DNA of 64,000 nucleotides from an uncultured Candidatus Saccharibacteria bacterium. Its GTDB lineage: Bacteria > Patescibacteriota > Doudnabacteria > UBA920. Location of the stretch: positions 45,113-109,112 of the forward strand of contig CAZFQP010000001.1 of the NCBI GenBank assembly GCA_964520505.1, given 5' to 3'. Made by a program: the position numbers and the translations under genes. Under the pieces are notes generated by a model. That model made no database searches, was not told the origin of the DNA, and was given only the letters and a program-made list of their open reading frames with translations. Below, one piece after another: positions 1 through 64,000 of the stretch (within the stretch, counting starts at the first letter, position 1; every line of letters starts with the position of its first letter).

Positions 1-2
1 CG

Positions 3-419
3 GTTTTGGCGCAAAGATTAGTGCGGGTAGTTTGTAAAGACTGTCAAACCCCGTATAAAATTGATGACGCGGTAATTACCGGTTTAGCTAAACAATTTCA
101 TATGGATAATCTCTTGCCGGTTTTGGTTAGAGAAGGTTTGGCTACGGCCAAAACCAAGAGCATTAAAGAACTGCAATTTTTTAAAGGGCAAGGTTGTGAT
201 AAGTGCAACCACTCCGGTTATAAAGGCCGTATGGGACTGCATGAAATTTTAGAAGTCACGCAGCCGGTGGCGGAAATGATTATGGAGCACAAGAGTGCTC
301 AGGAAATTCAAGAGCAGGCGGAAAAAGACGGAATGACCTTAATGTGGCAGGATGGTTTTATAAAAGCACTTAAAGGTATTACCACCATAGACGAGATAGT
401 TAGGGTTTCAAAAGAGTAA
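3..419 (+). CDS. pilB: Type II/IV secretion ATPase (PilB/GspE family), C-terminal fragment; 5' end lies outside the window
   Basis: C-terminal tetracysteine zinc-ribbon region CKDCQ...GCDKCNHSGYKGRMGLHEILEV is typical of the GspE/PilB C-terminus. It sits directly upstream of pilC-pilM-pilN-pilO. Confidence 0.7.
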   Translation, partial: VLAQRLVRVVCKDCQTPYKIDDAVITGLAKQFHMDNLLPVLVREGLATAKTKSIKELQFFKGQGCDKCNHSGYKGRMGLHEILEVTQPVAEMIMEHKSAQEIQEQAEKDGMTLMWQDGFIKALKGITTIDEIVRVSKE

Positions 420-462
420 AAATAATGACAAGATTGACATAAATGACAAGATTTAAAAGAAT

Positions 463-831
463 ATGGAGCCAAAAGATTTAAAAAAGAGGACAAAGGAATT
501 TGCTGTAAGAATAATAAAATTGGCGCAACATTTAGAAAAAAATTATGGAAATACGGGAAGAAAGATTGGAGATCAAATATTAAGGTCGGGCACCGGAGTT
601 TATAGTAATTATCGAGCATCCTGTAGGTGCAAATCTGCCAAAGATTTTATTTCCAAGATGGGTAATGTAGTTGAAGAGGCGGATGAGACTTTAGGTTGGC
701 TGGAGTTATTAATTGCAGCAGATATTGTGCCTGTTATTTTAATAAAAGAGTTATTAAATGAGGCAAACGAACTAACCGCAATTATGACAGCTTCCAGAAA
801 CACTTCCATAAAAAACCACACTGTTAAGTAG
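463..831 (+). CDS. Four-helix-bundle protein of the 23S rRNA intervening-sequence protein family
   Basis: 122 aa; the EEADETLGWLELL motif and overall helical pattern match the IVS/TIGR02436-type four-helix-bundle proteins common in CPR genomes. Confidence 0.6.
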   Translation: MEPKDLKKRTKEFAVRIIKLAQHLEKNYGNTGRKIGDQILRSGTGVYSNYRASCRCKSAKDFISKMGNVVEEADETLGWLELLIAADIVPVILIKELLNEANELTAIMTASRNTSIKNHTVK

Positions 832-867
832 TTTTAAATCTTGTCAATCATTTAATTCGTTTAATTC

Positions 868-2091
868 TTGTTCAATCAGTCTATGGAATTTTCATATACA
901 GCCATTACTAAATCGGGGCAGAAAGAAAGCGCGACTATTGCCGCGCCAAATATTGCCGCGGCCGGACATATGCTCAAAGAGCAGGGTCTATTACCTACGC
1001 ATATTGAAGAACAGCAAAAGAAAACAGTTGTCTCATTTTTAAGCAATATCTCAACTATTTCTTTAGACGAAAAAATAAATTTTATTGAAAATTTGAGCGT
1101 CATGCTGAAAGCCGGAATTTCTATAAGTCGAGCTATGCAGATTTTGGTTAAGCAGACCAAAAACGTAAAGTTTAAAAATATTATTAGTGACGTCTACAAC
1201 CAAGTACAGCAGGGGAAGGGATTGGCGGAAGCGCTGGAAAAATACCCTAACGTTTTTTCTAACATTTTTTTTAGCATGGTCAAGGTCGGCGAAATGTCAG
1301 GTAATTTAGATAAAAGTTTGGAATATTTAAGCATTCAATTACATCGCGAGGCGGACTTAAAGAGCAAAACTAAGGGTGCAATGATATATCCCTCGGTGAT
1401 TATGGGAGCTATGGTTATAATTGGCGTACTTATGTCAATTTTTGTACTGCCAAGTTTAACTTCGGTCTTTAAAGAATTTGGCGGAACCTTGCCTTTGTCC
1501 ACAAGGATAGTTATGAAGTTTGCGGATTTTATGAGCGGCAATGCAGTATTAGTTTTGGGTGGCATGGTTGCCTTGATAGCCGGAATGGTGGCTGTTTACC
1601 GGACGTATGCCGGCCAAAAAATGTTTGATATTTTTTTATTGCATTTTATGGTAATAAGTACCATCATCAAAAAAATTAACTTGGCCAGGTTTGCCAGAAT
1701 TTTAAGTTCGCTGCTTAAAAGCGGTATTCCGATTGTGCAGGCGCTGGATGTGGCCGGAGGTTCTTTGGGAAATATTCCTTACCGCGAGTTAGTAACTCAG
1801 GCCGGGATAGATGTAAAGTTAGGCAAGCCTCTCACGGAATCTTTGGGGAAGAATGAAGATTTGTTTCCGGTATTGGTCGTCCAAATGATCCAGGTTGGTG
1901 AAGAAAGCGGTACGATGCAGGAGATTTTGGAGCAGTTAGCAATGCATTATGAAGAAGAAGTGGATAACACCTTAAAAAATTTGTCTTCCATTATTGAACC
2001 TTTATTGCTATTGTTAATTGGTGGGGCGGTAGGTATTTTAGCCGTGGCTTTAATCGCGCCAATTTATAGCATTAGTCAAACAATTCAATAA
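868..2091 (+). CDS. pilC: Type IV pilus assembly platform protein PilC (GspF family)
   Basis: 407 aa, two GspF-type repeats, three TM segments, in a pilB/pilM/pilN/pilO context. Confidence 0.8.
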   Translation: MFNQSMEFSYTAITKSGQKESATIAAPNIAAAGHMLKEQGLLPTHIEEQQKKTVVSFLSNISTISLDEKINFIENLSVMLKAGISISRAMQILVKQTKNVKFKNIISDVYNQVQQGKGLAEALEKYPNVFSNIFFSMVKVGEMSGNLDKSLEYLSIQLHREADLKSKTKGAMIYPSVIMGAMVIIGVLMSIFVLPSLTSVFKEFGGTLPLSTRIVMKFADFMSGNAVLVLGGMVALIAGMVAVYRTYAGQKMFDIFLLHFMVISTIIKKINLARFARILSSLLKSGIPIVQALDVAGGSLGNIPYRELVTQAGIDVKLGKPLTESLGKNEDLFPVLVVQMIQVGEESGTMQEILEQLAMHYEEEVDNTLKNLSSIIEPLLLLLIGGAVGILAVALIAPIYSISQTIQ

Positions 2092-2112
2092 ATTAATCAT
2101 TCACAAGTTTTA

Positions 2113-3183
2113 ATGCCAAAGTTTAGTCTTTTTTCACAAACCTTGTCGGCCTTGGGGCTGCATTTAACCTCTACTTCCATGAGGTTAGTTTTACTTCACA
2201 AAAAAGGGAAGGAAACAGTGGTGAAGGCTTTTGCCGATGTTGCTTTGCCTAAAGGATTAATGGTTAACGACGAAATTGTCGACGCTAAAACTTTTGAATT
2301 TTTACTTAAGCAGGCTTTGGCAAAACCAAACTTTGGTAAGTTTGATACGAGCTATGCGGTGGTCAGCTTGCCTGAGTCCAAGTCTTTTGTTCGGGTGGTA
2401 CAAATTCCCATAATGAGCGAGACGGAAGCGGAAAGCGCGGTGCCGTACGAAGCAGAAAGTTTTATTCCTTTGCCGATTGATCAAGTCTATTTGGACTGGC
2501 AAAAAATTGGAGAGACAGGGGAAAAAATGGATATTTTAATGGTGGCATCGCCAAAAGAATTTGTGGAAAAATATTTAACTATTTTGCAGCGGGCAGGTAT
2601 TACGCCGTTAGCTTTGGAAGTTGAATCTCAAAGTTGTCACCGCGCGTTAATTGCATCCGGCAGTAAGGAGACGTCTTTAATTTTAGACGCTGCTGCCATT
2701 CGTAGTAGTCTGCTTATGATAGAACAAGGAAATTTACAGTTTACTTCCACCATTCCCATTGGCGGCAGTGCCTTTACCGAAAGTATCGCCAGATCTTTGG
2801 GCGTTTCCAGCGCCAAAGCCGAAGAGATAAAAAGAAAAGTCGGGCTTTCCAATACCGCCGAATATCCAAATATTAAAACCTCCTTGCTTCCGGTGTTAAA
2901 TAATTTGACGGCTGAAGTTAAAAATATTTTAAAATTTCATGGTGAGCATTCAGAAAAACAGGTTGAGCGAGTTATTTTGTGCGGTGCCGGCAGCCGGTTA
3001 AAAAATTTGCAGGAATTTTTGGCCCCACAATTGGCCGAGGCAGGAGTAAATAAGGTAGAAATAGGTAATCCCTGGCAGAATGTGGAAGGATTAAAAACCG
3101 TACCTATGGATGCAAGCGGCGCTTTAGGTTTTGTTGCGGCTATTGGGCTCGCCATGAGAGGGGTAGATTATAAGGTCTATTAG
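2113..3183 (+). CDS. pilM: Type IV pilus assembly protein PilM (actin-like ATPase fold)
   Basis: 356 aa; actin-like segments (SLILDAAAIRSSL, IGGSAFTESIA) and position immediately before pilN. Confidence 0.7.
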   Translation: MPKFSLFSQTLSALGLHLTSTSMRLVLLHKKGKETVVKAFADVALPKGLMVNDEIVDAKTFEFLLKQALAKPNFGKFDTSYAVVSLPESKSFVRVVQIPIMSETEAESAVPYEAESFIPLPIDQVYLDWQKIGETGEKMDILMVASPKEFVEKYLTILQRAGITPLALEVESQSCHRALIASGSKETSLILDAAAIRSSLLMIEQGNLQFTSTIPIGGSAFTESIARSLGVSSAKAEEIKRKVGLSNTAEYPNIKTSLLPVLNNLTAEVKNILKFHGEHSEKQVERVILCGAGSRLKNLQEFLAPQLAEAGVNKVEIGNPWQNVEGLKTVPMDASGALGFVAAIGLAMRGVDYKVY

Positions 3184-3192
3184 ACATATAAC

Positions 3193-3750
3193 TTGATTAT
3201 GAAAATAATTAATTTACTGCCAAAAAATCAGCAAACAGAACTACGCTATCAAGCGATGCTACATCGTCTATGGGCTGTATTCGGGGTGTCCTTGGTCAGT
3301 TTCGCAGTGGTTTTTTTAGCTCAGTTCGGAGTAAAGATTTTTTTACAAGTGGAAGCTAAAATTTACTCAGCACAAATAACTGAGCTGCAAGGCCAAGTTA
3401 ACAAACAGAATAACGCGGAAATCAAAAGCAAAATAAAACAAATTAACGATACTATCTCAGACTTTAAAACTCTTTCAGACAGTTCTCCAAAATTATCTCA
3501 GGCAATCGCTGCGTTTGCCAAACTACCGCCACCGGGTATAAAAATAAATAACGTTTCCATAGACGCTAGCCGAAAGGTCATAAATATAAACGGTCAAGGT
3601 GCAACCCGTGAAGCTATAATTGAGCTATATAACAATATTCACAGAGATAGTAATTTTTATAATGTAGATTATCCATTGGAAAATGTAGTTAAGCCGACAA
3701 ATCAATCTTTCCATTTTACTTTTTATATGAAGGACGAACTAATAAAATAA
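3193..3750 (+). CDS. pilN: Type IV pilus assembly protein PilN
   Basis: N-terminal INLLP motif, a single TM, then a coiled coil, as in PilN. Confidence 0.65.
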   Translation: MIMKIINLLPKNQQTELRYQAMLHRLWAVFGVSLVSFAVVFLAQFGVKIFLQVEAKIYSAQITELQGQVNKQNNAEIKSKIKQINDTISDFKTLSDSSPKLSQAIAAFAKLPPPGIKINNVSIDASRKVININGQGATREAIIELYNNIHRDSNFYNVDYPLENVVKPTNQSFHFTFYMKDELIK

Positions 3751-3760
3751 TATACTGGGA

Positions 3761-4312
3761 ATGAATAATTGGCCAGCTAAAAATAAAATATTCGGCCTTT
3801 TGGTATTATGGCTAGGGTTAATTACCTTGATGTTTTTTAGTTTGTTTGGAATTTTAGACCGCCAAAATCTAGCTAATCTTGAATCTATGGCTCAGCAGAG
3901 AAAAGATCTTGCAATGCTTAAAGCTGAGAGGGAAAGTTTTACCAGAGCTCAACAGGATTTAGATTTATTGGCAAAGAAACAATATCAGCCGGAAGACTTT
4001 TTTTCGAAAGATGTCACTTTGGTTAAAGAGCTTAGAATTTTAGAAGATTGGGCCGACAGGTTGGGAGTAAAAATTCAGATTTCCGGAATAAGTGGAACTA
4101 TTGCTAGTGTGCCCAAGGCCAAAACCCAAACTTCTTTAGCGGTAATTCAGTATGGGATAAGCATTAACGGAGAGTTTAGCCAAGTATTAAATTATATTCA
4201 GGTTTTAGAAAATCTAAGTTTTATTACCAGTATTAGTTCAATGAATTTAAATAATTCGGACAGGGGCAACGTCTCAGCCGGCGTTACCGCCAGTTTATAT
4301 TTAAGGAAATAA
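3761..4312 (+). CDS. pilO: PilO-like pilus assembly protein
   Basis: 183 aa, N-terminal TM, coiled coil, position after pilN. Confidence 0.5.
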   Translation: MNNWPAKNKIFGLLVLWLGLITLMFFSLFGILDRQNLANLESMAQQRKDLAMLKAERESFTRAQQDLDLLAKKQYQPEDFFSKDVTLVKELRILEDWADRLGVKIQISGISGTIASVPKAKTQTSLAVIQYGISINGEFSQVLNYIQVLENLSFITSISSMNLNNSDRGNVSAGVTASLYLRK

Positions 4313-4313
4313 T

Positions 4314-4622
4314 ATGCCCTCTCTCAGCGGAACAAGTCTAATCGCATTAAAAAATAATTTTAATAAGTTGGGTAAAAATTTTTCCTGGCTATTTTACCTT
4401 ATTTTGATTATTGTTTTGGCGTTTGAAGTTATTGAAGTTCAAAAATCGGTTGAAATAATGCTTGAGTCCAAACGCGAGCCGGCAGTGGTGGTTAAAGATA
4501 AAGGAGTAAAAATAAATTTTGACGATTATAATGCGGTAGTAAAAAAAATTGAGAATGGTCAGATCTATCAACCCCCTCAGAATAACGTTAGCAATCCATT
4601 CCAAACGACTATTAGTGAATAA
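4314..4622 (+). CDS. Small membrane protein at the end of the pilus operon (possible PilP-like)
   Basis: 102 aa, one TM; start overlaps the pilO stop (ATATG). Confidence 0.35.
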   Translation: MPSLSGTSLIALKNNFNKLGKNFSWLFYLILIIVLAFEVIEVQKSVEIMLESKREPAVVVKDKGVKINFDDYNAVVKKIENGQIYQPPQNNVSNPFQTTISE

Positions 4623-4745
4623 GATTTTTTTAAAGCCGCAGGATCCTTTGGCTCCGGCGGCTTTTTGTATTGGCCAAGTACGGGGAATTTATATATAATA
4701 TAGTAAGTTTTGGCTTGAAATATGGGAGAAAGATCTCCTATTTAT

Positions 4746-4822
4746 GCACCCGTAGCTCATTTGGATAGAGCGCTTGGCTTCGAACCAAGAGGTAGTAGGT
4801 TCAAATCCTACCGGGTGCACCA
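4746..4822 (+). tRNA. tRNA-Arg (anticodon TCG), CCA encoded
   Basis: Acceptor stem GCACCCG/CGGGTGC, T-loop GGTTCAAATCC, anticodon loop CTTCGAA gives UCG. Confidence 0.85.
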
Positions 4823-4931
4823 CGTAGTAGTCAATAAAAAATGACACCAGTAATTGATGTCATAAGTCTATGGCAGTATTATGAATTTGAGCAAGTGAGT
4901 GCCTCCGAACGAGCGAATGGTTCATGGTGGG

Positions 4932-4955
4932 CCACGTCGTTCGCGAACGACGTGG
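4932..4955. terminator. Perfect 12-bp palindrome CCACGTCGTTCG/CGAACGACGTGG overlapping the CCA end of tRNA-Lys; likely a bidirectional terminator between the convergent tRNAs
   Basis: Both arms read directly from the sequence. The minus-strand copy incorporates the tRNA 3' CCA in the stem. Confidence 0.5.
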
Positions 4956-5028
4956 TGGGTCGGGTGGGGATCGAACCCACGACAAATAGCTTAAGAGGCT
5001 ACTGCTCTACCAACTGAGCTACCGACCC
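4953..5028 (-). tRNA. tRNA-Lys (anticodon CTT), CCA encoded
   Basis: Minus-strand reading: acceptor GGGTCGG/CCGACCC, D-arm GCTCAGTTGGTAGAGC, anticodon loop CTCTTAA, T-loop GGTTCGATCC. Confidence 0.85.
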
Positions 5029-5099
5029 ATATACGCGCTGAAAATATAACCAATCTTTGATATTTTACCATACTTTACCATTTCTTTCAAGGGATTTTT

Positions 5100-6089
5100 A
5101 TGCTTACATTATTGCTCGGTTTGGATGATTTTTCCAAAAAACAATATATTTCATCCAAGGTGACTGGGCAGAAGATGCCGGAAGATGTGTATTTTGACGT
5201 TGAAAATTTTCCCGGCATAGAAACTTTGGTCGGCGGTGATTTATTTACGGCCGCAAAGCGCCATATTTTTTATTTTATGCCGGAAAATTTTGCCGATCCG
5301 GATACGGTTGAAAAGTTAGTAAGCAGTAAAAACCAAATAATTATTATTATTGAAAAATTAGATAAGCGTTCCGCTGATAATAAAAAATTATTGGCTAATA
5401 AGCACGTTATAGTGGAAGAATTTTTTTTGCCGCACGGACGGGAGTTAGACAATTGGATTGTAAAACGGGCAGGGGAGTTAGGAGCTAAAATTAATACCAA
5501 TTCAGCCAATGCCTTGGCAGTTGCTTTAGGTCGAGATGAAGCGGTGGAAACCAAATTTGGCGGCAAGGTGGTAGAGGTTAAAGAAATTTATTCTTTGTGG
5601 CAAGCCGATGCGGAATTGCGTAAACTGGCAGCTTATACAATTGGTCGGGAAATAAATGTTGAAGATATTGAATTATTGGTTTTTAAAAATGAAAGTTCCG
5701 ATGTTTTTGATTTAACTAATGCGATTGCTGAAGGACAAAAGTATCAAGCCTTATTTTTAATGCATAAATTGCTTGGCCTGCAGACCGGAGCGGAAGAAAA
5801 GACGGCTATTATTCAGTTAAGCGCCTTGCTGGCCGAGCAATTCCGTTCGGTTGCCATGGTTCAAAGTTTCTTGCAAGACCATAAAAATGAAGATGCAATT
5901 TTGGAGTTAACCGGCTGGAAATCCGGTCGACTGTTTATGATGAAAAAAGTGGCGCAAAAGTTTACGCCGGTTAAGGTACTGGATTTTCTTAATAAATTAA
6001 AGGCTTTAGATGAAGAATTAAAATCATCATCAATACCGGCCAAAGTGCTGTTGGATTTAATAGTCTCCCAGTTGTTATCCACAACCTGA
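5100..6089 (+). CDS. holA: DNA polymerase III delta subunit (HolA-like)
   Basis: 329 aa; clamp-loader delta-like N-terminal region and C-terminal helical domain. Moderate similarity only. Confidence 0.5.
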   Translation: MLTLLLGLDDFSKKQYISSKVTGQKMPEDVYFDVENFPGIETLVGGDLFTAAKRHIFYFMPENFADPDTVEKLVSSKNQIIIIIEKLDKRSADNKKLLANKHVIVEEFFLPHGRELDNWIVKRAGELGAKINTNSANALAVALGRDEAVETKFGGKVVEVKEIYSLWQADAELRKLAAYTIGREINVEDIELLVFKNESSDVFDLTNAIAEGQKYQALFLMHKLLGLQTGAEEKTAIIQLSALLAEQFRSVAMVQSFLQDHKNEDAILELTGWKSGRLFMMKKVAQKFTPVKVLDFLNKLKALDEELKSSSIPAKVLLDLIVSQLLSTT

Positions 6090-6175
6090 AACAAAAGTCC
6101 AAATAATTCGTATATAATAATAGAAACATTAAAGTAATTTAATTGGCTCTTAAGTTTTGAGCCGAAGGAGAGAAA

Positions 6176-6997
6176 ATGAACAATAAGGTCTTAAAATATA
6201 GCTTTGCGGCTGCTATGGCGGTCAGCATGGCATTTTCCGGTTTAACGGCTTTAGCCGTTGACAATAGCGGAATAAAAAATTTGAGAGAGCAGCAGAAACA
6301 GCAGATGGAAACTCTGCGAGAACAAAATAAACAGCAATTGGAAGCAAAAAAAGCCGAGTTAAAGCAGCAAATGGAAAAACAAAAGGAAGAACGGGCGAAA
6401 AACCAAGAAGCCTACAAACAATGTGTGGCTGCTAATCAAAAAATCAGAGAAGATTTTCGTCAGGGCGTGAAAGAAAATGACCAGGAATATTTTAAACAAT
6501 TAAAAGATGTCCACGGAGTTTATTCTACTACGACACAGGCAGCGCTTGATGCCTACAAAGCGGCAATTAAAGCAGCCGGTGATACCAGACAAGCTGCATT
6601 AAAGTCGGCGTACGACGTTTACAAGGCTGCGGTAAATACTGCTTCAGCTACCAGAGCCAGTACCTTGGCGGCTAACGCTACCAATACGCCGGAAACCATT
6701 AAACAGGCCAATCAAACTTACAGAGACGCGGTTAAGGCTGCGGGGACTGTGCGCCAAACTGCTATTAAAGCCGCTAACGACGCTTACAAGGCTGCGGTGG
6801 CAGCGGCAGTGCAAAAAAGGAAAGATGCCATAGGCTCAGCCCAAACTTACAAAAAAGATATGTTAGCCAAACTTTCTGAAAAAAGAAAAAATGACAACAA
6901 GACAGAACTTTCTGACCGTGATGCCAAGTTGCAAGTTTGTAAACTTTTGCCAGTAAGCTCAACAACTACTCCGGTCAGCACTAGCACCGGACAGTAG
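6176..6997 (+). CDS. Secreted Ala/Lys/Gln-rich coiled-coil protein with signal peptide
   Basis: N-terminal signal-like segment MNNKVLKYSFAAAMAVSMAFSGLTALA; repeated AAxKAA/DAYKAA segments; C-terminal TTTPVSTST tail. Confidence 0.5.
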   Translation: MNNKVLKYSFAAAMAVSMAFSGLTALAVDNSGIKNLREQQKQQMETLREQNKQQLEAKKAELKQQMEKQKEERAKNQEAYKQCVAANQKIREDFRQGVKENDQEYFKQLKDVHGVYSTTTQAALDAYKAAIKAAGDTRQAALKSAYDVYKAAVNTASATRASTLAANATNTPETIKQANQTYRDAVKAAGTVRQTAIKAANDAYKAAVAAAVQKRKDAIGSAQTYKKDMLAKLSEKRKNDNKTELSDRDAKLQVCKLLPVSSTTTPVSTSTGQ

Positions 6998-7074
6998 TAA
7001 ATTATTTAAAGGTTTAATCAAAAAGCCAACCATTCGGTTGGCTTTTAAATTATTATTGATTTTTTTTCGAGTAT

Positions 7075-8913
7075 TTATCTAGCGGCGCGTTTGCGTTCGG
7101 TTGCGGAGAGAATTTTTTTGCGGATTCTAATAGATTTCGGAGTTACTTCCACCAGTTCGTCCGGGCCAATGTATTCAAGTGCGAAGTCCAATTCTACAGG
7201 GCGGGGAGGGGTTAAAATAATTGCTTCGTCCGTACCGGAAGAGCGGATGTTGGTGAGCTTTTTGGTTTTGCAAACGTTGAGCTCAATGTCGTTGTTTAAG
7301 GCGTTCTTACCAACAACCATACCTTCGTAAACTTCCACAGCCGGGCCAATAAACAAAATTCCGCGTTCCTGGGCGTTGTTTAATCCATAAGCGTTAGATA
7401 CTCCGGTTTCGGAGGAGATTAAGCTGCCGTGGTCATTAACGTGGGTATCTATTTCGTGCACCGGCTTATAGCTGTCGAACAGGTTGTTTAAAATTACTGT
7501 GCCGCGAGTTTGAGTGAGCAGCAGGTTTTTTAAACCAATCAACCCTCGGGTCGGGATTAAATATTCCGCATGCAATTCGGTGTTGTTGGAAGAATCCATA
7601 TGCAATAATTCACCGCCGCGGCGGCCAAGGTTTTCAATAACCGCTCCCTGATATTCTGAAGGAACATCTATGGTAACCATTTCGTAAGGTTCCATTTTCT
7701 GTCCATCTTTTTCGTGATAAATAACCTGCGGCTGAGAAACTTGCAATTCAAAACCTTCTCTTCTCATAGTTTCAATCAATACGCCCAAGTGCAATTCACC
7801 GCGTCCGGAAACCAAAAAGCTTTCCGCGCCTTCTTCACTGGCTTCCACTTTTAAAGCAACGTTAACTTCCAATTCTTTGTATAAACGGTCGCGCAAATTT
7901 CTAGAGGTAACAAATTTACCTTCCTTCCCGGCAAACGGGGAAGTGTTTACGCCAAAAGTCATCTTTATGGTTGGCGGTTCAATCTCTACCGGTTCCAAAT
8001 GAATCGGGCTGGTAGGATCGGTTAAAGTTTCGCCAATGGAAATATCATCAAAACCACCCACGGCAACAATGTCGCCGGCGGTAGCTTCTTCTACGTCAAT
8101 CGGAGCCAAACCTTCATACATTTGCAGAGCTGTGGCTTTGCCAACGGTGGCTTGTCCTGCCGGGTTAATGCGAGCAATGTTCTGAGATTTTTTTACGCCG
8201 CCGGAAACAATTTTTCCAATACCAAGTTTGCCTTTATAGTTGTCATACTTTAAAGCCAAAACAAGCATGGCAAAAGGATCTTCCGGTTTTACATCCGGAG
8301 CAGGAATAAATTTTATAATCGCATCAAACAGGGGAGCGACATCGGGTTCGGCTGAATTTTTTATTTTTAATTTTAAACTTTCTAAATCCGTATCGGCGAG
8401 CCCTTTAAAGCCGGAAGCATAAATAATTGGAAAATCCAATTGTTCGTGTGTGGCATTGAGTTTAACAAATAAGTCAAAAGTTTTATCTACTGTGGCATCC
8501 GGTGCAGCGCCGTCTTTGTCTACTTTGTTAATTACGACAATGGCTTTTAGGCCCAGCTCCAAAGCTTTTTTAAGCACAAATTTAGTTTGCGGCATCGGGC
8601 CTTCTTTAGCATCAACAAGCAGCAAAACGCCGTCAGCCATTCTCAAAGTGCGTTCCACTTCGCCGCCGAAATCTGCGTGTCCCGGAGTATCAACAATGTT
8701 AATTTTGGTGCCGTTGTAAATAAGGGAGGCATTTTTGGCGCGAATGGTAATACCGCGTTCACGTTCCAAATCCATGGAGTCCATTATTAAATCCTTGGTG
8801 TCGTCGTTGACTTTCACCGTTTGTGTTTGCTTGAGCATGGCGTCTACCAATGTGGTTTTGCCGTGGTCAACGTGGGCAATAATGGCAATGTTTCTTATAT
8901 TGTCTCTTTTCAT
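7075..8913 (-). CDS. typA: Translational GTPase TypA/BipA
   Basis: 612 aa; N-terminus [20 protein letters not shown] and the G-motifs. Length and domain order are typical of BipA. Confidence 0.9.
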
Positions 8914-9152
8914 AAAAAAATTCCGATTCTGATCTGCGGATGTTATCCGGATCTGCCGATTACTACAGAAGATAGGTCGTCCGCAGTTATCCGTTGATCC
9001 GGATGGTTATTTGTAGATCCGGATCGCGTTAAGTCAAATAAAAAGTGCCCAAAAACCTCTAGGGCAGTTGCATAAAATATAGCATAAATAGTGCCTTTTT
9101 GTCAATTGTTTGCTATAATAAATATAAGATATTTTTATATAAAAAATAATTT

Positions 9153-10181
9153 ATGACCAACCAAAAACTTCAAGTAATTAGCTATTTCACCTTGCTCGGT
9201 ATTGCTTTTGTGATTGTGGTGTTAATTTTTTTCCCATTTTTAAAGACTTTAGCCTTAGCCGCAATTTTGGCTGTGTTGTTTTTGCCGGTGCATCGGGATA
9301 TTACCAAAAAAATTAAGTCTGAAACTTGGGGCGCGATAATTAGCCTGCTTTTAATTTTGTTGATTGTCATTGTTCCGGTCTACGTTGTCGGGCAATTGAT
9401 TTTTAACGAATTATCGGGGATTTATTCCCAAGTCAGCGTCAGCGGTTACAGTATAAGCCAATCTGCTTTGTTGGAAAAAATTCCTCAAACCTTGCGACCG
9501 TATGTGGAAAGTTTAGGAATGGATGCCGGAAAAAAGCTGACCGATCTCGCTCAAAATGCTTTTGCCGCAACCACCAATTTAGCTGCTAACTTAGCCGGTT
9601 TTGTTCTGTCGTTTTTCTTGTTCTTTTTTTCTTTGTATTATTTGATGCGCGACGGTTCTCGTCTGAAAAGTTATATTAATGAAATTTTTCCGTTATCAGA
9701 ATCACATGAAAATGCGTTAATAAAAAAATTAGAAGACGCGGTGAGCGGTGTGGTTAAGGGGTCATTTTTAGTAGCCTTAATTCAAGGCTTGGTTGGTACT
9801 TTAGGTTATTTAATTTTTGGTTTGCCCGCCGCTTTTTTATGGGGAGCTTTTACCGTTATTGCGGCCTTGGTGCCGAATGTGGGGACCTTAATTGCTTGGC
9901 TGCCGGCAGTAATTTATTTACTTGTCACCGGCCATACCGGGTCTGCCATTGGCCTGGCTATTTGGAGTATTTTAATTACGGGTACGATAGATAATATAGT
10001 TAGCCCTCGTTTGGTTGGCGGAAAAGTTAAATTACATCCGTTGTTGGTATTAATTTCAGTTTTAGGAGGCATTCATTTATTTGGTTATATGGGATTTTTG
10101 TTAGGGCCGATTATTATGGCTATTTTTGTCGCCCTGTTGGATATTTACAGAACCGATTTGAAAATGTATTTAGAAAAATAG
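9153..10181 (+). CDS. AI-2E family transporter (PerM/UPF0118)
   Basis: 342 aa, about 8 TM, with the conserved C-terminal GxxG-rich region typical of AI-2E/PerM permeases. Confidence 0.7.
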   Translation: MTNQKLQVISYFTLLGIAFVIVVLIFFPFLKTLALAAILAVLFLPVHRDITKKIKSETWGAIISLLLILLIVIVPVYVVGQLIFNELSGIYSQVSVSGYSISQSALLEKIPQTLRPYVESLGMDAGKKLTDLAQNAFAATTNLAANLAGFVLSFFLFFFSLYYLMRDGSRLKSYINEIFPLSESHENALIKKLEDAVSGVVKGSFLVALIQGLVGTLGYLIFGLPAAFLWGAFTVIAALVPNVGTLIAWLPAVIYLLVTGHTGSAIGLAIWSILITGTIDNIVSPRLVGGKVKLHPLLVLISVLGGIHLFGYMGFLLGPIIMAIFVALLDIYRTDLKMYLEK

Positions 10182-10261
10182 ATCAAAATAAATAAAAAAA
10201 TGATGAATTTACAGCCAGCCTTTTTTTATCTTGTCAGTGCTTAGTTTAAAATTTTTGAAAA

Positions 10262-12940
10262 ATGAACTGGTACCAATACACCAAAACACAACTGGAGCAG
10301 GAATTTAAAGTCAATTTGCAAACCGGTTTGGCGCGCGGTGAGGCTGCGGCCAGAAATAAAGAACACGGGTTTAACCTATTGCCGGAAAAAGCGCCAGAAA
10401 GCTGGATGGTTATTTTTTTGCGCCAATTTAAAAGCCCATTAATTTATTTGTTGTTAGTTTGTGCTGTAATTATTTATTATTTACGCGAGAGTACCGACGC
10501 TTATATTATTTTAGCAGTACTGCTAGTTAATGCTATAATTGGAGCTTTTCAGGAAGGTCGTGCCGGGCAAATGCTACGTAGTCTTAAAAATTTGGCCGCT
10601 GTTGACGCTACAGTATTACGTGGCGGACAAGAAGTAATGGTTCCGGAAAGCGAAGTGACGATCGGGGATGTTTTGGTGTTAAAAGAAGGTCAACGTGTAG
10701 CGGCTGACGCCCGTTTGGTGTTTGCTCGGAATTTAAGTTTAGACGAGTCTATGCTCACCGGAGAATCGGCGCCGGTTCATAAGCAAGACGGAAATCTGGT
10801 TGAAAATGAGGTTCCTTTGTCCGGACAGCATAATATGGTTTTTAAAGGTACCGCTGTTTTAGGCGGTGATGGCCAGGCGATTATTGTTGCTATTGGCAAA
10901 AAAACCGAAGTGGGAAAAATCAGCGAATCATTAATGATGCCAGAAGCTGAGATGCCACTGCAAAAAAATATTAAAAAACTTTCCAAGTTTATTATTTATT
11001 TTGTGGCGGGCGTATCCGTGGCTTTATTTATTTTAGGGATTAATTCCGGCTACACCGCCAAAGAAATGTTCGCATTAATTGTGTCTTTGGGTGTGTCGGT
11101 TATTCCGGAAGGTTTACCCTTGGTACTAACTTTAATTTTGGCTCACGGTGTGTGGCGGATGAGTAAAAAGAACGCGTTGGTAAAAAAAATGCAGGCTGTG
11201 GAAGCTCTGGGTCAGGCGGATATAATTGCTGTAGACAAAACCGGAACCCTGACGCGTAATGAGATGGTGATAAAAAGTTTATATACCGGTAAAAAAGTTT
11301 ATACAGTTACCGGAAACGGATATCAACCCAAAGGTCAGGTATTTTTAGCGCAGCGTCTGGCGGACAGTGACCCGGATATACTTTTGGCCGGGAACGTTGC
11401 CGCCCTGGCCGGTAAAGCCTCGTTAAGTTTCTTACAGGATGAGGGAATTTATAAGGTTTCCGGAGATCCGACCGAGGCGGCTATGCTAGTTTTAGGGGAA
11501 AAGTTAGGGATTAATCGAGAGACAGAAATTAAAAAATATCGGGAGGTGGCGGAAATTCCTTTTGAATATAAAAATAAATACCGCGCGGTATTTTATGAGC
11601 ACGAAGATAAAATTTTCTGTGCAGTCGCCGGCGCCCCGGAAGTAGTGTTGAAACACTGCAGGCACTTTACGGACAACGGGCAGGTTAGAGAGAAAAAAAT
11701 GGCTGATCAAAAGCTTTTTGAAGAGGCGGTGGAAGAGTTTGCCCAAAAAGGTTTGCGCGTGGTGGCTTATGCCTATAAAAATGTGATTAAAACTCATCCT
11801 TTAGATAATGTTGAGGATTTAATTTTTGGCGGTTTTTGGGCTATAGAAGATGCGTTACGTGCCGAAGCCGCACATTCCGTTAAATTTGCGGAAGAAGCCG
11901 GGGTAAAAGTGGTAATGATAACCGGGGATCTAAAAAATACCGCCAGGGCGATTGCCCGAGAAGCCGGAGTTTATAAAGAGGGTGATTTAATTTTAACCGG
12001 CAGTGAGCTGGCTGCTTTAAGCGCCAAAGAATTAGCGGTAAAACTGCCTTTGGTTTCGGTTTTTGCCCGAGTTACTCCGGAAGATAAAATGAATATAATC
12101 CACGCATATCAGACCTTGGGAAAAACTGTGGCAATGACTGGTGATGGAGTGAATGACGCGCCTTCCTTAATGGCAGCCGATTTAGGTGTGGCCATGGGAA
12201 AGATAGGGACCGAGGTCGCCAAGGAAGCCGCGGATATTGTTTTACTTGATGACAATTTAAGTAGTATTGTCACAGCAATAAAAGAGGGGCGGGTTATGTA
12301 CGCCAACATAAAAAAAGCTCTGCAGTTTTTATTTTCTACTTCTTTGGGAGAGTTGTTGACTGTGGTTTTTAGTTTATTTTTGCGTTTACCGGTGCCGGTG
12401 ACGGCGGTACAAATTTTATGGCTGAATTTAATTACCGACCCTCTTTCAGGAGCCGCTCTAGCTTTGGAAAAAGAAGAAGGGGATATTTTACACCGGCGTA
12501 AGCAAAAAGGCCTGGCCAAATTTTTTATTGACGGACAGATGATAGTTCACATTTTACTTATTGGCATTACTATGGCAGCTGGCGCGCTATATATTTATGG
12601 AGTATATTACCCGGCCAGTCCCGTAAAAGCCGGAACAATGGCTTTAACTTTGCTGGCAGTGTTTCAATGGTATAATTCGTTAAATTGCCGTTTTTCCTAC
12701 AGCAGTATTTTAAATCGGAGAATTTTTGGTAATATTTATGTCTGGCTCGCGTTTGGGTTAAATTTGGTTATCCAATTTATTGCGGTTAGTACTCCGTGGT
12801 TTAATAAAATATTGCGTACTACACCTTTGGCTGTCGGAGAGTGGGTCACAGTATTTGTGCTGGCTTTTTCGGTGATCGTGGTAGACGAACTGCGCAAGTG
12901 GGTATGGCGCAGGCGACAGAAAAATGGCGCTCTGGTTTAG
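10262..12940 (+). CDS. Cation-transporting P-type ATPase (P2-type, Ca2+/Mg2+-ATPase-like)
   Basis: DKTGTLT phosphorylation motif (AVDKTGTLT), TGDGVNDAPSL hinge motif, 10 TM, 892 aa. Confidence 0.85.
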   Translation: MNWYQYTKTQLEQEFKVNLQTGLARGEAAARNKEHGFNLLPEKAPESWMVIFLRQFKSPLIYLLLVCAVIIYYLRESTDAYIILAVLLVNAIIGAFQEGRAGQMLRSLKNLAAVDATVLRGGQEVMVPESEVTIGDVLVLKEGQRVAADARLVFARNLSLDESMLTGESAPVHKQDGNLVENEVPLSGQHNMVFKGTAVLGGDGQAIIVAIGKKTEVGKISESLMMPEAEMPLQKNIKKLSKFIIYFVAGVSVALFILGINSGYTAKEMFALIVSLGVSVIPEGLPLVLTLILAHGVWRMSKKNALVKKMQAVEALGQADIIAVDKTGTLTRNEMVIKSLYTGKKVYTVTGNGYQPKGQVFLAQRLADSDPDILLAGNVAALAGKASLSFLQDEGIYKVSGDPTEAAMLVLGEKLGINRETEIKKYREVAEIPFEYKNKYRAVFYEHEDKIFCAVAGAPEVVLKHCRHFTDNGQVREKKMADQKLFEEAVEEFAQKGLRVVAYAYKNVIKTHPLDNVEDLIFGGFWAIEDALRAEAAHSVKFAEEAGVKVVMITGDLKNTARAIAREAGVYKEGDLILTGSELAALSAKELAVKLPLVSVFARVTPEDKMNIIHAYQTLGKTVAMTGDGVNDAPSLMAADLGVAMGKIGTEVAKEAADIVLLDDNLSSIVTAIKEGRVMYANIKKALQFLFSTSLGELLTVVFSLFLRLPVPVTAVQILWLNLITDPLSGAALALEKEEGDILHRRKQKGLAKFFIDGQMIVHILLIGITMAAGALYIYGVYYPASPVKAGTMALTLLAVFQWYNSLNCRFSYSSILNRRIFGNIYVWLAFGLNLVIQFIAVSTPWFNKILRTTPLAVGEWVTVFVLAFSVIVVDELRKWVWRRRQKNGALV

Positions 12941-12973
12941 CACCCATTCGTGTGTTAATATGAAGTCAAATAT

Positions 12974-14455
12974 ATGAATAAACAGCTTAAAATAAACGCG
13001 CATGCCCGCGTCAACGAAAAGCATATTCCGCCTACGGTTTTAACGATTTTTGGCGCGACCGGGGACTTGTCTTCCGACTATTTATTGCCGGCTTTATTGC
13101 ATATGGAGGAGCACCATTTGTTACCGGATAGTTTTAAACTGGTCTGTGCCGGACGTCGGGATTTTACAGCTAAAACTTATTTGGATTTTATTATAAAAAA
13201 ATCTTCCACCCTTTCTGCCGTGCCGCAAAAAGTTAAACAAACATTTTTAAAACGTTTGTTATATTATCAAGGCGATTTTGACCGACCGGAATCTTTTGCC
13301 GCCTTAGCAGAAATTTTATCTGACCAGGAAAGCAAGCAAAAACACTTGTGTTATAATCGTCTGTATTATTTTGCTACTAGCCCTCAATATTTTTCCGGCA
13401 TAGCCCACATTTTAAAAAATTCAGGATTGTTAATGTCTTGTCAGAGTCACCAGCGAAAAGTACGAGTGTTAGTGGAAAAACCATTTGGTTTTAATTACAA
13501 ATCTGCCAATGCTTTAAACAAACTGTTGTTAAAGTTTTTTGAGGAAGATCAGATTTATCGCATCGACCATTATTTAGGCAAGGAAACCGTACAAAATTTA
13601 ATGGTTGTGCGTTTTGCTAATGGTCTGTTTGAACCACTATGGAATAAAGATCATATTGATCATGTGGAAATTAGCGTGCTGGAAACAGACGATGCAGCCA
13701 GAAGAGTTGCTTATTATGACCAAACAGGAGCAATTAAAGATTTTGTGCAAAATCATATTTTGCAAATGTTGTCCTTGCTTACAATGGACGAACCATACCA
13801 GCTGGACACACAAAATATTCGCGATCAAAAATTAAAAATTCTTCGTGCCTTGCGAGCCTTTACGTCAAACGATATAAAAACTAATTTAGTCAAAGGGCAG
13901 TATGTCGGATATGTTAAAGATTTAAAAGAACAAAGCGTTACGGAAACTTTTGCCGCGCTTAAAGTATTTATAAATACGCCTCGCTGGCAAGGGGTGCCGT
14001 TTTATTTGCGCACAGGCAAGGCTTTGCATACCAAAGTGGCTGAAGTCTCAGTTCATTTTAAGGAGCCGGCGCGCTGTATTTTTCGCAACTGTACGGCCAA
14101 TGTGTTAACTTTTCGCATTCAGCCGGACGAATCCGTCCATTTGCAGTTAAATAATAAAATTCCTGGTTTTGGAATAGATCTTCACCAGGGTGATTATGAG
14201 TTTGGTTATAAGCGTGCCTTTACAACAGAAATTCCCGGAGCTTACGAACGGCTATTGCTTGATTTTATAGAAGGTGACCAGCGTTTGTTTATCCGTAGCG
14301 ATGAAATCGAAGCTTCCTGGAAATTTATAGACAGCATTACTGAAAATCCGGAATTTAAAAAAGCGCCAATTGGGAAATATAAAAAAGGCTCCAATGGTCC
14401 AACAGCAGCCGATGAGTTCATAAAAAAAGATTTAAGGGAGTGGTGGACAAGATAA
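12974..14455 (+). CDS. zwf: Glucose-6-phosphate 1-dehydrogenase
   Basis: IFGATGDLSSDYLLPAL NADP-binding N-terminus and the RIDHYLGKE active-site signature. Confidence 0.9.
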   Translation: MNKQLKINAHARVNEKHIPPTVLTIFGATGDLSSDYLLPALLHMEEHHLLPDSFKLVCAGRRDFTAKTYLDFIIKKSSTLSAVPQKVKQTFLKRLLYYQGDFDRPESFAALAEILSDQESKQKHLCYNRLYYFATSPQYFSGIAHILKNSGLLMSCQSHQRKVRVLVEKPFGFNYKSANALNKLLLKFFEEDQIYRIDHYLGKETVQNLMVVRFANGLFEPLWNKDHIDHVEISVLETDDAARRVAYYDQTGAIKDFVQNHILQMLSLLTMDEPYQLDTQNIRDQKLKILRALRAFTSNDIKTNLVKGQYVGYVKDLKEQSVTETFAALKVFINTPRWQGVPFYLRTGKALHTKVAEVSVHFKEPARCIFRNCTANVLTFRIQPDESVHLQLNNKIPGFGIDLHQGDYEFGYKRAFTTEIPGAYERLLLDFIEGDQRLFIRSDEIEASWKFIDSITENPEFKKAPIGKYKKGSNGPTAADEFIKKDLREWWTR

Positions 14456-14578
14456 TTGAACAAAATTGACCAGAATTAAATAAAATTGCACAAAATTAAA
14501 CCTACGCAACTTAATTTTTGGTCAATTCTGGACAATCTTGTGCAATTTTGGTCAATTATATTATTTATTTTTTAAATT

Positions 14579-15370
14579 ATGGTCAATAAAAATACTTCCT
14601 GGGGTAAAGTGGCCGGATGGTATAACCAATTGTTGGAAGAAGGGGAAGATACCTATCAGGAAAAAGTTATTAAACCCAATTTGTTAAGATTGCTTGAACT
14701 TAAGCCGGGTGAAAGCATAATTGATATTGGCTGCGGCCAGGGTTATTTTTCACGCGAGCTGGCCAAGGCCGGAGCTAAGGTTTTGGGTGTGGATATTGCT
14801 GCTGAACTTATTGACTTGGCAAAAACACAATCCGGCAAAAATGAAAATTATTTGGTTTTATCAGCGGAAAAATTAAGCGGCATTAAAGACGAAAGTTTTG
14901 ATGCCGGAATTTGCGTGCTGGCCTTACAGAATATAAAAGATTTATCCGCGGCTGTATCCGAGATGGCACGAGTGATTAAGCCCGGCGGACGCGCGGTATT
15001 GGTGTTAAATCATCCGACGTTTCGAGTGCCTAGCGCCTCGGCTTGGGATTTTGATGAGAAAAAAAGTATTCAGTATCGCCGAATAGAGGGCTATATGTCG
15101 GAAATTTCCCAAAAGGTAGATATGACCCAAGGGGTAAAAGACCCGGCTAAAAAGAAATTCACTTACTCTTTCCATCATCCACTACAAGTTTATTTTAAAG
15201 CATTTTATAAATCAGGATTGGTCGTGAGCCGTTTGGAAGAATGGATTTCCCATAAAACCAGCGACAAAGGCACCAGAAAACCGGCAGAAGACAAAGCCCG
15301 CAAAGAAATTCCGCTGTTTATGGCAATAGAAGTCAAAAAGACCGCGGATACGCGGATTAAAACAAGATAA
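14579..15370 (+). CDS. Class I SAM-dependent methyltransferase
   Basis: Motif I IIDIGCGQGYFS and post-I acidic residue (VLGVD). Confidence 0.7.
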   Translation: MVNKNTSWGKVAGWYNQLLEEGEDTYQEKVIKPNLLRLLELKPGESIIDIGCGQGYFSRELAKAGAKVLGVDIAAELIDLAKTQSGKNENYLVLSAEKLSGIKDESFDAGICVLALQNIKDLSAAVSEMARVIKPGGRAVLVLNHPTFRVPSASAWDFDEKKSIQYRRIEGYMSEISQKVDMTQGVKDPAKKKFTYSFHHPLQVYFKAFYKSGLVVSRLEEWISHKTSDKGTRKPAEDKARKEIPLFMAIEVKKTADTRIKTR

Positions 15371-15382
15371 CGCGGATTTTAT

Positions 15383-15784
15383 ATGCAACTTCTTTATCAG
15401 GAACAGACCGGGCTGATAATTAGGGCGTTATATAATGTTTACAACAGGCTTGGTTACGGTTATCGGGAAAAAGAATATCAGAAAGGTTTGGTGGGCGAGC
15501 TGGAAAAACTGGGTTTGGATTTTGACCGAGAATTGTATTGTAATTTAAAGTATGACGATAAAATTATTTTCAAATTTTTTATAGATTTTTTAATTAAATT
15601 TGCCAACGATAAAATTCGGATAGTTGTGGAGTTAAAAGTGGCCGAAGAATTTCATAAAAAATATTTTGATCAAGTAATGACTTATTTAAAAACTAACGGT
15701 TTGGAATTAGGATTACTGGCTATTTTTACCAGAAAAAATGTTTTAATAAAACGAATAATTAATCAAGAAATAAAATCCGCGTAA
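15383..15784 (+). CDS. GxxExxY family protein (PD-(D/E)xK-like)
   Basis: GYGYREKEYQKGL matches the GxxExxY family signature. Confidence 0.6.
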   Translation: MQLLYQEQTGLIIRALYNVYNRLGYGYREKEYQKGLVGELEKLGLDFDRELYCNLKYDDKIIFKFFIDFLIKFANDKIRIVVELKVAEEFHKKYFDQVMTYLKTNGLELGLLAIFTRKNVLIKRIINQEIKSA

Positions 15785-15820
15785 TCCGCGTTTATCAGCG
15801 CATCCGCGGTCTATATATTT

Positions 15821-16726
15821 ATGCAAATTACGATTTTTGGTTTAGGAAAAATGGGTATGCAAATTGCCAAAAGATTATCGACAAACGGCTTTGAAGTGCT
15901 TGCTTGGAATCGTTCTTCCGAGCCACGGGAAGAAGCGGCTAAGGCCGGCATTAAAACTTTTGCCGAAGTTCAGGAAGCGGTTAATGCCAATACCAGCCAA
16001 CCTAGAATATTTTGGTTAATGCTTTTTGATAAAATTACCGGTGAGTTTTTGGAAACCCAATTATTGCCACATTTAAAACCCGGAGATATTGTCATAGACG
16101 GTGGTAACAGTTTTTATAAAGAGTCTATCAAACGCTCTGAAATGCTCAGCACCAAGGGTATAGTATTTTATGATTGCGGCACGAGTGGGGGAGTTTGGGG
16201 AGAAAAAAACGGATTTGCGCTTATGGTCGGCGGGCCAAAAGAGCAGTGGCCTCAAGTGGAGCCAATATTTAAAGTTTTATCATCAGGCGAAAATTACGGA
16301 CTGGTTGGCAAGAGCGGTGCCGGACATTTTGTAAAAATGGTACACAACGGAATTGAATACGGCATGATGGAAGCCATCGGTGAAGGATATGGGGTTATGA
16401 AGGCTGCGCCGCTAGATTTGGACTTGCTGCAGGTTACCAAAATTTATCAGCAGGGCAGCGTGGTCCGCAGTTGGCTTATAGATTTAACCAGGAATATTTT
16501 TGAAAATGAAGATATAGAAGGAACCAAGGGAGAAATAAATATGCTGGGCGAGGGTGAGTGGACAGTAGAGGCCGGCAAAGAGCTGGGGATTGACGTGAGA
16601 GTATTGGAAGACGCGGTTGATGTGCGCAAGGAGTCCAAAGATCCAAAAAATCAAAATAAATTTTCCAACAAAATTGTCGCTCTCTTACGCAAACAATTCG
16701 GCGGCCACGGAATTATAAAAAAATAA
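15821..16726 (+). CDS. gnd: 6-phosphogluconate dehydrogenase, short (YqeC-like) form
   Basis: N-terminal Rossmann ITIFGLGKMGMQIAKRL, about 300 aa, located in the zwf neighbourhood. Confidence 0.75.
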   Translation: MQITIFGLGKMGMQIAKRLSTNGFEVLAWNRSSEPREEAAKAGIKTFAEVQEAVNANTSQPRIFWLMLFDKITGEFLETQLLPHLKPGDIVIDGGNSFYKESIKRSEMLSTKGIVFYDCGTSGGVWGEKNGFALMVGGPKEQWPQVEPIFKVLSSGENYGLVGKSGAGHFVKMVHNGIEYGMMEAIGEGYGVMKAAPLDLDLLQVTKIYQQGSVVRSWLIDLTRNIFENEDIEGTKGEINMLGEGEWTVEAGKELGIDVRVLEDAVDVRKESKDPKNQNKFSNKIVALLRKQFGGHGIIKK

Positions 16727-16793
16727 TATTCTTATATTCTGCAGAATACCAGAATATATTTAATAAAAAGTAATATAATTAAAATTAAAAAAT

Positions 16794-18566
16794 ATGTTAA
16801 CTTTTCTTGGTTTCGTTATTCTAATATTTTGGATAGCGAGTCTGAGTAATAGGCTGTCGATTTTGGAAAAAGGCAAACAGAAGCAGGCCTCGACTTCTGA
16901 ACCACAGTCGGCGAATAATTTTGCCGGTTCAGTATCGGTTCCATCTGCGTCCGTTAATATTCCTGTGGCGTCTCCTCAGGGAATCAAAACAGCGAATAAC
17001 GAAACAGCCACGGCCGCCGACTGGCTCACCAAAGTCGGGGTTTTGGCATTAATATTTGGAATCGGATTTTTCATTAAATTTGCCATTGATCAGGGTTGGA
17101 TTAGCCAGTGGTTGCGGGTAGTTTTAGGATTTGCCGTTGGCGGTCTGTTGTGTGGTTTGGGAACATTATGGAAAGAAAAATTTCCAAAGTATGCCGGGGC
17201 TTTAACTGGCGGCGGTATTGCCGTAATGTATTTTAGCGCTTACGCGGCCAATGCTTTTTATTCCTTGGTTCCGGAAGCTGTTTCAATGGTTTTTTTGGTT
17301 GCAATTTCAGGTTTGGGTGTATACTTCGCTTATTCCAGGAAATCCGTCGGTTTGGCAGGGCTTGCGGCATTAGGGGGATATTTGGCTCCGGTTTTGTTGT
17401 ATGGCCATTCGGATCAGCACATTATATTGTTCAGTTATTTGAGCTTTTTGGCCTTGGCCGCGGTTGTCATTAGTTTTTACATTTATTCCAGTGAACTTTT
17501 ATTTTTAAGTTTTCTTGGTACGGTTTTTGATTTTTTGGCCTGGAGCGTTTGGTTTTCCAGCGGTTCCAATACCTGGCCCGCGGTAATATTTGCTACAGTA
17601 ATTTTCCTTTTGTTTATTTTGGGCGGAGCCTCGGCATTCCGCGCCGCTAAACATAACAATTCACTTCCTCAGGAAGCAGGTAAATATTTTGCTTTATTAG
17701 CCGTATTTTTAGGAATTTTTTACAGCAGTGCTTTAACATTTTTTCTGTACAAAAATTACCACGATTATTTAGCCATTATGGGGTTGCTTGGCAGTGTTGG
17801 CGCATTTCTTTCTTTTGCCATCGTTGATAGGTTGGAATTTAAAGGATTAAATTACTGTTTGTCATTTGTTGGTACCGGCCTTTTGGCGCTCTCTTGTATT
17901 TGGCAGTTTACGGGAAAAACTACAGATTTTATGCTAATAGCTTTTGGCGTTGCTTTGGTTTTAGCCGGCGTGTTCTTAAAACGGGCTGAATTACGAGTTT
18001 GGGGCTTAATGACTTTAGTGGCGATGGTTTTTGCCGTATTGTTTACTCCTTACGAAAATAGTAGCTATGTATTTATTTTAAATTCCAAGTTTGGTTTGGT
18101 GTTGGCGGAAGTTGCCGCTTTGTGGTTTACCGGTTGGCTTTTTGGTAATGTGGAGATTACGGACCAGGAATCCCAAGGAGCCGAAGTCGCTCACGTAGTT
18201 GGCAGTTTGCTGTTGTGGTTCGGTTTTTCCTGGGAACTTATCCAGTATTATGGAAATATCCAAGCTTCGGAAAATATAAAAAATTTAACTTTATCTATGT
18301 GGTGGATCGGTTACGCAACTGTCTTGTTGGTGTTTGGAGCAGCGGCGAAGTCCGGCGTTTACAGAAAAATTGCATTTGCGCTTTATGTTTTGGCGATTAT
18401 TAAAGTTTTCCTTTATGATGCCCTTAACTTAGAAACAGCATATAGAATAATCTCTTTTATTGTTTTGGGAGTAATCTTACTCATTGTATCGTTTTCATAC
18501 CAAAAAAATAAGCAAAAGATTACTGCCTTTTTGGAAGGCGAACAAGAGGGTAAAATTATTTCATGA
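16794..18566 (+). CDS. Polytopic membrane protein (DUF2339-like)
   Basis: 590 aa with many TM segments; N-terminal short TM plus Ser/Ala-rich linker typical of DUF2339. Confidence 0.5.
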   Translation: MLTFLGFVILIFWIASLSNRLSILEKGKQKQASTSEPQSANNFAGSVSVPSASVNIPVASPQGIKTANNETATAADWLTKVGVLALIFGIGFFIKFAIDQGWISQWLRVVLGFAVGGLLCGLGTLWKEKFPKYAGALTGGGIAVMYFSAYAANAFYSLVPEAVSMVFLVAISGLGVYFAYSRKSVGLAGLAALGGYLAPVLLYGHSDQHIILFSYLSFLALAAVVISFYIYSSELLFLSFLGTVFDFLAWSVWFSSGSNTWPAVIFATVIFLLFILGGASAFRAAKHNNSLPQEAGKYFALLAVFLGIFYSSALTFFLYKNYHDYLAIMGLLGSVGAFLSFAIVDRLEFKGLNYCLSFVGTGLLALSCIWQFTGKTTDFMLIAFGVALVLAGVFLKRAELRVWGLMTLVAMVFAVLFTPYENSSYVFILNSKFGLVLAEVAALWFTGWLFGNVEITDQESQGAEVAHVVGSLLLWFGFSWELIQYYGNIQASENIKNLTLSMWWIGYATVLLVFGAAAKSGVYRKIAFALYVLAIIKVFLYDALNLETAYRIISFIVLGVILLIVSFSYQKNKQKITAFLEGEQEGKIIS

Positions 18567-19252
18567 AGAACAGGCAAAAAGAAAAATATGTTTATACAGT
18601 GTCGGAGCAAAAGCTATTTAGAAGGCTTGACTCTCCTTCAAAAATTCAGGATTTTTTGAATTCGTTAAAATTCAACTTTGAAAAAACAGGAGAGACTTGT
18701 TATTCTCCCAGGCAGGTCATAAAGCATAAAACCGTGCATTGTATGGAAGGCGCGTTGTTTGCGGCGGCGGCCTTGGAATTTCATGGGGCAAGGCCGCTTG
18801 TTGTTGATCTTCGCTCTATAAAGCCAGGCGACGACGACCATGTAGTCGCCATTTTTAAAAAATTTGGTTGTTTTGGCGCGATTTCCAAAACCAATCACAG
18901 TGTATTGCGTTACCGAGAGCCGGTTTATAAAACACTGCGGGAATTGGTTATGTCCTACTTCCATGAATATTTTTTAAACACCGGACAAAAGACTTTAAGG
19001 GAATATTCCGAAATTTTTGATTTAAAATTTTTTGACGAGCAGCCCCTCACCCTTAATCCCTCTCCCGCGAGGGGAGAGGGAGGGCAGAAAATAGATTGGC
19101 GAACATCCGAAGATAATTTGTTTGCAATTCCGCAAAAGCTAGATAAAGTTAAACATTATAAGATATTAAATAATCAACAAGTAAAAAATCTTCGCCCGGC
19201 CGAAAGAATAGAAATTCAAGCGGGGAAGATTATAGAATATAAAAAGAAATAG
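18563..19252 (+). CDS. Hypothetical protein with possible papain/transglutaminase-like Cys-His-Asp arrangement; carries an in-frame G-rich palindromic insert near the C-terminus
   Basis: Candidate catalytic residues in TVHCMEGALF and DDDHVVAIF. Insert encodes PLTLNPSPARGEGGQ. Confidence 0.3.
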   Translation: MKNRQKEKYVYTVSEQKLFRRLDSPSKIQDFLNSLKFNFEKTGETCYSPRQVIKHKTVHCMEGALFAAAALEFHGARPLVVDLRSIKPGDDDHVVAIFKKFGCFGAISKTNHSVLRYREPVYKTLRELVMSYFHEYFLNTGQKTLREYSEIFDLKFFDEQPLTLNPSPARGEGGQKIDWRTSEDNLFAIPQKLDKVKHYKILNNQQVKNLRPAERIEIQAGKIIEYKKK

Positions 19253-19285
19253 AGCGTCGACCCGTTGGGGTAGGCGCTCTATTAG

Positions 19286-20419
19286 CTATGGGGTTTTAGC
19301 CATGATTTTTTTATAGTATTCCAAATATTGTGGAACCACTATTTTGGAACAGAATTTTTCACAAGCTATTTTTTTTGCCTGGTCTCCCATTTGCTTTCTT
19401 AAATTTTCGTCAGCCACGAGCAGCTTAACTTTATTTGCCAACCCGGAAATGTCGCCCAGTTTCAGCAAATACCCGCTTTTCCCTTCTTCCACCACTTCCG
19501 GTATTCCTCCAACATTCGTGCTAACAATCGGATTGCCATAGCTCATGGTTTCTAAAATGCCCATACCAAAACTTTCGGTCTCTGAAGTGTAAAGACCTAA
19601 ATCCGCGGCGTTTAAATAGTTTTCAATATCCTTAACATTTTCTTTAATAACAAGTTGTTTGCCGACCCCGAGTTTTTTGACCAGTGGCTGAAAAGGCTTA
19701 AAATTGCCCCCGCTTAAAATTAGCAGCTTAAAGTTTTTTTGCGCTTTCATTTTGGCTGCAACTTTGAGCAGGTCGGGGATTCTTTTCACCGGGCGAACGT
19801 TGGAAAGATGAATAGCGACAATATCGCTATCCTTTATCCTTAATCCTTTACGGATGGTGGCGCGGGTTTTTTGCGGCGCCGGCGGGCTGTAAAAATTATA
19901 AATAACTTCAATATCTTTTTCTGTATTTAAAAATTTTACGGTATCATTTTTCAAGTTTTGCGACACCGCGGTTACGCCGTCGCTGCGTTCCACAGAGTAT
20001 TTTATTATTTCATAGAGTGCCGGGTCTTTGGCCAGCAGGGTAATATCGGTCCCGTGCAAAGTGGTAATTATTTTAGGCGCTTGAATTCCGTTTTGCCGCA
20101 TTATTCTTTTGGCCAGCAGCGCAGCTGTGGCGTGCGGCACGGCATAATGCACATGCACTACGTCTAGCCCGTAGCGTTTTTGCACTTCTTCAATTGCCAC
20201 AGCCAGCGGCAGGGTATAGTCCGGATATTTAAACAGACTGTATTCGTTAATTTGAACTTTGTGAAAGAAAATATTTTTATGTTTTTTCTCCAAACGAAAA
20301 GGCGATTCATAGGAAATAAAATGAACCTGGTGACCCGTTTGCGAAAGTTCCAAGCCTAAGTTAGTAGCCACAATGCCACTGCCACCAACGGACGGATAAC
20401 AGACAATTCCAATTTTCAT
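19286..20419 (-). CDS. bshA: GT4 glycosyltransferase, BshA/MshA-like (N-acetyl-alpha-D-glucosaminyl L-malate synthase-like)
   Basis: N-terminus MKIGIVCYPSVGGSGIVATNLG..GHQVHFIS and the ...HYAVPHA... segment closely resemble BshA; C-terminal GT4 EX7E region present. Confidence 0.6.
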   Translation of the reverse strand: MKIGIVCYPSVGGSGIVATNLGLELSQTGHQVHFISYESPFRLEKKHKNIFFHKVQINEYSLFKYPDYTLPLAVAIEEVQKRYGLDVVHVHYAVPHATAALLAKRIMRQNGIQAPKIITTLHGTDITLLAKDPALYEIIKYSVERSDGVTAVSQNLKNDTVKFLNTEKDIEVIYNFYSPPAPQKTRATIRKGLRIKDSDIVAIHLSNVRPVKRIPDLLKVAAKMKAQKNFKLLILSGGNFKPFQPLVKKLGVGKQLVIKENVKDIENYLNAADLGLYTSETESFGMGILETMSYGNPIVSTNVGGIPEVVEEGKSGYLLKLGDISGLANKVKLLVADENLRKQMGDQAKKIACEKFCSKIVVPQYLEYYKKIMAKTP

Positions 20420-20472
20420 ATATGATACCGATCTACGGATTAATACTAATGATACGGATAAAACGGATTGAT

Positions 20473-21165
20473 CTAGTAATTTCTGGAGGAGAGATTAAGG
20501 TCGGAAATGGAATTTAGTCTTATGGGATCGTTTTTCCATAACCCTTGCGCGGATTTAGTGCCAATGGCGACGCCAAGAGCTTTGGCGCGGGCAGTAACCA
20601 GGCTTTCATAATCTTTGTTTTGTAGCTGCGTATTGTGACAGTTTATCATTTTTACCCAGGTGTCATAAACATCGGTGGTGTCAACTACCAAATCAACCGG
20701 AGCAGCAAAATCCTGAGTAACCGGATAATAATAGAGCGCGGTAATTTTATGTGTGGCCAAGCTTTTTAATTCAGCCAAGCCGCCATACCGGGCAAAACGC
20801 GCTGCATCGCGAGTCATTTTTCCGGCCTCCGCGTGGTCCGGGTGCTGGTTTTCGTCCGTGTGCGGAGCCAAAATAACATCGGGCTTGAATTCGCGAATAT
20901 ATTTGGCAATGGTAAAAGCATTTTCTGTTGTGTTTTTTATGTGGCAGTCGCCGCCCATTTCCAGAAATTCTATTTCAGCGCCAATTAATTTGGCAGCCTG
21001 GCGCGATTCCTCGGCACGGGACTCCGGCGTGCCGGCGGTGCCGGCTTCGCCCTTAGACAAAACTAAAAGTTTTATGCTGCTCCCCATGGATGCTTCTTTG
21101 GCCAGCAGACTGCCGCAGCCAAATTCCAAGTCGTCCGGGTGAGCGCCAATTGCAAGTATTTTCAT
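20473..21165 (-). CDS. bshB: PIG-L/LmbE family deacetylase (BshB-like)
   Basis: AHPDDLEFG zinc-binding motif and HPDH motif; about 230 aa; adjacent to the BshA-like gene. Confidence 0.65.
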   Translation of the reverse strand: MKILAIGAHPDDLEFGCGSLLAKEASMGSSIKLLVLSKGEAGTAGTPESRAEESRQAAKLIGAEIEFLEMGGDCHIKNTTENAFTIAKYIREFKPDVILAPHTDENQHPDHAEAGKMTRDAARFARYGGLAELKSLATHKITALYYYPVTQDFAAPVDLVVDTTDVYDTWVKMINCHNTQLQNKDYESLVTARAKALGVAIGTKSAQGLWKNDPIRLNSISDLNLSSRNY

Positions 21166-21178
21166 AAAATAAGATTAA

Positions 21179-22582
21179 TTATGGAGCCAAATAAACGAAA
21201 TCATTAAAATAATACACGCTTCTTAAAGCTTTGTGCAAGACCCTATGTTTTGATAGCTCTGTATAGTCTTTCGGAATAGATATTTCTTTCGGTAAATCGC
21301 CTATAGGTTTGCCATAGTAATAGTACACCGCAATATCAGCTTGTTTATAGGATTCTTTATAGACCGGCTTATTTGGGTAGTTGGTCTTAAGAAATTTTGC
21401 CAGAGCTTTGTTGTCCAGATAGATTTGATCGTTATTTAATTTAAATTTTTTGTAGGAGTTTTGTTGCCATCCGAGACTAAAAAATACCACTAACAAAACA
21501 AACAGCGAAAAATTTTGTAGCCAATCAAATTTAATTTTTGCCGCCAACTCCCATATTGAAATTCCGATTATAGTAATTAAATAAGGATAAATTATAACCA
21601 AGTAGCCATATCCTTTTGTTTTGGAAAGGCTAAAGAAAACAAAAATGAATAAACCGGCCAATAGAAAAAATAAGTATGATTTTTGTTTTCTTAAGCTTTG
21701 GAATAAAAAGTATAGATTTCCCAGACCAAGGGTTATTGCAAAAACTCCATTTTGAATTAGGGTAGGAAGATAAAAGTATAAGTTGCCCCCGTTGTTTTCT
21801 ATTGCTTTGGTATAGCGCGTAAAAACGTGATAAAAAAAGTAATTTTGCCAAAAAGCATTGCCGTGTTTGAAAGTTTGCCAAATGTGCCAGGGAGCAGCTA
21901 GGCCGATAAATACTAAACAGCCTAACCAGAATTCCTTGTTTTTTAAATATGCCCAGTCGTTTGCCAGCAAAGAATAAAGTAAAATAATGGGTAAAGGGAT
22001 TAAGCCAATAACACTTTTAGTTAAAACACCTAGAGCTAAAAAAACAAAACAGCCATAGTAATAGTTTGCATTATTTTTGCCCAGCCAAAACAGTCCCAGG
22101 GTTCCTAAAATAAAAAATCCTACTGCTGTATCCATTTGAAAAAAGTAAGCATGAAAGAAAAAATGAAAACAAATTAAATAAGATGCCAATACAGTAATTG
22201 CTGCGGGCAAGGAGGAAAATATTTTTTTAACCAGCCAAAAATTTAAAACGAGTGTGAAAAATGCGAACAAGGCGCTCCAAATTCGTGATGAAAATTCATT
22301 TTCCCCAATCAATTTGTATGTTCCAACAGTAAGAGATAAAATCAGAGGTGGTTTTTCATACCAGGGGGAGCCAAAAAAAGTATAATCAAAAGGCCTGTTA
22401 CTCGCAGTTGATTCATGGCTAACCTGAGCGTAAATGGCCTCGTCCCAATCAATTAACGGGCGCTCGCCTAAAGCAGAAAAAAGAAAGTAACCATACAAAA
22501 TAAATAATATGACTGGAATGCCGAACAATAAACTGGCTCTCAATATTTTTTTTAGCATGGGTTTTAAAATTAACCTAACCAT
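21179..22582 (-). CDS. GT39/GT83-type polyprenyl-phosphate sugar transferase (PMT/ArnT family membrane glycosyltransferase)
   Basis: 467 aa, about 11 TM, N-terminal DE-containing loop (PLIDWDEAIYA) as in ArnT/PMT family. Confidence 0.6.
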   Translation of the reverse strand: MVRLILKPMLKKILRASLLFGIPVILFILYGYFLFSALGERPLIDWDEAIYAQVSHESTASNRPFDYTFFGSPWYEKPPLILSLTVGTYKLIGENEFSSRIWSALFAFFTLVLNFWLVKKIFSSLPAAITVLASYLICFHFFFHAYFFQMDTAVGFFILGTLGLFWLGKNNANYYYGCFVFLALGVLTKSVIGLIPLPIILLYSLLANDWAYLKNKEFWLGCLVFIGLAAPWHIWQTFKHGNAFWQNYFFYHVFTRYTKAIENNGGNLYFYLPTLIQNGVFAITLGLGNLYFLFQSLRKQKSYLFFLLAGLFIFVFFSLSKTKGYGYLVIIYPYLITIIGISIWELAAKIKFDWLQNFSLFVLLVVFFSLGWQQNSYKKFKLNNDQIYLDNKALAKFLKTNYPNKPVYKESYKQADIAVYYYYGKPIGDLPKEISIPKDYTELSKHRVLHKALRSVYYFNDFVYLAP

Positions 22583-23364
22583 GCCAATTCCGGCTGGTCA
22601 ATTTGTTCGCGTTTAATAAACTTAACTTCAGGGAATTGTTCCCGTTTAATGTAGTCGTATTCCGAATTGCCGGCAATGTAGTGAGTGCAATGAATAACCG
22701 AATTCATCCACCCCAACCTTTCGTCTTTGCCGGGGTTGATTTGCCATTTTTCAATTTTGCCGGGCAGGTCAAAATAGGTATATTTGCCGCCGCCTTCATG
22801 CAGCGCGGCTTTATTGTTCTCAATCTTGGCGCGGACAACTTCTCCCTGATAGGGGAGATCGGCGAAGTATTCTGTGAGATTGCCCGAAGTGGATTGGCGA
22901 AAAGTTTTATCCGATGATCGAATTATTTCAATGCCGTCTAAGAGCCCCATTTTCTTGTACATTTCCAAACAAAAATCGGCCACTGTACCTGCGGTAACGG
23001 ATTTAAAAATATCAATCAGATTTGCATCCATAAACCTTGGAAGTTGTTTTAAAGTTTCCTCTTTCCATCCGGTCGGAATACGTTTTAAGTAAAGAGGCGA
23101 GAATTTTTTTTGCAGCTTGTTTTCCTGAATAAAATTTAAACGCACCTCGGCGTCGGTTTGCAAGTCTTTCATTACGGTAATTGTTTCGCGATAGTCGGCA
23201 TCGGAATCGTGATAGAAAAAAACAATCTTTGCGCTTGCCCCGGTCGTAGCGTCGGGGCCAATTTCAGCTTGCAGTTTCTTGGCTGCATTAATTTTCCCAA
23301 CTAAATAGCGTTTGGGGAAAAAGCCGCAGGGTTGTTGGCCAAAGCAAATAATCGGTGTATTCAT
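22570..23364 (-). CDS. Hypothetical protein (264 aa), probably co-transcribed with the glycosyltransferase genes
   Basis: ORF with a 13-nt overlap with the downstream gene; no family recognised. Confidence 0.4.
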   Translation of the reverse strand: MNTPIICFGQQPCGFFPKRYLVGKINAAKKLQAEIGPDATTGASAKIVFFYHDSDADYRETITVMKDLQTDAEVRLNFIQENKLQKKFSPLYLKRIPTGWKEETLKQLPRFMDANLIDIFKSVTAGTVADFCLEMYKKMGLLDGIEIIRSSDKTFRQSTSGNLTEYFADLPYQGEVVRAKIENNKAALHEGGGKYTYFDLPGKIEKWQINPGKDERLGWMNSVIHCTHYIAGNSEYDYIKREQFPEVKFIKREQIDQPELAWLG

Positions 23365-23453
23365 ACAGGCATTTTAGCATTTTATCATGTTAACATCAAC
23401 GCAATAACAGTATCATTTCGGTAACCACATAATTTTATAACTTATTTGACAAC

Positions 23454-23470
23454 ATACCCTAGGGGGGTAT
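23454..23470. promoter_or_regulatory. CsoR-type operator ATACCCTAGGGGGGTAT overlapping a TTGACA-17-TATatg promoter
   Basis: GC-rich pseudo-palindrome TACCC-N-GGGGGTA, very close to the B. subtilis CsoR operator TACCCTACGGGGGTA; lies 50 bp upstream of csoR. Confidence 0.6.
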
Positions 23471-23521
23471 ATGATAGGAATATCAAATTTTTAAATTCAA
23501 ATTTTATGAAGGGAGCAAATA

Positions 23522-23788
23522 ATGCAGGAGAAATATAAAAAGAAGTTAATTGTGCATTTGCACCGAATTGCCGGACAGATTGCAGGAATTGAGAAGATGG
23601 TAGGAGCTGACAAATACTGTGTGGATATAATTACCCAGAGCCTGGCGGTGGAGAAGTCGCTGCAGAGTTTTAACGCGGATTTGCTGGAGAATCATCTTTC
23701 CGAACATGTGCCGCATCAGTTTATGCATGGGCAGTCGGCTAAGGCGGTAAAAGAAATGATAAAAATTTACAAGTTAAAAAACAAATAA
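23522..23788 (+). CDS. csoR: Copper-sensing repressor, CsoR/RcnR family
   Basis: 88 aa; LHRIAGQIAGIEKMV and the YCVDI...H..H pattern of the DUF156/CsoR fold. Confidence 0.8.
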   Translation: MQEKYKKKLIVHLHRIAGQIAGIEKMVGADKYCVDIITQSLAVEKSLQSFNADLLENHLSEHVPHQFMHGQSAKAVKEMIKIYKLKNK

Positions 23789-23789
23789 T

Positions 23790-26102
23790 ATGAAAAAAGT
23801 AAAAATTCCAATTGCCGGAATGCATTGCGCTTCTTGCGCTAATGTTATTCAGCGAACTCTGAAAAAAACGGTTGGGGTTGCCGGAGCGGAAGTTAATTAT
23901 GGCACGGAAACCGCGGAACTTGAGTATGATCCAAAACAGGCGAGTCTGCAGGATTTGTCTGAAAAAATCGAACCGTTGGGGTATAAATTTTTACTTGAAC
24001 AAGAACCTTTGCATCCAAGCAGTCACGTTATGCCGGACGGCAGCGTAATGAGCGGCATGGATCATAGCCAGCATTTGGGCCTGAATCAGAGCAAGGAAGA
24101 AAAATTAAAAGAACTAACAGCTTACAAAAATAAATTGTTTTTTGCCCTGCCTTTAACCGGCTTGGTGTTTTTAGTTATGTTATGGGACATAATGGTCCAG
24201 TTTTTTTCGGTGCTGCCCATGCTGCCTATCCCTCAAGAAATTTTTAATAAGTTTTTATTTTTAATCGCCACTCTGGTTTTATTTTGGATCGGCCGCCCAT
24301 TTTTAAAAGGTTTGTGGAATTTTATTCGCTATGGCGCTGCCAATATGGACACCTTAGTAGGTTTGGGTACGCTGTCGGCTTATGTTTATAGCACCACAGT
24401 GGTGTTATTTCCCAATCTGGTAAAGACTTTAAATTTACCGGGCGAGGTATACTTTGACGTAACGATTGTGGTGGTAAGTTTTATTACCTTGGGAAAATAT
24501 TTGGAAATAAGAAGCAAGCTTAAAACCGGGCAAGCTTTGGAAAAATTAATGAACCTGCAGGCTAAGACTGCCATAATAAAGCTGCCTGGAGGCGAAAAAG
24601 AAATTCCGGTTGACCAGGTAAAAATTGGCGACCTTGTAATTGTAAAGCCAGGAGCGAAGCTGCCGGTAGACGGAGTAATAATAGAAGGAAAATCCTCCAT
24701 AGACGAAGCTATGGTTACCGGCGAGGCCATGCCGGCCACCAAGCAGGCAGGGGACGAAGTAATTGGCGGCACGCTGAATAAACAAGGCAGCTTTGTTTTT
24801 CGGGCTACCAAAGTTGGCAGCGAAACTCTGCTGGCGCACATTATAAAAATGGTGGGCGAAGCGCAAGGCTCTAAAGCGCCAATCCAAAAACTGGCTGACA
24901 AAATTTCCGCGATTTTTGTGCCTATGGTTTTGGGGATTGCATTAGTGTCTTTATTGTTGTGGTTGCTGGTTGGGCATAATGTGTCATTAGGAATTTTGTC
25001 TTTTGTCAGCATTTTGGTAATTGCCTGTCCTTGCGCTTTAGGTCTGGCCACACCTACAGCGATAATTGTTGGTGTAGGTAAGGGCGCACAAAATGGAATT
25101 CTGGTAAAGAATGCTGAAGCTATGGAAAAGTTAAGGGGCATAAATGTTTTAGTCGTGGACAAAACCGGAACCTTAACCGAAGGGAAGCCGACCGTCATTG
25201 ATATAAAACCAATGACGGAATTTCAAATTTCAAATTTCAAATTTCCAATACTGCAAATAGCTGCGAGCTTGGAAAATAAGTCCGAGCATCCGCTGGCGGA
25301 AGCTATTGTAAAAAAAGCTAAGGACGAAAACATTGCGTTAGTAGAAGCGTCTGAATTTGAAAATTTAGAAGGCCTGGGAGTTAGCGGAAAAATTGTCGGC
25401 AAAAAATATTTTGTCGGCAGTCCAAAATTAGCCGCAGATTTAAAGTTGTTATTTAATCTAAGTCAATTAACTGAATCCACCAGTCAGGGAAAAACGCCGG
25501 TGTTATTAATGAGTGAGCAGGAAGTGGTTGCTGTAATTTTAATTGCCGATAAAATTAAAGACAGCGCTGTTGAAACTGTTAAGCAATTACGCAAGCAAAA
25601 AATAAAAGTAATTATGCTAACCGGCGACACCAAGCAGACCGCCGAATACGTGGCCAAACAAATTGGCATAGATGAAGTACTGGCCGGTGCTTTGCCCCAG
25701 GATAAGGCTTTAAAAATTAAAGACCTGCAATCCCGGGGTTTGGTTGTGGCAATGGCCGGAGACGGCATAAATGACGCACCGGCTTTAGCACAAAGCAACA
25801 TTGGCATTGCTATGGCTACCGGCACGGATATTGCCATGGAGTCCGCAGATATTACTTTGTTGAAAGGGGATATAACAAAAATTCTGGGAGCAATCCATTT
25901 ATCACAAAAAACTTTAACCACCATCAAGCAAAATTTGTTTTGGGCTTTTGCTTACAACGTTATTGGCATTCCTTTAGCCGCGGGTTTGTTTTATCCGATT
26001 TTTGGCTGGCATTTAAGCCCTATGTTTGCCGGGTTGGCCATGGCGCTTTCTTCTGTTTCGGTGGTAGTTAATTCATTGCGCCTTAAGAGAGTAAAAATCT
26101 GA
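23790..26102 (+). CDS. copA: Copper-translocating P1B-type ATPase
   Basis: N-terminal HMA GMHCASCA, CPC transmembrane motif (IACPCALGLATP), DKTGTLT, GDGINDAPAL. Confidence 0.9.
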   Translation: MKKVKIPIAGMHCASCANVIQRTLKKTVGVAGAEVNYGTETAELEYDPKQASLQDLSEKIEPLGYKFLLEQEPLHPSSHVMPDGSVMSGMDHSQHLGLNQSKEEKLKELTAYKNKLFFALPLTGLVFLVMLWDIMVQFFSVLPMLPIPQEIFNKFLFLIATLVLFWIGRPFLKGLWNFIRYGAANMDTLVGLGTLSAYVYSTTVVLFPNLVKTLNLPGEVYFDVTIVVVSFITLGKYLEIRSKLKTGQALEKLMNLQAKTAIIKLPGGEKEIPVDQVKIGDLVIVKPGAKLPVDGVIIEGKSSIDEAMVTGEAMPATKQAGDEVIGGTLNKQGSFVFRATKVGSETLLAHIIKMVGEAQGSKAPIQKLADKISAIFVPMVLGIALVSLLLWLLVGHNVSLGILSFVSILVIACPCALGLATPTAIIVGVGKGAQNGILVKNAEAMEKLRGINVLVVDKTGTLTEGKPTVIDIKPMTEFQISNFKFPILQIAASLENKSEHPLAEAIVKKAKDENIALVEASEFENLEGLGVSGKIVGKKYFVGSPKLAADLKLLFNLSQLTESTSQGKTPVLLMSEQEVVAVILIADKIKDSAVETVKQLRKQKIKVIMLTGDTKQTAEYVAKQIGIDEVLAGALPQDKALKIKDLQSRGLVVAMAGDGINDAPALAQSNIGIAMATGTDIAMESADITLLKGDITKILGAIHLSQKTLTTIKQNLFWAFAYNVIGIPLAAGLFYPIFGWHLSPMFAGLAMALSSVSVVVNSLRLKRVKI
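25219..25246 (+). repeat. Tandem heptanucleotide repeat (AATTTCA x3 plus one imperfect copy) inside copA
   Basis: Read directly: gaatttcaaatttcaaatttcaaatttcc, encoding TEFQISNFKF. Confidence 0.7.
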
Positions 26103-26147
26103 TATAATTATTTAATAGGGAGATTAACGAAAGTAGTCTTTAATTCT

Positions 26148-27185
26148 ATGCAAAGCACATCCTTTATCCCAATATTTTTAACCGGCCTGCTTACCGGAGG
26201 GCTGACTTGTTTGGCCGTGCAGGGTGGATTACTTGCTTCCACCATTGCTCAGCGTGAAGAGGAGCGGTTAAAAGATAAAGCGGGCAAAGGATCTGCGGCG
26301 CCGATTTTATGGTTTTTGTTTGCGAAGTTAGTGGCCTATACTGTGTTAGGTTTATTGCTTGGTTGGTTTGGCTCATTGTTTGCATTATCGCTCACAGTTA
26401 AACTGGTAATGCAGTTTGTAGTAGTTATATTTATGTTGGGCACTGCCTTGTCCTTGTTAGATGTTCATCCGTTTTTCCGCTACTTTATTATTCAGCCGCC
26501 GAAGTTTTTAACACGGATGATTCGCAATCAGTCCAAGAGCAAAGATATTTTTGCGCCGGCAATTTTGGGAGCGTTTACCATATTTATTCCTTGCGGCACA
26601 ACTCAAGCCATGATGGCCTTGGCCATAGCTAGCGGCAGTGCGCTAAGAGGAGCGGGGATTATGTACGCTTTCGTTTTGGGCACCAGCCCCATATTTTTTC
26701 TGCTCGGGTATTTTGCCGCCCGGTTGGGGGAGTTTTGGCACAAAAAGTTTTTGCGTGCGGCCGCGGGAGCAATTTTATTGCTCGCCATATTTAATTTAAA
26801 CAACGCGCTGGCTTTAACCGGCAAACCTATTTCACTGACTGACTTGACCGCCAAGGCCGCATGCGCGGTGGCTTATTGTCCGACAGAGGTCGGCACAAAA
26901 GCTCCGACTGAGGGATTAAGCCAAAACGTCACTATTACTATTGGTACTTATGGTTATAGTCCAAACAATATTTCCGTGCCAAGAAATTCCGACATCACCA
27001 TAAAATTAGTAAATAAGGACGGCGCCAGTTGTGTGCAGGATTTTACTATCCCATCGCTAAAAATTCAAAAAGTGGTGCCGGTGGGCTCAAGCGGGGAAGT
27101 GACTTTTCACAGCCCAAACCAGGCAGGGCAAATTGCTTTTATGTGCAGCATGGGAATGTATAGAGGAATAATAAATGTAAATTGA
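26148..27185 (+). CDS. Polytopic membrane protein with C-terminal cupredoxin-like/Met-rich domain; probable copper-handling protein
   Basis: About 8 TM followed by a beta-rich domain (VTITIGTYGYSPNNISVP...FHSP...FMCSMGMYRG); position inside the cop operon. Confidence 0.45.
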   Translation: MQSTSFIPIFLTGLLTGGLTCLAVQGGLLASTIAQREEERLKDKAGKGSAAPILWFLFAKLVAYTVLGLLLGWFGSLFALSLTVKLVMQFVVVIFMLGTALSLLDVHPFFRYFIIQPPKFLTRMIRNQSKSKDIFAPAILGAFTIFIPCGTTQAMMALAIASGSALRGAGIMYAFVLGTSPIFFLLGYFAARLGEFWHKKFLRAAAGAILLLAIFNLNNALALTGKPISLTDLTAKAACAVAYCPTEVGTKAPTEGLSQNVTITIGTYGYSPNNISVPRNSDITIKLVNKDGASCVQDFTIPSLKIQKVVPVGSSGEVTFHSPNQAGQIAFMCSMGMYRGIINVN

Positions 27186-27326
27186 CCTAATTATTCTAAT
27201 TTCTAATTGATCTAAATAATACTCAATCAAAAATTTGCAATTAGTCATTAGATATTTTTTAGAATAATTAGTAATTAGGTTAATTAGAGTAATTTACGGA
27301 CAAGTTATAAAATTCAGCTAAAAAAT

Positions 27327-27539
27327 ATGATTAAAACTATTCAGCTGAGAATAAAGGGCATGCACTGCTCCTCCTGCTCTATGAATATAGACGGAGAATT
27401 AGAAGACGCTTCCGGAGTGGTAAAGGCTAATACCAATTACGCCAAAAGCCAGACCGAAATAGAATTTGACCCGGAAAAAATTACCCAGGAAAGAATTAAA
27501 GAGATAATCAAGACTACCGGCTACGAAGTTGAAGAATAA
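27327..27539 (+). CDS. copZ: Copper chaperone CopZ (HMA domain)
   Basis: 70 aa with GMHCSSCS metal-binding motif. Confidence 0.85.
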   Translation: MIKTIQLRIKGMHCSSCSMNIDGELEDASGVVKANTNYAKSQTEIEFDPEKITQERIKEIIKTTGYEVEE

Positions 27540-27544
27540 ATTTG

Positions 27545-27574
27545 CACCTTGGACAAACCAAGGTGTTTAATTTA
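27545..27574 (+). terminator. Rho-independent terminator of the cop operon (CACCTTGG-ACAAA-CCAAGGTG then T-rich tract)
   Basis: 8-bp perfect stem followed by TTTAATTTA. Confidence 0.6.
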
Positions 27575-27585
27575 TAATATCTCCA

Positions 27586-27979
27586 TCATAAGTGCCTAAG
27601 GAGGGCACTGGCATGGGGTAAAATCTGCCGGCGCGCTAAAAGCGCGGTTGACTACTAAAAGACGCCAAGTAACCTACAATGTGTATTTGTTTGAAAGGTT
27701 GCTGCGTCCCACCCGGGCAGTATCGGCCGCTCAGGCGAAAAACAACGTGTGGCACACAGACATTGTGCCAGAGTATGGTCCAAGCAGGATGGATGAGGCC
27801 AAAGTCATCCTCAGGGCTCATATGCACGCTGAACTGGCGGTTATGCAGCCGATCAAAAAACCGGTCGTCCCTGCAACAGCCAGCCATCGTCAACAACTCA
27901 GTTTGTTTCGCCACTAGGTCAGTGGCGCTCGTCATCTGACCGCGGTTTCCAAGTTTGGGAACCGCGGTCGTTTGTTTTG
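27586..27979 (+). ncRNA. Candidate structured RNA or decayed foreign gene remnant: GC-rich (about 52%) segment with own promoter (TTGGAC-18-TATAAT) and strong intrinsic terminator
   Basis: Abrupt GC rise in an AT-rich genome; overlapping stop-free ORFs on both strands; many local hairpins; terminal hairpin GACCGCGGTTTCC-AAGTT-TGGGAACCGCGGTC plus GTTTGTTTTG. No RNase P (no GGAAAGUCC) or tmRNA (no T-loop) signatures. Confidence 0.3.
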
Positions 27980-28038
27980 CCAAAAAGGTGTGAAGATATT
28001 ACAATGAAGTTAAGTGAAAAGTATTTAAATATCAACTT

Positions 28039-28572
28039 ATGATAAATTTATCTTCAAAAAATAAAATTCTGTTATTTGTAGTAATAATAGTGCTGGGAGC
28101 CGGGTTAGTGCGCTTATTTTCCGGGGAGGATGATTGGATTTGCGAAAATGGGCAGTGGCAGGCTCACGGCAGGCCGAGTGCCGCAAAACCTACCACTGGC
28201 TGCGGTCAAGCGGTAAATCAAACCCCGCCTTTGCCGGCAATATTAAATAATACCAACGTTAAGGACTTAAACATTACCATAGACCAGGAAATTGCCAGCC
28301 CGCTGACAATTACGGGACAAATTCGAGGTATATGGTTTTTTGAAGCCAGTTTTCCGGTAATGTTAACCGATTGGGATGGAAAAATTATTGCTCAAGGAAT
28401 TGCCAAGGCCAAGGGTGACTGGATGACAGAAAATTTTGTACCATTTGAAGCGACTTTAACTTTTGTTAAACCCGAGTATAAAAATACCGGCACACTAATT
28501 TTAAAAAAAGACAACCCTTCCAATTTGCCGCAAAACGATGCCGCGATAGAAATCCCAATAAAATTTAAATAA
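28039..28572 (+). CDS. Secreted/anchored hypothetical protein
   Basis: N-terminal TM/signal LLFVVIIVLGAGLVRLF, 177 aa. Confidence 0.45.
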   Translation: MINLSSKNKILLFVVIIVLGAGLVRLFSGEDDWICENGQWQAHGRPSAAKPTTGCGQAVNQTPPLPAILNNTNVKDLNITIDQEIASPLTITGQIRGIWFFEASFPVMLTDWDGKIIAQGIAKAKGDWMTENFVPFEATLTFVKPEYKNTGTLILKKDNPSNLPQNDAAIEIPIKFK

Positions 28573-28576
28573 TTTA

Positions 28577-29125
28577 ATGTTAAAACAAAACGACAAGATT
28601 GAATATCAAATTAAGGTCAGCAGGCGCGCGCGGCACATGCGTCTTTCCGTTGCCTGCGATTCTACCGTCACGTTAACTTTGCCTTTTGGCATGGCCTTAG
28701 GCAAAGCGGAAAAATTTTTTACCGATAAATTGGTTTGGGTTAAAAAAGCTTTGGAGTATTTCCGTCTGCATCCGGTTTTACCAAGGAAAAAAATCGTGAG
28801 AGGAGAATATCGTCAATATAAACAACAGGCTTTGGCATTGGCACAAAACAAAGTAAAACAGTGGGCGGAATTTTACCAGGTTAATTATCATCGGGTATCC
28901 ATAAAGAATCAAAAAACCCGCTGGGGTAGCTGCAGCAGGAAAGGGAATTTAAATTTTAATTACCGGATTGTGCATTTGCGCCCCGAACTGTTAGATTATT
29001 TAATAGTGCACGAAGTTTGCCATTTGCTCGAGTTAAATCATAGTCACAAGTTTTGGACAGAGGTCGGGAAGGCTGTACCAAATTATAAATCACTTAGAGC
29101 GGAATTGAGGTCATATGGGCTTTAA
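28577..29125 (+). CDS. YgjP/DUF45 family metal-dependent hydrolase
   Basis: HEVCHLLELNHSHKFW HExxH-containing C-terminal motif characteristic of DUF45/YgjP. Confidence 0.65.
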   Translation: MLKQNDKIEYQIKVSRRARHMRLSVACDSTVTLTLPFGMALGKAEKFFTDKLVWVKKALEYFRLHPVLPRKKIVRGEYRQYKQQALALAQNKVKQWAEFYQVNYHRVSIKNQKTRWGSCSRKGNLNFNYRIVHLRPELLDYLIVHEVCHLLELNHSHKFWTEVGKAVPNYKSLRAELRSYGL

Positions 29126-29507
29126 AGAAAATGTTATTAAATTTTTAAAAGCGATTCCAAAAGGCAAGGTGGTAAGTTATGGCCAAGCCGCTGCCATTGC
29201 CGGCAGTCCGCGGGCAGCCAGGCTGGTTGGGGGAATTTTGCGCAATTTAGAGCTTCCGTTTTTGGGGCGGATTGATTCCGACCCGAAAACACCTAGGAAG
29301 GGGAGGTCTCGGAAGGGGAAACCCTCTTCGGGTTTTCCCTCCGAATTTGTTCCCTGGTGGAGAGTAGTCAATAATCGGGGAGTTATTAGTATAAAAGGGA
29401 ATTGGACAGCGACAAAAGATTTGCAAAAACAGTTATTGGAAAAGGAAGGTGTAAAAGTAGAGAAAGATTTTAGTTTAAGTATGGAAAAATATCGATGGAA
29501 AAAGTAG
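29115..29507 (+). CDS. Alkyltransferase-like protein (MGMT DNA-binding domain family lacking the active-site Cys: PWWRVV instead of PCHRVV), with an internal low-complexity insertion
   Basis: N-terminal IPKGKVVSYGQAAAIAGSPRAARLVGGIL and PWWRVVN core; a roughly 30-aa G/R/K/P-rich insert between them. Confidence 0.55.
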   Translation: MGFKENVIKFLKAIPKGKVVSYGQAAAIAGSPRAARLVGGILRNLELPFLGRIDSDPKTPRKGRSRKGKPSSGFPSEFVPWWRVVNNRGVISIKGNWTATKDLQKQLLEKEGVKVEKDFSLSMEKYRWKK

Positions 29508-29525
29508 TTAAGACATCTACTATAT

Positions 29526-30047
29526 ATGAAAACTTTTTTGAACGATAAAATTCGTTATAAATCAACAAAGGGGTTTACTGTAATAGAGCTGGTGGTAGTT
29601 ATTGCTATAATTGGCATATTGGCCAGCGTTATAATAGTGGCCGTGCAGCCTGCGCGCTTAAAAGCGCGCGATGCCAAACGAAAAACTGATATGGCGCAGA
29701 TTGGCCGTTTGTTGTACTCTTCTTCCTGTTATGCACCCAACGCCGGAGACGGGGATTATGATTTGGCAGACTTGGTGCCGGAACTTACAAGCAAGTATCC
29801 GCAATATGCCCAGTATGCTTCCTTTTTACCCTATGATCCAAAGTCCGGCAGTTCCAGCCAAACTAATTATCGATATGAATATAGTGCGGACGGGCACTGC
29901 GTGGTGTATATGAACTTAGAAAATAATGACGAGCCTATTACGCTGACTACAATAAATCAGCCAACTGTTGGCACCGGGCAGGGAGTTTTAAAAGCATTTA
30001 CTGCCGGTCCGAATGGGACAAATATTTATTATCAGGTGGGAAGATAG
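29526..30047 (+). CDS. Type IV pilin/pseudopilin with class III signal peptide
   Basis: KGFTVIELVVVIAIIGILASV prepilin-peptidase cleavage/methylation motif (G|FTxIE). Confidence 0.8.
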   Translation: MKTFLNDKIRYKSTKGFTVIELVVVIAIIGILASVIIVAVQPARLKARDAKRKTDMAQIGRLLYSSSCYAPNAGDGDYDLADLVPELTSKYPQYAQYASFLPYDPKSGSSSQTNYRYEYSADGHCVVYMNLENNDEPITLTTINQPTVGTGQGVLKAFTAGPNGTNIYYQVGR

Positions 30048-30091
30048 CGGTTAGCTTGTAGGGGGTAAAGAGACAATTAATATAAAATACA

Positions 30092-30646
30092 ATGAACGAA
30101 GAACAAAAAACTAATAACGAAGTAGCAGTGCTGGGAGCGGGTTGCTTTTGGTGCACGGAAGCCGTGTTTCAAAATTTAAAAGGAGTTAGTTCGGTTTTGC
30201 CTGGGTACACCGGCGGTAATGTGGAGAACCCAAGTTACGAGCAGGTCTCCGGCGGCAACACCGGTCATGTAGAGGTAGCTAAAATAGAATTTGATCCAAG
30301 TGTTATTTCTTTTAAACAGTTGCTCGAAGTTTTCTTTGCTGTACACGACCCCACAACTAAAGACCGACAGGGGAACGACGTGGGCACGCAGTATGCATCC
30401 GCAATATTTTACTCAAGCCCAAAGCAAAAACAAATTGCCGAAGAAGTAATTAAAGAAATTGAAGCGGAGAAAATTTACAGCTCGCCGATTGTTACCGAAC
30501 TTCGTCCTTTGGAGAAATTTTATTTGGCGGAAAATTATCACCAGAATTATTATTTAAATAATCCCGGCAATCCTTACTGTGCGGTGGTAATTAGTCCAAA
30601 AGTAAAAAAGTTTCGGGAAAAGTTTTCTTCTTTAATTAAATCTTAA
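30092..30646 (+). CDS. msrA: Peptide methionine sulfoxide reductase MsrA
   Basis: GAGCFWCTEAVF active-site motif. Confidence 0.9.
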   Translation: MNEEQKTNNEVAVLGAGCFWCTEAVFQNLKGVSSVLPGYTGGNVENPSYEQVSGGNTGHVEVAKIEFDPSVISFKQLLEVFFAVHDPTTKDRQGNDVGTQYASAIFYSSPKQKQIAEEVIKEIEAEKIYSSPIVTELRPLEKFYLAENYHQNYYLNNPGNPYCAVVISPKVKKFREKFSSLIKS

Positions 30647-30649
30647 ACT

Positions 30650-31234
30650 ATGATTAGCGAAGCAAGGCTAAATAAAATTAAAACTGTGGCCGGTGCCCGG
30701 CAGGAGGGGATAGTAGTCTTAGAAGATATTCATGATCCGCATAATGCGGCCGCGGTTTTGCGGAGCTGTGAAGGTTTTGGCATACATAAGGTTTATTATA
30801 TTTTTGACAAAGGGGAAAGGTTTAACCCGCGAAAAGTCGGTAAGGCCACTTCTTCTTCCGCCAACAAGTGGCTGGAGTTTGAAATCTTTTCCTCCGCTAA
30901 AGAATGTTATAAAAAATTAAAAAAACAGGGATATAAAATTTTTGCTACAGTTTTAGACAGCAAAGCAAAAAGCCTTTATAAAACAGATCTAAAAGGCCCT
31001 AAGACCGCGCTGGTCTTTGGCAATGAACACAGGGGTTTAAGCAAAGAGGCAATTGATTTTTCCGATGCGCATATTTACATACCAATGCAGGGTTTTGTGC
31101 AAAGTTTTAATTTGTCGGTAACGGCGGCCATAACCCTTTCGGAAATGTTCCGCCAGCGGCAGAATCAGCCAAAAAAATATTTGCTTCCTAAAAAGAATCG
31201 GGAAAAATTAATTAAGGATTGGAAGAAAAAATAA
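30650..31234 (+). CDS. SpoU/TrmH family RNA 2'-O-methyltransferase
   Basis: VLEDIHDPHNAAAVLRSCEGFGI and C-terminal SPOUT knot motifs. Confidence 0.75.
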   Translation: MISEARLNKIKTVAGARQEGIVVLEDIHDPHNAAAVLRSCEGFGIHKVYYIFDKGERFNPRKVGKATSSSANKWLEFEIFSSAKECYKKLKKQGYKIFATVLDSKAKSLYKTDLKGPKTALVFGNEHRGLSKEAIDFSDAHIYIPMQGFVQSFNLSVTAAITLSEMFRQRQNQPKKYLLPKKNREKLIKDWKKK

Positions 31235-31235
31235 T

Positions 31236-31523
31236 ATGTTTAATTTAAATTATTTATTTGGGCTGGTTTTACTAATTATCAATGTCTTCGCTTTTGTAAT
31301 GGTGGGGATAGATAAACGGAAAAGCGTTCTCGACAGTGAACGCTTGCCGGAAGTAAACTTCTTTTTAATGTCCGCAGTATTTGGGTCGTTGGGGATTTTT
31401 TTGGGGATGTATTATTTTCATCACAAAACCCGCAAAGCCTATTTTCCTTTGGGAGTAGGATTTTTGCTTATCCAGCAAGTTTTGCTTTTATGGCTAGCTT
31501 ATAAATTATATTTTAAAATTTAA
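31236..31523 (+). CDS. DUF1294-like small membrane protein
   Basis: 95 aa, 3 TM, similar to YjdC/DUF1294 proteins. Confidence 0.45.
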   Translation: MFNLNYLFGLVLLIINVFAFVMVGIDKRKSVLDSERLPEVNFFLMSAVFGSLGIFLGMYYFHHKTRKAYFPLGVGFLLIQQVLLLWLAYKLYFKI

Positions 31524-31541
31524 TAATATTAAAAAACAACA

Positions 31542-32150
31542 ATGAAAAATATTTTTTTAAAATGGTTATTGGTAATTTACGTTGTCCTGTTTGCAGTTTT
31601 AGCTATTAGCCCGATAGATAGGACAACTTGGTTCGTGGAAAATTTAACAGTGTGGATTATTTTGGGAGCCATATTAATTTTATATGCTAAACAGGTCAGA
31701 TTTTCCAACATGGCTTACGGCCTGATGTTTGTGTTAATTTATTTGCACACCATTGGCGGCCATTATACTTTTGCCCTGGTACCTTTTAGCTGGGTTACCG
31801 ATCTATTCGGTTTTTCCCGCAATCATTTTGACAGGGTTGCCCATTTTTCGGTAGGTTTTTACGCCTTTGGCATAGCAGAGTGGTTATATACCAAGAGTCT
31901 GGTGAAGAGTAAGTTTTTATTATTTACCTACCCTATTTTTGTTATTGCCACCATCGCGATGACTTATGAATTAGTGGAATGGATATACGCGGCCTCTGCT
32001 AACCCGGAAGCCGGTTTGGCATATTTAGGCAGTCAAGGTGACATTTGGGATGCACAGAAAGATATGCTGGCCGACACCCTGGGCGCCATTTTAGCCACAG
32101 TTTTATTTTTCTTTAACCAAAAGTTGTGGGGAAGAAAATTAAATAATTAA
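31542..32150 (+). CDS. DUF2238 (YjdF-like) membrane protein
   Basis: Conserved HTIGGHYTF and HFDRVAHF segments. Confidence 0.5.
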   Translation: MKNIFLKWLLVIYVVLFAVLAISPIDRTTWFVENLTVWIILGAILILYAKQVRFSNMAYGLMFVLIYLHTIGGHYTFALVPFSWVTDLFGFSRNHFDRVAHFSVGFYAFGIAEWLYTKSLVKSKFLLFTYPIFVIATIAMTYELVEWIYAASANPEAGLAYLGSQGDIWDAQKDMLADTLGAILATVLFFFNQKLWGRKLNN

Positions 32151-32161
32151 GCAATAAATAT

Positions 32162-32437
32162 ATGAACAACACCCATGAAGAGTATCTAAATGAGCTCGAT
32201 CAAGATATAGCCGGGGGGTTAGACAAAGCGCTGGCAACACCCGCAGAAACAGAAGAAGAGGGTAATTTGCCTAAAAATGAAAAAAAATCCGGAAGAGAAA
32301 TTTTGCTTGCTAAAACAAGAAAATTGATTATCGCTTTGCTTGAGGAAGGGAAAGTAGATCCCCAAATGACAATGGCAGAACTACCCGCATATCTTGAAGA
32401 TCAAATGCGAAAGCAGGAGGAAGAGGAAACTGACTAA
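32162..32437 (+). CDS. Acidic hypothetical protein
   Basis: ORF with good coding periodicity; no family recognised. Confidence 0.35.
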   Translation: MNNTHEEYLNELDQDIAGGLDKALATPAETEEEGNLPKNEKKSGREILLAKTRKLIIALLEEGKVDPQMTMAELPAYLEDQMRKQEEEETD

Positions 32438-32503
32438 ATGATTTAATCAAATGGTCAAACAATTTAGCCTTATCGTTTAATTGTTAATAAATCCAGGAAG
32501 CTT

Positions 32504-32887
32504 ATGTTAAAAATCTTTTTAATGTGGTTAGCTTTTATTCCAGTGCCGGTTATTAATGGCACCCTTCGCGAGGGATGGTATAAAGCCAAAGTGGGGGAGT
32601 TTGGCGCCAATGTTATTGGTTGTGTGGTTTTATCCGTGTTCTTTTTGCTTTTCACCTATTTATTTTTTAAAAATGATCTCGGCGGGTTTAGTACGAGCAA
32701 GCTGTTATTAATTGGCGGAATCTGGCTGGGACTGACTTTAGTCTTTGAATTTGGCATGGGTCTTATGGGTGGAAGAAGCTGGAGTTATATGCTGGCAGAT
32801 TACAATCTTTTTAAAGGTAGGCTTTGGCCGCTGGTGTTGGTTGTTATATTTTTTGCCCCTTTTATTATTAAACAAATTACAAAATAA
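32504..32887 (+). CDS. Hypothetical membrane protein (4 TM)
   Basis: ORF, hydrophobic segments. Confidence 0.4.
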   Translation: MLKIFLMWLAFIPVPVINGTLREGWYKAKVGEFGANVIGCVVLSVFFLLFTYLFFKNDLGGFSTSKLLLIGGIWLGLTLVFEFGMGLMGGRSWSYMLADYNLFKGRLWPLVLVVIFFAPFIIKQITK

Positions 32888-32890
32888 TTT

Positions 32891-33259
32891 ATGGGATCAT
32901 TCGAAGAAGCAAAAGACGTTATGGGAGGGGATTGGTATAGAATAGATGAAAGCAAGTATGGGGATGCTTTTGTATTTAAAGCAGTTCATGATTTTTATTT
33001 GGATTCGTTGCATAATGGGATTGATAACATAGAACTGGGAAGATTTCCGGAAAAGTATATAAAAGCTGTGTCTAAAATGACGGAAGACGAAATTTTAACT
33101 TGGGCTCGTGCCATGGCAATGGATGACGAGGCGGTGGCAAATAAAACCGACAAAAAACCGTTAAGAATATTTAGTGAGTACGAAAATGCCGCCAGAAAAT
33201 TTAGGGATCAATGCAGGGAAATTCTAGGCAAAGATATATTAGACAAAAAGGTTCAATAA
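32891..33259 (+). CDS. Hypothetical protein
   Basis: ORF tightly following the previous gene. Confidence 0.4.
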   Translation: MGSFEEAKDVMGGDWYRIDESKYGDAFVFKAVHDFYLDSLHNGIDNIELGRFPEKYIKAVSKMTEDEILTWARAMAMDDEAVANKTDKKPLRIFSEYENAARKFRDQCREILGKDILDKKVQ

Positions 33260-33329
33260 CATTTAGTTATCCACAAGAGAAGTTTGACAAAGGGTGAACG
33301 AATGTTTACTATAAAGAAAATACCTGTTT

Positions 33330-35240
33330 ATGGAGGATCAAAAGCAAAAACTTGTGTCTAAAATAGAGCAAGTCCGCAAAGACTTTCCCAAAGCCGGCAT
33401 GCGCTGGACCGAAGAGGAGAGTAATTTACTGAACGCGGAATACAAAAAATGTTTAGAGGAAAATTACGATTTTGAAAGTTTTCTAAATTCTATGGCGCAG
33501 CGTTTCGGTCGCCGTCCGAACGGAATTCGCGGACGGCTGGCTTTGAGTTTCCCCAACATTCCAGGTTGGGATTACGAAGCGGTAAAACAGCGCGATGAAG
33601 AGTATAAAAAACAGAAATTGGAAATTGCCAATAATGCCGCCAATCCCCGTACGGACGAAATTTTAATTCACAAATACGAAAAGTACGTTTCGGCAAAAAA
33701 TGAAACTTTCAGGAAATTTATTTTACGGGTGTCAAAGCTAAGCGGGCTGCAAAGAAGCATAGTCCGTCTTAGGCTGCTTCAACTTGTTGGCAATGTCGTG
33801 GAGTATGCGCAGGAAGATGTTGAGGAACATCAGCCGTCAAAAAAACAGTACAGAGAAGAAGAAACTGAAGAAATAGATATATCTTCCAACCCGGAAATGC
33901 TGGCAAGTTTTAAGTTAATGGAAGAAACCCGCGAGAACATTTTTCTAACCGGGGAAGCGGGTACCGGAAAATCCACCTTACTGAAATATTTTAAACATCA
34001 CACCAATAAAAATACCGTGGTGCTGGCTCCAACCGGCGTGGCTGCGGTAAATGTTGGCGGCCAAACCATTCATTCCTTTTGTGGTTTTGGCCCGGACATT
34101 ACCATTCATCGGGTAAAAAAAGTTTCTACCGGCGGCGGCAAAAAAGAATTGTTGCAGCGCTTGAGCACGGTAATAATAGACGAAATCTCCATGGTGCGCG
34201 CGGACCTGCTCGACTGCGTGGACAGATTTTTAAGATTAAACGGGCCGGCCGGAAATTTGCCGTTTGGCGGCGTACAAATGATCTTTATTGGCGACCTTTA
34301 CCAGTTGCCGCCTATTGATAAAGACTTTACCAATGGCGGGTTATTTGCGGAATATAAAAGCCCATATTTTTTTGACGCCAGGAGTTTTTTGGGCGGCAAT
34401 TTTAAATTAATGGAATTAAAGACTGTTTACCGCCAAAAAGATCGGGCGTTTTTGGAAATTTTAAATGCTGTGCGCAACAATGCGGCCAGCACCGAACATT
34501 TGGAAGTATTAAACAGCAGGAGCGAACAGGAGGGCGATAAATTTACCTTTGAGCAGTTTGCTGTTTATTTAACGCCAACCAATGCCCGCGCTGCCCAGGT
34601 TAATGACTATTATTTAAATCAGCTGCCCGGGCAAGCAAAACTTTTCCAAGGTTTTGCTTCAGGCAAGCTGGAAGGCAAAACTACGCCCGGAGAATCCGCC
34701 TTAAAACTTAAAGTTGGCGCACAGGTAATGATGCTAAATAATGACCCAAAGAAACGTTGGGTTAACGGCACAATGGGAAAAGTGTTGGGTTTTGTAAAAT
34801 CCCGCGATGTAATGGATGACGCATTGGAATATTTGCAAGAGGACAGCTCGGAAGACGGTTTTAAATTTCCGGAAGGGAATGACTTGTTAATTCGCGTGGA
34901 GCTGGAAACCGGAGAGAAAGTTTATGTCGGGCGGCATACTTGGGAAATGTTTAATTTTTATTTGGATAAACACACACAAAAAGTGGAATCTAAAACCGTA
35001 GGGGAATTTACCCAGTATCCGCTAAAGCCGGCCTGGGCTTTAACCATTCATAAGAGCCAGGGAAAAACTTTTGATAAAGTTTATGTAGATTTAGCCGGAG
35101 GCACCTTTGCCCATGGTCAGTTGTATGTTGCGCTTTCCCGCTGCCGAACTTTAGGCGGGCTGTATTTAAAGCGCCCGGTGGTGCAGAGCGATATTTTGTT
35201 GGACAATCGGATTGTTGAATTTTTATCGTTTAAAAATTAA
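33330..35240 (+). CDS. Pif1/RecD-family SF1B DNA helicase with about 190-aa N-terminal extension
   Basis: Walker A IFLTGEAGTGKSTLL, Walker B VIIDEISMV, C-terminal LTIHKSQGKTFDKV motif typical of Pif1/RecD/TraA-like helicases. Confidence 0.8.
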   Translation: MEDQKQKLVSKIEQVRKDFPKAGMRWTEEESNLLNAEYKKCLEENYDFESFLNSMAQRFGRRPNGIRGRLALSFPNIPGWDYEAVKQRDEEYKKQKLEIANNAANPRTDEILIHKYEKYVSAKNETFRKFILRVSKLSGLQRSIVRLRLLQLVGNVVEYAQEDVEEHQPSKKQYREEETEEIDISSNPEMLASFKLMEETRENIFLTGEAGTGKSTLLKYFKHHTNKNTVVLAPTGVAAVNVGGQTIHSFCGFGPDITIHRVKKVSTGGGKKELLQRLSTVIIDEISMVRADLLDCVDRFLRLNGPAGNLPFGGVQMIFIGDLYQLPPIDKDFTNGGLFAEYKSPYFFDARSFLGGNFKLMELKTVYRQKDRAFLEILNAVRNNAASTEHLEVLNSRSEQEGDKFTFEQFAVYLTPTNARAAQVNDYYLNQLPGQAKLFQGFASGKLEGKTTPGESALKLKVGAQVMMLNNDPKKRWVNGTMGKVLGFVKSRDVMDDALEYLQEDSSEDGFKFPEGNDLLIRVELETGEKVYVGRHTWEMFNFYLDKHTQKVESKTVGEFTQYPLKPAWALTIHKSQGKTFDKVYVDLAGGTFAHGQLYVALSRCRTLGGLYLKRPVVQSDILLDNRIVEFLSFKN

Positions 35241-35251
35241 GCTTCGGGCCT

Positions 35252-36085
35252 ATGTGCCCGAAACAAAAAAAATTAACAAGAAACAAAATGAAAAATATAT
35301 ACAGATTCGGCCTACTGGCCATCGTGATATTTTTTACACTGCCTCAAATTTCGCTGGCTGCGGGGACAAAAACCATAACCGGTTATGTTCAAAAGGTCAG
35401 CGGCAGTACAGTAGTTTTTAGTAATAGCAACGGCGCCAAATATTCCGCAGAGGTCGGCCAGGCAACCCTAATTAGGAAAAATGGGGCGGCAATGCAGCTT
35501 GCGGAAATTTTGGTAGGTGACAAGGTCGAGGTTAAAGGAACATTGTGGGGTGACAACAGCATTAGCGCAAATGTTTTGCGCAATATGTCGCTGTATACGC
35601 ACAACAGCAGCTTTAGCGGAAAAATTACCGAAATTGACCCATGGAGCCAGAGTTTTACTCTGCAAAGCTCCAAGTATGGCAATCAAACCATTAAGACCGA
35701 CAGTCTTACTGTATTTAAAAAGAACAGCTCCGCCGCAACTTTTAAAGATTTAGAGCCGGGGATGAGTATGGCAATTAAAGGCGCTTGGGACCGCACCACC
35801 ACAATTATTGCGGCCAGAGAAGTTAGGGGAACCTTAAGGCTAATAAATATAGATTTTACCGGGACGCTCACCATGAAAAGTGATAGCGCCATAACCGTAA
35901 TCGGCAACGGCAATGTAATTTACGGGGCAGATATTACCAAGGCGAAGCTGCAAAATAAAAATGGTAAGACTTTAAGTTTATTACTTTTTAATTTGGGTGA
36001 TACAATTAGAGTACAGGGCAAGCATGTTTCCGGCAGCGTTAAAGTTGTTGGCGAAACAATAAAAGATTTATCCGTAACCAAATAA
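35252..36085 (+). CDS. Secreted beta-rich hypothetical protein
   Basis: Signal peptide; repeated beta-strand-like segments. Confidence 0.45.
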   Translation: MCPKQKKLTRNKMKNIYRFGLLAIVIFFTLPQISLAAGTKTITGYVQKVSGSTVVFSNSNGAKYSAEVGQATLIRKNGAAMQLAEILVGDKVEVKGTLWGDNSISANVLRNMSLYTHNSSFSGKITEIDPWSQSFTLQSSKYGNQTIKTDSLTVFKKNSSAATFKDLEPGMSMAIKGAWDRTTTIIAAREVRGTLRLINIDFTGTLTMKSDSAITVIGNGNVIYGADITKAKLQNKNGKTLSLLLFNLGDTIRVQGKHVSGSVKVVGETIKDLSVTK

Positions 36086-36089
36086 TTAA

Positions 36090-36422
36090 ATGGCTAAAAT
36101 CACAATCAATTTAAAGCCACCGGTAGAGGTGGCAAAAGCGGCAGAAAAAGGATTAAAGCTGCATCAGCAATTTAAACGCGGCGGCACTGCTGTCGGCTGG
36201 GCCAGGGCTAGGGAGCTAAAAAACCGGCAAACAGTTAGCCCGGAAACAATTTACCGGATGGTCTCGTATTTTGCGAGGCACGAGGTGGACAAAAAAGGCA
36301 AGAATTTTTTTAACAAGGAAAAGCCGTCCAATGGCTATATTGCCTGGCTGCTTTGGGGCGGGGATGCCGGCAAAACCTGGGCGGAAAAATTAAAGAAGCA
36401 ATTAAAAACCATCGGACACTAA
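36090..36422 (+). CDS. Hypothetical basic protein
   Basis: 110 aa ORF. Confidence 0.4.
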   Translation: MAKITINLKPPVEVAKAAEKGLKLHQQFKRGGTAVGWARARELKNRQTVSPETIYRMVSYFARHEVDKKGKNFFNKEKPSNGYIAWLLWGGDAGKTWAEKLKKQLKTIGH

Positions 36423-36436
36423 CACAAAATACACCA

Positions 36437-36462
36437 TAGGCTAATTCGCACGAATTAGCCTA
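36437..36462. promoter_or_regulatory. Perfect 12-2-12 inverted repeat TAGGCTAATTCG-CA-CGAATTAGCCTA: putative ArsR/SmtB-type operator overlapping the arsR-like promoter/start
   Basis: Read directly. 12-2-12 architecture is the canonical ArsR/SmtB operator form. Confidence 0.6.
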
Positions 36463-36476
36463 TGAAGGAGAGCTAT

Positions 36477-36737
36477 ATGAAAAATTTGGAATCCCAGTTA
36501 AAGGCTTTAGCCAACAACAGGAGGTTGCGTATTTTAAGATTCCTTCAGAAAATTCATAAAGCGTCGGTAACTGATATCGCGAGAGAAATTCACCTTTCAT
36601 TTAAATCAACTTCAAGACATCTGGCTGTTTTGAGGTCAGCTGAGTTTGTCGAGAAGGAGCAACAGAGTCTGATTGTTTTTTACAGCCTCGCTAATCCATT
36701 GGAGCCTATAGTTAAACAAATAATTAACTTAGGCTAA
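36477..36737 (+). CDS. ArsR/SmtB family transcriptional regulator (start likely at the second ATG, after AAGGAG)
   Basis: Winged-helix LANNRRLRILRFL...VTDIAREIHLSFKSTSRHLAVL. Confidence 0.75.
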   Translation: MKNLESQLKALANNRRLRILRFLQKIHKASVTDIAREIHLSFKSTSRHLAVLRSAEFVEKEQQSLIVFYSLANPLEPIVKQIINLG

Positions 36738-36755
36738 TTCGCACGAATTAGCCTA
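36730..36755. promoter_or_regulatory. Second identical 12-2-12 operator copy overlapping the arsR stop and preceding the next gene
   Basis: Identical 26-mer TAGGCTAATTCGCACGAATTAGCCTA. Confidence 0.6.
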
Positions 36756-36769
36756 AGAGGGATGAGTCC

Positions 36770-37012
36770 ATGATAAAGAATAAATTTATTCAGTGGTTTG
36801 GCTGGTATGGGGTAGTTGCAATTTTGGGAGCATATTTTTTGGTTAGTTTTTCTTACCTTGCTCCGGGTGGCTTGCCGTATCAATTACTAAATTTTACCGG
36901 GTCATTGGGCATTGCGCTCGAGGCTTATAGCAAAAAAGACCAGCAGCCGCTGTGGCTGAATATTGTTTGGATGTTAATTGGAGCCGTGGTTATTGCCAAA
37001 CTTGTGCTTTAA
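36770..37012 (+). CDS. Small 2-TM membrane protein, likely the regulated target of the ArsR-like repressor
   Basis: 80 aa, two hydrophobic helices; operator immediately upstream. Confidence 0.45.
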   Translation: MIKNKFIQWFGWYGVVAILGAYFLVSFSYLAPGGLPYQLLNFTGSLGIALEAYSKKDQQPLWLNIVWMLIGAVVIAKLVL

Positions 37013-37015
37013 AAC

Positions 37016-37051
37016 AAAAAAACCTTCCCCGAAGCCGGGGAAGGTTTTTTT
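37016..37051. terminator. Bidirectional rho-independent terminator (CCTTCCCCG-AAGC-CGGGGAAGG flanked by A/T tracts)
   Basis: Perfect 9-bp GC-rich stem with A-tract before and T-tract after. Confidence 0.7.
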
Positions 37052-37055
37052 AAAT

Positions 37056-37451
37056 TTACTTTTTGTTAATTAAGCAGGCGCCGTTAATGCAAAAGCGTTT
37101 GCCGGTCGTTTCAGCCGGGCCGTCGTTAAAGACGTGGCCTAAGTGAGAACCGCACTTGGAGCAAATTACTTCTGTTCGCGCCATACCGTATTCGTCATCA
37201 TTTTTAAATTCTACCGCGCCGGGAATGGCTTGATCAAAGCTTGGCCAGCCGGTGCCGGATTCAAATTTGGTATCCGCAGAAAATAATTCCTGTCCGCAGA
37301 CCGCGCAGGCAAACATCCCGTCGTGGGCGTTTAACAGGGGACTGCTAAAGGGGGCTTCGGTTCCCTTTTCCCGCAAAATTTTATATTGTTCGGGAGTAAG
37401 TTTTTGCTTTAATTCTTCTTCATTAATTTGAATTTTATTCTGATTGGTCAT
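37056..37451 (-). CDS. msrB: Peptide methionine sulfoxide reductase MsrB
   Basis: Two CxxC pairs (CAVCGQ, CSKCGS) and the RFCINGACL catalytic motif. Confidence 0.9.
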   Translation of the reverse strand: MTNQNKIQINEEELKQKLTPEQYKILREKGTEAPFSSPLLNAHDGMFACAVCGQELFSADTKFESGTGWPSFDQAIPGAVEFKNDDEYGMARTEVICSKCGSHLGHVFNDGPAETTGKRFCINGACLINKK

Positions 37452-37506
37452 ATATTTTTAGTTAATATTCAGGTTAATTAAGTATAACAAAATACCACTC
37501 ACAAAG

Positions 37507-37536
37507 AAAAAATCTTATCAAGCGATAAGATTTTTT
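37507..37536. terminator. Terminator hairpin AAAAAATCTTATC-AAGC-GATAAGATTTTTT downstream of tRNA-His
   Basis: 13-bp perfect stem with flanking A/T tracts on both sides. Confidence 0.7.
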
Positions 37537-37539
37537 CTT

Positions 37540-37615
37540 TGGGGCGGCTATCGGGAATTGAACCCGAATTCTCGCTGCCACAGAGCGATGTAATAACCAT
37601 TATACCATAGCCGCC
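37540..37615 (-). tRNA. tRNA-His (anticodon GTG) with encoded G-1 and CCA
   Basis: Minus-strand read: G-1 plus GCGGCTA acceptor pairing with TAGCCGC, discriminator C, CCA; anticodon loop CTGTGGC; T-arm TCGGGTTCAATTCCCGA. Confidence 0.85.
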
Positions 37616-37682
37616 ATATAACCCCTTTTGGGGTAAATAACAAATAGCAAATTCCAAATATCAAAGGGAACACCCGCCGGAG

Positions 37683-39209
37683 GCGGACTGACCACTATAA
37701 TTAAATTAATGGGTCAAAAAAACTCTTACACAGATTTGTAAGAGCCCTATTACTGTCTGCTGTGTCAGACAATAAATTTATTCAATTGCTTATGCTATTA
37801 TAGCTGAAAACAAGGAAGAGGTCAAACTGAAAAACAGCGTAAAAGGAAACCGCGGAACCTTTCGGAACCGCGGTAAAGTAGCTGTTTAAGGCTTTGTCAG
37901 TCTTTATTGATTTCGACTTCGGGAGCTGCGAAAGCGTTCTGTATCGCTTGCCAGAGGTTGCTTCCGCGGCCGGTCTTGGTCATGTACCACATCCACGCCC
38001 TGTGTTCTTTGACACCTTTGGGCTTGGCGATAATGCGCGTACTGCAACAGTTCTCGCCGTTGGGGAATTGTGACGGAGTGGTTTCGAACATGAACCCACG
38101 CCAACCCCATTGAATGGTTTCGCGGCCTTCGGAAGAACGCTTTACCACGTCTTTGGGGTGTTCGAGTTCAGCCAGGCCTTCGAGCTGGAAGACAACTTCT
38201 TCGCCTTCCTGCCAAACGTCAAAGGTGGAGCCGCGACGTACCCAATAGTCAAGGTTACTGGTCGACATCGTGTCGCCCGTGAGATAGTGAGTGTACTTCT
38301 TGCCGTAGACTTCGTTGTACGGACGACCTCCCGCCAAATAATCTTCATCGAGGTGAAGGAGTGCTTCTTCCACGTGCGGATGCTCGCCGTAACCCTTCAA
38401 CTCCTTGTTCAATTCGAGACGCACGACACGCAGACCGCCGCCGGACGAAAAGGCATGCATTCTGCAACCTTCCCGTAGTGCCTGGTGGACACCTGCAAGT
38501 TCGGGTGTTTCCGTAGGCGGGTGCAGATAGGCCTCCTCGCGTTCTTTCTTTTCGCGTTCCGCTACTTCGATAAGTTCGGGAAAAGTCATGTCCTGCGGAC
38601 GCCGATATACAATGACGTCCACTTCTGCGCCGACTCTATTGGTTCCGAACAACATACCCATGTCTTCGCGCTGCTTGTCGGGAGCTTCATACCAGTCGAC
38701 AGCGGTCACCCACATGAGGTAACTGACATCTCCCGGCTTGACCATTTGAAAAACTTCCTTGGAGAACTTAGTGAAAGCTTCGCCCCGTTTCCAAGTCAGT
38801 CGCGCGACAATGCGGTCGTCGTGGTCGACGGCACACACGAACTGCTGACGTGTTCCGCGTCGTCCGTCATTGTGCTTTCCGAGTCGTTCGGTGTAGGCGT
38901 TGTCGCCGTAGTCGATATTGTTCGCCTGCAAATGCATGGCGGTCGTATCCGCGCGCTGCACATGGACGTTCATTACCGGCCACCGCAATTTAGGCTCTTG
39001 CCTGTTCTTCCGCCAACGATACTCGTAGCGAATAACACCCAACGGCGGGAAATTCTCGATAAGCTGTTCCAGCTTAGACTGACGTTTCATTTTGCCTCCT
39101 TGGCATTCCGCCAAAGCATTCTAAACCCGCACATTCCGCACGGGTTGTGTTGATATCAGACAGCACACGCTGCCTAAAATATCCCTGTACTAGCGGACTA
39201 ACTACTATA
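37683..39209. mobile_element. About 1.5-kb GC-rich inserted cassette flanked by 17-bp imperfect direct repeats (GCGGACTGACCACTATA / GCGGACTAACTACTATA, 15/17), adjacent to tRNA-His
   Basis: GC about 55% against a background of about 38%; enteric-like codon usage (CTG, CGT, GGC, ACC); own SD and terminator; direct repeats read from sequence at 37683-37699 and 39193-39209. Confidence 0.45.
37897..39090 (-). CDS. Cargo protein of the GC-rich cassette (397 aa, unknown function); start assigned to the ATG preceded by AAGGAGG (MKRQSKLEQ...)
   Basis: Long stop-free ORF with balanced amino-acid composition. Perfect SD AAGGAGGcaaaATG; downstream hairpin CCGCGGUUCC-GAAA-GGUUCCGCGG plus U-tract. Possible HUH-like order (RVVRLEL..EHPHVEE..VYGKKYTHY), speculative. 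Confidence 0.55.
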   Translation of the reverse strand: MKRQSKLEQLIENFPPLGVIRYEYRWRKNRQEPKLRWPVMNVHVQRADTTAMHLQANNIDYGDNAYTERLGKHNDGRRGTRQQFVCAVDHDDRIVARLTWKRGEAFTKFSKEVFQMVKPGDVSYLMWVTAVDWYEAPDKQREDMGMLFGTNRVGAEVDVIVYRRPQDMTFPELIEVAEREKKEREEAYLHPPTETPELAGVHQALREGCRMHAFSSGGGLRVVRLELNKELKGYGEHPHVEEALLHLDEDYLAGGRPYNEVYGKKYTHYLTGDTMSTSNLDYWVRRGSTFDVWQEGEEVVFQLEGLAELEHPKDVVKRSSEGRETIQWGWRGFMFETTPSQFPNGENCCSTRIIAKPKGVKEHRAWMWYMTKTGRGSNLWQAIQNAFAAPEVEINKD

Positions 39210-39257
39210 CCGCTAAACTATGCAATAGTCAAGGTTTGGTAAAAAGGGGATTTAAAC

Positions 39258-39294
39258 AAAAAAACCCTCCCGAAATAAATCGGAAGGGTTTTAT
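39258..39294. terminator. Terminator hairpin AAACCCTCCCG-N8-CGGAAGGGTTT downstream of the surface-protein gene
   Basis: 11-bp stem (one mismatch) with flanking A/T tracts. Confidence 0.55.
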
Positions 39295-39305
39295 ATTGTT
39301 TGTGT

Positions 39306-40817
39306 TTAATCGGCTATTCCGCCAGTGGTTAGAGTTGTCAGGTCTTGGGCCTGAACTTGCAAAACACTGTTTAAGGACCAGCCATTTTTCGCTAAAACGC
39401 TCATGCTAGGGATGCCATAGAGTTGTCCGCCCTTAACTACATAAATAGTGTGTCCCGGACCTTTTAATAGAGTGCCGTCGGCAAAAGTTGCCGGTGAACC
39501 TAAAGGCAAAGTGTTTAAGACAGAAGCGGGAATTTCTTTTATTTCGTTAAAGTTTTTTCTCCAGGAACGGAAAACGTTAATGGAGGGGATTGGCTGCAGT
39601 TGGCCGTTGGTTACTAAATAAACAGTCGGATTGCCTGCAACTTTAACCACAGTGCCGTTAGGCAGTCCGGCCAAAGTGCTGCTGGAGATGCTGCTTATCG
39701 GAGTTGTGCTCGGAAGAGTTATGGTAACAATTGGTGTTGGAATGTTGTCGTCATCTGAATCGCCAACCGGTCTGCCAACACGGAAATGTTTAAACCAATC
39801 TTTGCCAATTTCTTTTACATCGCGGAATTTTTTGCCTCTGGCATTAAAAATTGCGGCCGAGGTAAAAGGTCTAAGGCTGCCGTTTATGACAAGATAGATT
39901 GTATTGTCGCCCGGGAATTTTACTAACACGCCATTCGGCAAATCAACATTAGTTGGAATTGGCGTTGGGGTTACGGTAGAAGCCGAAACGGTAATGGCAT
40001 TGCTGGTGGCGGCTGTAAGGCCGGAGCTTTGCGCAACCAGTTGAATAATTCCGGTTTGGTTGTAAGACAAGTTTGTAAAACTTGCTACGCCGCTAGCTGT
40101 GTTGATATTGATTTGCCCGGAAATTGCACCCAAAGGAGAGGAACTAATTACCGAAGGTGTCAGGTTAATGGCGCGGTTATTGTCGGAATTTACTAAATTG
40201 CCAAATTGATCCTGCACAACTACTGAAGTATTAAATAAAGTACTACTGGCAGTGAGAGTGGCAGGAGGCTGCTGGCTAAAGCCTAGTTTTGTAGCCGTTC
40301 CTGGAACTTGAGTCAAGTTCACGAAAGCGGAAGATGAACTAATTCCGGAAACGCTTCCACTACTTAAAGTAATTTTACCGGTTGCGGCCAACGGCGAGCC
40401 ATTGGCTACTTTTACTTTAATCGGGTTTACTGCGCCAATAGTAATGCTTCCGGCGGAAGTGGAAGTGGCGGTAACATTAATGCTGAAGTGAGTTGAGTCA
40501 ACATAACTCACAGTACTGGAGCCGGTAAGTCCTGCTCCGGCGTAAACCACATCGGTCGAGCTTGTGGTATCCAGAACAAATCCTGCGGGCAAAGCCCAGG
40601 TATATGTGCCAATGGCAACATCAGCGGCTGTGCCTTCGGTTACTATTAATGCCGGCAAGGCTACGGAAGCTCCTGTTTTGCTGTCTGAGCTGACGTTTAC
40701 TGTCGTGGCTGCCGGAATGCTAGCCGAGGCCAATGCTGTTTGCAGCGTTTGGGGCAGTATCTGTCCCAAAAGCATTAACATAGTTGCCATTATTATGGCA
40801 AATGATTTTTTTTGCAT
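39306..40817 (-). CDS. Ser/Thr/Ala-rich surface protein with signal peptide and three C-terminal roughly 50-aa repeats (putative cell-wall-binding modules)
   Basis: N-terminal signal MQKKSFAIIMATMLMLLG; low-complexity S/T region; three repeats of the pattern LPNG.vVK.pG..TvYLV.nGqL.pIpS..vf...k.f.eIKEI. Confidence 0.55.
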   Translation of the reverse strand: MQKKSFAIIMATMLMLLGQILPQTLQTALASASIPAATTVNVSSDSKTGASVALPALIVTEGTAADVAIGTYTWALPAGFVLDTTSSTDVVYAGAGLTGSSTVSYVDSTHFSINVTATSTSAGSITIGAVNPIKVKVANGSPLAATGKITLSSGSVSGISSSSAFVNLTQVPGTATKLGFSQQPPATLTASSTLFNTSVVVQDQFGNLVNSDNNRAINLTPSVISSSPLGAISGQININTASGVASFTNLSYNQTGIIQLVAQSSGLTAATSNAITVSASTVTPTPIPTNVDLPNGVLVKFPGDNTIYLVINGSLRPFTSAAIFNARGKKFRDVKEIGKDWFKHFRVGRPVGDSDDDNIPTPIVTITLPSTTPISSISSSTLAGLPNGTVVKVAGNPTVYLVTNGQLQPIPSINVFRSWRKNFNEIKEIPASVLNTLPLGSPATFADGTLLKGPGHTIYVVKGGQLYGIPSMSVLAKNGWSLNSVLQVQAQDLTTLTTGGIAD

Positions 40818-40888
40818 AATATACTCCTTATTTATTAATTGCTTACACTGGTTATATCGGCTAATAAGGAGTTTTGTTTCAGGCTAGG

Positions 40889-42199
40889 CTAGTAGTTGAA
40901 TTTTTCGTAATGGATTTGTTTTTTTGGCATCCCCAGGCTCTTAAGCTCTGTGAGTATGCCTGTCATCATTGGTGTTGGCCCGCAAAGATAGATGTCGCGC
41001 TCCAAAAAGTCCGGTACCTGCTGTTTAATGGTTTCGCGATTAATGCGTCCTTGGCCAAAGCCGCCCGGGGCGGCAATGACTTCGGACAATACAAAGTGAT
41101 ATTTTAATTGCAGCTTTTCCAGTTCGTCTTTAAAGGTAATATCCTGATCGGTTCTCATGCCGTAAAGCAAAAAAATATTTTTCCCTTCTCTGACAAAATG
41201 TTCGGCCAGGGCTCGAATTGGCGTAATCCCAATGCCACCGGCAATAAGCAAAAATTTGTCGGTAATTGCTACTGCCGGGGTAAATATTCCCAAAGGGCCG
41301 TCTATAATTACCTTTGTTCCTGTTTTAAGAGAGTTAATTTTGTTTGTAAAGTCGCCCGAGGCTTTAATGGAAAACCTTAAATACTCTCCGTTAGGCGCGG
41401 CGGAAAAAGAGAATGGGTGAGTAAACCACATTCCTCTTTGCAGAAAGGTTAAATTGGCAAACTGGCCGGGGTAAAATTTATATCTTTTGAGGTCACGCCC
41501 TTTTAAGTAGATGGAAAAAACTCCTGGCGTTTCCGGAAGTACCTTTTCAATATAAAACCTGTGTTGATAAAAACGGTAAATTGGCCTTAGCCAGCGGAAA
41601 ATGAGCACGAAGCCAAAAACCACAAAATTAAAAACTAACCAGTAATATAAAGGCGCGCCGTCTGACAAATCGCCGGTGTTAGTTTGGTGCCCAAAAGCCA
41701 GAGCAACACCCAGGTACATAAGCAGGTGGGTGAAATACCAGGTTTCATAACGCAGGCGTTTTTTTACAATTACTATTGAAGTTAATATTACGCCAACAAA
41801 TAGCAAAACTGCTAAAAAGGCTTTAAAAACATCTCCCCAGTTTTTTAGGAAATTTAGAAATTGGCTCCAAAAAGACACTTCGGAAATTTGGCTGTAGCCA
41901 AGGGTTAGCAGCAGGGGATGGCCTAAGAAAAATAAAACCATTCCGTAACCAATCCAGCGGTGCAGTTGGTTTAGGCGGTCATGACCGAATTGTTGCTCAA
42001 TAAAAGTGATTCTGCCTATTAAAATTAGCTGGACCAAAATAAAAAATTCGCCTAACAGGCCGAGCAGTCGGCCAAAGGCGATTAATATTCCGCTCTGAGT
42101 CCCCGAAGTTAGAAGTTGGTAGGAAGTGCCAGACAGCCACAAATAAATTATCGCGCCTAAATTCAGGGAAAAAAGTAAATAAAAAGCTATTTTTTTCAT
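40889..42199 (-). CDS. NOX/FRE-like ferric reductase: heme-binding transmembrane domain fused to FAD/NAD(P)-binding FNR-like domain (start likely at the internal MKKIAF)
   Basis: Paired His-containing TM helices (HRWIGYGMVLFFLGH; FTHLLMYLGVALAFGH), HPFS FAD-binding motif (FTHPFSFSAAP), C-terminal GxGxxP NAD-binding motif (GGIGITPIRAL). Confidence 0.7.
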   Translation of the reverse strand: MKKIAFYLLFSLNLGAIIYLWLSGTSYQLLTSGTQSGILIAFGRLLGLLGEFFILVQLILIGRITFIEQQFGHDRLNQLHRWIGYGMVLFFLGHPLLLTLGYSQISEVSFWSQFLNFLKNWGDVFKAFLAVLLFVGVILTSIVIVKKRLRYETWYFTHLLMYLGVALAFGHQTNTGDLSDGAPLYYWLVFNFVVFGFVLIFRWLRPIYRFYQHRFYIEKVLPETPGVFSIYLKGRDLKRYKFYPGQFANLTFLQRGMWFTHPFSFSAAPNGEYLRFSIKASGDFTNKINSLKTGTKVIIDGPLGIFTPAVAITDKFLLIAGGIGITPIRALAEHFVREGKNIFLLYGMRTDQDITFKDELEKLQLKYHFVLSEVIAAPGGFGQGRINRETIKQQVPDFLERDIYLCGPTPMMTGILTELKSLGMPKKQIHYEKFNY

Positions 42200-42283
42200 A
42201 CTTATAATTTTAACAGATACAGGTAGTTTAATAAAGGCCAAAATAAGTGATATAATACATACAGACAATTAATATCTAGCAAA

Positions 42284-42616
42284 ATGAAAATATTTTTTAA
42301 ATTGGTATTTACTGCGTTGGGGATTATGGCCGCGGCCTTAATAGTCCCCGGCATAACCGTTACCAGTTTTTGGGTTGCCTTGCTGGTGGCTGTTGTTTTG
42401 GGAATATTAAATATGACCTTGGGGGCAGTTTTAAAGATTCTAACTTTGCCATTAAGTCTTCTGACTTTCGGCCTATTTTTGTTGGTCATAAATGCATTTG
42501 TTTTTTGGGCGGCTAGTTTTGTTAAGGGCTTTCATGTTGCGGGCTTTTGGCCAGCATTTTTAGGCTCTATTATTGTTACGGTTGTTTCGCTTGTCGGTAA
42601 AAAAATAATCGAATAG
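42284..42616 (+). CDS. DUF360/YvlD family small membrane protein (phage-holin-4-like)
   Basis: 110 aa, 3-4 TM, conserved GITVTSFWVALL-type N-terminal helix. Confidence 0.5.
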   Translation: MKIFFKLVFTALGIMAAALIVPGITVTSFWVALLVAVVLGILNMTLGAVLKILTLPLSLLTFGLFLLVINAFVFWAASFVKGFHVAGFWPAFLGSIIVTVVSLVGKKIIE

Positions 42617-42646
42617 CTAACATCTTTAGCTTATAAGATTTTAACA

Positions 42647-45241
42647 ATGCCATTAAGACTACACAGTCTTTTTAAAAAGAAAAATTTATTTTTGAATTTG
42701 CACCAAAACTGGGAATTTGACCCGGCGGTTTTAAGCGTAAACAAACTTTTTAATAATTTAAATTCTTCGGAATTAGGCTTAAGTTCTGGCGAAGCCCGCA
42801 AGAGATTGTTTAAGTACGGTTATAACCAGCCGGCAAAAAGGGAAAAAAGAAAATTACTCCATGAAATTATTATTGAGTTTGCCAATCCACTGATTATCCT
42901 GTTATTGGTTATTGGTACATTTTCTTTTTTCTTTAGTGATAGATTTAGCGCCATAATAATTTTTATTATGGCTTTTATGAGTGGTTTGTTGTCATTTATT
43001 CAGGAGCATAGAGCGGAAAAAGCAGTGGAGAAGCTCAATGCTTTAGTTAGAGTCACAGCTTCGACTTTTCGTGACGGCAAGCTCCGAGAAATAAACACCA
43101 GAGACATTGTGCCCGGCGATGTAGTGAGCCTTTCAGCTGGTGATATTGTTTCTGCCGATATGAGGCTTCTTTCCGCTAATGAATTATTTTTAAGCGAATC
43201 CAGTCTCACCGGTGAATCTTTACCGGTGGAAAAATTGGCTACTCACGAAAGTTCAACAGCCACATTGGTCAAAGGATCAAATTTGGTTTATATGGGTTCT
43301 TCGGTTATTAGCGGCACCGGTTTAGGCTTAGTTTTTCACACAGGACAGTATACCGAATTTGGTAAAGTCGCCGGGAGTTTGGGCGCTGCAGCTCAGGAGA
43401 CCAATTTTGATAAAGGAATAAAAAGTTTTACCTGGCTAATGATCAAATCCATTATCTCTATGGTGGTGATTATTTTGCTGATTAATTATTTTGGCAAGCA
43501 TAATTTTTTTGAAAGCTTACTGTTTGCCTTGGCTGTGGCTGTGGGTCTGGCTCCGGAAACTTTGCCGATGTTGGTTACAATTAATTTGTCCAAGGGCGCT
43601 TTGGCAATGTCAAAAAAGAAAGTGGTTGTTAAACGCCTGGATGCCATTCAAAATTTTGGAGCTATGGATGTGCTTTGTACGGACAAAACCGGCACATTGA
43701 CCATGGATAAAGTTGTGTTGGAAAAGCACACAGATGTATTTGGAAAAGAATCAGAAGATGTTTTTGAGTTCGGGTTTATTAATAGTTTTTATCAGACCGG
43801 ACTAAAAAATTTACTTGATAAGGCCGTGTTAAACCACGACAAGCCGCATTTGAAAGATCTGGAAAAAATAGATGAAATACCATTTGATTTTAACCGGAAA
43901 ATTATGTCCGTGGTGGTTAAAGAGACTGGTGGAGATCATTTATTGGTGAGTAAAGGAGCGCCGGAAGAAATATTTAAACGCTGCAAATATTATGAAAAGG
44001 GTGAGCAATGCCTTGTTCTAAATACTAAAATCAATGAGGCTATTCAAAATCAGTATGCTTCTTTGAGTCGGCAGGGCTTTCGGGTTTTGGCATTGGCTAC
44101 TCGAAGGTTTGTGGTGCCAAAAAGTGCTTATGGCTTTACCGAAGAAACCGAATTGGTATTAAAAGGTTTTATGGCTTTTTTAGATCCGGCGAAGCCGGAT
44201 GCAAAGTCTACCATTGATTCCTTGGAAAAAGTTGGGGTAAAAATTGTTATTATTACCGGAGATAATGAGTTGGTAACTAGAAAAATTTGTGAAGATATAG
44301 GTTTGCCCACAGAGCAAATGCGAACAGGGGACGATGTGGAAAAAATGTCCGAGGCCGAACTTTTGCTCGCCGTGGAAAATGCGAATATTTTTTCTCGGAT
44401 GTTGCCGATGCAAAAACAGAAAATTATTTTGGCTTTGCAAAAAAATGGTCATGTGGTCGGATTTTTAGGAGACGGAATAAACGATGCCCCGGCTTTAAAG
44501 TCTGCCGATGTGGGCATTTCCGTAAATAATGCGGCTGAAGTAGCTAGGGAATCGGCCGACATTATTTTGTTGGAAAAAAGTCTGGGTGTGCTAAATGACG
44601 GAGTACTGGAGGGGAGAAAAGTTTTTGGCAATATTATAAAATATATTCGAATGTCGTCCAGTTCGAATTTTGGAAACATGCTTTCCATGACCGGAGCCAG
44701 TTTGGTTTTGCCGTTCTTGCCCATGTTGCCGGTGCAAATCTTGTTGAATAACTTTTTGTATGATCTTTCCCAAATGGGCGTACCAACCGACGAAGTTGAT
44801 AAAGAGTATTTAGAAAAACCCAAGCCTTGGCGCATAGATTTAATAAAAAAATATATGGTAACTGTTGGCCCCGTAAGTTCTGTATTTGACTTTCTAACTT
44901 ACGCGATGATGTGGTGGGTTTTTCAAGGGTATATTTTTCAAGATTTATTTCACACGGGGTGGTTCTTAGAATCATTGATTTCTCAAACTTTAGTGGTTTA
45001 TGTTATTAGAACCAGAAAAATTCCCTTTATTCAAAGCCGGCCCAGTAAGTTGTTGGTATTTACCACGATATTTGTTTTAGCAATAGGAATAATCCTGCCA
45101 TACAGTAAGCTTGCCGGTTTTTTTGGCTTTGTCCGCCCGCCGGCAATATATTTTTGGCTGCTGGCAGTAATGATGGTATTTTACTTGCTGTTGGTTCAGG
45201 TGGTAAAAAATTGGTTCATTGCAAGATATGAAAATGAGTGA
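42647..45241 (+). CDS. mgtA: Mg2+-importing P-type ATPase (MgtA/MgtB-like, P3B)
   Basis: DKTGTLT, GDGINDAPAL, 864 aa, N-terminal region and TM arrangement like MgtA. Confidence 0.75.
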   Translation: MPLRLHSLFKKKNLFLNLHQNWEFDPAVLSVNKLFNNLNSSELGLSSGEARKRLFKYGYNQPAKREKRKLLHEIIIEFANPLIILLLVIGTFSFFFSDRFSAIIIFIMAFMSGLLSFIQEHRAEKAVEKLNALVRVTASTFRDGKLREINTRDIVPGDVVSLSAGDIVSADMRLLSANELFLSESSLTGESLPVEKLATHESSTATLVKGSNLVYMGSSVISGTGLGLVFHTGQYTEFGKVAGSLGAAAQETNFDKGIKSFTWLMIKSIISMVVIILLINYFGKHNFFESLLFALAVAVGLAPETLPMLVTINLSKGALAMSKKKVVVKRLDAIQNFGAMDVLCTDKTGTLTMDKVVLEKHTDVFGKESEDVFEFGFINSFYQTGLKNLLDKAVLNHDKPHLKDLEKIDEIPFDFNRKIMSVVVKETGGDHLLVSKGAPEEIFKRCKYYEKGEQCLVLNTKINEAIQNQYASLSRQGFRVLALATRRFVVPKSAYGFTEETELVLKGFMAFLDPAKPDAKSTIDSLEKVGVKIVIITGDNELVTRKICEDIGLPTEQMRTGDDVEKMSEAELLLAVENANIFSRMLPMQKQKIILALQKNGHVVGFLGDGINDAPALKSADVGISVNNAAEVARESADIILLEKSLGVLNDGVLEGRKVFGNIIKYIRMSSSSNFGNMLSMTGASLVLPFLPMLPVQILLNNFLYDLSQMGVPTDEVDKEYLEKPKPWRIDLIKKYMVTVGPVSSVFDFLTYAMMWWVFQGYIFQDLFHTGWFLESLISQTLVVYVIRTRKIPFIQSRPSKLLVFTTIFVLAIGIILPYSKLAGFFGFVRPPAIYFWLLAVMMVFYLLLVQVVKNWFIARYENE

Positions 45242-45360
45242 TCGGATTGGTTTTGCATGGCCAAATTTTAGCAATTATGCTAAAATTATATTAAGATGTA
45301 ATGAAGTATAAATGTTTTGCAAAATAGGAAACTAAATTTTGCATTTTTTAATTTGCGCCT

Positions 45361-46578
45361 ATGCCATACATTAGCGAATTGTTAAATAATACGATAACCG
45401 ACAGTTCAGATTCTACTGTTGGTAAGCTTCAGGATATTTTAATAGGACCGAAGGAAGAGAGTTTTTCCCCTTTAAAATATTTAATGGTCAAAGCTGCCGG
45501 GCAAATTAAGTTTGTGCCTTATAAATATGTAGCAAATTTTAATAGCAGCCAAATTTCGCTAAAAAATTTGTTTGCCAGTTCTGCCTTGTCCGAACTTCCC
45601 GCCGGAGAACAGTTTATTTATTTGAAAAAAGATATTTTAGACAAACAAATTGTCGACGTTGTGGGTACTAGGGTGGTTAGAGTAAATGATTTGCGCATCG
45701 GTAATTTTGAAGATTTTATGTGTGTACTGGGAATAGACCCGAGTTTTCGCGGCTTGTTACGCCGTTTGGGTATTGTTGATTTTTTGTTTGCTAAAATTTT
45801 TACGGTAAAGTTAATTGATTGGCGGCAAGCGAAACTGTTGGAAAGTAACGGTCCGCTTCAGTTAACTACGGAAGCGGAGGGTTTGAGCCGATTGCATCCG
45901 GCAGACTTGGCAAACATTGTTGAGGAGCTAGATGTTAAGCAGGGTAGTCGGCTTTTGGCTTCTTTGGAAGCAAGCGAAGCGGCTAAGGTTTTGGAAGAAA
46001 TTTCTCCTGAACTGCAAAATGTTTTGGTAAAATATTTGGGACCGGAAGCGGGCGGCAAAATTTTACAACAAATGTCTTCAGACGAAGTCGCCGATTTAGT
46101 TAAGAGTTTTACCAGCAAGGAAGCGGAAAAATTTATGTCTAAACTCGAAGCTCTCAAAGCCAAGGGTGTGGCAAAGCTGGTTAACTATCCGGACAACAGC
46201 GCCGGTGGGTTAATGACCTTGGATTTCGTTAGTGTGAGGCCGGAATCGACAGTGGCTGAAGTCACAGAGGTAATAAAAAAACTATCGCCGAGTTTTCGTT
46301 CCATTGTTTTTGTTTATGTTACCGCCGCGAGCGGAGAATTTTTTGGCGTTGTATCTTTGCGCCGTTTGTTAATTGCCGACGCTAAGGAAGTAATGAAGAA
46401 GCTTCTAAAAAAAGTGCCAACAGTCTCCGTTTTGCATCCGTTGGATCGAATTCGCAGTGTGCTTACGGTAATGACCAAGTATAATTTATATACCGCCGCA
46501 GTGGTGGACGACCAAAAAAAATTAGTCGGTGTGGTGACGATTGACGACGTAATGCGGCACTTGTTTCCGGAAGCGTAA
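45361..46578 (+). CDS. Soluble MgtE-N domain plus CBS-pair protein (Mg2+-sensing cytoplasmic module without a transmembrane domain)
   Basis: MgtE_N-like helical region (ADLANIVEELD...EAAKVLEEISPELQ), then tandem CBS-like segments; no TM helices; 6-nt spacing to the next gene. Confidence 0.55.
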   Translation: MPYISELLNNTITDSSDSTVGKLQDILIGPKEESFSPLKYLMVKAAGQIKFVPYKYVANFNSSQISLKNLFASSALSELPAGEQFIYLKKDILDKQIVDVVGTRVVRVNDLRIGNFEDFMCVLGIDPSFRGLLRRLGIVDFLFAKIFTVKLIDWRQAKLLESNGPLQLTTEAEGLSRLHPADLANIVEELDVKQGSRLLASLEASEAAKVLEEISPELQNVLVKYLGPEAGGKILQQMSSDEVADLVKSFTSKEAEKFMSKLEALKAKGVAKLVNYPDNSAGGLMTLDFVSVRPESTVAEVTEVIKKLSPSFRSIVFVYVTAASGEFFGVVSLRRLLIADAKEVMKKLLKKVPTVSVLHPLDRIRSVLTVMTKYNLYTAAVVDDQKKLVGVVTIDDVMRHLFPEA

Positions 46579-46583
46579 ATTTT

Positions 46584-47837
46584 ATGAAAGATTTTTTAAC
46601 AAGGTTCAAATTACAAATAATTTTATTTCTCGCGGTTTTAGGCCCGGGCTTAATTACAGCCGTGGCTGACAACGACGCCGGAGGAGTGGCTACTTATTCG
46701 GTGGCCGCTTCGTTATATGGTATGGCTTCTCAGGCCTTTGTTCCGGTAACTATTTTGCTTTTGGCTGTAACCCAGGAAATTGGAGCCCGTATTGCTATTG
46801 TGACCGGTAAAGGTTTAGGGGATCATATTCGTGAAAATTACGGTGCCCGAGTTGCGGTGTTCGTCTTCGTTGTCTATTTTATTGTAAACCAAGGCGTAGT
46901 CCTTCAAAATGTGAGTGGTTTAAAGTCTGCCTTACAGTTGTTCGATCTGCCTTGGCAAATTTCCTTAATTGTTGCTTGTTCACTTTTGATCGGTATGGTT
47001 ATATATTTAAGTTATAAGAATTTGCAGCGTTTGTTTTTGGTGACCATTTTGTTTTACGCGACTTACGTATTTAGTGCTTTTCTGTCGCATCCGAATTGGG
47101 GTGAGGCAATAAAAAACAGTTTTTTCTTCGGCCAAAAAGAACAACTCCTACATCCGGCTTATTGGTTTACTATTATTGCGGTACTCGGGACAACTGTTAC
47201 CGCCTGGGGCCAATTTTTCGTAAATAGCTATATTACAGACAAGGGCTTGAAACCTGAGCATTTAAAATCGGAAAAAACTGAGGTTTATATTGGAGCTGTA
47301 TTAACTCATTTTTTTTCTTGGATGATGGCTGTGGCTGTCACCTATACTTTATTTAATCATGGCATTAGAGTAACCGACGGTTATAGCGCAGCCGTGGCTA
47401 TCCGGCCGTTTGCAGGATACTTAGCGTCTGGCATGTTTGCAGTTGGTCTTTTTGCAGCTTCATTTTTGGGTTTGACAATCGTTCCTTTGGCGACAGCCTA
47501 TGCCTTCACTGAATTTTTTGGATACGAGAGAAGTTTGAATGCCGGTTTTACCAAAGGGCGAGTATTTTACGTATTTTTTATTTTACAAATAGCCATTAGT
47601 TTAATTATTTCGTTATTTCCAAGAGTAAATTTGTTCCAGCTGACTATTTATGCAGATTTTTTAAATGGGGCAATATTACCGGTGATCTTTTTCTTCTTAA
47701 TTAAGTTTTCCGAGGACAAGAAGATAATGGGCGAGGAATACGTTTCCAAAGGTTTTGCAAAATATTTTATTCGTGGTGCCGCTTTGGTAATTATGCTTGC
47801 GGTGTTGGCTAGCATAATCGGACGCTTTTTTATATAA
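46584..47837 (+). CDS. NRAMP-related divalent-cation transporter (divergent motif GPGLITAVADNDAGG instead of the GPGxLxxxxxxDPGN of MntH)
   Basis: 417 aa, 11 TM, Nramp-like N-terminal signature with substitutions at the canonical metal-binding DPGN motif. Confidence 0.6.
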   Translation: MKDFLTRFKLQIILFLAVLGPGLITAVADNDAGGVATYSVAASLYGMASQAFVPVTILLLAVTQEIGARIAIVTGKGLGDHIRENYGARVAVFVFVVYFIVNQGVVLQNVSGLKSALQLFDLPWQISLIVACSLLIGMVIYLSYKNLQRLFLVTILFYATYVFSAFLSHPNWGEAIKNSFFFGQKEQLLHPAYWFTIIAVLGTTVTAWGQFFVNSYITDKGLKPEHLKSEKTEVYIGAVLTHFFSWMMAVAVTYTLFNHGIRVTDGYSAAVAIRPFAGYLASGMFAVGLFAASFLGLTIVPLATAYAFTEFFGYERSLNAGFTKGRVFYVFFILQIAISLIISLFPRVNLFQLTIYADFLNGAILPVIFFFLIKFSEDKKIMGEEYVSKGFAKYFIRGAALVIMLAVLASIIGRFFI

Positions 47838-47924
47838 TTTTTTCAAATAATATTAATCGATTAGCACTAATGGCCAGCGTTAATTTTTTATAGTATAATT
47901 TGGAGTACTAAAGTTGAAATAATT

Positions 47925-49667
47925 ATGGATGTGTTACTAAAGTATTTAAAGGCTTATTGGAAGCTAATTGCCCTGGCTTTATTTTTGGCTGCCATTAACC
48001 AAATTTTTTCCTTATTGGATCCATACGTTTTTCGTTTGATAATGGATAACTATGTTACCAGGTTTGGAGAGCTGACAAAGATTGAATTCTTTCGCGGAGT
48101 CGGGCTACTTTTATTGTTGTCTATGGGTACAGCCTTAGTCTCCCGCATTGCCAAAAATTTTCAGGATTTTTATGTAAATACCGTCACTCAGCGTTTGGGC
48201 GCCAAAATGTATACTGACGGCTTGGCGCATAGTTTGAAGTTGCCTTACCAGGTGTTTGAAGACCAGCGCAGCGGGGAAACTTTGGAAAAATTACAACGCG
48301 TGCGGCAAGATACCCAAGGGCTGATTGCCAATTTTATAAATGTATTGTTTTTTAGTTTAATCGGATTTATATTTGTTTTTGTTTATGCATTTTTTGTGTC
48401 CTGGGTGGTGGCGGCTGTTTATTTTGCCGTTGTGCCGATAATCTCTGTGGCCACTATGGTATTAAGCAGAAAAATTAAGGCAGTTCAGATAAAAATTGTA
48501 AAAGAAAGTACCGCGCTAGCCGGCAGTACAACGGAAAGTTTGCGCAATATTGAAATGGTCAAATCTATGGGCCTTGCCGGCGAAGAAATTGGCAGGCTCA
48601 ATAGCACCACCGAAGCGATTTTAAAACTGGAGCTGGAAAAAGTTAAGTACGTGCGAACTTTAAGTTTTGTCCAAGGCACGCTCATTAACTTACTGCGCAC
48701 AACAATTTTGTTTGTGATGATGTATTTGGTTTATTCCAAAAGCATTACCATTGGAGAATTTTTCTCCTTGTGGATTTACTCTTTCTTTTTGTTCAACCCC
48801 TTGCAGCAGCTGGGGGACGTAGTAAATTCTTATCGTGAATCTCAGGCCAGTTTGGATAACTTTAAGAAAATTCTTTCCACGCCAAAAGAACCAACGCCCC
48901 AGAATCCTAAAAACGTTGGAAAACTGCAGCAGATAAATTTTTCCGGCGTGACTTTTAGTCATTTAACCGCGAAGCGTCCGGCAATAGACAATATTACTTT
49001 TGAAGCAAAAAAAGGGGAGACCATAGCTTTTGTCGGGCCATCCGGCAGCGGCAAAACAACTTTAATCAAGTTGTTGGTTGGCTTATACCGTCCGGCATCG
49101 GGAAAAATAAATTATAACCAAATAGATTTGGAAGCTGCCGATTTGGAAAGTTTACGCTCGCAAATCGGATTGGTTACTCAAGACACTCAATTATTTGCCG
49201 GGAGCATTCGCGATAATTTAAAATTTGCTCGTTCTTCGGCGACAGATCAAGAATTAAACCAGGCTTTAGACCGCGCTGCGGCGCAAACCTTAATGCAAAG
49301 AGCAACTCAGGGGTTAGATACCATAATCGGCGAAGGTGGGGTAAAAGTTTCCGGCGGAGAAAAACAGCGGCTGTCTATTGCCCGAGCACTGCTCAGGCGG
49401 CCAACTTTGTTGGTGTTTGACGAGGCCACGTCGGCTTTAGATTCTTTAACTGAGCTGCAAATTACGGAGACGATAAAAAATCTTTCAGCGGACAAAGAAC
49501 AAATTACCGTGCTCGTAGCGCACCGTTTGTCTACAATTATGCACGCTGACAGAATTTATGTTTTGGAAAAAGGAAAAATGGCCGAAGTAGGCAGGCATGA
49601 AGATTTGCTTAACGAAAAAGGTTTATATTATGCTATGTGGCGCCAGCAAATAGGCGAGAGCGAATAA
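47925..49667 (+). CDS. ABC exporter, fused permease/ATPase (MsbA-like)
   Basis: 6 TM N-terminal domain; Walker A GPSGSGKTT, signature VSGGEKQRLSIARAL, Walker B LLVFDEATSALD. Confidence 0.9.
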   Translation: MDVLLKYLKAYWKLIALALFLAAINQIFSLLDPYVFRLIMDNYVTRFGELTKIEFFRGVGLLLLLSMGTALVSRIAKNFQDFYVNTVTQRLGAKMYTDGLAHSLKLPYQVFEDQRSGETLEKLQRVRQDTQGLIANFINVLFFSLIGFIFVFVYAFFVSWVVAAVYFAVVPIISVATMVLSRKIKAVQIKIVKESTALAGSTTESLRNIEMVKSMGLAGEEIGRLNSTTEAILKLELEKVKYVRTLSFVQGTLINLLRTTILFVMMYLVYSKSITIGEFFSLWIYSFFLFNPLQQLGDVVNSYRESQASLDNFKKILSTPKEPTPQNPKNVGKLQQINFSGVTFSHLTAKRPAIDNITFEAKKGETIAFVGPSGSGKTTLIKLLVGLYRPASGKINYNQIDLEAADLESLRSQIGLVTQDTQLFAGSIRDNLKFARSSATDQELNQALDRAAAQTLMQRATQGLDTIIGEGGVKVSGGEKQRLSIARALLRRPTLLVFDEATSALDSLTELQITETIKNLSADKEQITVLVAHRLSTIMHADRIYVLEKGKMAEVGRHEDLLNEKGLYYAMWRQQIGESE

Positions 49668-49680
49668 TTGTAATTTAAAA

Positions 49681-49710
49681 ATATCCGGCCTTAAAGGCCG
49701 GATATTTTTT
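49681..49710. terminator. Bidirectional terminator ATATCCGGCC-TTAAA-GGCCGGATAT plus T-tract
   Basis: Perfect 10-bp stem between convergent genes. Confidence 0.7.
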
Positions 49711-50395
49711 ATACGATGTCGTTTTTTTCAATTTTTACAAATTGGCCAAGCGGTAAGTTTTTTGGCAGCAATAATTTATTTATACGAATTCGTTTGAGGT
49801 TGGTGACAGTTAATCCAACTGTGGTAAACATTCTTCTAACTTGGCGTTTTTTGCCTTCGTGGATAACAATACGTACCTTACCGTCACGTTGTTTAACCAA
49901 GGCCGGATAAGTAGTGCCGGTGGCTATTTCTACTCCTGTGCGCAAGTGCTCCAGCTGGCTTTCGGTTGGCGGCTCCTGGGTGGAGACTTCGTATTCTTTT
50001 TCGTGTTCATATTTTGGATGGGATAGTTCCTGTGTCAGTTCACCGTCGTTAGTTAGCAGTAGTAAGCCCTCGGTGTCGGCATCCAGTCTGCCTACATTCC
50101 AGACTTTTGTCCTTAAATCATCCGGTAAAAGTTCAAATACAGTTTTTCTGTGCTGCGGATCGCTTTTGCTGACCACATAACCCTTTGGCTTGTTGAGCAT
50201 AATATAAACCAGCTCTTCGTTTGCCTTTACCACCTTGCCATAGACCTTAACAATGTCCGTGTTCGGATTTACTTTGTCGCCCAGTTTGGCTTTGCGCCCA
50301 TTAATAAGAACCTGGCCGGATTTAATAAACTCTTCGGCTTTTCTGCGGCTGGCAACCCCAGCCTGGCTAATAAATTTTTGTACACGTTCTTCCAT
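49709..50395 (-). CDS. RsuA/RluB-family pseudouridine synthase (S4 domain plus catalytic domain)
   Basis: N-terminal S4 (FISQAGVASRRKAEEFIKSGQVLING); catalytic GRLDADTEGLLLLTND motif. Confidence 0.85.
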   Translation of the reverse strand: MEERVQKFISQAGVASRRKAEEFIKSGQVLINGRKAKLGDKVNPNTDIVKVYGKVVKANEELVYIMLNKPKGYVVSKSDPQHRKTVFELLPDDLRTKVWNVGRLDADTEGLLLLTNDGELTQELSHPKYEHEKEYEVSTQEPPTESQLEHLRTGVEIATGTTYPALVKQRDGKVRIVIHEGKKRQVRRMFTTVGLTVTNLKRIRINKLLLPKNLPLGQFVKIEKNDIV

Positions 50396-50462
50396 AAAAA
50401 TATTTAGAATATTAGATGTAGATGATAGATGCTAACTGCTGTATAAATTATATTATACAGAA

Positions 50463-50481
50463 TATGGTATAATTAAGCTAC
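50463..50481. promoter_or_regulatory. Extended -10 promoter element TATGGTATAATTAAGCTAC; an identical 19-mer recurs at 63139-63157
   Basis: TGgTATAAT consensus; exact 19/19 identity between the two sites. Confidence 0.5.
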
Positions 50482-50572
50482 CCTTAAGAATTAAAGACAG
50501 TAAAATGAACCCCGTTAGAAGTTAAATCTGAAAGATAGCTTTAAACGGGTAAATCATTAATCAAAAAAAATT

Positions 50573-51103
50573 ATGGAAACTTCTAACAGGGTAAACAAGA
50601 AAAATTTACCTTTAATTATTGCCCTTAGCTTGCCGATTATTATGATAATTGTTTTGGCGGCTGCTATTTATTTGCCGGGAGTAAATAAGAAACCGGCTCA
50701 TAATTTTCTTTATGCCACCGGCGGTAATACATATTATGGACAATTGAAGTATACGGTTTCGGGGGAATATTTAAAAGAAAACCGCGTGCCGCCTAATCCA
50801 AATGATCCTTATTATAAAGGGGTAGATCAAATTACGAATTTGTATTTGTATGATGTAGAAAAAGATTCTTCTACCGAATTAACTTTTGACCAGGCATCTA
50901 AATATCGCCTTGATCCAAGCACCATATCTGATGACGGCTATAAAGTAGAGCGGGGGAATAGTAACGGGGATTTTATATTTGGCTCCGGCGGAGGAGACTA
51001 TAACAGCTGGTTTATTAAAGGACATAACCGCAGTAAAAAATTAAAACTGAATGTAAGTACTGCAAATTATTATGACGTTCAATTTTTAGGGTGGGTGAAG
51101 TAA
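50573..51103 (+). CDS. Hypothetical membrane-anchored protein
   Basis: N-terminal TM, 176 aa. Confidence 0.45.
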   Translation: METSNRVNKKNLPLIIALSLPIIMIIVLAAAIYLPGVNKKPAHNFLYATGGNTYYGQLKYTVSGEYLKENRVPPNPNDPYYKGVDQITNLYLYDVEKDSSTELTFDQASKYRLDPSTISDDGYKVERGNSNGDFIFGSGGGDYNSWFIKGHNRSKKLKLNVSTANYYDVQFLGWVK

Positions 51104-51128
51104 TTTAGCAAAATTAAGGAATCAATAT

Positions 51129-52130
51129 ATGGAAACTATTAACAAGCCAAGCAAGCAGCAAGTTTTGTTGGAAGTTAAACAAATGGCAGAGGCTGGGCAA
51201 TTAAGCCGGGAAGAAGTTTTGGCAGTTTTGCCAATTCACAATATTGAGCCAGATACCTTGCAGCATCGTTTAAGCCTTTCAGAAATAATGTATTATATTG
51301 GCGGCGCGATTGTATTTTTAGGAATTATAGTCCTGGCTTTTCAAAATTGGGAGAGTTTCTCCAGTCCGGTTAGAGTGCTTTTGACTTTAGGTAGTGGGGT
51401 TGTGGCTTATGTTGTAGCCGCCTTATTGTACCGCTACGAAAACTTAAAAAAGATTTCTCAGGCCTTCTTTTTAATTGCCGGCTGCTTGGCCCCGCTGGGC
51501 TTAAACGTAGCAGCTAAAGAAGCGGGGATAGACATCGCATCAGACAGCTTTCAGACATTAGTTTTTCTTGTTTTAACTACTTTATTTTTGGGCTCTCTGT
51601 GGTTTTTTCGCCAGACAATATTATTATTTTTTGGAATAGTTTTTTCCACGGTTTTATTCCATTTCTTGGTTAACCTAGTAGTTGGACAAAATCTTTTAAG
51701 TGAAAACACCGAAAAAATTTGGCAGTATCGGATTTTGGTGGAAGGTATTGCCTGGGCAAGTTTAGGATTTTATTTAAAGCCCACATCATTTAAAGCATTA
51801 ACAGGTATTTTATATGGTTTTGGCGTTTTAGCCTTTTTGGGCTCGGCCATGGCTTTGGGTGGATGGCTGCCTAACCAAAATGCTTTTTGGGAACTAATTT
51901 ATCCGTTATTGGTTTTTGGTGTAATTTTCTTGAGTGTTTATGTTAAAAGTAAATCGTTTTTGGTGTTTGGGTCTATTTTTTTAATTGGTTACATTCTCAA
52001 ACTTACCGGGGAATATTTTAGCGAAGGACTTGGTTGGCCATTGGCGCTGGTTCTGGCCGGCTTGGCGATTATGGGAGTAGGGTATTATGCAGTCAGGCTA
52101 AATAAAAAATATTTTGCCGAAAAGATATAA
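51129..52130 (+). CDS. Hypothetical polytopic membrane protein
   Basis: 333 aa, about 9 TM. Confidence 0.5.
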   Translation: METINKPSKQQVLLEVKQMAEAGQLSREEVLAVLPIHNIEPDTLQHRLSLSEIMYYIGGAIVFLGIIVLAFQNWESFSSPVRVLLTLGSGVVAYVVAALLYRYENLKKISQAFFLIAGCLAPLGLNVAAKEAGIDIASDSFQTLVFLVLTTLFLGSLWFFRQTILLFFGIVFSTVLFHFLVNLVVGQNLLSENTEKIWQYRILVEGIAWASLGFYLKPTSFKALTGILYGFGVLAFLGSAMALGGWLPNQNAFWELIYPLLVFGVIFLSVYVKSKSFLVFGSIFLIGYILKLTGEYFSEGLGWPLALVLAGLAIMGVGYYAVRLNKKYFAEKI

Positions 52131-52147
52131 GCTATATAACAAAACAA

Positions 52148-52188
52148 ACAGAGCCGTCTTCTCATAAAAGAAGACGGCTCTGTTTGTT
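52148..52188 (+). terminator. Rho-independent terminator ACAGAGCCGTCTTCT-CATAAA-AGAAGACGGCTCTGT plus TTGTT
   Basis: 15-bp perfect stem. Confidence 0.7.
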
Positions 52189-52233
52189 AGTGTATGGCGT
52201 ACGCCAGACGTATCCGCCTGAGGCGGAGTAGTC

Positions 52234-52308
52234 TGGTGCGCCCGGGTGGAATCGAACCAACATCAATGCCTTAGAAGAGCACTGCTCTATCCATTGAGCT
52301 ACGGGCGC
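52234..52308 (-). tRNA. tRNA-Arg (anticodon TCT), CCA encoded
   Basis: Acceptor GCGCCCG/CGGGCGC, anticodon loop CTTCTAA, T-loop GGTTCGATTCC. Confidence 0.8.
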
Positions 52309-52464
52309 TCGTGATTAAAAAAGTATACTTTAGCCGGCCTTCGCAATTTTATTTGATCCTGTCTAGTCGATGATTGCTTTGGCGCGCAGACTTCGTTTTT
52401 TCGATTAGTCTACACTTCACCATTCTTAGATTTGGCGTAAGCCAGACGAAGCTTTAGCGAAGTC

Positions 52465-52541
52465 TGGTGATCGCGGCAGGAGTCGAACCTGCGACCTTCA
52501 GCTCCGCAAGCTGACGCTCTATCCAACTGAGCTACGCGACC
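52465..52541 (-). tRNA. tRNA-Arg (anticodon read as GCG), CCA encoded
   Basis: Acceptor GGTCGCG/CGCGATC (G-U at pair 2), anticodon stem TCAGC/GCTGA, loop TTGCGGA, T-loop GGTTCGACTCC. Confidence 0.65.
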
Positions 52542-52859
52542 TCACCAATTAACAAAGGCTGCGAAAAATTATTTTGCGGATTTATATTTTAACCGAACTT
52601 GATAAACTATAGCATAATTGCTGGGGTTTTTCAAGCGGCAAAAAGCAGTGGATAAAAAGTGGTAAACAGGTTCATAAATGGTTATTGAAATCCGCTTAAT
52701 TATTCCTATTTAAGGCTTTAATTCGGGGTAATTATTTTTTCCTGTTTTAAGTATCGTTAGTATATAAAATAGCCGTTGACATATTTTATAAAAAGAGTTA
52801 AACCGTAAGTAGAGGGAAGAAAGGAGAAGTTTTTAAGAATAAATCAACAATTAATTAAC

Positions 52860-53054
52860 TTGGAGGAGGTGATTTATGTGCAAAACTTCTATATGTATAT
52901 GTGTGACGTCTGCGGATTTTCGAGGCAGAACGATGGCTATTGTCCGCATTGTGAAATACCGCTGACGGAATATAGCAAAGAAGAACAAAGAGAATATCAG
53001 GTGGATATGGAAGAAGCGATGCGGGCGATGAGTGAATATAAGTGGTATGTGTAG
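52860..53054 (+). CDS. Small zinc-ribbon protein (CxxC...CxxC); true start probably the GTG after GGAGGAGGTGA
   Basis: MYMCDVCGF...YCPHCE; strong SD GGAGGAGG. Confidence 0.5.
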   Translation: MEEVIYVQNFYMYMCDVCGFSRQNDGYCPHCEIPLTEYSKEEQREYQVDMEEAMRAMSEYKWYV

Positions 53055-53172
53055 AATTAGTATTTAGAATTAAGTATTAAGGGAAAATGCAGAAATCAGC
53101 GATATAAAAAGACCTTTATGGAAACATAAAGGTCTTTTTGATTAATATGTGATATTTGCTTTCAGGTGACGG

Positions 53173-54237
53173 TTATTTTTTATCGTGGAATTTTTTATGA
53201 ATGTCACGCAGGCCTTGGTTGGTAATGTGGGTGTAAATTTGCGTGGTGGTAATAGACGCGTGGCCCAGCAGGGTTTGCACAGAACGAATGTCAGCTCCGT
53301 TTTGCAGCAAGTCTGTGGCAAAACTGTGGCGTAAAGTATGTGGGCTAACTTTTTTTATTATTCCTGCTACCCGGCAATATTTTTTTATTATTCTTTGGAT
53401 TTGCCTAACAGTTAGTCCGCTGGCTTTATTGGTGCTATTTTTATCAGCGTTTTTGCCAAAGCCTTGGCTGGCAATTTCTTTTTCAACTTTTTTTTGCTCG
53501 GCTAATATTTTGGCAGCCTTGGAGCCGGCAGATTGTTTGGAGTCAGGGGATACTTGACCGATTTCCGAGTGGCCGACAAACAGCGCTTTGCTGTTATCTT
53601 TTCGTTTAGCCAGATATTTTTTTATGGTTTCGGCTGCTTCATCCGACAAAAACACCAGACGCAGCTTGCTTCCTTTGCCGCGTACGGTGAATTCCCTCCG
53701 GTCGAGGTTAATACTTTCAGTTTTTAAAGAAGCCAATTCGGAAACGCGCAAGCCCGTGGAAAATAGTGTGTGCAAGATTGCTGAATCCCGCAGGCGCAAC
53801 AGTTCGTTTTTTTCTTGGGAAATAGCTGAAAATAATCTTTCCAGTTCTTCCTTTTCCAAAAACTCCACCTGGCGTTGGGGATTTTTGGGCAGTTCAATTT
53901 TTTCAGGAGATAAAGTTTTTACGTCCTGCTTTGCCAGGTATTTTAAAAAGGCGCGAAGGGCTATTAAATGGTAATTTTGGGTAATTAATTTAAGACTATT
54001 GCCCTTGTTGTCGGTAAGTCGGTTGAGAAAGAGCCGATATTTTTTTACGGTTTCTAAGTCTATATTTTTCGGGTCAAAAATGTTTAAAGTTGCCGCAAAG
54101 GCAAGAAACTTATGCAGATAACGGTAATAAGCCGCAATAGTGTTGCGGCTTTGGTTTTTTCCAATCTCACAGTATTCCAAAAACTCAGAGATATAGCGGT
54201 AAAGAGGGGAGTCTATTTTTATTTTAGTTTCCACCAT
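53173..54237 (-). CDS. Tyrosine recombinase (XerC/XerD/phage-integrase family) with an internal roughly 80-aa low-complexity insertion
   Basis: C-terminal catalytic region HTLRHSFATDLLQNGADIRSVQTLLGHASITTTQIYTH (R...HxxR...Y); insert KRKDNSKALFVGHSEIGQVSPDSKQSAGSKAAK...NADKNSTNKASG upstream of it. Confidence 0.8.
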   Translation of the reverse strand: MVETKIKIDSPLYRYISEFLEYCEIGKNQSRNTIAAYYRYLHKFLAFAATLNIFDPKNIDLETVKKYRLFLNRLTDNKGNSLKLITQNYHLIALRAFLKYLAKQDVKTLSPEKIELPKNPQRQVEFLEKEELERLFSAISQEKNELLRLRDSAILHTLFSTGLRVSELASLKTESINLDRREFTVRGKGSKLRLVFLSDEAAETIKKYLAKRKDNSKALFVGHSEIGQVSPDSKQSAGSKAAKILAEQKKVEKEIASQGFGKNADKNSTNKASGLTVRQIQRIIKKYCRVAGIIKKVSPHTLRHSFATDLLQNGADIRSVQTLLGHASITTTQIYTHITNQGLRDIHKKFHDKK

Positions 54238-54249
54238 TTGAATGTTATT

Positions 54250-54345
54250 AATGCGTTATGCGACACCAAAGGTTGTCCACAATGTCCACAAGGCATATTA
54301 CGACCAGGCCAAAAATCAACAGTATTAAAATGCGTTATGCGACAC
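54250..54345. repeat. Two 17-bp direct repeats AATGCGTTATGCGACAC (54250-54266, 54329-54345) bracketing a TGTCCACA-repeat spacer in the divergent promoter region
   Basis: Exact copies read from sequence. Confidence 0.6.
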
Positions 54346-54381
54346 TGTTAGTATAGCAGATTTTGCGCTAAACTTACAGGT

Positions 54382-55230
54382 ATGAGAATTTTAGCCATAT
54401 CTTCTAAAGAAACTTATGCAGCCAGGCGGTTGTTAGCCGAAGCTTTGGTTTCAAATTGTAATTTTGTTGTAATGCCAATAGGCGAATTGGCCTCTAGGCA
54501 GTTTGAGGTTGACCCGGAAGAGTTTGATGTTTTGTATGTTCGTAATCCTTACCAGGATAGAAGCGGTAAGTATCTTTCCGGAGTTGTGGATTTAGCAAAA
54601 AAATTTAAAAACGCCGGGAAAAAAGTTGTAGATGCCGTAATTGCCAACGGAATGTTGGGCGGCGGCAAATGGGATGACTATGAGGCTTTGCTTTCTAATG
54701 GATTACCAATTCCCAAAACCGAAATGTATAACGAACAGTCTCAGATTTTAAAACAGGAACGATTTATTTTAAAGTGGATTTATGGATTTAAAGGTAAGAA
54801 TGTGTATTTGGCCAAAAACGGAGACAGGATATTAAGTCACCATCCGTATTCTGAATTAATGTTGCAAGAGTATGTGGACGCCGAGTTTGAATATAAGGTA
54901 ATGACTGTTGGTTTTAAGGCTTTGCCGGTTGTTTTAAAATTTGCCATAAGTCATATAACCAAACGTCCGGATTTTGAAAAATTTCAAGTACTGGATTTAA
55001 CGGTCACCAAAGAGGATCAGATATTAAACGAGGCAGCTAGGCTGGCACAGCAGTCGTCTCAGGTTTTGGGTCGCGAGTTGGCCAAAACCGATATTTTGGA
55101 GAAAAACGGGAAACTGTATATTTTAGAAGTTAACAGGTTTCCAGGCTTGGATTCATTTGAAAGACTGACAAAATTCAACGTGGCAAAAGAATTCATATCG
55201 TATTTACAAAATTCGACTAATAAGGTATAA
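54382..55230 (+). CDS. RimK-like ATP-grasp ligase
   Basis: ATP-grasp C-terminal motif LYILEVNRFPGL; overall about 280 aa like RimK/GshB-type enzymes. Confidence 0.6.
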   Translation: MRILAISSKETYAARRLLAEALVSNCNFVVMPIGELASRQFEVDPEEFDVLYVRNPYQDRSGKYLSGVVDLAKKFKNAGKKVVDAVIANGMLGGGKWDDYEALLSNGLPIPKTEMYNEQSQILKQERFILKWIYGFKGKNVYLAKNGDRILSHHPYSELMLQEYVDAEFEYKVMTVGFKALPVVLKFAISHITKRPDFEKFQVLDLTVTKEDQILNEAARLAQQSSQVLGRELAKTDILEKNGKLYILEVNRFPGLDSFERLTKFNVAKEFISYLQNSTNKV

Positions 55231-55393
55231 TATATTTAATAATTTTAATCCACGAAATAGTTTTAAAGCCGTGTTATTATAAGTTTCAGTAATTTCTCAA
55301 TTTCATTCTCAAATTTAGTTTCAAAAATGAAATTTAGAAAGATGCAAACTTACAAATTTCAAGCTACTATTTACGTGCAGAAGGAGCATTATT

Positions 55394-55672
55394 ATGCTTA
55401 GCCCAAAAGAAAAGAACGCCATTATTAAGAAGTTCCAAACACATAAGGACGACACCGGCAGTCCCGAAGTTCAGGTTGCCATTTTAACTAAAGAAATTGA
55501 ACAGGTTTCCGAACACTTGAAAGTGCACCGCAAAGACAACCATTCCAGAAGAGGTTTGCTTAAAATGGTTGGTAATCGCCGTCGCCTTTTGAGATTCTTG
55601 AAAAATGAAGACCAAAAGCGCTATGAAAAATTGGCCGACAAATTGAAATTGAAGATCGCAGAAAAGGCCTAG
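55394..55672 (+). CDS. rpsO: 30S ribosomal protein S15
   Basis: [48 protein letters not shown] matches the S15 core. Confidence 0.9.
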
Positions 55673-55701
55673 TATATCAATAACTAAAACTAATTAAAAA
55701 A

Positions 55702-56097
55702 ATGGAATCTTTTGATTTTACCGAGTTTGATAATATTTGGTCATTGTTAGGCAAAGAAATTTGCCAAGCTATATATATTAACCCTCGGAGCCAGGAAATA
55801 AAGAACTCTTTGCAGAAGAACGGTTTTTTGACCCTGGAAGAGAAAAGCGACTTTATTAATATTTGCGATCAAACCAAGTATAAAATAATTTTTGCTAAAT
55901 TCGGGGAAGAAGGCTCTGAAGGTTACAAAAAATTTAGTGAGGCCTGGAAAGAATGGTTTCAGAAAAAAGGTGTGGAGAGCCAAAAAGACAGAGGCCAAAG
56001 AAGCAGTGTAGACCACATATTATTTGGCAGTACCCCTGACCCCGCCCCCTTCTTGCTTCATTTTGAAGAAGAAATGCTGGGTAGTATGAAGAAGTAA
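55702..56097 (+). CDS. Hypothetical protein
   Basis: 131 aa ORF followed by a strong terminator. Confidence 0.4.
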   Translation: MESFDFTEFDNIWSLLGKEICQAIYINPRSQEIKNSLQKNGFLTLEEKSDFINICDQTKYKIIFAKFGEEGSEGYKKFSEAWKEWFQKKGVESQKDRGQRSSVDHILFGSTPDPAPFLLHFEEEMLGSMKK

Positions 56098-56109
56098 AAT
56101 GAATTTTTA

Positions 56110-56139
56110 ACCCCCGGGTAATTCCGGGGGTTTTAGTTT
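56110..56139 (+). terminator. Rho-independent terminator CCCCCGG-GTAATT-CCGGGGG plus TTTTAGTTT
   Basis: 7-bp GC stem plus T-tract. Confidence 0.7.
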
Positions 56140-56190
56140 ATCAAGTGCTTGTTTCTTTCCCCAGTATTGCTTGTGTGTTAATATAAAAAT

Positions 56191-56607
56191 ATGAAATGTA
56201 TTTTTTGTGACATTGTGAAAAATAAGGTAGAGAGTTTTAAGGTTTGGGAGAATAATGAGTTTATTCTTAAATTGGATATTAATCCCATCAAGCCCGGGCA
56301 TTTGTTATTAATCCCGAAAAAACATATACCTGATGTTTTTAAAATGCCAAATAAAGATTATGGTAAGCTTTTTGCTTTGATTAAAAAAGTTGTACCAATA
56401 TTAAAGTCTATTTCCAAAGCTAAGCGGATAGGGTTGGCGATTGAAGGTTTTGGGGTTGACCACGCGCACGTTCATCTTGTCCCCGTGAATACGGGAAACG
56501 AACTTAATCCGGTAAAGGCTAAAAAGGCCCCAGTAAGCGAACTAAAAAAACAGCAGGCTTTATTCATTAGTAAATTTAAAAAATATAAATTAATTAAGTC
56601 AGTTTAA
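56191..56607 (+). CDS. HIT family hydrolase
   Basis: Histidine triad VDHAHVHLVP. Confidence 0.8.
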   Translation: MKCIFCDIVKNKVESFKVWENNEFILKLDINPIKPGHLLLIPKKHIPDVFKMPNKDYGKLFALIKKVVPILKSISKAKRIGLAIEGFGVDHAHVHLVPVNTGNELNPVKAKKAPVSELKKQQALFISKFKKYKLIKSV

Positions 56608-56621
56608 TATATTTAGAAAAT

Positions 56622-56655
56622 AAAAATCCCTCTCGATATATCGGGAGGGATTTTA
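56622..56655. terminator. Bidirectional terminator ATCCCTCTCGAT-AT-ATCGGGAGGGAT with flanking A/T tracts
   Basis: Roughly 11-bp stem with one mismatch. Confidence 0.6.
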
Positions 56656-56666
56656 GTTTATCTTAC

Positions 56667-58334
56667 CTACCCTTGGTTTTTTGTTAAATCAACCAATGTG
56701 GTTTCTTTGAGGTCGTTATTTATGGGTAAGCTAAAAATAAAGCTTGAACCCTTGCCTGGACCCGGGCTCTCGGCCCAAATTTTGCCCTTGTGCTGGCCAA
56801 TAATGATTTTGGCGACATACAAGCCAAGTCCGAGTCCCGCGCTCTGCTTGACCGATTCTTTGCCCCGGGAGAATTTTTCAAAAATACTGTCGGCTTCTTC
56901 CGGGGAGATTCCTTTTCCTGTATCCTGGGTCTGGAAAATTATTTGGCCGTTCTCGGCGCGTAGGCTCACATTAACGCTTCCGGCCTTGGTATATTTTATG
57001 GCATTATCGATCATGTTATTCATAACCTGCCTGACTTTTTCTTTGTCAGCCATAATCTCCGGGAATTTTCCTTTGGGAATTTTAAAGGTTAATGCCAGTC
57101 CTTTTTCTTTGGCGATTGGCTCCAATTGTTCAAAAGTAATTTTGGCTAAATCTAAAAGATTGGCCGGCTGGAACAAAAATTCCATTTTCCCTCGCTCAAT
57201 GCGCGAAACATTAAGCATGTCGTCAACCAAAGAAATAAGTGAGTTATTGGTGCGGTTGGTTTTTTCCAGAATTTCTTTTTGCTCAGCCTTTAGTTTGCCG
57301 TAATCACCATCTAGAATGGAACTTAAGTACCATTTAATAGTTGCCGGCGGAGTGCGCAGCTGGTGGGAAGCAATGGTAATAAATTCGCTTCTGGCTTTAT
57401 CCAAAGCCTTTAGCTTCTCATTGGCATCTTCTAACTGTTTGGTTAAAATTTCCAATTTTTCTCTTTGTTCAACTTCTTTTCTAACACTTTTAAGTAATAT
57501 CGTACTTATTACCAATAAAATAAGGAAAATTATGAAACGTAATGCTATTTCAAATGAGCTCTTTGATAGAATAACTTCTACAAAACTTGCAACAAGTAGT
57601 AAAAAAGTTGCAATCTCTGTGGAAATGACTTTTGCATTAAAAAGATGGTGTTTTAATATCGCATAGGCAGTAAAAATTATAAAAGGGAATACAAAAACTG
57701 AAGCTAGTGGAATAAAACTATAATTTTGGAAAAAGTTTGGCGCAATAAAGTTAAAAGAAATTATTAATAAAAAGGTTAGGGCTGTGCCTGAAAAGAGCAA
57801 ATTAAGTTGAGTTTTTTGTATTAGAGTTGTTTTTGTATGTCTTTTAATGAGTTGTATAATACTGGTAATAACTAGACCGATAGCCACAATGGCAAATAAA
57901 AATATTCCTGGGCCTGGAATAGCCTCTGCTACTTGGCCAATATTTTTTGTGGGTAAAACCGATGAATACATCAAAGGGGTTAAAGTGATAATAGATGTGA
58001 CAGTAACAAGCCAGATTAGGTATTTTTTTACAAAAAATGGCAGTTCTTTTTGTTCATCCGGATACACGTATGTTAACAAAAAGAATGAGTAAGCTTGCCA
58101 AGTAGCGCAGAACATAACAAGTCGTATAAACCATAAAATAATTAAAGTATCTTGGAATTGGTAGAGCAAAAAATTAAATATTCCCCAAATTGAACTTATA
58201 AATGTAAATAAGAAAAAGTAGTTATTTGTTTTGCTTTTTGTGTTGCTCAAATAAACCACTAATCCCAATAAAATATTTGCAGCGGTTGCAATGCCGACGG
58301 AAAGTAGTCCTAAATTTGTTAGTAAATTTGTCAT
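56667..58334 (-). CDS. Sensor histidine kinase with N-terminal 7TM-receptor-type membrane domain (start likely the MTNLL Met, 1 nt after the upstream gene)
   Basis: HisKA H-box (FITIASHQLRTP), HATPase N/G boxes (NMIDNAIKYT; GLGLGLY), 7 N-terminal TM helices, coiled-coil linker. Confidence 0.8.
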   Translation of the reverse strand: MTNLLTNLGLLSVGIATAANILLGLVVYLSNTKSKTNNYFFLFTFISSIWGIFNFLLYQFQDTLIILWFIRLVMFCATWQAYSFFLLTYVYPDEQKELPFFVKKYLIWLVTVTSIITLTPLMYSSVLPTKNIGQVAEAIPGPGIFLFAIVAIGLVITSIIQLIKRHTKTTLIQKTQLNLLFSGTALTFLLIISFNFIAPNFFQNYSFIPLASVFVFPFIIFTAYAILKHHLFNAKVISTEIATFLLLVASFVEVILSKSSFEIALRFIIFLILLVISTILLKSVRKEVEQREKLEILTKQLEDANEKLKALDKARSEFITIASHQLRTPPATIKWYLSSILDGDYGKLKAEQKEILEKTNRTNNSLISLVDDMLNVSRIERGKMEFLFQPANLLDLAKITFEQLEPIAKEKGLALTFKIPKGKFPEIMADKEKVRQVMNNMIDNAIKYTKAGSVNVSLRAENGQIIFQTQDTGKGISPEEADSIFEKFSRGKESVKQSAGLGLGLYVAKIIIGQHKGKIWAESPGPGKGSSFIFSLPINNDLKETTLVDLTKNQG

Positions 58335-58335
58335 T

Positions 58336-59391
58336 TTATTTGGAGATAATTTCTTCAGTCGAAAGCCGTGGGGTTGTTGCAGACGGAGCGGACGATTCAC
58401 CGACCCGAAACATAAAAATTATATTTTGTTTGTCAGAATTTATTAGAGTTGATACTTTTGCCATTGATTGCTCGATTTCCTTAATATGTTCAGGGGCAAG
58501 TTCTTGTCTTTCTGCGGCAATCAATATTTGATTAAGTAAAACTAGTCCCGCAAGTGGCTGTAATGATAATCCCATTGAGGTTGTTAATAACCAAGTGCGC
58601 TGTAATAACCTACCACTAAAGACAAAATCATTTTTTGAATTTCCTGGCGAGACTATGGCTCCAATTGCCCCGGAGTTAGAATATATCTTGGAATTTTCTT
58701 TGGAGATAAATTTTGCTAACCCAAATTTGTCCATAAAACTCATTATATTCCAGGAAGAACATAATTTGAAAACAAGCTGTTGTATCGGATTCATTTCCAG
58801 AGTTTTTATGAACATCTTGTCGTTTATTTCTGAACCTTTTTGGCCCCAGCTAATATTGCTGAACAAGAATTTGTGCAGCTTTTTGTTTTGTAAAACTATT
58901 TTTTCATTAATGCTTAATAATTTAGCTAAAGCTTTTACTTTTTCGCGTTCCGCGGCCAGTATAACTTTGCCGTTGAAAGAATCAATTTTTAAGTTTAGTA
59001 TTGCTGAAATTTGTTCTTTAGGTACCGATTTATCTTTGTATGGCTTGCGGTTTGTATGCCTTTTACTTATGAAATTGTATAAGTAATCAGCTTCTTTGTC
59101 TGTAGGCGTGAAAGTTAGTGAGGCTACAAGATTTGGGTTTGAACTTCTTGGAAATAAACTAATTTCTGTATCAAATTTGTGGGCAAGAGCAACGATTTTG
59201 ATGTTTTCAATAAATGCTCCATGTGAGATGTAAGCAGCTTTCTGGTCAAAATTATAAACGGATTGATCTTTTTCTGGTAAGTTAAATATTTCCAATCCAC
59301 CAGGGATAATTTTAAATTTCCATGGCTGGCAATTATCGCCAGATGGAGCAAAATTTGCTTCCGTAAGAATTTTTTTTATTTTTTCAATCAT
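58336..59391 (-). CDS. Double-length nitroreductase-fold (FMN) oxidoreductase, SagB/McbC-like
   Basis: PSGDNCQPWKF near the N-terminus is the nitroreductase-family signature; 351 aa is about twice a canonical nitroreductase. Confidence 0.55.
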   Translation of the reverse strand: MIEKIKKILTEANFAPSGDNCQPWKFKIIPGGLEIFNLPEKDQSVYNFDQKAAYISHGAFIENIKIVALAHKFDTEISLFPRSSNPNLVASLTFTPTDKEADYLYNFISKRHTNRKPYKDKSVPKEQISAILNLKIDSFNGKVILAAEREKVKALAKLLSINEKIVLQNKKLHKFLFSNISWGQKGSEINDKMFIKTLEMNPIQQLVFKLCSSWNIMSFMDKFGLAKFISKENSKIYSNSGAIGAIVSPGNSKNDFVFSGRLLQRTWLLTTSMGLSLQPLAGLVLLNQILIAAERQELAPEHIKEIEQSMAKVSTLINSDKQNIIFMFRVGESSAPSATTPRLSTEEIISK

Positions 59392-60521
59392 TCAACGCCC
59401 AATTTTTTTAATAAAGAAACTTTATGTTTTTTATTTTTTTCTTCCCCAAAGAAACTGTCTATATTAATATCGTATCTTCCGCTTTTTAGCGGCTGGCCCA
59501 ATAATATTTTTCTGCCAATATTTGCCAGCACTGAACCACATAAAGTTGCCGCGCTGCCAAGTTGGGGCCAGGAATATAAAGTATTGCCAACTTCTAAAAC
59601 GGATTCGAGCATTCTTACGCTGGAAAGCTTTGCGCCTGCAATCTTAGCCATAATTTTAGGAAGGTTTCGAGGGGGGATTAATTTAAACTCTTCGGAGGTC
59701 ATGGATCCTAAAAGTCCGTGCAGGATTTGAAGTTTTTTATTTTTATCGTATCTTTCGATATCGGCAATCACGCCGTCTCCGTTATCTGCGGCCATTATAA
59801 CCGGTATGCCTAGCGGTCTAACCATTTCCCTTATTTTGATTTTTAAATACGGATAATCAGTTTCTTCTATCAATAAATCAATTTTATTTTTTAACAACGA
59901 ATGAAGATTTTTTTCGTTAATGCCTTCAGGATAGATTTTTATCTTAGAGTAAGGATTAATTTCAAAAATTTGTCTGGCGACGGCCTTGGTTTTGTTAAGT
60001 CCAAGATTATAAAAACCTGTTCGTATTCTATTAATGTTGGATCCGGAAATGCTATCGGGATCCGCTAAGGTGAGAAATTTTCCGCCGCCTGTCAAAGCAA
60101 TAGTTAGTGCGACATGGCTGCCAACGCTCATCCCCAAGATCACAATATGGCTGTTATAGAATTTTTGTTGTTCCTCACTAGTAATTAAATTTCTATTTCT
60201 TCCGGTTCTAAGCTCCGTATGTATGTCTTCTTTAAGAAACAAAACCATTTTTTTTAACCAAGGAAAATAAAACCATTCCGTCCGGTGTTTGTTTTTTAAT
60301 TTGAATTTCTCAGACTCTTTTTTGTAATCCGGTAAAAATCTGGTTTTGGGATTGCGCAGCTGGTAAAGTTCCTCTAGTTGCATTTCTATTTCATTAACAA
60401 AAGTTACCCCTGCCGAAGACTGATTTATTTTAGCAAGGGTTTTTTGCCAATTGGTAATATTTTTTATGCGAATTGGTTGCCACAGTTCGCGTTCCTCAGT
60501 TGTTTTAATGTTTTTTTTCAT
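59388..60521 (-). CDS. ThiF/MoeB/E1-like adenylyltransferase with about 120-aa N-terminal extension
   Basis: Rossmann nucleotide-binding VILGMSVGSHVALTIALTGGG starting near residue 128, then the E1-like core (DPDSISGSNINR...). Confidence 0.65.
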   Translation of the reverse strand: MKKNIKTTEERELWQPIRIKNITNWQKTLAKINQSSAGVTFVNEIEMQLEELYQLRNPKTRFLPDYKKESEKFKLKNKHRTEWFYFPWLKKMVLFLKEDIHTELRTGRNRNLITSEEQQKFYNSHIVILGMSVGSHVALTIALTGGGKFLTLADPDSISGSNINRIRTGFYNLGLNKTKAVARQIFEINPYSKIKIYPEGINEKNLHSLLKNKIDLLIEETDYPYLKIKIREMVRPLGIPVIMAADNGDGVIADIERYDKNKKLQILHGLLGSMTSEEFKLIPPRNLPKIMAKIAGAKLSSVRMLESVLEVGNTLYSWPQLGSAATLCGSVLANIGRKILLGQPLKSGRYDINIDSFFGEEKNKKHKVSLLKKLGVE

Positions 60522-60530
60522 TTCGCGTAT

Positions 60531-62030
60531 TTATTTTATCGTCCATTTTTGCTTTCCGCCGCCTTTGAAGTATGGAGCGCTTCTATAAGGCCAAAGGGTA
60601 ATTTTCGGGGTATTTTTTTTTGGCATGGCAGAGTGATTGTTTCGAAATTCCGAATTTTTCTCCAAAAGAGTTCTAATAAGAGAAGCTGTTAATAATTTAC
60701 GAAAATTTGACGGGGGTAAAACATTTTTTTTAAGTTCAATATTAACATGTAGAAAAGGGTTGTGGTTTTTATCTCGCTCTAATATGGAACTGAACTTGCC
60801 GGTAAGTTTATTGGACTGTTCTGTAAAAAGTAGCGATTCTTTAATATGCTGCGGATAAATATTAGCTCCATACCAGCTAACCACCATATCACTTCTTTCA
60901 TAAACATAAACAAAGGGGAGCTTCCAAACTGTTTCATAAATTTTTTTGTTTACGCTTTCTTTTTTTAAGTCAACACCATTTTTTGCAAAAAGCTCTCCCA
61001 TTTTTCCATAATTTATTATGCCCCCTTTATCCTTCAGGTCGTATCGAAATAGGGGCAGGCCGCTCTGCGAGGAACAAATCAGTTGTCCTTTTTCTTCTTG
61101 GAAATAAAACATCTCCGGTAAATATTGAGCTAAGGTTGGTTGGGTTAGCGAATCGATGAAAATCGGGGAGTTTTTTAGTTTTCCTTCAACATCAAGGCGT
61201 CTTATTAAAACACTAATCGGTGTTTCATAAGCAAGAGTTCCTTGGTCAACAGTTCCATAATGATTTAGAGTTGATAAGTATGGGTTAGAAAGTCCGGCTT
61301 GATTTAAAATATAATCCCGAAAATTTTCAGTAAATGACTCCGCTGAAAAAACAAATTTAAGTTTATCTTTTTTCCAGTTTATCTTTTTTTCCAAGCCCTC
61401 ATCAAGAACTTCTTTTACAAATGGGGGATACCCGCCAATAATAATTTGGTCAAATTTCCCACCAAATTTTTTTATCGCGTTTAAAACTTCATTTTTATTT
61501 AAACCAGGGTTAATTATGCTTAAGCGATATTGTCCTGTATCCGCAATTAATTTTATTGCCTGGTAAGTAAATAAGCCCCCAATCCATACCCCTAAAGCAA
61601 AAGCATTTATATAAAGAGTTGATTTATTATCAATTTGAAAATTTGTTTTTAAATATAGTTCAGCTAATAATGCGTATTGTTGATCTTGCTCTGAGCTTCT
61701 CGGGAAATAAAAAGGTTCGCCTGTTGAACCAGAAGTAGCAGCAATTACCCATTGCTTGCTAGAAAATTTTCCATCCCAACAAAGTTGTTCCAAGGGGTAT
61801 TGGCGTAAATATGTATCCTTTGAGATAGTTGGTATTAATGTAAAATCGGAAGCCGATCGAATTTTGTTTGGATTGATTTTATTTTTTTTGAGAAAATGCT
61901 TATAAGCTGGAACCCTTGCAGACATTTCGTGAAAAAGTTTTAGCGCCATTTTCTCGCCGCGCTTAATCCAGTAAGTTTCGGGTTTTGTTTTTAACGCAGC
62001 TAATAATTTTGTGGCCTTGGGTGTCGGCAT
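60531..62030 (-). CDS. PaaK/coenzyme-F390-synthetase-like adenylate-forming enzyme (acyl/aryl-CoA ligase-like)
   Basis: P-loop-like ATSGSTGEPFYFP motif typical of PaaK/COG1541; 499 aa. Confidence 0.6.
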   Translation of the reverse strand: MPTPKATKLLAALKTKPETYWIKRGEKMALKLFHEMSARVPAYKHFLKKNKINPNKIRSASDFTLIPTISKDTYLRQYPLEQLCWDGKFSSKQWVIAATSGSTGEPFYFPRSSEQDQQYALLAELYLKTNFQIDNKSTLYINAFALGVWIGGLFTYQAIKLIADTGQYRLSIINPGLNKNEVLNAIKKFGGKFDQIIIGGYPPFVKEVLDEGLEKKINWKKDKLKFVFSAESFTENFRDYILNQAGLSNPYLSTLNHYGTVDQGTLAYETPISVLIRRLDVEGKLKNSPIFIDSLTQPTLAQYLPEMFYFQEEKGQLICSSQSGLPLFRYDLKDKGGIINYGKMGELFAKNGVDLKKESVNKKIYETVWKLPFVYVYERSDMVVSWYGANIYPQHIKESLLFTEQSNKLTGKFSSILERDKNHNPFLHVNIELKKNVLPPSNFRKLLTASLIRTLLEKNSEFRNNHSAMPKKNTPKITLWPYRSAPYFKGGGKQKWTIK

Positions 62031-62037
62031 AAAATTG

Positions 62038-63075
62038 CTATTTATTGAAAATTTTCTGGGCTATTTCATCCGCAATTAGATTAGTTGCCTTATTTTTTAA
62101 TTGGCTTTGCTTAATAATTGTGTGCATCGTGGACTTTATAACTTCTACTTTTTTATAAATCTCCTGGTCAGAAATTTTAGGATTTTCGTATTCTGACACG
62201 ACACAAATTAATCCGCCGCCATTAACCACATAATCCGGGGCATAAAGGATGCCTAATTTATGCAATAATTCGCCGATTCCGGGGTGGGTGAGTTGGTTAT
62301 TCGCACCGCCTAATATTATTTGGGCTTTTATTCTTGGAATTCGTTTTGAGTTTAAAGCATGCGCCATAGCGCAAGGGGACAGCACATCAACTTTTTGGTG
62401 GAAGATTTCATCAACCTTGGTTATTTTAACTTTCGGAAAAGTTTTTGCTATTTTCTTCAGTGTTAATTTATCCGTATCTGTTATATAAATATTTTTTGCT
62501 TTTCCATAAATTGATTTCAATAAAGCTGAACCAATTTTCCCAACACCCTGGATGGCAAATGTTCTATTTTCTAATTCTGTAGTGCCAAAAACATTTTTTA
62601 AACATACATCGAGGGCAAAATTAATGCCTAAGGCGGTGAATTTTACAGGATCAGTTTTTACCCCTACGACGTAAGGGCTGTTTTTCTTCATTTCTTTAAC
62701 TTCCTGTGCGGAAATGCCGACGTCGGCCCCGGTAATAAATAGCCCGTGAAAATAATTAATTTTGTGCGCGTATGCTTTTAGCAGTTTGTTTTTGTTTACA
62801 AGTTTTTTTGGAGAGATAATTACAGCTTTGGCACCCCCATACTTTAATCCAGCCATAGCCGATTTATATGACATAAGTTTGGAAAGGCGCACAACATCTC
62901 TTAGTGCTTCATTTTTATTTGCGTATTGCACAAAGCGAGTTGCCCCAAAGGCAGGAGTTTTGTCGCTGCCACGATGCAAAGCAATGAATCCTTCCAATCC
63001 AGCGTCGGAATCTTGGAAATACGATATAACCCGGTGGTTGTCAAAATCTTTTATATCCTTAAAAAAATCTTCCAT
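62038..63075 (-). CDS. Glu/Leu/Phe/Val-family amino-acid dehydrogenase (Leu/Phe/Val dehydrogenase size class)
   Basis: Catalytic-Lys motif KYGGAKAVI and NAD-binding GVGKIGSAL. Confidence 0.75.
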   Translation of the reverse strand: MEDFFKDIKDFDNHRVISYFQDSDAGLEGFIALHRGSDKTPAFGATRFVQYANKNEALRDVVRLSKLMSYKSAMAGLKYGGAKAVIISPKKLVNKNKLLKAYAHKINYFHGLFITGADVGISAQEVKEMKKNSPYVVGVKTDPVKFTALGINFALDVCLKNVFGTTELENRTFAIQGVGKIGSALLKSIYGKAKNIYITDTDKLTLKKIAKTFPKVKITKVDEIFHQKVDVLSPCAMAHALNSKRIPRIKAQIILGGANNQLTHPGIGELLHKLGILYAPDYVVNGGGLICVVSEYENPKISDQEIYKKVEVIKSTMHTIIKQSQLKNKATNLIADEIAQKIFNK

Positions 63076-63138
63076 TTATTTTAGTTTCAGATAGTGTTTA
63101 TCTTTTAAGTCAATTAATTATACCACATCCATGGAATT

Positions 63139-63157
63139 TATGGTATAATTAAGCTAC
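63139..63157. promoter_or_regulatory. Second copy of TATGGTATAATTAAGCTAC extended -10 element, upstream of the orphan receiver gene
   Basis: Exact 19-mer identity with 50463-50481. Confidence 0.5.
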
Positions 63158-63173
63158 TAATAACATAAAATTT

Positions 63174-63569
63174 ATGCCAACAAAAAAACCCATTCAAATT
63201 ATCGTGGCAGAAGATGATATGGCCATGGCCGAGATTGTTACCCACAAGCTAAACGCCGCCGGGTTTGAAGTCAGGCACGCGGAAAACGGCACTCAAGCCC
63301 TGGAAATGTTTAATCAGGCCCCCCCGGATTTAATGCTGCTTGATCTAATGATGCCGGAAATGGATGGCTTTCAGGTTTTGGAGGCAATAAGAGGCAATAC
63401 AGACAAAAAAAAGGCAGCCTTGCCAATAATAGTTTTAAGCAACCTCTGGAGTAACGAAGATATTTTAAAAACGCAAGCGCTTAAAGTAGACGGCTATATG
63501 GTTAAGGCCTACTTTACACCGGACGAGATTTTAGCTAAAATAAATGAAGTTTTAAGTAAAAAATCATAA
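63174..63569 (+). CDS. Stand-alone response-regulator receiver domain protein (CheY-like)
   Basis: Phospho-acceptor D in LLDLMMPEMDG, N-terminal acidic pair (AEDD), K in the C-terminal region; no output domain. Confidence 0.8.
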   Translation: MPTKKPIQIIVAEDDMAMAEIVTHKLNAAGFEVRHAENGTQALEMFNQAPPDLMLLDLMMPEMDGFQVLEAIRGNTDKKKAALPIIVLSNLWSNEDILKTQALKVDGYMVKAYFTPDEILAKINEVLSKKS

Positions 63570-63673
63570 TTAAGTTTCAAACAGGTTGGCAGATATAGCG
63601 AAGACTTGTGGCTCCTAAGCGGGGTTATAGGGAATCGTAAATTTGCCAGTCTCTTGAAACAAAAGGTAATAAA

Positions 63674-64000
63674 ATGGAAGCAAAGAAAATTTCTTGCAAA
63701 ATCGGCGAGGCTGATTTTACATTTGAAACCGGCAAATTAGCCGGGCAAGCCAGTGGTGCCGTGTTAGCCCGCGTAGGCGACACGGTTGTTTTGGCTACAA
63801 CAATAATGAGCGACAAGGCTAGGGAAGGAATAGATTTTTTCCCGCTGTTGTTAGATTACGAAGAACGTCTTTACGCCGCGGGAAAAATTAAAGGCTCGCG
63901 CTGGATTAAGCGAGAAGGAAGAGCGACCGATGATGCCATTTTAAAAGGCCGCGTTATAGACAGAACTTTAAGACCATTATTTCCTGACGGCATGCGTAAC
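63674..64000 (+). CDS. pnp: Polyribonucleotide nucleotidyltransferase (PNPase), N-terminal fragment running off the window
   Basis: MEAKKISCKIGEADFTFETGKLAGQASGAVLARVGDTVVLAT...GIDFFPLLLDYEERLYAAGKIKGSRWIKREG is the canonical PNPase N-terminus (RNase PH-like domain 1). Confidence 0.85.
   Translation, partial: MEAKKISCKIGEADFTFETGKLAGQASGAVLARVGDTVVLATTIMSDKAREGIDFFPLLLDYEERLYAAGKIKGSRWIKREGRATDDAILKGRVIDRTLRPLFPDGMRN

Follow-up and report, generated by a model that had tools for sequence, protein, structure and literature searches.

The GC-rich unit that lies directly 3' of copZ in the stretch of 64,000 nucleotides analysed here (the window) is, with high probability, a monocistronic gene on the + strand that encodes a small protein of about 100 codons. 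An initial annotation had proposed, from the sequence, that the unit is a novel structured RNA or else a decayed foreign gene. It is an unannotated copy of a rare and unnamed family, without a model in Pfam, NCBIfam or PHROG, and the conservation of this family is at the protein level and not at the RNA level. A false RNA candidate is hereby cleared, the hairpins of the unit being codon coincidences, and a consensus β-clamp-binding motif, preceded by a disordered basic linker, was found in all family members. More generally, a GC-rich region that is bounded by a promoter and a terminator and has open reading frames (ORFs) in either direction can prove to be a small, unannotated gene with a broken start.

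Layout of the unit and its protein family

The gene immediately 5' of the unit (27327-27539) is copZ, which encodes an HMA-domain protein. A terminator scan placed the intrinsic terminator hairpin of copZ at 27544-27566 (+), in agreement with the initial annotation, and the T-rich tail that follows this hairpin overlaps the next promoter. This sigma-70-like promoter, TGGACA-17-TATAAT (27550-27578, +; -10 hexamer TATAAT at 27573-27578), is the same site that had been described as TTGGAC-18-TATAAT; it displays 11 out of 12 consensus matches and is presumably active. Downstream of the promoter lies a leader hairpin, AGTGCCT-AAGGA-GGGCACT (27591-27609, +), of which the loop and the 3' arm present the SD sequence AAGGAGG (27598-27604). 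The ancestral ATG follows 8 nt past the SD, reads ATG-GGG-TAA as assembled (27613-27621, +), and is displaced by 1 nt relative to the conserved coding frame. That frame (27615-27917, +; GVKSAGALKAR...QQLSLFRH) was recognised on basis of its homologues and their alignment, codon GC content, the pattern of synonymous changes and AlphaFold modelling, and it ends in the stop codon TAG at 27915-27917. The unit is closed by an intrinsic terminator (27937-27980, +), consisting of a hairpin at 27937-27970, with a 15-bp stem and a loop of 4, and the tract GTTTGTTTTG. Overall, the element runs from the promoter through a short, SD-displaying leader hairpin and the coding frame (27613/27615-27917, +) to the intrinsic terminator.

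The GC content of 27601-28000 is 52.7%, matching the approximately 52% noted earlier, versus about 40% across the window, and gene-caller annotation of the unit is absent. The strong terminator, the ORFs (115 aa, -; 89 aa and 86 aa, +), the four local hairpins, the SD and the mini-ORF reported in the initial annotation were likewise all recovered from the sequence. The 115-aa ORF (27636-27983, -) was rejected as a gene: no homologue was found, its start lies within the terminator, and its codons are the triplets of the + coding frame read in antisense and in phase, which makes it a shadow ORF. A minus-strand ORF of equal length in the related loci L020 and L022 was found to encode an unrelated membrane protein.

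The frame that holds the 89-aa ORF is open from 27600 and comprises 106 codons up to 27917 (+). Its translation (27600-27914) served as the HMMER query, and a phmmer search against 1.84 billion representatives matched six proteins (P0121-P0126). Protein homologues were thereby found for the + frame 27600-27917. The closest of these, P0121 (104 aa), matched query residues 8-105 at 55% identity (E = 2.3e-21), followed by P0123 (E = 1.8e-13) and P0124 (E = 2.2e-8), as well as by the weaker matches P0125 and P0126. A subsequent profile search retrieved 9 proteins (E from 2e-36 to 2e-3), and Pfam domains were found in none of these nine. The remaining phmmer match, P0122 (389 aa), is a repeat protein with an artefact-looking match. 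It is built from about seven perfect 57-aa tandem repeats (171-nt unit) that match the VWHT...YG region weakly and in multiple stretches; a tiny circular or tandem element may have been assembled here in rolled-out form, or the repeats may match by chance. In total, the family comprises about 10 sequence clusters, all of them hypothetical proteins on Patescibacteria-type contigs, to which the family is so far confined. The named members derive from Parcubacteria/Patescibacteria MAGs, and include one 'hypothetical protein' from a Parcubacteria group bacterium.

The pattern of conservation within the family is that of a coding sequence. In the 10-sequence alignment the residues S37, A41, V45, W46, A72, Q94 and L97 are invariant, and the copy in the window keeps all of them. 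Comparison of this copy with the homologue at locus L024 revealed 53 identical residues, 28 of which are specified by different codons, and other pairs behave alike. Moreover, the GC content at the three codon positions of the frame (0.59/0.44/0.57) is coding-like and resembles that of the other GC-rich gene in the window. The third-position GC content (GC3) is 0.56 for the coding frame in the window and ranges from 0.49 to 0.66 in five intact homologues. Because the GC content of the gene exceeds that of its flanks in all seven loci examined (0.52 versus 0.41 in the window), the foreign look of the unit can be considered a family trait.

Besides the protein sequence, the anatomy of the gene is shared among the homologues, which are monocistronic, have a promoter-like -10 box just upstream, and start in frame with ATG or TTG at 7-8 nt past the SD. 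Their ORFs comprise 94-104 codons with a terminator directly 3' of the stop codon; those at L024, L030, L031, L035 and L039 run uninterrupted from SD-start to stop, and three homologues use TTG as their start. A conserved operon partner was sought across the family loci and rejected; a DEAD-box helicase is encoded near the gene in two loci, and possibly in a third, in differing orientations. The leader hairpin that displays AAGGAGG is kept in three members, i.e., in the window (27591-27609), in L024 (~811-828) and in L030 (~5909-5926), where its stems differ (AGTGCCT/GGGCACT, AGCCTC/GGGGCT and CCAGCTCT/GGAGCTGG, respectively). These differing stems are a small, genuine piece of RNA covariation, and the hairpin may serve as a small element for translational control or for stabilisation of the mRNA.

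Genomic slot and origin of the unit

The window belongs to a contig of Patescibacteria (Parcubacteria/Doudnabacteria-like), and the closest relatives of the Gmad2 protein that flanks the unit are 63-68% identical and originate from such MAGs. Gene order in these relatives is strict (CsoR, CopA, x, DsbD/cupredoxin, CopZ, Gmad2, YgjP-like, DNA_binding_1, pilin, MsrA, SpoU), and their CopZ-Gmad2 interval is either an empty gap of 8 bp or is filled by a DUF2238 gene or by a 145-aa ORF. Because this interval is empty or differently filled in the relatives, the unit is regarded as an insertion in a variable slot. The slots compared were 27539-28039 of the window, 9992-10001 of L020, 6493-7104 of L014 and 9558-9995 of L017, and the window encodes DUF2238 3.5 kb further downstream (31542-32150). 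The L014 contig (JGI Ga0490019_000078, 17397 bp) is a perfect mirror image of itself, with the cop/Gmad2 order inverted around ~8.7 kb, which is very likely a hairpin/foldback assembly artefact.

In 22 related loci, nhmmer detected no homologous element at a syntenic or nearby position, nor was nucleotide or translated similarity to the unit found. The unit as a remnant of the slot fillers of relatives (DUF2238, 145-aa ORF) was rejected, as tblastx gave no match. Candidate phage or plasmid origin was dismissed in the same way, with no blastn match in phage or plasmid collections; a search of IMG/VR gave no relative, and PHROG and BFVD gave no match. A role as a defence-system component was discarded for lack of a PADLOC match.

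Elsewhere in the window, a 405-aa ORF at 37897-39114 (-), located beside tRNA-His (37540-37614), has a GC content of 54% and a GC3 of 0.62, in a genome of ~40% GC; it has shadow ORFs on the other strand, and its sole Pfam match, DUF7665, is weak (E = 0.026). It looks like a foreign gene that was inserted beside a tRNA gene. The initial annotation had suggested that the terminator core of the unit recurs at 37851-37874, in the terminator of this GC-rich cassette, and that the two share an origin; the similarity amounts to an 11-nt match around the palindrome CCGCGG, which is at chance level (blastn E = 5.6), and a common origin of the unit with this gene and its terminator was therefore abandoned. 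A tyrosine recombinase (53173-54237, -; Phage_integrase E = 2e-42) is encoded beside tRNA-Arg genes at 52234-52308 and 52465-52541, and may, together with this pair, mark one end of an integrated element.

The start codon and rival readings of the unit

The ATG at 27613 that is served by the SD is out of the conserved frame by exactly 1 nt, at the GGGG run at 27615-27618, and the conserved frame resumes as GGG-GTA-AAA from 27615. One extra G yields MGVKSAGALKAR..., of which the residues align with the N-terminus of P0121. In the sequence as assembled, the conserved frame has no start codon that is preceded by a ribosome-binding site; translation in this frame could first begin at TTG 27648, which lacks an SD and would specify an 89-aa product. 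Because this TTG is the sole in-frame start and has no SD, synthesis of a product is not assured. According to the AlphaFold model, the 89-aa form would keep the whole folded core as well as the motif discussed below.

A second family member with a frame defect was encountered at L029 (JGI contig, ~4026-4335), where the reading frame shifts by +1 after the 40 N-terminal codons, at GCGGGTC in mid-gene. Due to this frameshift, the gene caller reported only a 64-aa C-terminal fragment (P0123). The L029 frameshift is independent of the defect in the window and fits a dispensable, decaying gene.

To the possibility that the unit is a young, barely decayed pseudogene we assign slightly less than an even chance. 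According to this reading, a 1-nt deletion occurred just after the start of a foreign small gene, which no longer yields a product and of which the DNA is being lost. In line with this, the SD-ATG is out of frame and meets TAA after two codons, where the intact homologues start in frame, and the TTG is in frame but without an SD. The independent frameshift in L029, the variable slot and the patchy distribution of the family also argue for a dead gene. However, the other 100 codons are open, all invariant and nearly invariant residues are retained, and no further disabling mutations are present. Moreover, the promoter, the leader hairpin and the terminator are intact, and a TTG-started product of 89 aa would retain core and motif. 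If the gene is dead, the lesion must be very recent, because the open frame, the conserved residues and the signals remain. The decayed foreign gene of the initial annotation thus holds in part: the unit is indeed a GC-rich, patchily distributed small gene in a variable slot with its start 1 nt out of frame, but it is hardly decayed, as the frame is otherwise open and every family-invariant residue has been kept.

Alternatively, the copy in the window may still be expressed, through ribosomes that either terminate at the 2-codon mini-ORF and reinitiate at TTG 27648 or slip by -1 on G-GGG; taking both routes together, we regard such expression as possible while leaning against it. Recoding by itself is an improbable route of expression, and we are similarly doubtful of a functional gene that is translated from ATG 27613 and continued by a -1 slip or by a restart at TTG 27648. 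The slippery sequence would be G-GGG; the A site would then hold the UAA stop, and a GC hairpin (~27631-27646) follows within a few bases. On the GGGG run tRNA-Gly can re-pair perfectly in the -1 frame, and the slip would give MGVKSAG..., with residues 3-11 aligning with the P0121 N-terminus. The site combines a stop codon with a strong SD on its 5' side and a hairpin on its 3' side, which are the classic stimulators of frameshifting in prfB and dnaX. Reinitiation, for its part, is consistent with the use of TTG as start in three homologues. These points are opposed by the slippery context, which is not conserved, as the homologues start in frame, by the defect in L029, which is located elsewhere and needs a +1 shift, and, for reinitiation, by the missing SD of TTG 27648. 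We know of no precedent for a slip at the second codon, and because the site is not conserved in homologues, recoding is not supported as a programmed feature.

An error of sequencing or assembly in the GGGG run, the real gene having five G and a normal 101-codon ORF, appears unlikely. One more G indeed puts SD-N8-ATG in frame with the whole conserved ORF, and the lesion lies within a homopolymer. However, an independent Logan assembly of run SRR12487046 is identical in sequence, with the proviso that it may derive from the same reads, and the other genes of the window do not suggest an indel-ridden assembly. Moreover, 4-base homopolymers are seldom miscalled in short reads.

The reading with which the analysis started, i.e., a novel structured non-coding RNA of ~390 nt that extends from the TATAAT promoter to the intrinsic terminator, can be dismissed as highly improbable, because a significant protein match spans one frame (phmmer E = 2.3e-21; profile E down to 2e-36), an outcome that the initial annotation had itself named as refuting an RNA. 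The reading was suggested by the high GC content of the unit within an AT-rich genome, by the presence of a dedicated promoter and terminator, by the lack of a called gene in the unit, and by the predicted folding of the whole unit, with z = -3.5 to -4.3 (+) and -3.4 to -3.7 (-). However, these values are the same on both strands, and when the leader hairpin and the terminator are removed the interior scores z = -1.9 (+) and -1.8 (-), such that there is no strand-specific excess of folding energy beyond the terminator and the many hairpins are not special. Searches of both strands with Rfam 15 gave nothing in the region at gathering thresholds, and at E<=10 only terminator-driven chance matches, for example CssrB with 27 bits versus a gathering score of 76. 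RNase P, tmRNA, SRP, 6S and other Rfam families were accordingly rejected for either strand, and ARAGORN found no tmRNA, which bears out the earlier statement that the unit is none of the common housekeeping RNAs.

In the homologues, conservation is that of a protein with synonymous codon changes, and conserved RNA structure was not found by RNAalifold over the four closest homologous loci (367 columns), where the consensus energy is only -21.9 kcal/mol and the covariation term -1.4. The single internal stem that is kept in these four loci, TGGCAC...GTGCCA, encodes the W-H and V-P of NVWHTDIVP, and is absent in L031, L035 and L039, which have other residues at those positions. In the window, this 'hairpin' TGGCACA-N7-TGTGCCA (27750-27770, +) consists of the codons TGG CAC ACA GAC ATT GTG CCA, specifying W-H-T-D-I-V-P.

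The candidate clamp-binding motif and comparison with known systems

Returning to the reading of the unit as a small protein gene, AlphaFold2 modelling on the family alignment gave a mean pLDDT of 79, with 57 residues at 90 or above. Residues 19-74 (pLDDT >90) are predicted to fold into two β-strands followed by two helices and a further strand, whereas the short basic N-terminus and the Arg/Lys-rich segment 75-100 are predicted to be disordered. In the latter segment pLDDT is ~58-78 and regular structure is absent from the model, except for a 3-residue turn at the motif. The nearest solved fold is that of PaaB (phenylacetate-CoA oxygenase subunit B). A homeodomain-like helix-turn-helix was considered and rejected, as the PDB sequence match to 9lyv is not significant (E = 0.16) and the predicted fold disagrees.

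The C-terminal tail carries QLSLF, encoded at 27894-27908 (+), as a candidate β-sliding-clamp-binding motif, which was recognised from the 10-member alignment and the published consensus. QxxLF or QxxLxF is found in all ten members, in which Q and L are invariant and F is nearly so. The tail variants are QLSLF (window and P0126), QPSLF, QRSLF, QASLF, QLFLF, QLKLF, QAVLF and QPVLF, and the tail of P0125, QRQLAF, fits the hexapeptide form. The bacterial clamp-binding consensus has been described as 'QL[S/D]LF or more generally QxxLF', and PolC carries QLSLF as its conserved motif at the C-terminus (PMC12309361); the same pentapeptide has been used as the full clamp-binding consensus (PMC4549789). 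The motif sits in the predicted flexible tail, as expected of clamp-binding peptides. Because a conserved short motif that ends a variable, disordered tail resembles a docking peptide, the protein is tentatively proposed as a DnaN client of which the tail would dock onto the sliding clamp, in the way that this motif works in PolC, Pol IV and Hda, a proposal that draws on the five-residue motif alone and that we consider a little less probable than its opposite. The window itself contains no dnaN.

A small domain docked on the clamp would be tethered to replication forks or would compete there, and at the clamp it could act by DNA or RNA binding, by competition with polymerases, or by something else. 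A more elaborate scenario, in which a Patescibacteria-specific, horizontally moving protein docks onto DnaN to modulate or block replication, and in which the copy in the window is expressed via a -1 slip or reinitiation along a route that is perhaps controlled by the leader hairpin, is rather unlikely. If the motif works, the family would represent a new clamp client in organisms with a poorly known replication machinery, as a member of an unsurprising class of protein.

Among the known systems with which the unit can be compared, RNase P RNA, tmRNA, 6S, OLE, ROOL/GOLLD and the HEARO/omega RNAs are similar in that the unit, too, is a GC-rich island of ~400 nt that stands out from an AT-rich genome and is delimited by a promoter and a terminator of its own. 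In contrast to these large structured bacterial RNAs, the unit has no covariance-model match or conserved structure, and is conserved at the amino-acid level. The frameshift sites of prfB and dnaX resemble the start region of the unit in that a slippery run adjoins an in-frame stop, with an SD on the 5' side and a hairpin on the 3' side. The site in the unit differs from these in its position at codon 2, in its lack of conservation in homologues, and in the direction of the shift, which is not the same in the window copy and in the second frameshifted member.

Small proteins that dock onto DnaN via a short motif include the SocB toxin of Caulobacter, YabA of Bacillus and phage clamp inhibitors, and the genes for some small clamp binders or inhibitors reside on accessory or mobile DNA. 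The family studied here showed no similarity to these proteins in sequence or fold, and its genes have neither an antitoxin-like or other conserved neighbour nor a PADLOC or PHROG match. PolC, Pol IV, Pol II, Hda and MutS/MutL differ from the protein of the unit in that the latter has no polymerase, ATPase or repair domain; besides the motif it comprises only a core of ~55 residues without detectable relatives, and its binding to DnaN is putative. What the protein has in common with these clamp clients is a flexible linker that leads up to QL[S/D]LF or QxxLF at the very C-terminus, with Q, L and F conserved within the family as they are in the published consensus (PMC12309361).

Follow-up and report, generated by a model that had tools for sequence, protein, structure and literature searches.

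A recently transferred gene with a tandem-hairpin leader in a Doudnabacteria-like genome encodes a two-domain protein of an uncharacterised family, mainly from Patescibacteria and DPANN archaea

The window, i.e., the whole stretch of 64,000 nucleotides that was analysed, carries on its minus strand a gene for a protein of 397 amino acids, which reads from the ATG at 39090 down to 37897 (39090..37897). It is the sole credible ORF within 37615-39305; no support was found for the antisense ORFs 38110-38478 and 38485-39153, which the first-pass annotation had already dismissed as artefacts. The gene forms a self-contained monocistronic unit (39232..37841, minus strand) made up of a promoter, a leader of about 107 nt, a Shine-Dalgarno sequence with ATG, the ORF and a terminator. 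The tRNA-His gene lies 283 nt from the 397-aa gene. The features of the locus, with the basis for each in brackets, are:

39261..39292, minus strand: terminator of the native 503-aa gene that lies upstream (39306-40817), where native DNA ends on the left (sequence)
39204..39232, minus strand: promoter P1 of the 397-aa gene, TTGACT, 17 nt, TATAGT (consensus scan, 10/12 matches)
39193..39209, plus strand: direct repeat copy 1, GCGGACTAACTACTATA; read on the minus strand, it comprises the -10 box TATAGT and the first transcribed bases (sequence comparison)
39091..39197, minus strand: 5' leader, about 107 nt (sequence, fold, covariance-model match)
39095..39101, minus strand: Shine-Dalgarno AAGGAGG, 4 nt before the ATG (sequence)
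37897..39090, minus strand: ORF, 397 aa plus stop codon (ORF list, homologues, AlphaFold2 model)
37841..37873, minus strand: intrinsic terminator of the 397-aa gene, CCGCGGUUCC-GAAA-GGUUCCGCGG, then UUUCCUUUU (sequence, fold of -17.5 kcal/mol)
37797..37825, minus strand: native promoter P2, TTGACC, 17 nt, TATAAT, outside the insertion (11/12 matches)
37714..37790, minus strand: native small-RNA-like element, an ACACAG-loop hairpin followed by a terminator hairpin with a U tract (conserved in relatives)
37669..37710, minus strand: window-specific stretch of 42 nt, from the small-RNA terminator to the tRNA leader (three-way alignment)
37540..37614, minus strand: native tRNA-His (GTG) gene (ARAGORN; Rfam 62.5 bits; conserved in the relatives L111 and L112)

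The gene differs from its surroundings in composition, with 54.3% GC against 40.1% for the remaining window. Its GC3 is 0.623, compared to 0.403 +/- 0.047 in the 44 other window ORFs (z about 4.7), and its GC1 is 0.608 compared to 0.464. A jump in GC had been placed earlier at 37620-39260; the jump itself was confirmed, but these limits are too wide, since the flanks 37615-37840 and 39201-39305 have only 34-37% GC. The GC-rich block is 37841-39200 (53.7% GC), and the step at both of its edges is abrupt, about 14-20 points. Codon usage in the gene and in its host differs likewise (TTA 0 against 35%, CTC 33% against 4%, GTC 47% against 12%). Codons ending in C are abundant, and CTG accounts for merely 19% of the Leu codons, so the usage is not E. 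coli-like as had been suggested. Promoters similar to P1 were seen by inspection 60-110 nt upstream of the ATG in other full-length homologues, and the start of the leader was set at the transcription start expected from the -10 box. The Shine-Dalgarno sequence is AAGGAGG (39101-39095), as annotated, but its spacing to the ATG is 4 nt and not 5. The gene also has the terminator of its own that was proposed for it, a stem (37873-37850) that is interrupted by a 2x2 U/U internal loop, capped by a GAAA loop and followed by UUUCCUUUU as its tail, folding at -17.5 kcal/mol. The description of these signals as enteric in style had to be abandoned, because the Shine-Dalgarno region and the leader are the family's own and are conserved in Patescibacteria homologues. 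With the GC3 deviation and its own promoter, Shine-Dalgarno sequence and terminator, the locus does qualify as a compositionally foreign, self-contained expression unit.

Comparison with relatives located the insertion. In L112 the synteny is kept (P-type ATPase, ferric reductase, 503-aa gene, tRNA-His, MsrB, DUF5666, PIF1), the 397-aa gene is absent, and the terminator of the 503-aa gene runs directly into the small-RNA promoter. Three unrelated genes occupy the corresponding spot in L111; a 322-aa gene at that spot was considered as a family member and rejected as unrelated. By inspection, a terminator hairpin follows the orthologous 503-aa gene at the same position in L112 and L111, and both have a counterpart of P2 at the corresponding position. 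The small-RNA-like element of about 75 nt is conserved upstream of tRNA-His in relatives which do not have the gene; it gave no match above noise in Rfam 15 (LPR17 on the opposite strand, 14.4 bits where the gathering score is 98). Other weak Rfam matches fell on terminators. In L114, a strain represented in run SRR19226368, the 503-aa neighbour is 97% identical, and the sequence ends inside the terminator of that gene, before the insertion spot. Since the site is empty in L112, which keeps the synteny, the 397-aa gene is a recent horizontal insertion in a Doudnabacteria-like (CPR) Patescibacteria genome, in agreement with the first-pass annotation, which had also noted the foreign composition. 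The insertion site is a variable intergenic spot between the 503-aa gene and the native unit of small-RNA-like element and tRNA-His. The nearest homologue of the 397-aa protein is only 54% identical. By itself, a transfer event of this kind is ordinary. Elsewhere in the family GC3 follows the host (median difference +0.003 in 55 loci), and none of the 11 other full-length genes deviates from host GC3 by a z of 2 or more. A systematic GC excess of the family was therefore rejected; overall family GC is merely 2.7 points higher than that of the hosts, which we put down to amino-acid composition, given that there is no such excess in GC3. Occasional compositional outliers occur among family genes in both directions.

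An abrupt change of this size at both edges, together with a strong consensus Shine-Dalgarno sequence and promoter, could also arise if contaminant DNA, e.g., an enteric or vector fragment, had been joined into a CPR contig during assembly, and the need to exclude chimerism had been pointed out earlier. However, a separate 2475-bp contig (L001), taken from the Logan assembly of run SRR12487046, matches window positions 37581-40055 at 100% identity and crosses both junctions with native sequence on either side, which makes assembly chimerism unlikely. Furthermore, no homologue is enteric, each being from Patescibacteria, DPANN or a metagenome, the leader belongs to the family, and the codon usage departs from that of E. 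coli. A chimera or contaminant is thus hardly credible.

The two 17-nt direct repeats, at 37683-37699 and 39193-39209, do match at 15/17 positions, and a flank-to-flank match as good as this arose in 2/300 shuffles. They invite a reading in which the gene is a minimal mobile cassette, integrated site-specifically by the tRNA-His gene, with the repeats as attachment sites or as a target-site duplication. Both copies are in window-specific sequence, copy 2 within the 42-nt stretch, which also contains a GC hairpin; the spot is variable among relatives, and a tRNA gene is nearby. But the interval between the copies includes native P2 and the small-RNA-like element, both conserved in relatives that lack the gene, and the repeats are therefore not the bounds of foreign DNA, contrary to what had been supposed. 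Copy 1 coincides with the promoter -10 box and start region. As noted earlier, the unit holds no integrase or transposase; it has no ORF apart from the 397-aa one, which is without a recombinase domain. A search for the repeat beyond the locus, as had been recommended, gave no further copy, either in the window or among the loci compared, except in L001, which is the same DNA. The gene does not abut tRNA-His, as P2 and the element of about 75 nt lie in between, and the repeats neither overlap the tRNA nor derive from its 3' end. The tRNA gene was not borne out as a landing site, and tRNA adjacency was rejected as a family trait, since a tRNA lies within 600 bp in only 6/88 family loci, about what tRNA density predicts. 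Each homologue cluster is, moreover, essentially single-copy. We consider a mobile cassette very improbable.

A word search found 61 homologues of the protein, and a profile search found 591 clusters. Among the 25 matches in species-representative genomes, 17 were from Patescibacteria and 5 were archaeal (4 of them named as DPANN lineages). The family, which is uncharacterised, thus occurs mainly in Patescibacteria and DPANN archaea, and the 397-aa protein represents its two-domain form. The domains were split where they are because short homologues match profile positions 190-391 only:

38521-39090, minus strand: N-terminal domain, residues 1 to about 190
37900-38520, minus strand: C-terminal domain, residues about 191 to 397

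The C-terminal domain (about 200 aa) is widespread and has many invariant polar and glycine residues. The N-terminal domain (about 190 aa) is rarer and begins with a basic arm, the first 40 residues having a net charge of +5. A search with the N-domain alone returned no matches, not even the self-match, and so carries no information; an internal duplication of the two domains was rejected (hhalign probability 0.2%). The AlphaFold2 model of the whole protein has a pLDDT of 93.8. Within the C-domain this model shows an alpha-beta-beta-beta-alpha module with a dsRBD-like fold. The dsRBD profile (PF00035, dsrm) matched none of 33 full-length and 80 short members, the basic motifs canonical for RNA contact in dsRBDs are absent, and helix 2 begins with HPHxEE. 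Nothing consistent was found in Pfam, NCBIfam, PHROGs or PADLOC for the window protein, the 33 full-length, the 80 short and 10 N-terminally extended members, and a PDB sequence search with the protein and two profiles gave nothing significant. The first-pass annotation could not assign the protein to a family, and these searches bear that out. As modelled, the fold is without counterpart among the solved structures of the PDB. No description of the family or of the leader motif was found in the literature.

A HUH-like motif order had been guessed from the protein sequence. The histidines of its EHPH motif vary among homologues: in the aligned YGEHPH segment, several homologues have A, Q or S in place of H237, and many have N, D, S or Q in place of H239. 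Neither an invariant His-hydrophobic-His motif nor a Rep/relaxase-type fold with a catalytic Tyr on a helix was found, and a HUH endonuclease was rejected. The wider proposal, an anti-phage defence or conflict gene, or a HUH-type nuclease, carried as accessory cargo, would fit the patchy distribution, the variable spot, six short-form relatives on IMG/VR contigs, and the compositional outliers, which in their two directions suggest repeated transfer. Against it, no HUH or nuclease fold was matched, and PADLOC-DB 2.0 gave scattered single-member matches alone (E > 0.004), none of them consistent in 33 members, with none in PHROGs. In most hosts the gene has native composition and sits among housekeeping genes. 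Defence genes are not recurrent nearby, and all-against-all BLAST of the neighbours gave no cluster in more than 3 loci. NUDIX hydrolase genes, the only recurrent neighbour, were enriched next to family genes in a targeted search. A defence function, one of the options for which the locus had been named earlier as the best candidate, is thus quite improbable.

The leader was recognised by eye in every full-length locus inspected, and it contains the following hairpins:

39175-39158, minus strand: 5' hairpin, non-conserved (fold)
39124..39146, minus strand: hairpin 1, AACCCGUGC-GGAAU-GUGCGGGUU (fold, homologue comparison)
39098..39116, minus strand: hairpin 2, CUUUGGC-GGAAU-GCCAAGG (sequence, fold, homologue comparison)

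The tandem-hairpin leader was present in 22/22 full-length loci examined, and all 15 leaders that were folded (15/15) form both hairpins. Both are capped C-GGAAU-G, and the loops are GGAAU-like across the family, while GAAA-type loops that lack GGA are found in the divergent member L075. The stem of hairpin 1 has a different sequence in every homologue with complementarity kept, with double changes at 8/10 pairs; compensatory variants of hairpin 2 were found in L032, L037, L124 and L125. In total, double compensatory changes occur at 13/17 leader pairs. Paired cells amount to 81.9%, against 26-42% when partners are slid, and this value was reached by 0/500 shuffles. The structure was placed on the mRNA strand because of G-U pairs. 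The 3' arm of hairpin 2 overlaps the Shine-Dalgarno sequence by 4 nt and ends 0-1 nt from GGAG in 14/16 aligned leaders. The minimum-free-energy fold of the whole leader in the window pairs its 5' end with part of hairpin 2. A covariance model matched the window leader at 39153-39087 with 58.7 bits; model R1 found L075, on which it was not trained, and matched 6/6 new loci, every match ending at the start codon. No second copy was found by R1 in the 64-kb window, and the leader matched nothing in Rfam 15 up to E = 10. The covariance model found no leader upstream of any of the short-form (C-domain-only) genes searched, and the presence of the leader thus correlates perfectly with the N-domain. 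A type III toxin-antitoxin arrangement (ToxIN-like) was rejected, as just two hairpins are present instead of tandem identical repeats, their stems are unrelated, and the ORF is not preceded by a terminator.

A conserved, covarying structure that overlaps the ribosome-binding site is what a protein-binding translational operator would show. The leader is probably a self-regulation switch, and its mechanism is most likely translational autorepression by the encoded putative RNA-binding protein. The protein would bind both hairpins via its N-domain and, once bound, would block ribosome access, giving translational feedback. Its task in the cell would then lie in binding, or acting on, RNA hairpins of the C-GGAAU-G-capped shape. 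Since the leader has accompanied the gene across phyla and also in the present transfer, its partner must be either the encoded protein or a universal factor. In a rival reading the leader is no self-regulatory device, but a target of a host global regulator such as CsrA/Rsm, a small riboswitch, or simply an mRNA-stabilising or SD-masking structure. GGA in hairpin loops combined with GGA in the Shine-Dalgarno sequence is the classic arrangement of a CsrA/RsmE target, and here GGA stands in both places; hairpin 2, too, masks part of the Shine-Dalgarno sequence without any protein. However, the motif is specific to the family, in which it has persisted in many Patescibacteria phyla and has survived horizontal transfer, the window has no other copy, and the loops of L075 do without GGA. 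The flanking G-C and C-G pairs are conserved beyond the needs of CsrA, two loops of 3-5 nt offer no obvious ligand pocket, and the link to the N-domain holds for all 22 full-length loci and for no short-form gene searched. A leader without a role in self-regulation is unlikely in our view. Certain observations do speak against autorepression: the dsRBD-like module is in the C-domain, yet C-domain-only genes are without the leader; canonical basic dsRBD motifs are missing from this module; the GGA of the conserved loops is a hallmark of CsrA/Rsm targets too; the recurrent NUDIX neighbours could mean a small-molecule or nucleotide enzyme without an RNA target; and the fold of the whole window leader engages part of hairpin 2. 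For the whole explanation, i.e., a recently transferred unit with a two-domain family protein, a tandem-hairpin leader and translational feedback, we see the chances as evenly balanced; here the leader-binding factor, the direction of regulation and the biochemical activity are what we infer.

A broader and more tentative idea, which we think rather doubtful, is that the family represents a new class of hairpin-loop-specific RNA-binding protein or enzyme in episymbiotic Patescibacteria and DPANN, with a fold unlike any solved so far. Hairpins with GNRA-like pentaloops would be what the N-domain recognises, and the leader, as a mimic of the natural RNA substrate, would allow autogenous translational control. 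The C-domain would be catalytic or ligand-binding and in some lineages coupled to NUDIX hydrolases, which would hint at RNA 5'-end or nucleotide-derivative chemistry. Unannotated genes abound in the small genomes of Patescibacteria and DPANN, and this family offers several handles: a confident structural model without a solved relative, a genomic link to NUDIX hydrolases, and an RNA motif absent from Rfam whose occurrence coincides perfectly with one domain architecture, i.e., a candidate protein-RNA pair. If autoregulation is true, the pair would be a new operator with its RNA-binding domain, and an entry to the cellular RNA target of the protein in organisms not culturable alone.

The locus shares with tRNA-adjacent genomic islets and integrative elements its foreign composition, a variable position near a tRNA and a flanking imperfect direct repeat. 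It differs in being one transcription unit of 1.4 kb without an integrase, with repeats not derived from the tRNA and with native conserved DNA between them. CsrA/RsmE-regulated leaders likewise have two GGA-containing hairpin loops upstream, one of them beside a GGA-containing Shine-Dalgarno sequence; here the leader is family-specific and co-transferred, the GC-GGAAU-GC context is conserved beyond GGA, and one member has no GGA. Among dsRBD proteins that read loops, the Rnt1p dsRBD recognises AGNN tetraloops, whereas the module described here has no Pfam dsrm match and no basic motifs, is part of a 200-aa domain without PDB counterpart, and is not what the leader tracks, which is the N-domain. 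Lambda N with the GNRA-like pentaloop of boxB is an analogue of loop recognition. Known autoregulatory operators, such as ribosomal-protein leaders and the coat-protein operator of phages MS2/PP7 at the replicase start, have no tandem C-GGAAU-G-capped pair of the kind presented here, which is absent from Rfam 15, whose binding is putative and whose protein shows no relationship to r-proteins or coat proteins. What the leader has in common with these operators is a gene-specific hairpin at or overlapping the ribosome-binding site, with conserved loop identity and covarying stems, in an element that travels with its gene.

The single credible ORF in the region (39090..37897, minus strand) encodes 397 aa counted from its ATG. 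Its GC content was 54.3% against 40.1% in the remainder of the window, and its GC3 was 0.623 against a mean of 0.403 (sd 0.047, maximum 0.511) in 44 other long ORFs, i.e., z ~4.7. The foreign composition, ORF, repeats and adjacent tRNA-His described in the first-pass annotation were largely confirmed, except for the extent of 37620-39260: the GC-rich block covers 37841-39200 (53.7% GC), between flanks of 34-37% GC (37615-37840 and 39201-39305). Codon usage is unlike that of the host and rich in C-ending codons, with TTA at 0% vs. 35%, CTC at 33% vs. 4%, GTC at 47% vs. 12% and AGA at 6% vs. 22%. It does not resemble that of E. coli either, CTG accounting for only 19% of the Leu codons of the ORF, and the enteric-style signals proposed earlier were not upheld; the spacing from AAGGAGG to ATG is 4 nt, not 5 nt as claimed. 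The features of the region are as follows.

39292-39261, minus: terminator of the upstream 503-aa gene
39232-39204, minus: promoter of the inserted gene (P1), TTGACT-17-TATAGT
Between P1 and the Shine-Dalgarno site (SD)/ATG, minus: leader, ~107 nt
39101-39095, minus: SD AAGGAGG, then 4 nt, then ATG
37873-37841, minus: gene terminator CCGCGGUUCC-GAAA-GGUUCCGCGG and U tract, -17.5 kcal/mol
37825-37797, minus: second consensus promoter (P2), TTGACC-17-TATAAT
To ~37714, minus: two-hairpin, small-RNA-like element, ~75 nt, U tract at its end
37714-37825, minus: P2 and two-hairpin element together (in the relatives L112 and L111 at 6565-6672 and 4455-4546, respectively)
37614-37540, minus: tRNA-His(GTG)

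The host was identified through the 503-aa neighbour as a Doudnabacteria-like member of the Patescibacteria. In L112, where the 503-aa protein is 65% identical, the order of P-type ATPase, ferric reductase, 503-aa gene, tRNA-His, MsrB, DUF5666 and PIF1 helicase is kept, and the 397-aa gene is absent: a TTGACT-17-TATAAT promoter lies within 5 nt of the 503-aa terminator, followed by the small-RNA-like element and tRNA-His. This empty site bears out the suggestion of a recent horizontal insertion. In L111, a closer relative (75% identity), the gap (2360-4470) is filled by three unrelated genes, encoding a 322-aa protein without a Pfam hit, a NUDIX protein and a 115-aa protein, with the small-RNA-like/tRNA-His unit downstream of them as in the window; the NUDIX gene occupies the same variable spot as the 397-aa gene. 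Since L112 lacks the gene and L111 carries unrelated ones, the spot is variable and the window gene is an insertion; the position between the 503-aa gene and the small-RNA-like/tRNA-His unit is a hotspot of gene gain and loss. The Logan contig L001 (run SRR12487046) was 100% identical to window 37581-40055, both junctions included, and chimerism, raised earlier as a caution, is unlikely; L001 was assembled separately from the window record, so if the same reads underlie both, the match is a check on the assembler, not on the data. Neither defence nor mobile-element genes were found around the insertion, the PIF1-family helicase and DUF5666-like genes downstream of MsrB (33330-35240 and 35252-36085), syntenic with L112, being ordinary neighbours.

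Promoter and two-hairpin element lie directly upstream of tRNA-His in all three Doudnabacteria-like genomes. The ACACAG loop of the element is conserved and is followed by a terminator hairpin with U tract, and the fold of the element includes three compensatory (covarying) stem pairs; no Rfam match was obtained. By the three-way alignment and the fold, P2 and the element are native to the host, and therefore the inserted unit is ~39235-37841, from P1 through the terminator. Possible identities of the element are a small RNA and a leader processed from the tRNA-His precursor. The 17-nt direct repeats were confirmed; a 15/17 match between the flanks was reached in 2/300 shuffles. As bounds of the inserted unit they were rejected: copy 1 is the -10 box and start region of P1, while copy 2 lies beyond the native element, inside a separate window-specific stretch of 42 nt (37710-37669). 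They could stem from duplication of a promoter core or be left over from an earlier rearrangement. In comparison with L111 and L112, two short window-specific insertions were seen between the small-RNA-like terminator and tRNA-His, one being these 42 nt (37669-37710; repeat copy 2 and a hairpin CCGCC-UCC-GGCGG), the other at ~37629-37642 (hairpin ACCCCAAAAGGGGU). Across the family, a tRNA gene occurred within 600 bp in 6/88 loci, near the expectation from tRNA density. A direct-repeat-flanked mobile cassette at a tRNA, as first proposed, is not supported.

The word-based search gave 61 homologues and the full profile search 591 cluster representatives (50% identity), 246 of them at E < 1e-30. 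Among the best 150 of the 591, about 30 were full-length two-domain proteins, and most others were short forms of ~200 aa matching profile positions 190-391 only. A third architecture, found at L019, L022, L024-L029, L084, L086, L096 and other loci, several in DPANN archaea, consists of ~150-aa proteins keeping positions 192-305, in some loci also 364-391, without an internal C-domain segment of ~60 residues (306-363 missing in some). Patescibacteria accounted for 17 of the 25 species-representative genome hits (Saccharibacteria, Moraniibacteriota, Buchananbacteria, Komeilibacteria, Falkowbacteria, Parcubacteria, Paceibacterota) and archaea for five (Woesearchaeota, Nanoarchaeota/Nanoarchaeia and one MAG named Euryarchaeota), the remaining three being other MAGs; IMG/VR held only six relatives, all short-form. 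No consistent match was found in Pfam, NCBIfam, PHROG or PADLOC models and no sequence match in PDB; a defence role, as once suggested, has no support from PADLOC or from the genes around the insertion. The HUH reading was rejected, as both histidines vary among homologues. The N- and C-domains have no detectable relationship to each other, and the net charge of the first 40 residues has a median of +5. GC3 of the family gene tracks its host from 0.13 to 0.84 (median difference +0.003, 55 loci), and 11/11 other full-length genes deviated from their hosts by z < 2, so that the window copy stands out as an unusual, recent transfer and does not represent the typical state. Some short forms were compositional outliers in both directions, which suggests occasional transfer. 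All-against-all clustering revealed no broadly conserved neighbour. NUDIX genes made up 9/165 adjacent ORFs vs. 1/507 others (Fisher p = 2e-5), an enrichment resting on only seven loci (L016, L020, L023, L098, L100, L103, L121; position +/-1), some from related lineages. Every one exceeded the Pfam NUDIX threshold (PF00293), several run in the direction of the family gene and abut or overlap it, and L098 and L103 have NUDIX on both sides, the downstream one overlapping the end of the family gene. These neighbours, together with an invariant Ser/Gly loop and His/Glu/Asp/Arg/Tyr residues, suggest that the C-domain is a nucleotide- or RNA-end-related enzyme or a ligand-binding domain.

The interest of the locus lies elsewhere than initially flagged, in an unannotated Patescibacteria/DPANN family that has no relative of solved structure and is closely linked to a candidate cis-regulatory RNA absent from Rfam (release 15). 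Every full-length homologue examined was preceded by this leader, and none was found in front of the short forms. Two hairpins stand in tandem, each closed at the top by G-C, C-G and a GGAAU-like loop (variants GGGAU, GGAAC, AGAAU, GAAAG), with lower stems wholly different in sequence between homologues and complementarity kept; 15/15 leaders formed the fold independently. A covariance model built on these 15 sequences recovered the untrained, divergent leader of L075 (24.4 bits) and matched 6/6 newly fetched full-length loci (E < 1e-3), each match ending at the start codon; it gave no second copy in the window. In L126 the motif ends at ATG 3175-3177, where family homology begins, 58 codons downstream of the annotated start and in agreement with the protein alignment, so the called start of P0036 (453 aa; 3001-3177) is probably too far upstream. 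In L021 (74-1198; MAG labelled Pseudomonadales), the motif is intact upstream of an apparently split full-length homologue: ORF 74-718 covers profile positions 3-177 only, the tblastn match residues 6-394, which suggests a frameshift, pseudogene or sequencing error. Double compensatory changes occurred at 13/17 pairs, and paired cells reached 81.9% vs. 26-42% with slid partners, in an alignment biased towards the structure used to fit it; 0/500 shuffles reached the observed values. The structure is assigned to the mRNA strand by its frequent G-U pairs, which count against a DNA operator.

Hairpin 2, (U)UGGC-GGAAU-GCCAA, directly adjoins or enters GGAG(G); its 3' arm overlaps the SD by 4 nt in the window, and extra anti-SD pairing extends it in L009, L034 and L032. 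A passive structure that masks the SD or stabilises the message is one alternative here. The motif is also gene-specific, moves with the gene across phyla and in this transfer, and is present only where the N-domain is present. From these sequence features the most economical reading, to which we give somewhat less than even credence, is that the leader may be an autogenous translational operator: the encoded protein would bind both loops and block access to the SD, and the operator may be a mimic of the protein's RNA target in the cell. A riboswitch is unlikely, as loops of this size leave no room for a ligand pocket. The leader could alternatively be the target of a CsrA-like host regulator, but the L075 loops are without GGA, conservation reaches beyond GGA, and the motif is gene-specific.

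Follow-up and report, generated by a model that had tools for sequence, protein, structure and literature searches.

What would an ultrasmall bacterium of the CPR (Patescibacteria) make with four enzyme genes that run directly into a gene for a sensor kinase? This is the question raised by an operon in the 64,000-nucleotide stretch of DNA analyzed here (the window). On balance, and with moderate confidence, we favor a four-enzyme pathway from amino acids to an oxazolone-type (azlactone) small molecule, co-transcribed with a membrane-embedded kinase. A sequence-only reading of the window had described an uncharacterized system; the cassette is indeed coherent and undescribed, but its core chemistry is known, since the ThiF-like and nitroreductase-like enzymes together resemble an oxazolone synthetase. 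What is new is the acyl-donor half and the coupling to a kinase.

Layout of the locus

Five minus-strand genes are closely packed, with successive gaps of 7, 9, -4, and 1 nt calculated from the open reading frame (ORF) coordinates. They encode an amino-acid dehydrogenase (AADH; 62038 to 63075), a PaaK-like adenylating enzyme of 499 amino acids (60531 to 62030), a ThiF/E1-like enzyme (59388 to 60521), a nitroreductase-like enzyme (NTR; 58336 to 59391), and a sensor histidine kinase (56667 to 58334). A gene for a single-domain response regulator, or receiver, of 131 amino acids (63174 to 63569, plus strand) is divergent from this operon. The sequence-only reading had placed all six ORFs exactly as in the ORF listing, and the tight packing that it described, with gaps of 7 to 9 nt, a 4-nt overlap, and a kinase gene 1 nt after the NTR stop codon, agrees with the coordinates. 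The longest kinase ORF starts at a GTG at 58400; we favor the ATG at 58334 because the kinase gene of an 86%-identical relative begins 3 nt past the NTR gene.

The ThiF-like and nitroreductase-like pair

The ThiF-like protein matches one half and NTR the other half of the NCBIfam equivalog for the Rv1355c family, with 299 and 174 bits, each of the split proteins lying below the cutoff of 476 bits set for the full-length family. A fused CPR orthologue from the same type of cassette (L027) reaches 534 bits over the full length against this cutoff, and the two window proteins joined end to end are collinear with actinobacterial Rv1355c-family proteins at 24 to 27% identity. Rv1355c is TrzS, which has been shown biochemically to cyclize and then desaturate N-acyl-Trp (PMC12856293), and TyzB/TyzC is a characterized split form of oxazolone synthetase (PMC10404671). 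These enzymes and OxzB (bioRxiv 10.1101/2020.06.11.147165) are the characterized oxazolone synthetases, in which an ATP-dependent cyclase and a flavin-dependent desaturase act on N-acyl aromatic amino acids (PMC12856293; PMC10404671). By homology, we assign the window pair as a split form of the Rv1355c/TrzS type.

Pfam places the ThiF domain at residues 108 to 343, which leaves an N-terminal extension of about 105 amino acids, present as described before but shorter than the claimed 120 or so. This extension had been taken for a RiPP-recognition or peptide-clamp add-on; it aligns instead with the N terminus of both the model and the actinobacterial members of the Rv1355c family. The ThiF-like protein, with this domain included, is predicted to correspond to the N-terminal half of Rv1355c/TrzS and to be an ATP-dependent cyclase. 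The NTR protein would correspond to the C-terminal half and is proposed as a candidate C-alpha/C-beta desaturase. It matches PRK07877 (174 bits, positions 377 to 717 of 722 in the model), PRK14851 (199 bits), and the NCBIfam model of tandem-fold Acg family FMN oxidoreductases (145 bits); its only solved relative by sequence is Acg (PDB 2YMV), and its APSGDNCQPW and RHTNR motifs are conserved with the fused orthologues. The characterized step of the flavin-dependent oxidase (FDO) requires O2 and many CPR bacteria inhabit anoxic groundwater, which we counted against the oxazolone reading.

The RiPP-flavored framing of the sequence-only reading implies that the ThiF-like enzyme with its N-terminal domain activates the C terminus of a peptide or protein, in a RiPP-like or E1-like manner, and that NTR is a SagB/McbC-like dehydrogenase. 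Neither the ocin_ThiF_like model (TIGR03693) nor the SagB-type model (TIGR03605) gave a match at an E value of ≤0.01; NTR matched the Acg family and the Rv1355c C-terminal half instead. The window contains no YcaO or ThiS/MoaD gene, as had been stated before, no ORF of at least 20 amino acids fits between the cassette genes, and the intergenic gaps leave no precursor-sized ORF. Moreover, the N-terminal domain is common to TrzS-type small-molecule enzymes, and a conserved dehydrogenase or aminotransferase that occurs in fusion with the PaaK-like enzyme speaks for free amino or oxo acids. We therefore regard modification of a peptide or protein as quite improbable.

An ordinary cofactor or tRNA function (activation of a sulfur carrier by MoeB/ThiF or TcdA-type ct6A formation) or an E1-based anti-phage system would draw on generic similarity: the ThiF-like protein scores 28 to 68 bits against the ThiF, MoeB, and TcdA models and up to 46 bits against PADLOC E1-E2 models, and some sources name its homologues tRNA threonylcarbamoyladenosine dehydratase. 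However, these scores are far under the curated cutoffs of 150 to 650 bits, the PADLOC matches are confined to the shared E1 core, and there is no carrier protein, rhodanese domain, E2, JAB, or CD-NTase partner. Such functions, already largely refuted by family scores and gene context, have only a marginal probability. The same scores rule out an ordinary MoeB/ThiF; NTR as a generic NfsA/NfnB was rejected as well, and the linkage of the genes is strongly conserved, contrary to the mundane outcome that the sequence-only reading had weighed against its own proposal.

Conservation of the cassette among CPR bacteria

Conservation of the gene neighborhood in relatives, a check proposed earlier, was surveyed in 50 CPR loci at the species level that had adequate flanks, anchored on the PaaK-like gene, and proved to be strong. 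The neighbors of this gene include the 7TM kinase in 47 loci, ThiF in 46, a dehydrogenase or aminotransferase in 43, and NTR in 37, and a receiver gene is found in the cassette neighborhood in 30. The tight linkage is not attributable to chance, since it recurs in 80 species-level CPR genomes, where the median gaps between genes are -4 to +7 nt. In 36 of 37 loci, the dehydrogenase gene directly precedes the PaaK-like gene; a class I/II aminotransferase replaces it in Saccharimonadia, and both were seen together in one cassette only once. Natural fusions (AADH-PaaK, PaaK-ThiF, ThiF-PaaK, AADH-PaaK-ThiF, ThiF-NTR, and NTR-hydrolase) link every enzyme, with the dehydrogenase fused to the PaaK-like enzyme in P0257 and P0303 and the latter fused with the ThiF cyclase in P0242, P0309, and P0303. 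Co-occurrence across CPR, the dehydrogenase-PaaK order, and the fusion proteins argue for one pathway. There is no NTR gene nearby in 13 of the 50 cassettes, about a quarter, and this was counted against the four-enzyme oxazolone reading. Outside the CPR, Gemmatirosa has a PaaK-like homologue directly after an Acg-family FDO, a pairing consistent with making an N-acyl amino acid and then desaturating it, given that TyzC can use N-acyl-Tyr ahead of cyclization (PMC10404671). No description of the cassette was found in the literature searched.

Proposed supply of the amino acid and the acyl group

The first enzyme passes the Pfam cutoffs for ELFV_dehydrog and ELFV_dehydrog_N. Its best NCBIfam match is the tryptophan dehydrogenase (TrpDH) ScyB, at 258 bits and below the cutoff of 600, and its PDB matches include leucine dehydrogenase (LeuDH; 203 bits) and TrpDH 5B37 (192 bits). 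Among 42 cassette homologues, the catalytic Lys/Lys/Asp residues are invariant and the pocket resembles that of TrpDH, not LeuDH: all 42 have Gly at the position of LeuDH Ala113, and 35 of them have Leu at that of Val291. From these features, we predict an NAD(P)-dependent L-amino-acid dehydrogenase that belongs to the Leu/Phe/Trp type and has an aromatic-type pocket. We propose that it converts an amino acid with an aromatic or bulky side chain to the corresponding 2-oxo acid or the reverse, a substrate pair in line with the one suggested before. The TrpDH-like pocket argues for an aromatic substrate, and so does the fact that the known natural oxazolones of the TrzS/TyzB/OxzB type are without exception derivatives of Tyr, Phe, or Trp (PMC12856293).

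For the PaaK-like protein, Pfam gave no match and PaaK/F390 models only weak N-terminal ones, with 38.6 bits for TIGR02155 (PaaK) against a cutoff of 646. Its AlphaFold (AF2) model (pLDDT of 89) gave Foldseek E values of about 1e-25 to PaaK-clade structures, including BT_0428, PaaK1/2, HCL, and the amide/ester ligase ClxA. The family comprises 518 clusters at 50% identity (E ≤ 1e-30) and has the conserved motifs TSGSTGEPFYFPR, NHYGTVD, and RYDLKD, as well as an invariant Lys493 and Trp496 in a C-terminal GGKQKW tail. The structural model indicates an adenylate-forming enzyme with the PaaK fold, and its family is a distinct one found mostly in the CPR.

The closest solved relatives are CoA ligases, for phenylacetate and 2-hydroxyisobutyrate, which we counted against the oxazolone reading, and sources label the family phenylacetate-CoA ligase. 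Both points would suit a catabolic or salvage module under two-component control, in which the dehydrogenase or aminotransferase would work with a true aryl-acid or 2-oxo-acid CoA ligase to channel aromatic amino acids into energy metabolism, ThiF and NTR having an unrelated function. We consider such a module very unlikely given the PaaK score, the absence of other catabolic genes from all cassettes inspected, and the PaaK-ThiF fusions, which tie the enzyme to ThiF/NTR chemistry.

We propose instead that the PaaK-like enzyme is a CoA-independent ligase making an N-acyl amino acid, since the cassettes lack an acyltransferase and CoA-free PaaK-fold ligases such as ClxA and NatL2 exist. ClxA, NatL2, and AjiA1 share the PaaK-type ANL fold and form an ATP-dependent acyl-adenylate that is attacked directly by an amine or hydroxyl without CoA (PMC12519233, PMC9400959), a possible precedent by analogy, although sequence identity to the window enzyme is about 14% and ClxA is 100 amino acids shorter and acts on aminohydroxybenzoates. 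An OxzA/TyzA/TrzA-type acyltransferase was not found by neighborhood inspection and an insensitive single-sequence tblastn search, and one may lie elsewhere in the genome.

Proposed pathway and its relatives

In the oxazolone pathway that we favor, the dehydrogenase, an enzyme of established class for which we infer direction and substrate, would deaminate a scavenged aromatic or bulky L-amino acid to the 2-oxo acid, a step that a class I/II aminotransferase would perform in other CPR lineages. The PaaK-fold enzyme would adenylate a carboxylic acid, most simply this 2-oxo acid, and transfer the acyl group without CoA straight onto the amino group of an amino acid, standing in for the acyl-CoA-dependent N-acyltransferase of known oxazolone systems. 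Judging from TrzS, TyzB, and OxzB, the ThiF-like enzyme would adenylate the free carboxylate of the resulting N-acyl amino acid so that the amide oxygen closes an oxazol-5-one ring, and the flavin-dependent oxidase, by homology to TrzS-FDO and TyzC, would add the C-alpha=C-beta double bond. An alpha/beta-hydrolase may process the product further in some lineages.

The same gene order and AADH-PaaK-ThiF-NTR fusions are also compatible with a dipeptide route, in which the PaaK-like enzyme is an amino-acid ligase, ThiF adenylates the dipeptide C terminus, the N-terminal amine closes a 2,5-diketopiperazine, and NTR desaturates this ring, much as a cyclic dipeptide oxidase does on the way to albonoursin. 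NTR-family enzymes do desaturate diketopiperazines (de Rond preprint), and adenylation by ThiF followed by intramolecular nucleophilic attack is the general mechanism of the family (PMC12596934). Nevertheless, the nearest family match of ThiF and NTR is TrzS rather than the cyclic dipeptide oxidases, no PaaK-fold dipeptide ligase was found among the Foldseek neighbors, and amino-acid scavengers would have no clear reason to conserve a dehydrogenase or aminotransferase. We judge this route unlikely.

Among known oxazolone systems, the N-acyl tryptazolone pathway TrzA/TrzS (Rv1356c/Rv1355c) of mycobacteria and Rhodococcus (PMC12856293) has its last two steps catalyzed by the same enzyme family as in the window, a ThiF-like ATP-dependent cyclase that has this N-terminal domain too and an Acg-like flavin-dependent oxidase, and shares the predicted aromatic substrate. 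It differs from the window in that the two domains are fused, the acyl group comes from a TrzA-type acyl-CoA N-acyltransferase in place of the PaaK-fold enzyme and dehydrogenase or aminotransferase, and no 7TM histidine kinase is co-transcribed. The tyrazolone pathway TyzA/TyzB/TyzC of M. tuberculosis (PMC10404671) likewise has a split ThiF homologue and single-domain FDO in one operon, with an FDO of similar length (about 340 to 370 amino acids) that can act on the N-acyl amino acid itself. However, TyzB (318 amino acids) is without the long N-terminal domain, the Rv1355c model is the one on which the window proteins score highest, and the AHL-synthase-like acyltransferase TyzA has no counterpart in the window cassette. 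OxzA/OxzB of Pseudoalteromonas rubra (bioRxiv 10.1101/2020.06.11.147165) also relies on a ThiF-nitroreductase pairing to turn an N-acyl aromatic amino acid into an oxazolone. It is, however, a proteobacterial operon of only two genes, in which an N-acyltransferase uses fatty acyl-CoA donors and a kinase is absent.

Kinase, receiver, and control region

The kinase matches HisKA_7TM, HisKA, and HATPase_c in Pfam, from the N to the C terminus, and hydropathy indicates about nine hydrophobic segments with short loops in the first 285 amino acids; its sensor module is predicted to be entirely membrane-embedded. The receiver has a Pfam Response_reg domain at residues 9 to 123 with a predicted phospho-acceptor Asp57 and no output domain, in keeping with the divergent orphan receiver described before. 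NTR adjoins the kinase in 44 of 53 loci, even where insertions split the cassette. This adjacency, the 1-nt NTR-kinase gap, and the membrane-embedded sensor suggest that pathway and kinase are coupled, in support of the two-component wiring suggested by the sequence-only reading. Kinase and receiver may respond to the product, which would be hydrophobic, or may tie its synthesis to a cue from the environment. In the CqsA/CqsS and LqsA/LqsS/LqsR systems of Vibrio and Legionella, autoinducer synthase genes lie beside a gene for a polytopic membrane kinase without a periplasmic domain, plus a receiver. The window cassette appears to follow the same logic, as a functional analogy that implies no sequence relationship of the synthases. 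Given that the cassette is conserved across the CPR radiation, the metabolically minimal CPR bacteria are likely to produce, and to sense, a small molecule derived from amino acids.

The 98-bp divergent control region (63076 to 63173), read directly from the sequence, contains two extended -10-like elements, TGGTATAAT, that form a perfect inverted pair, at 63117 to 63125 (minus strand, towards the operon) and 63141 to 63149 (plus strand, towards the receiver), which may act as promoters. The matching region of the 86%-identical relative has TGGTATAAT and TGTTATAAT, and the perfect repeat is not conserved. At the other end, a palindromic, terminator-like hairpin with a 14-bp stem (56623 to 56654) is located between the convergent kinase and HIT genes and is likely a bidirectional terminator that closes the operon.

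Organization of the operon

Five genes are closely packed on the minus strand, encoding an amino-acid dehydrogenase (AADH; 62038-63075), a PaaK-like protein (60531-62030), a ThiF-like protein (59388-60521), a nitroreductase-like flavoenzyme (NTR; 58336-59391) and a histidine kinase that ends at 56667 and whose ATG start was taken as 58334, and a receiver gene lies on the plus strand (63174-63569). ORF calling returned all six at exactly the positions claimed in the sequence-only reading that preceded this analysis. The spacings along the operon are 7 nt, 9 nt, a 4-nt overlap (ThiF/NTR) and 1 nt (NTR/kinase), the last presuming the kinase ATG at 58334, which matches the start in the closest relative. 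Beyond the kinase gene there is a hairpin with a 14-bp stem (56623-56654), and the divergent region of 98 bp carries TGGTATAAT on each strand. From the ORF positions, the spacings, the hairpin and the divergent region, we conclude that the unit is a five-gene operon opposite the receiver gene. It lies on a contig of a metagenome-assembled genome, with Candidatus Doudnabacteria as the nearest relatives that carry a name. The predicted divergent promoter region contains a perfect 9-bp inverted repeat, ATTATACCA-N15-TGGTATAAT, at 63117-63149, and each of its arms reads as a putative extended -10 element, one per strand. As a repeat, the inverted TGGTATAAT pair is conserved in none of the fetched loci, and the 86% relative has TGGTATAAT and TGTTATAAT instead of the perfect repeat.

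A putative split oxazolone synthetase

The ThiF-like and NTR proteins separately match the two halves of the 722-position NCBIfam model PRK07877 ("Rv1355c family protein"), with residues 8-366 of the ThiF-like protein aligning with positions 5-347 (299.1 bits) and NTR with positions 377-717 (174.2 bits), and the two genes thus appear to be a split form of a single known fusion protein. Each half falls below the cutoff of 476 because the model is full length; the two scores sum to 473.3 bits. A fused ThiF-NTR protein of 743 aa within the cassette of another locus (L027) reaches 534.2 bits over positions 12-715 of 722, above the curated equivalog cutoff of 476. The individual domains are also recognized, ThiF by Pfam (70.7 bits) and NTR by the model for Acg-family FMN oxidoreductases with a tandem nitroreductase fold (145 bits).

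When joined end to end, the pair aligns collinearly with three fused CPR (Patescibacteria) proteins and with two PGAP-annotated Rv1355c-family proteins (Mycobacterium and Rhodococcus plasmids; 24-27% identity over ~690 residues). This alignment takes in the ~105-aa N-terminal domain, marked by W..PW, as well as the adenylation motifs and, for FMN, APSGxNxQPW and RxTNR. The N-terminal extension of the ThiF-like protein had been likened in position to the RiPP-recognition or peptide-clamp domains of MccB/ocin-ThiF-type enzymes, but since this domain aligns across TrzS-type proteins in a comparison made at the sequence level, the extension is a family feature of TrzS-type enzymes and no evidence for a RiPP recognition element.

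Rv1355c is TrzS (Kleetz et al.), which converts N-acyl-tryptophan to an N-acyl tryptazolone by ATP-dependent cyclization followed by O2-dependent desaturation (PMC12856293). The same chemistry was first found for OxzB of Pseudoalteromonas (bioRxiv 10.1101/2020.06.11.147165) and is shared by TyzB and TyzC, a split pair from M. tuberculosis (PMC10404671). Oxazolones do not survive acid or methanol (PMC12856293). The window resembles the latter in that cyclase and oxidase are split, whereas TrzS is one fusion protein where the window has two genes overlapping by 4 nt. The conserved motifs of the ThiF-like protein are RNRN-IT-EEQ, GMSVGS, LADPDSISGSNINR and ETD(222), and Asp222, within an (E/D)ExD motif, is invariant in 67 homologues along with the other motif residues. 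It is likely the equivalent of Asp217 in TrzS, the mutation of which abolishes cyclization (PMC12856293). By this homology the ThiF-like protein would act as an ATP-dependent cyclase and NTR as an O2-dependent desaturase, together giving an N-acyl oxazolone.

The RiPP-like maturation suggested in the sequence-only reading did not hold. Neither TIGR03693 (ocin_ThiF_like) nor TIGR03605 (SagB-type) gave a match at E<=0.01. The missing genes that the same reading had itself remarked on are indeed missing, with no YcaO among the ORFs of the window and of three homologous loci (L001, L003 and L004) and no ThiS/MoaD-type carrier gene in the window; the intergenic space of 56100-64000 has no ORF of at least 20 aa and no room for a precursor. 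TOMM/heterocycloanthracin-type maturation was rejected on the lack of both family matches, of YcaO and of a precursor ORF. Modification of a peptide or protein C terminus is disfavored for the same lack of a precursor ORF, as well as by the match to the oxazolone-synthetase family and by fusions with amino-acid-metabolizing enzymes. The ThiF-like protein is not an ordinary MoeB/ThiF either, and we rejected a housekeeping ThiF, MoeB or TcdA role because the scores are below the curated cutoffs (ThiF PRK08644, 67.6 bits against 159; MoeB, 39.8 against 266; TcdA, 45.3 against 304) and there is no carrier gene. An E1-based anti-phage system (CBASS Cap2, Bil or 6A-MBL) was likewise rejected, as PADLOC gave only generic E1-core matches of at most 46 bits for the ThiF-like protein and nothing relevant for the other five proteins, with no specific model and no E2, JAB or effector partners.

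Conservation of the cassette across CPR

More than 1,700 relatives of the PaaK-like protein are present in a 90%-clustered database, and the best 120 of these are ~500 aa long, 50-86% identical and, by source name, from Doudna-, Magasanik-, Saccharimonadales, Paceibacterota and other Patescibacteria. Among 1.84 billion 50%-identity cluster representatives, 518 matched at E<=1e-30. A scan of species-representative genomes gave 80 loci from at least 10 candidate phyla or classes, the ORFs of which were classified with profiles derived from the proteins of the cassette, and the gene linkage noticed in the window is kept across them. Fifty loci have flanks of at least 4 kb upstream and 7 kb downstream. 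In these, the gene that most often accompanies the PaaK-like gene is the kinase (47/50), followed by the ThiF-like gene (46/50), a dehydrogenase or aminotransferase (43/50; 28 and 15, respectively), NTR (37/50) and the receiver (30/50). Median intergenic gaps in the 80 loci are -4 to +7 nt, and the cassette proteins are 50-60% identical across Doudnabacteria, Saccharimonadia, Paceibacterota, Roizmanbacteria and Gottesmanbacteria. A CPR-type cassette with CPR-like gene order and 48-54% identity is also found in TPA_asm records labeled "uncultured Gammaproteobacteria" or "Polyangiaceae" (L017, L020, L024, L026, L027, L034, L038, L040, L043, L057, L062, L066, L068 and L082), and these bins are probably mislabeled taxonomically.

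AADH is replaced in many loci by a class I/II aminotransferase (PF00155, 240 bits). Among the 80 loci, 37 have AADH, which in all but one of them (36/37) directly precedes the PaaK-like gene. An aminotransferase is at most two genes from the PaaK-like gene in 25 of 26 loci, and a single locus has both enzymes. This non-orthologous displacement indicates that the conserved need is the interconversion of an α-amino acid and a 2-oxo acid. A diketopiperazine route is a less likely alternative, with the PaaK-like protein as an amino-acid ligase, the ThiF-like protein as the cyclase and NTR as a cyclic-dipeptide-oxidase-like enzyme, and it leaves the AADH or aminotransferase unexplained.

Further support for a common pathway comes from gene fusions. 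Among the PaaK-like cluster representatives we found AADH-PaaK-like (P0257, 847 aa), PaaK-like-ThiF (P0242, 863 aa), ThiF-PaaK-like (P0309, 880 aa) and AADH-PaaK-like-ThiF (P0303, 1242 aa) proteins; ThiF-NTR fusions of ~720-760 aa occur in six loci (L027, L041, L065, L066, L076 and L082), and NTR is fused to an α/β-hydrolase in five (~630-650 aa). The domain order in the fusions was taken to be the gene order of the window, and these protein architectures are strong evidence that the four enzymes catalyze successive steps of a single pathway, following this order.

The α/β-hydrolase, which is absent from the window, forms the C-terminal part of an NTR fusion in 5 CPR loci and is a separate gene between NTR and the kinase in 9 more. 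The loci with one or the other form are L010 (11227-12108), L041 (13752-14666), L043 (12555-14465), L017, L030, L047, L048, L052, L066, L075, L051, L064, L070 and L073. The hydrolase matches Abhydrolase_1, with its best NCBIfam matches of the HsaD/BphD type and below the cutoffs, and may open or further process the ring. Some cassettes are interrupted by unrelated insertions, consisting of a restriction-modification methylase and a helicase in L003 (11300-16143) and of 4-7 genes each in L008, L015 and L036. The insertions in these four loci always separate the AADH or aminotransferase, PaaK-like and ThiF-like genes from NTR and the kinase, which stay joined.

The PaaK-like enzyme as a proposed substitute for an acyltransferase

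In the OxzB, TyzB/TyzC and TrzS systems, the N-acyl aromatic amino acid is supplied by an acyl-CoA-dependent N-acyltransferase, OxzA, TyzA or TrzA (bioRxiv 10.1101/2020.06.11.147165; PMC10404671; PMC12856293). No acetyltransferase or autoinducer-synthase family was found among the Pfam-annotated neighbors in L001, L003 and L004, and no conserved extra gene of acyltransferase size is present in the 80 loci. Searching 1.41 Mb of CPR sequence by tblastn, at low sensitivity, with a putative TrzA homologue and a Streptomyces GNAT partner gave no match at E<0.1. In 52/68 loci the PaaK-like gene immediately adjoins the ThiF-like gene, and several lineages have the two fused.

The PaaK-like protein has no match in Pfam. 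It gives 38.6 bits against PaaK TIGR02155 (cutoff, 646.3), in the N-terminal region only, with weak N-terminal similarity also to F390 synthetase, and a profile search of the PDB gave 35 bits for PaaK. The AlphaFold model (pLDDT 89) has the PaaK-type ANL fold, with a short N-domain and a C-terminal cap, and was placed by Foldseek in the PaaK clade of adenylate-forming enzymes; the structural neighbors include BT_0428 (4R1L; E=3e-25, target TM 0.72), PaaK1/2 (E ~1e-24), 2-hydroxyisobutyryl-CoA ligase and ClxA. That the protein is the phenylacetate-CoA ligase PaaK itself was rejected, as the score is far below the cutoff and no paa genes lie near the window cassette or those of L001, L003 and L004. 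A catabolic CoA-ligase role more generally is disfavored by the fusions with ThiF and the absence of other catabolic genes.

Amide or ester formation from an acyl-adenylate by a PaaK-fold enzyme without CoA is known for ClxA, NatL2 and AjiA1 (PMC12519233, PMC9400959). By analogy, the PaaK-like enzyme would make the N-acyl amino acid, and its acyl donor would most simply be an amino-acid-derived 2-oxo acid supplied by the AADH or aminotransferase. Such a donor would suit organisms without fatty-acid synthesis. The C terminus of the PaaK-like protein (60531-60560) is a nearly invariant YF..GGKQKW tail, predicted by AlphaFold at low confidence, in which Lys493 and Trp496 are invariant in 71 sequences. 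In ClxA and NatL2 a C-terminal extension gives a catalytic Lys to the partner subunit, a role for which the tail of the PaaK-like protein would be a candidate.

Outside CPR, the gene after a ThiF homologue of the window clade (35-38% identity) encodes a ketoacyl-ACP synthase III on a Kitasatospora plasmid (L086:7233-10117; 616-aa ThiF ORF) and a GNAT acetyltransferase on a Streptomyces plasmid (L087:7701-9499), an indication that this ThiF enzyme family can exchange its acyl-donor partners. On plasmid 1 of Gemmatirosa kalamazoonensis (L088:6700-9353), the gene for an Acg-family flavin-dependent oxidase (96 bits, full-length alignment) directly precedes that of a PaaK-like homologue (24% identity); ThiF is absent from the surroundings, and the neighboring ORFs lack family matches. 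Because the partners of ThiF or the flavin-dependent oxidase outside CPR vary between PaaK-like, GNAT and KAS III proteins, the acyl-donor enzyme appears to be an exchangeable module. In the actinomycete Nonomuraea gerenzanensis (NZ_LT559118.1; L085:5699-9371), genes for a HisKA_3 kinase and a NarL-type regulator are followed directly by that of a PaaK-like homologue (35% identity, 94% coverage), with ThiF or NTR absent within 8 kb, and the association of PaaK-like proteins with two-component systems thus reaches outside CPR.

The dehydrogenase and its likely substrate

The assignment of the first gene as an amino-acid dehydrogenase was confirmed by PF00208 (68.6 bits) and PF02812 (59.4 bits), the two ELFV domains, both above cutoff. 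Its closest relatives are leucine and tryptophan dehydrogenases (LeuDH and TrpDH). Matches to the TrpDH ScyB (NF035922; 257.8 bits, cutoff 600) and to a "scytonemin sensor kinase" prompted a scytonemin-like reading, which was rejected since both are far below cutoff and there is no ScyA or ScyC.

Alignment to solved structures gave LGGTR, ITAED and GGVINV for LeuDH at three positions that, from the older LeuDH/PheDH literature, we take to line the side-chain pocket. The corresponding residues are MGATR, ITGQD and GGLINV in TrpDH 5B37 and FGATR, ITGAD and GGLICV in the window AADH, which thereby resembles TrpDH. In the 42 cassette dehydrogenases the catalytic Lys/Lys/Asp (Lys68, Lys80 and Asp115 equivalents) are invariant, LeuDH Ala113 is replaced by Gly in all, Gly42 by Ala in 41 and Val291 by Leu in 35. 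Gly and Leu at the Ala113 and Val291 positions presumably also tell PheDH (Gly124/Leu307) from LeuDH, and the substrate argument made here rests on the direct comparison of TrpDH with LeuDH. With Gly, Leu and Ala at these positions, the pocket looks aromatic or bulky, in agreement with the fact that all known natural oxazolones of the OxzB/Tyz/TrzS type originate from Tyr, Phe and Trp (PMC12856293). In L003, a 92-aa ORF with a match to Pfam Lyase_aromatic (PAL/HAL family) lies directly upstream of NTR (15865-16143); it may be a gene fragment and is a hint of aromatic amino-acid chemistry.

Coupling to a sensor kinase

The kinase consists of an N-terminal HisKA_7TM domain followed by HisKA and HATPase_c (Pfam), and hydropathy analysis indicates approximately nine membrane segments with only short loops in the first 285 residues. 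The sensor is thus predicted to be entirely membrane-embedded, a trait shared with kinases for hydrophobic autoinducers (CqsS, LqsS, LuxN and AgrC). NTR adjoins the kinase in 44 of 53 loci, including the cassettes split by insertions, and the receiver protein is a receiver domain alone, with no output domain (Pfam). The kinase may either sense the pathway product or control the pathway. A speculative and rather doubtful extension is that the cassette is a self-contained signaling circuit common to many CPR lineages, in which a scavenged aromatic amino acid would be converted to a hydrophobic oxazolone or a ring-opened N-acyl-dehydroamino acid, the 7TM kinase would be the receptor of the product or would read O2 via the flavoenzyme step, and the output would pass through the single-domain receiver. 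If true, no autoinducer-like or host-sensing chemical language would have been described before in ultrasmall episymbiotic bacteria.

The core chemistry of the cassette is known, and the system is not categorically new. In a literature search on CPR/Patescibacteria, no paper found described this cassette, and apparently undescribed in the literature found are the PaaK-fold ligase replacing the acyltransferase, the dedicated amino-acid/2-oxo-acid enzyme, the optional hydrolase, the near-obligatory 7TM kinase coupling and the broad conservation in CPR. Oxazolone biosynthesis would thereby be extended from Proteobacteria and Actinomycetota to a third, very different group, with a suggested new route to N-acyl amino acids in which the acyl-CoA transferase gives way to an ATP-dependent PaaK-fold ligase whose donor is probably a 2-oxo acid derived from an amino acid. 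CPR bacteria have tiny genomes with very limited biosynthetic capacity, and their ways of perceiving hosts or each other are, to our knowledge, poorly understood. In the cassette, four biosynthetic enzymes are kept alongside a two-component system, of which these genomes have few, and that genomes so streamlined have retained it to this degree is an argument for an important function. Signaling has been put forward as a physiological role of oxazolones (PMC12856293), a question that a version wired to a sensor kinase makes directly testable.

Upstream of the cassette and unrelated to it, the window carries two adjacent tRNA-Arg genes (52234-52541; anticodons TCT and GCG), a 64-aa ORF with two CxxC pairs that is zinc-ribbon-like (52860-53054) and a XerC/D-type recombinase whose catalytic C-terminal part is preceded by a Lys-rich insertion (53173-54237).
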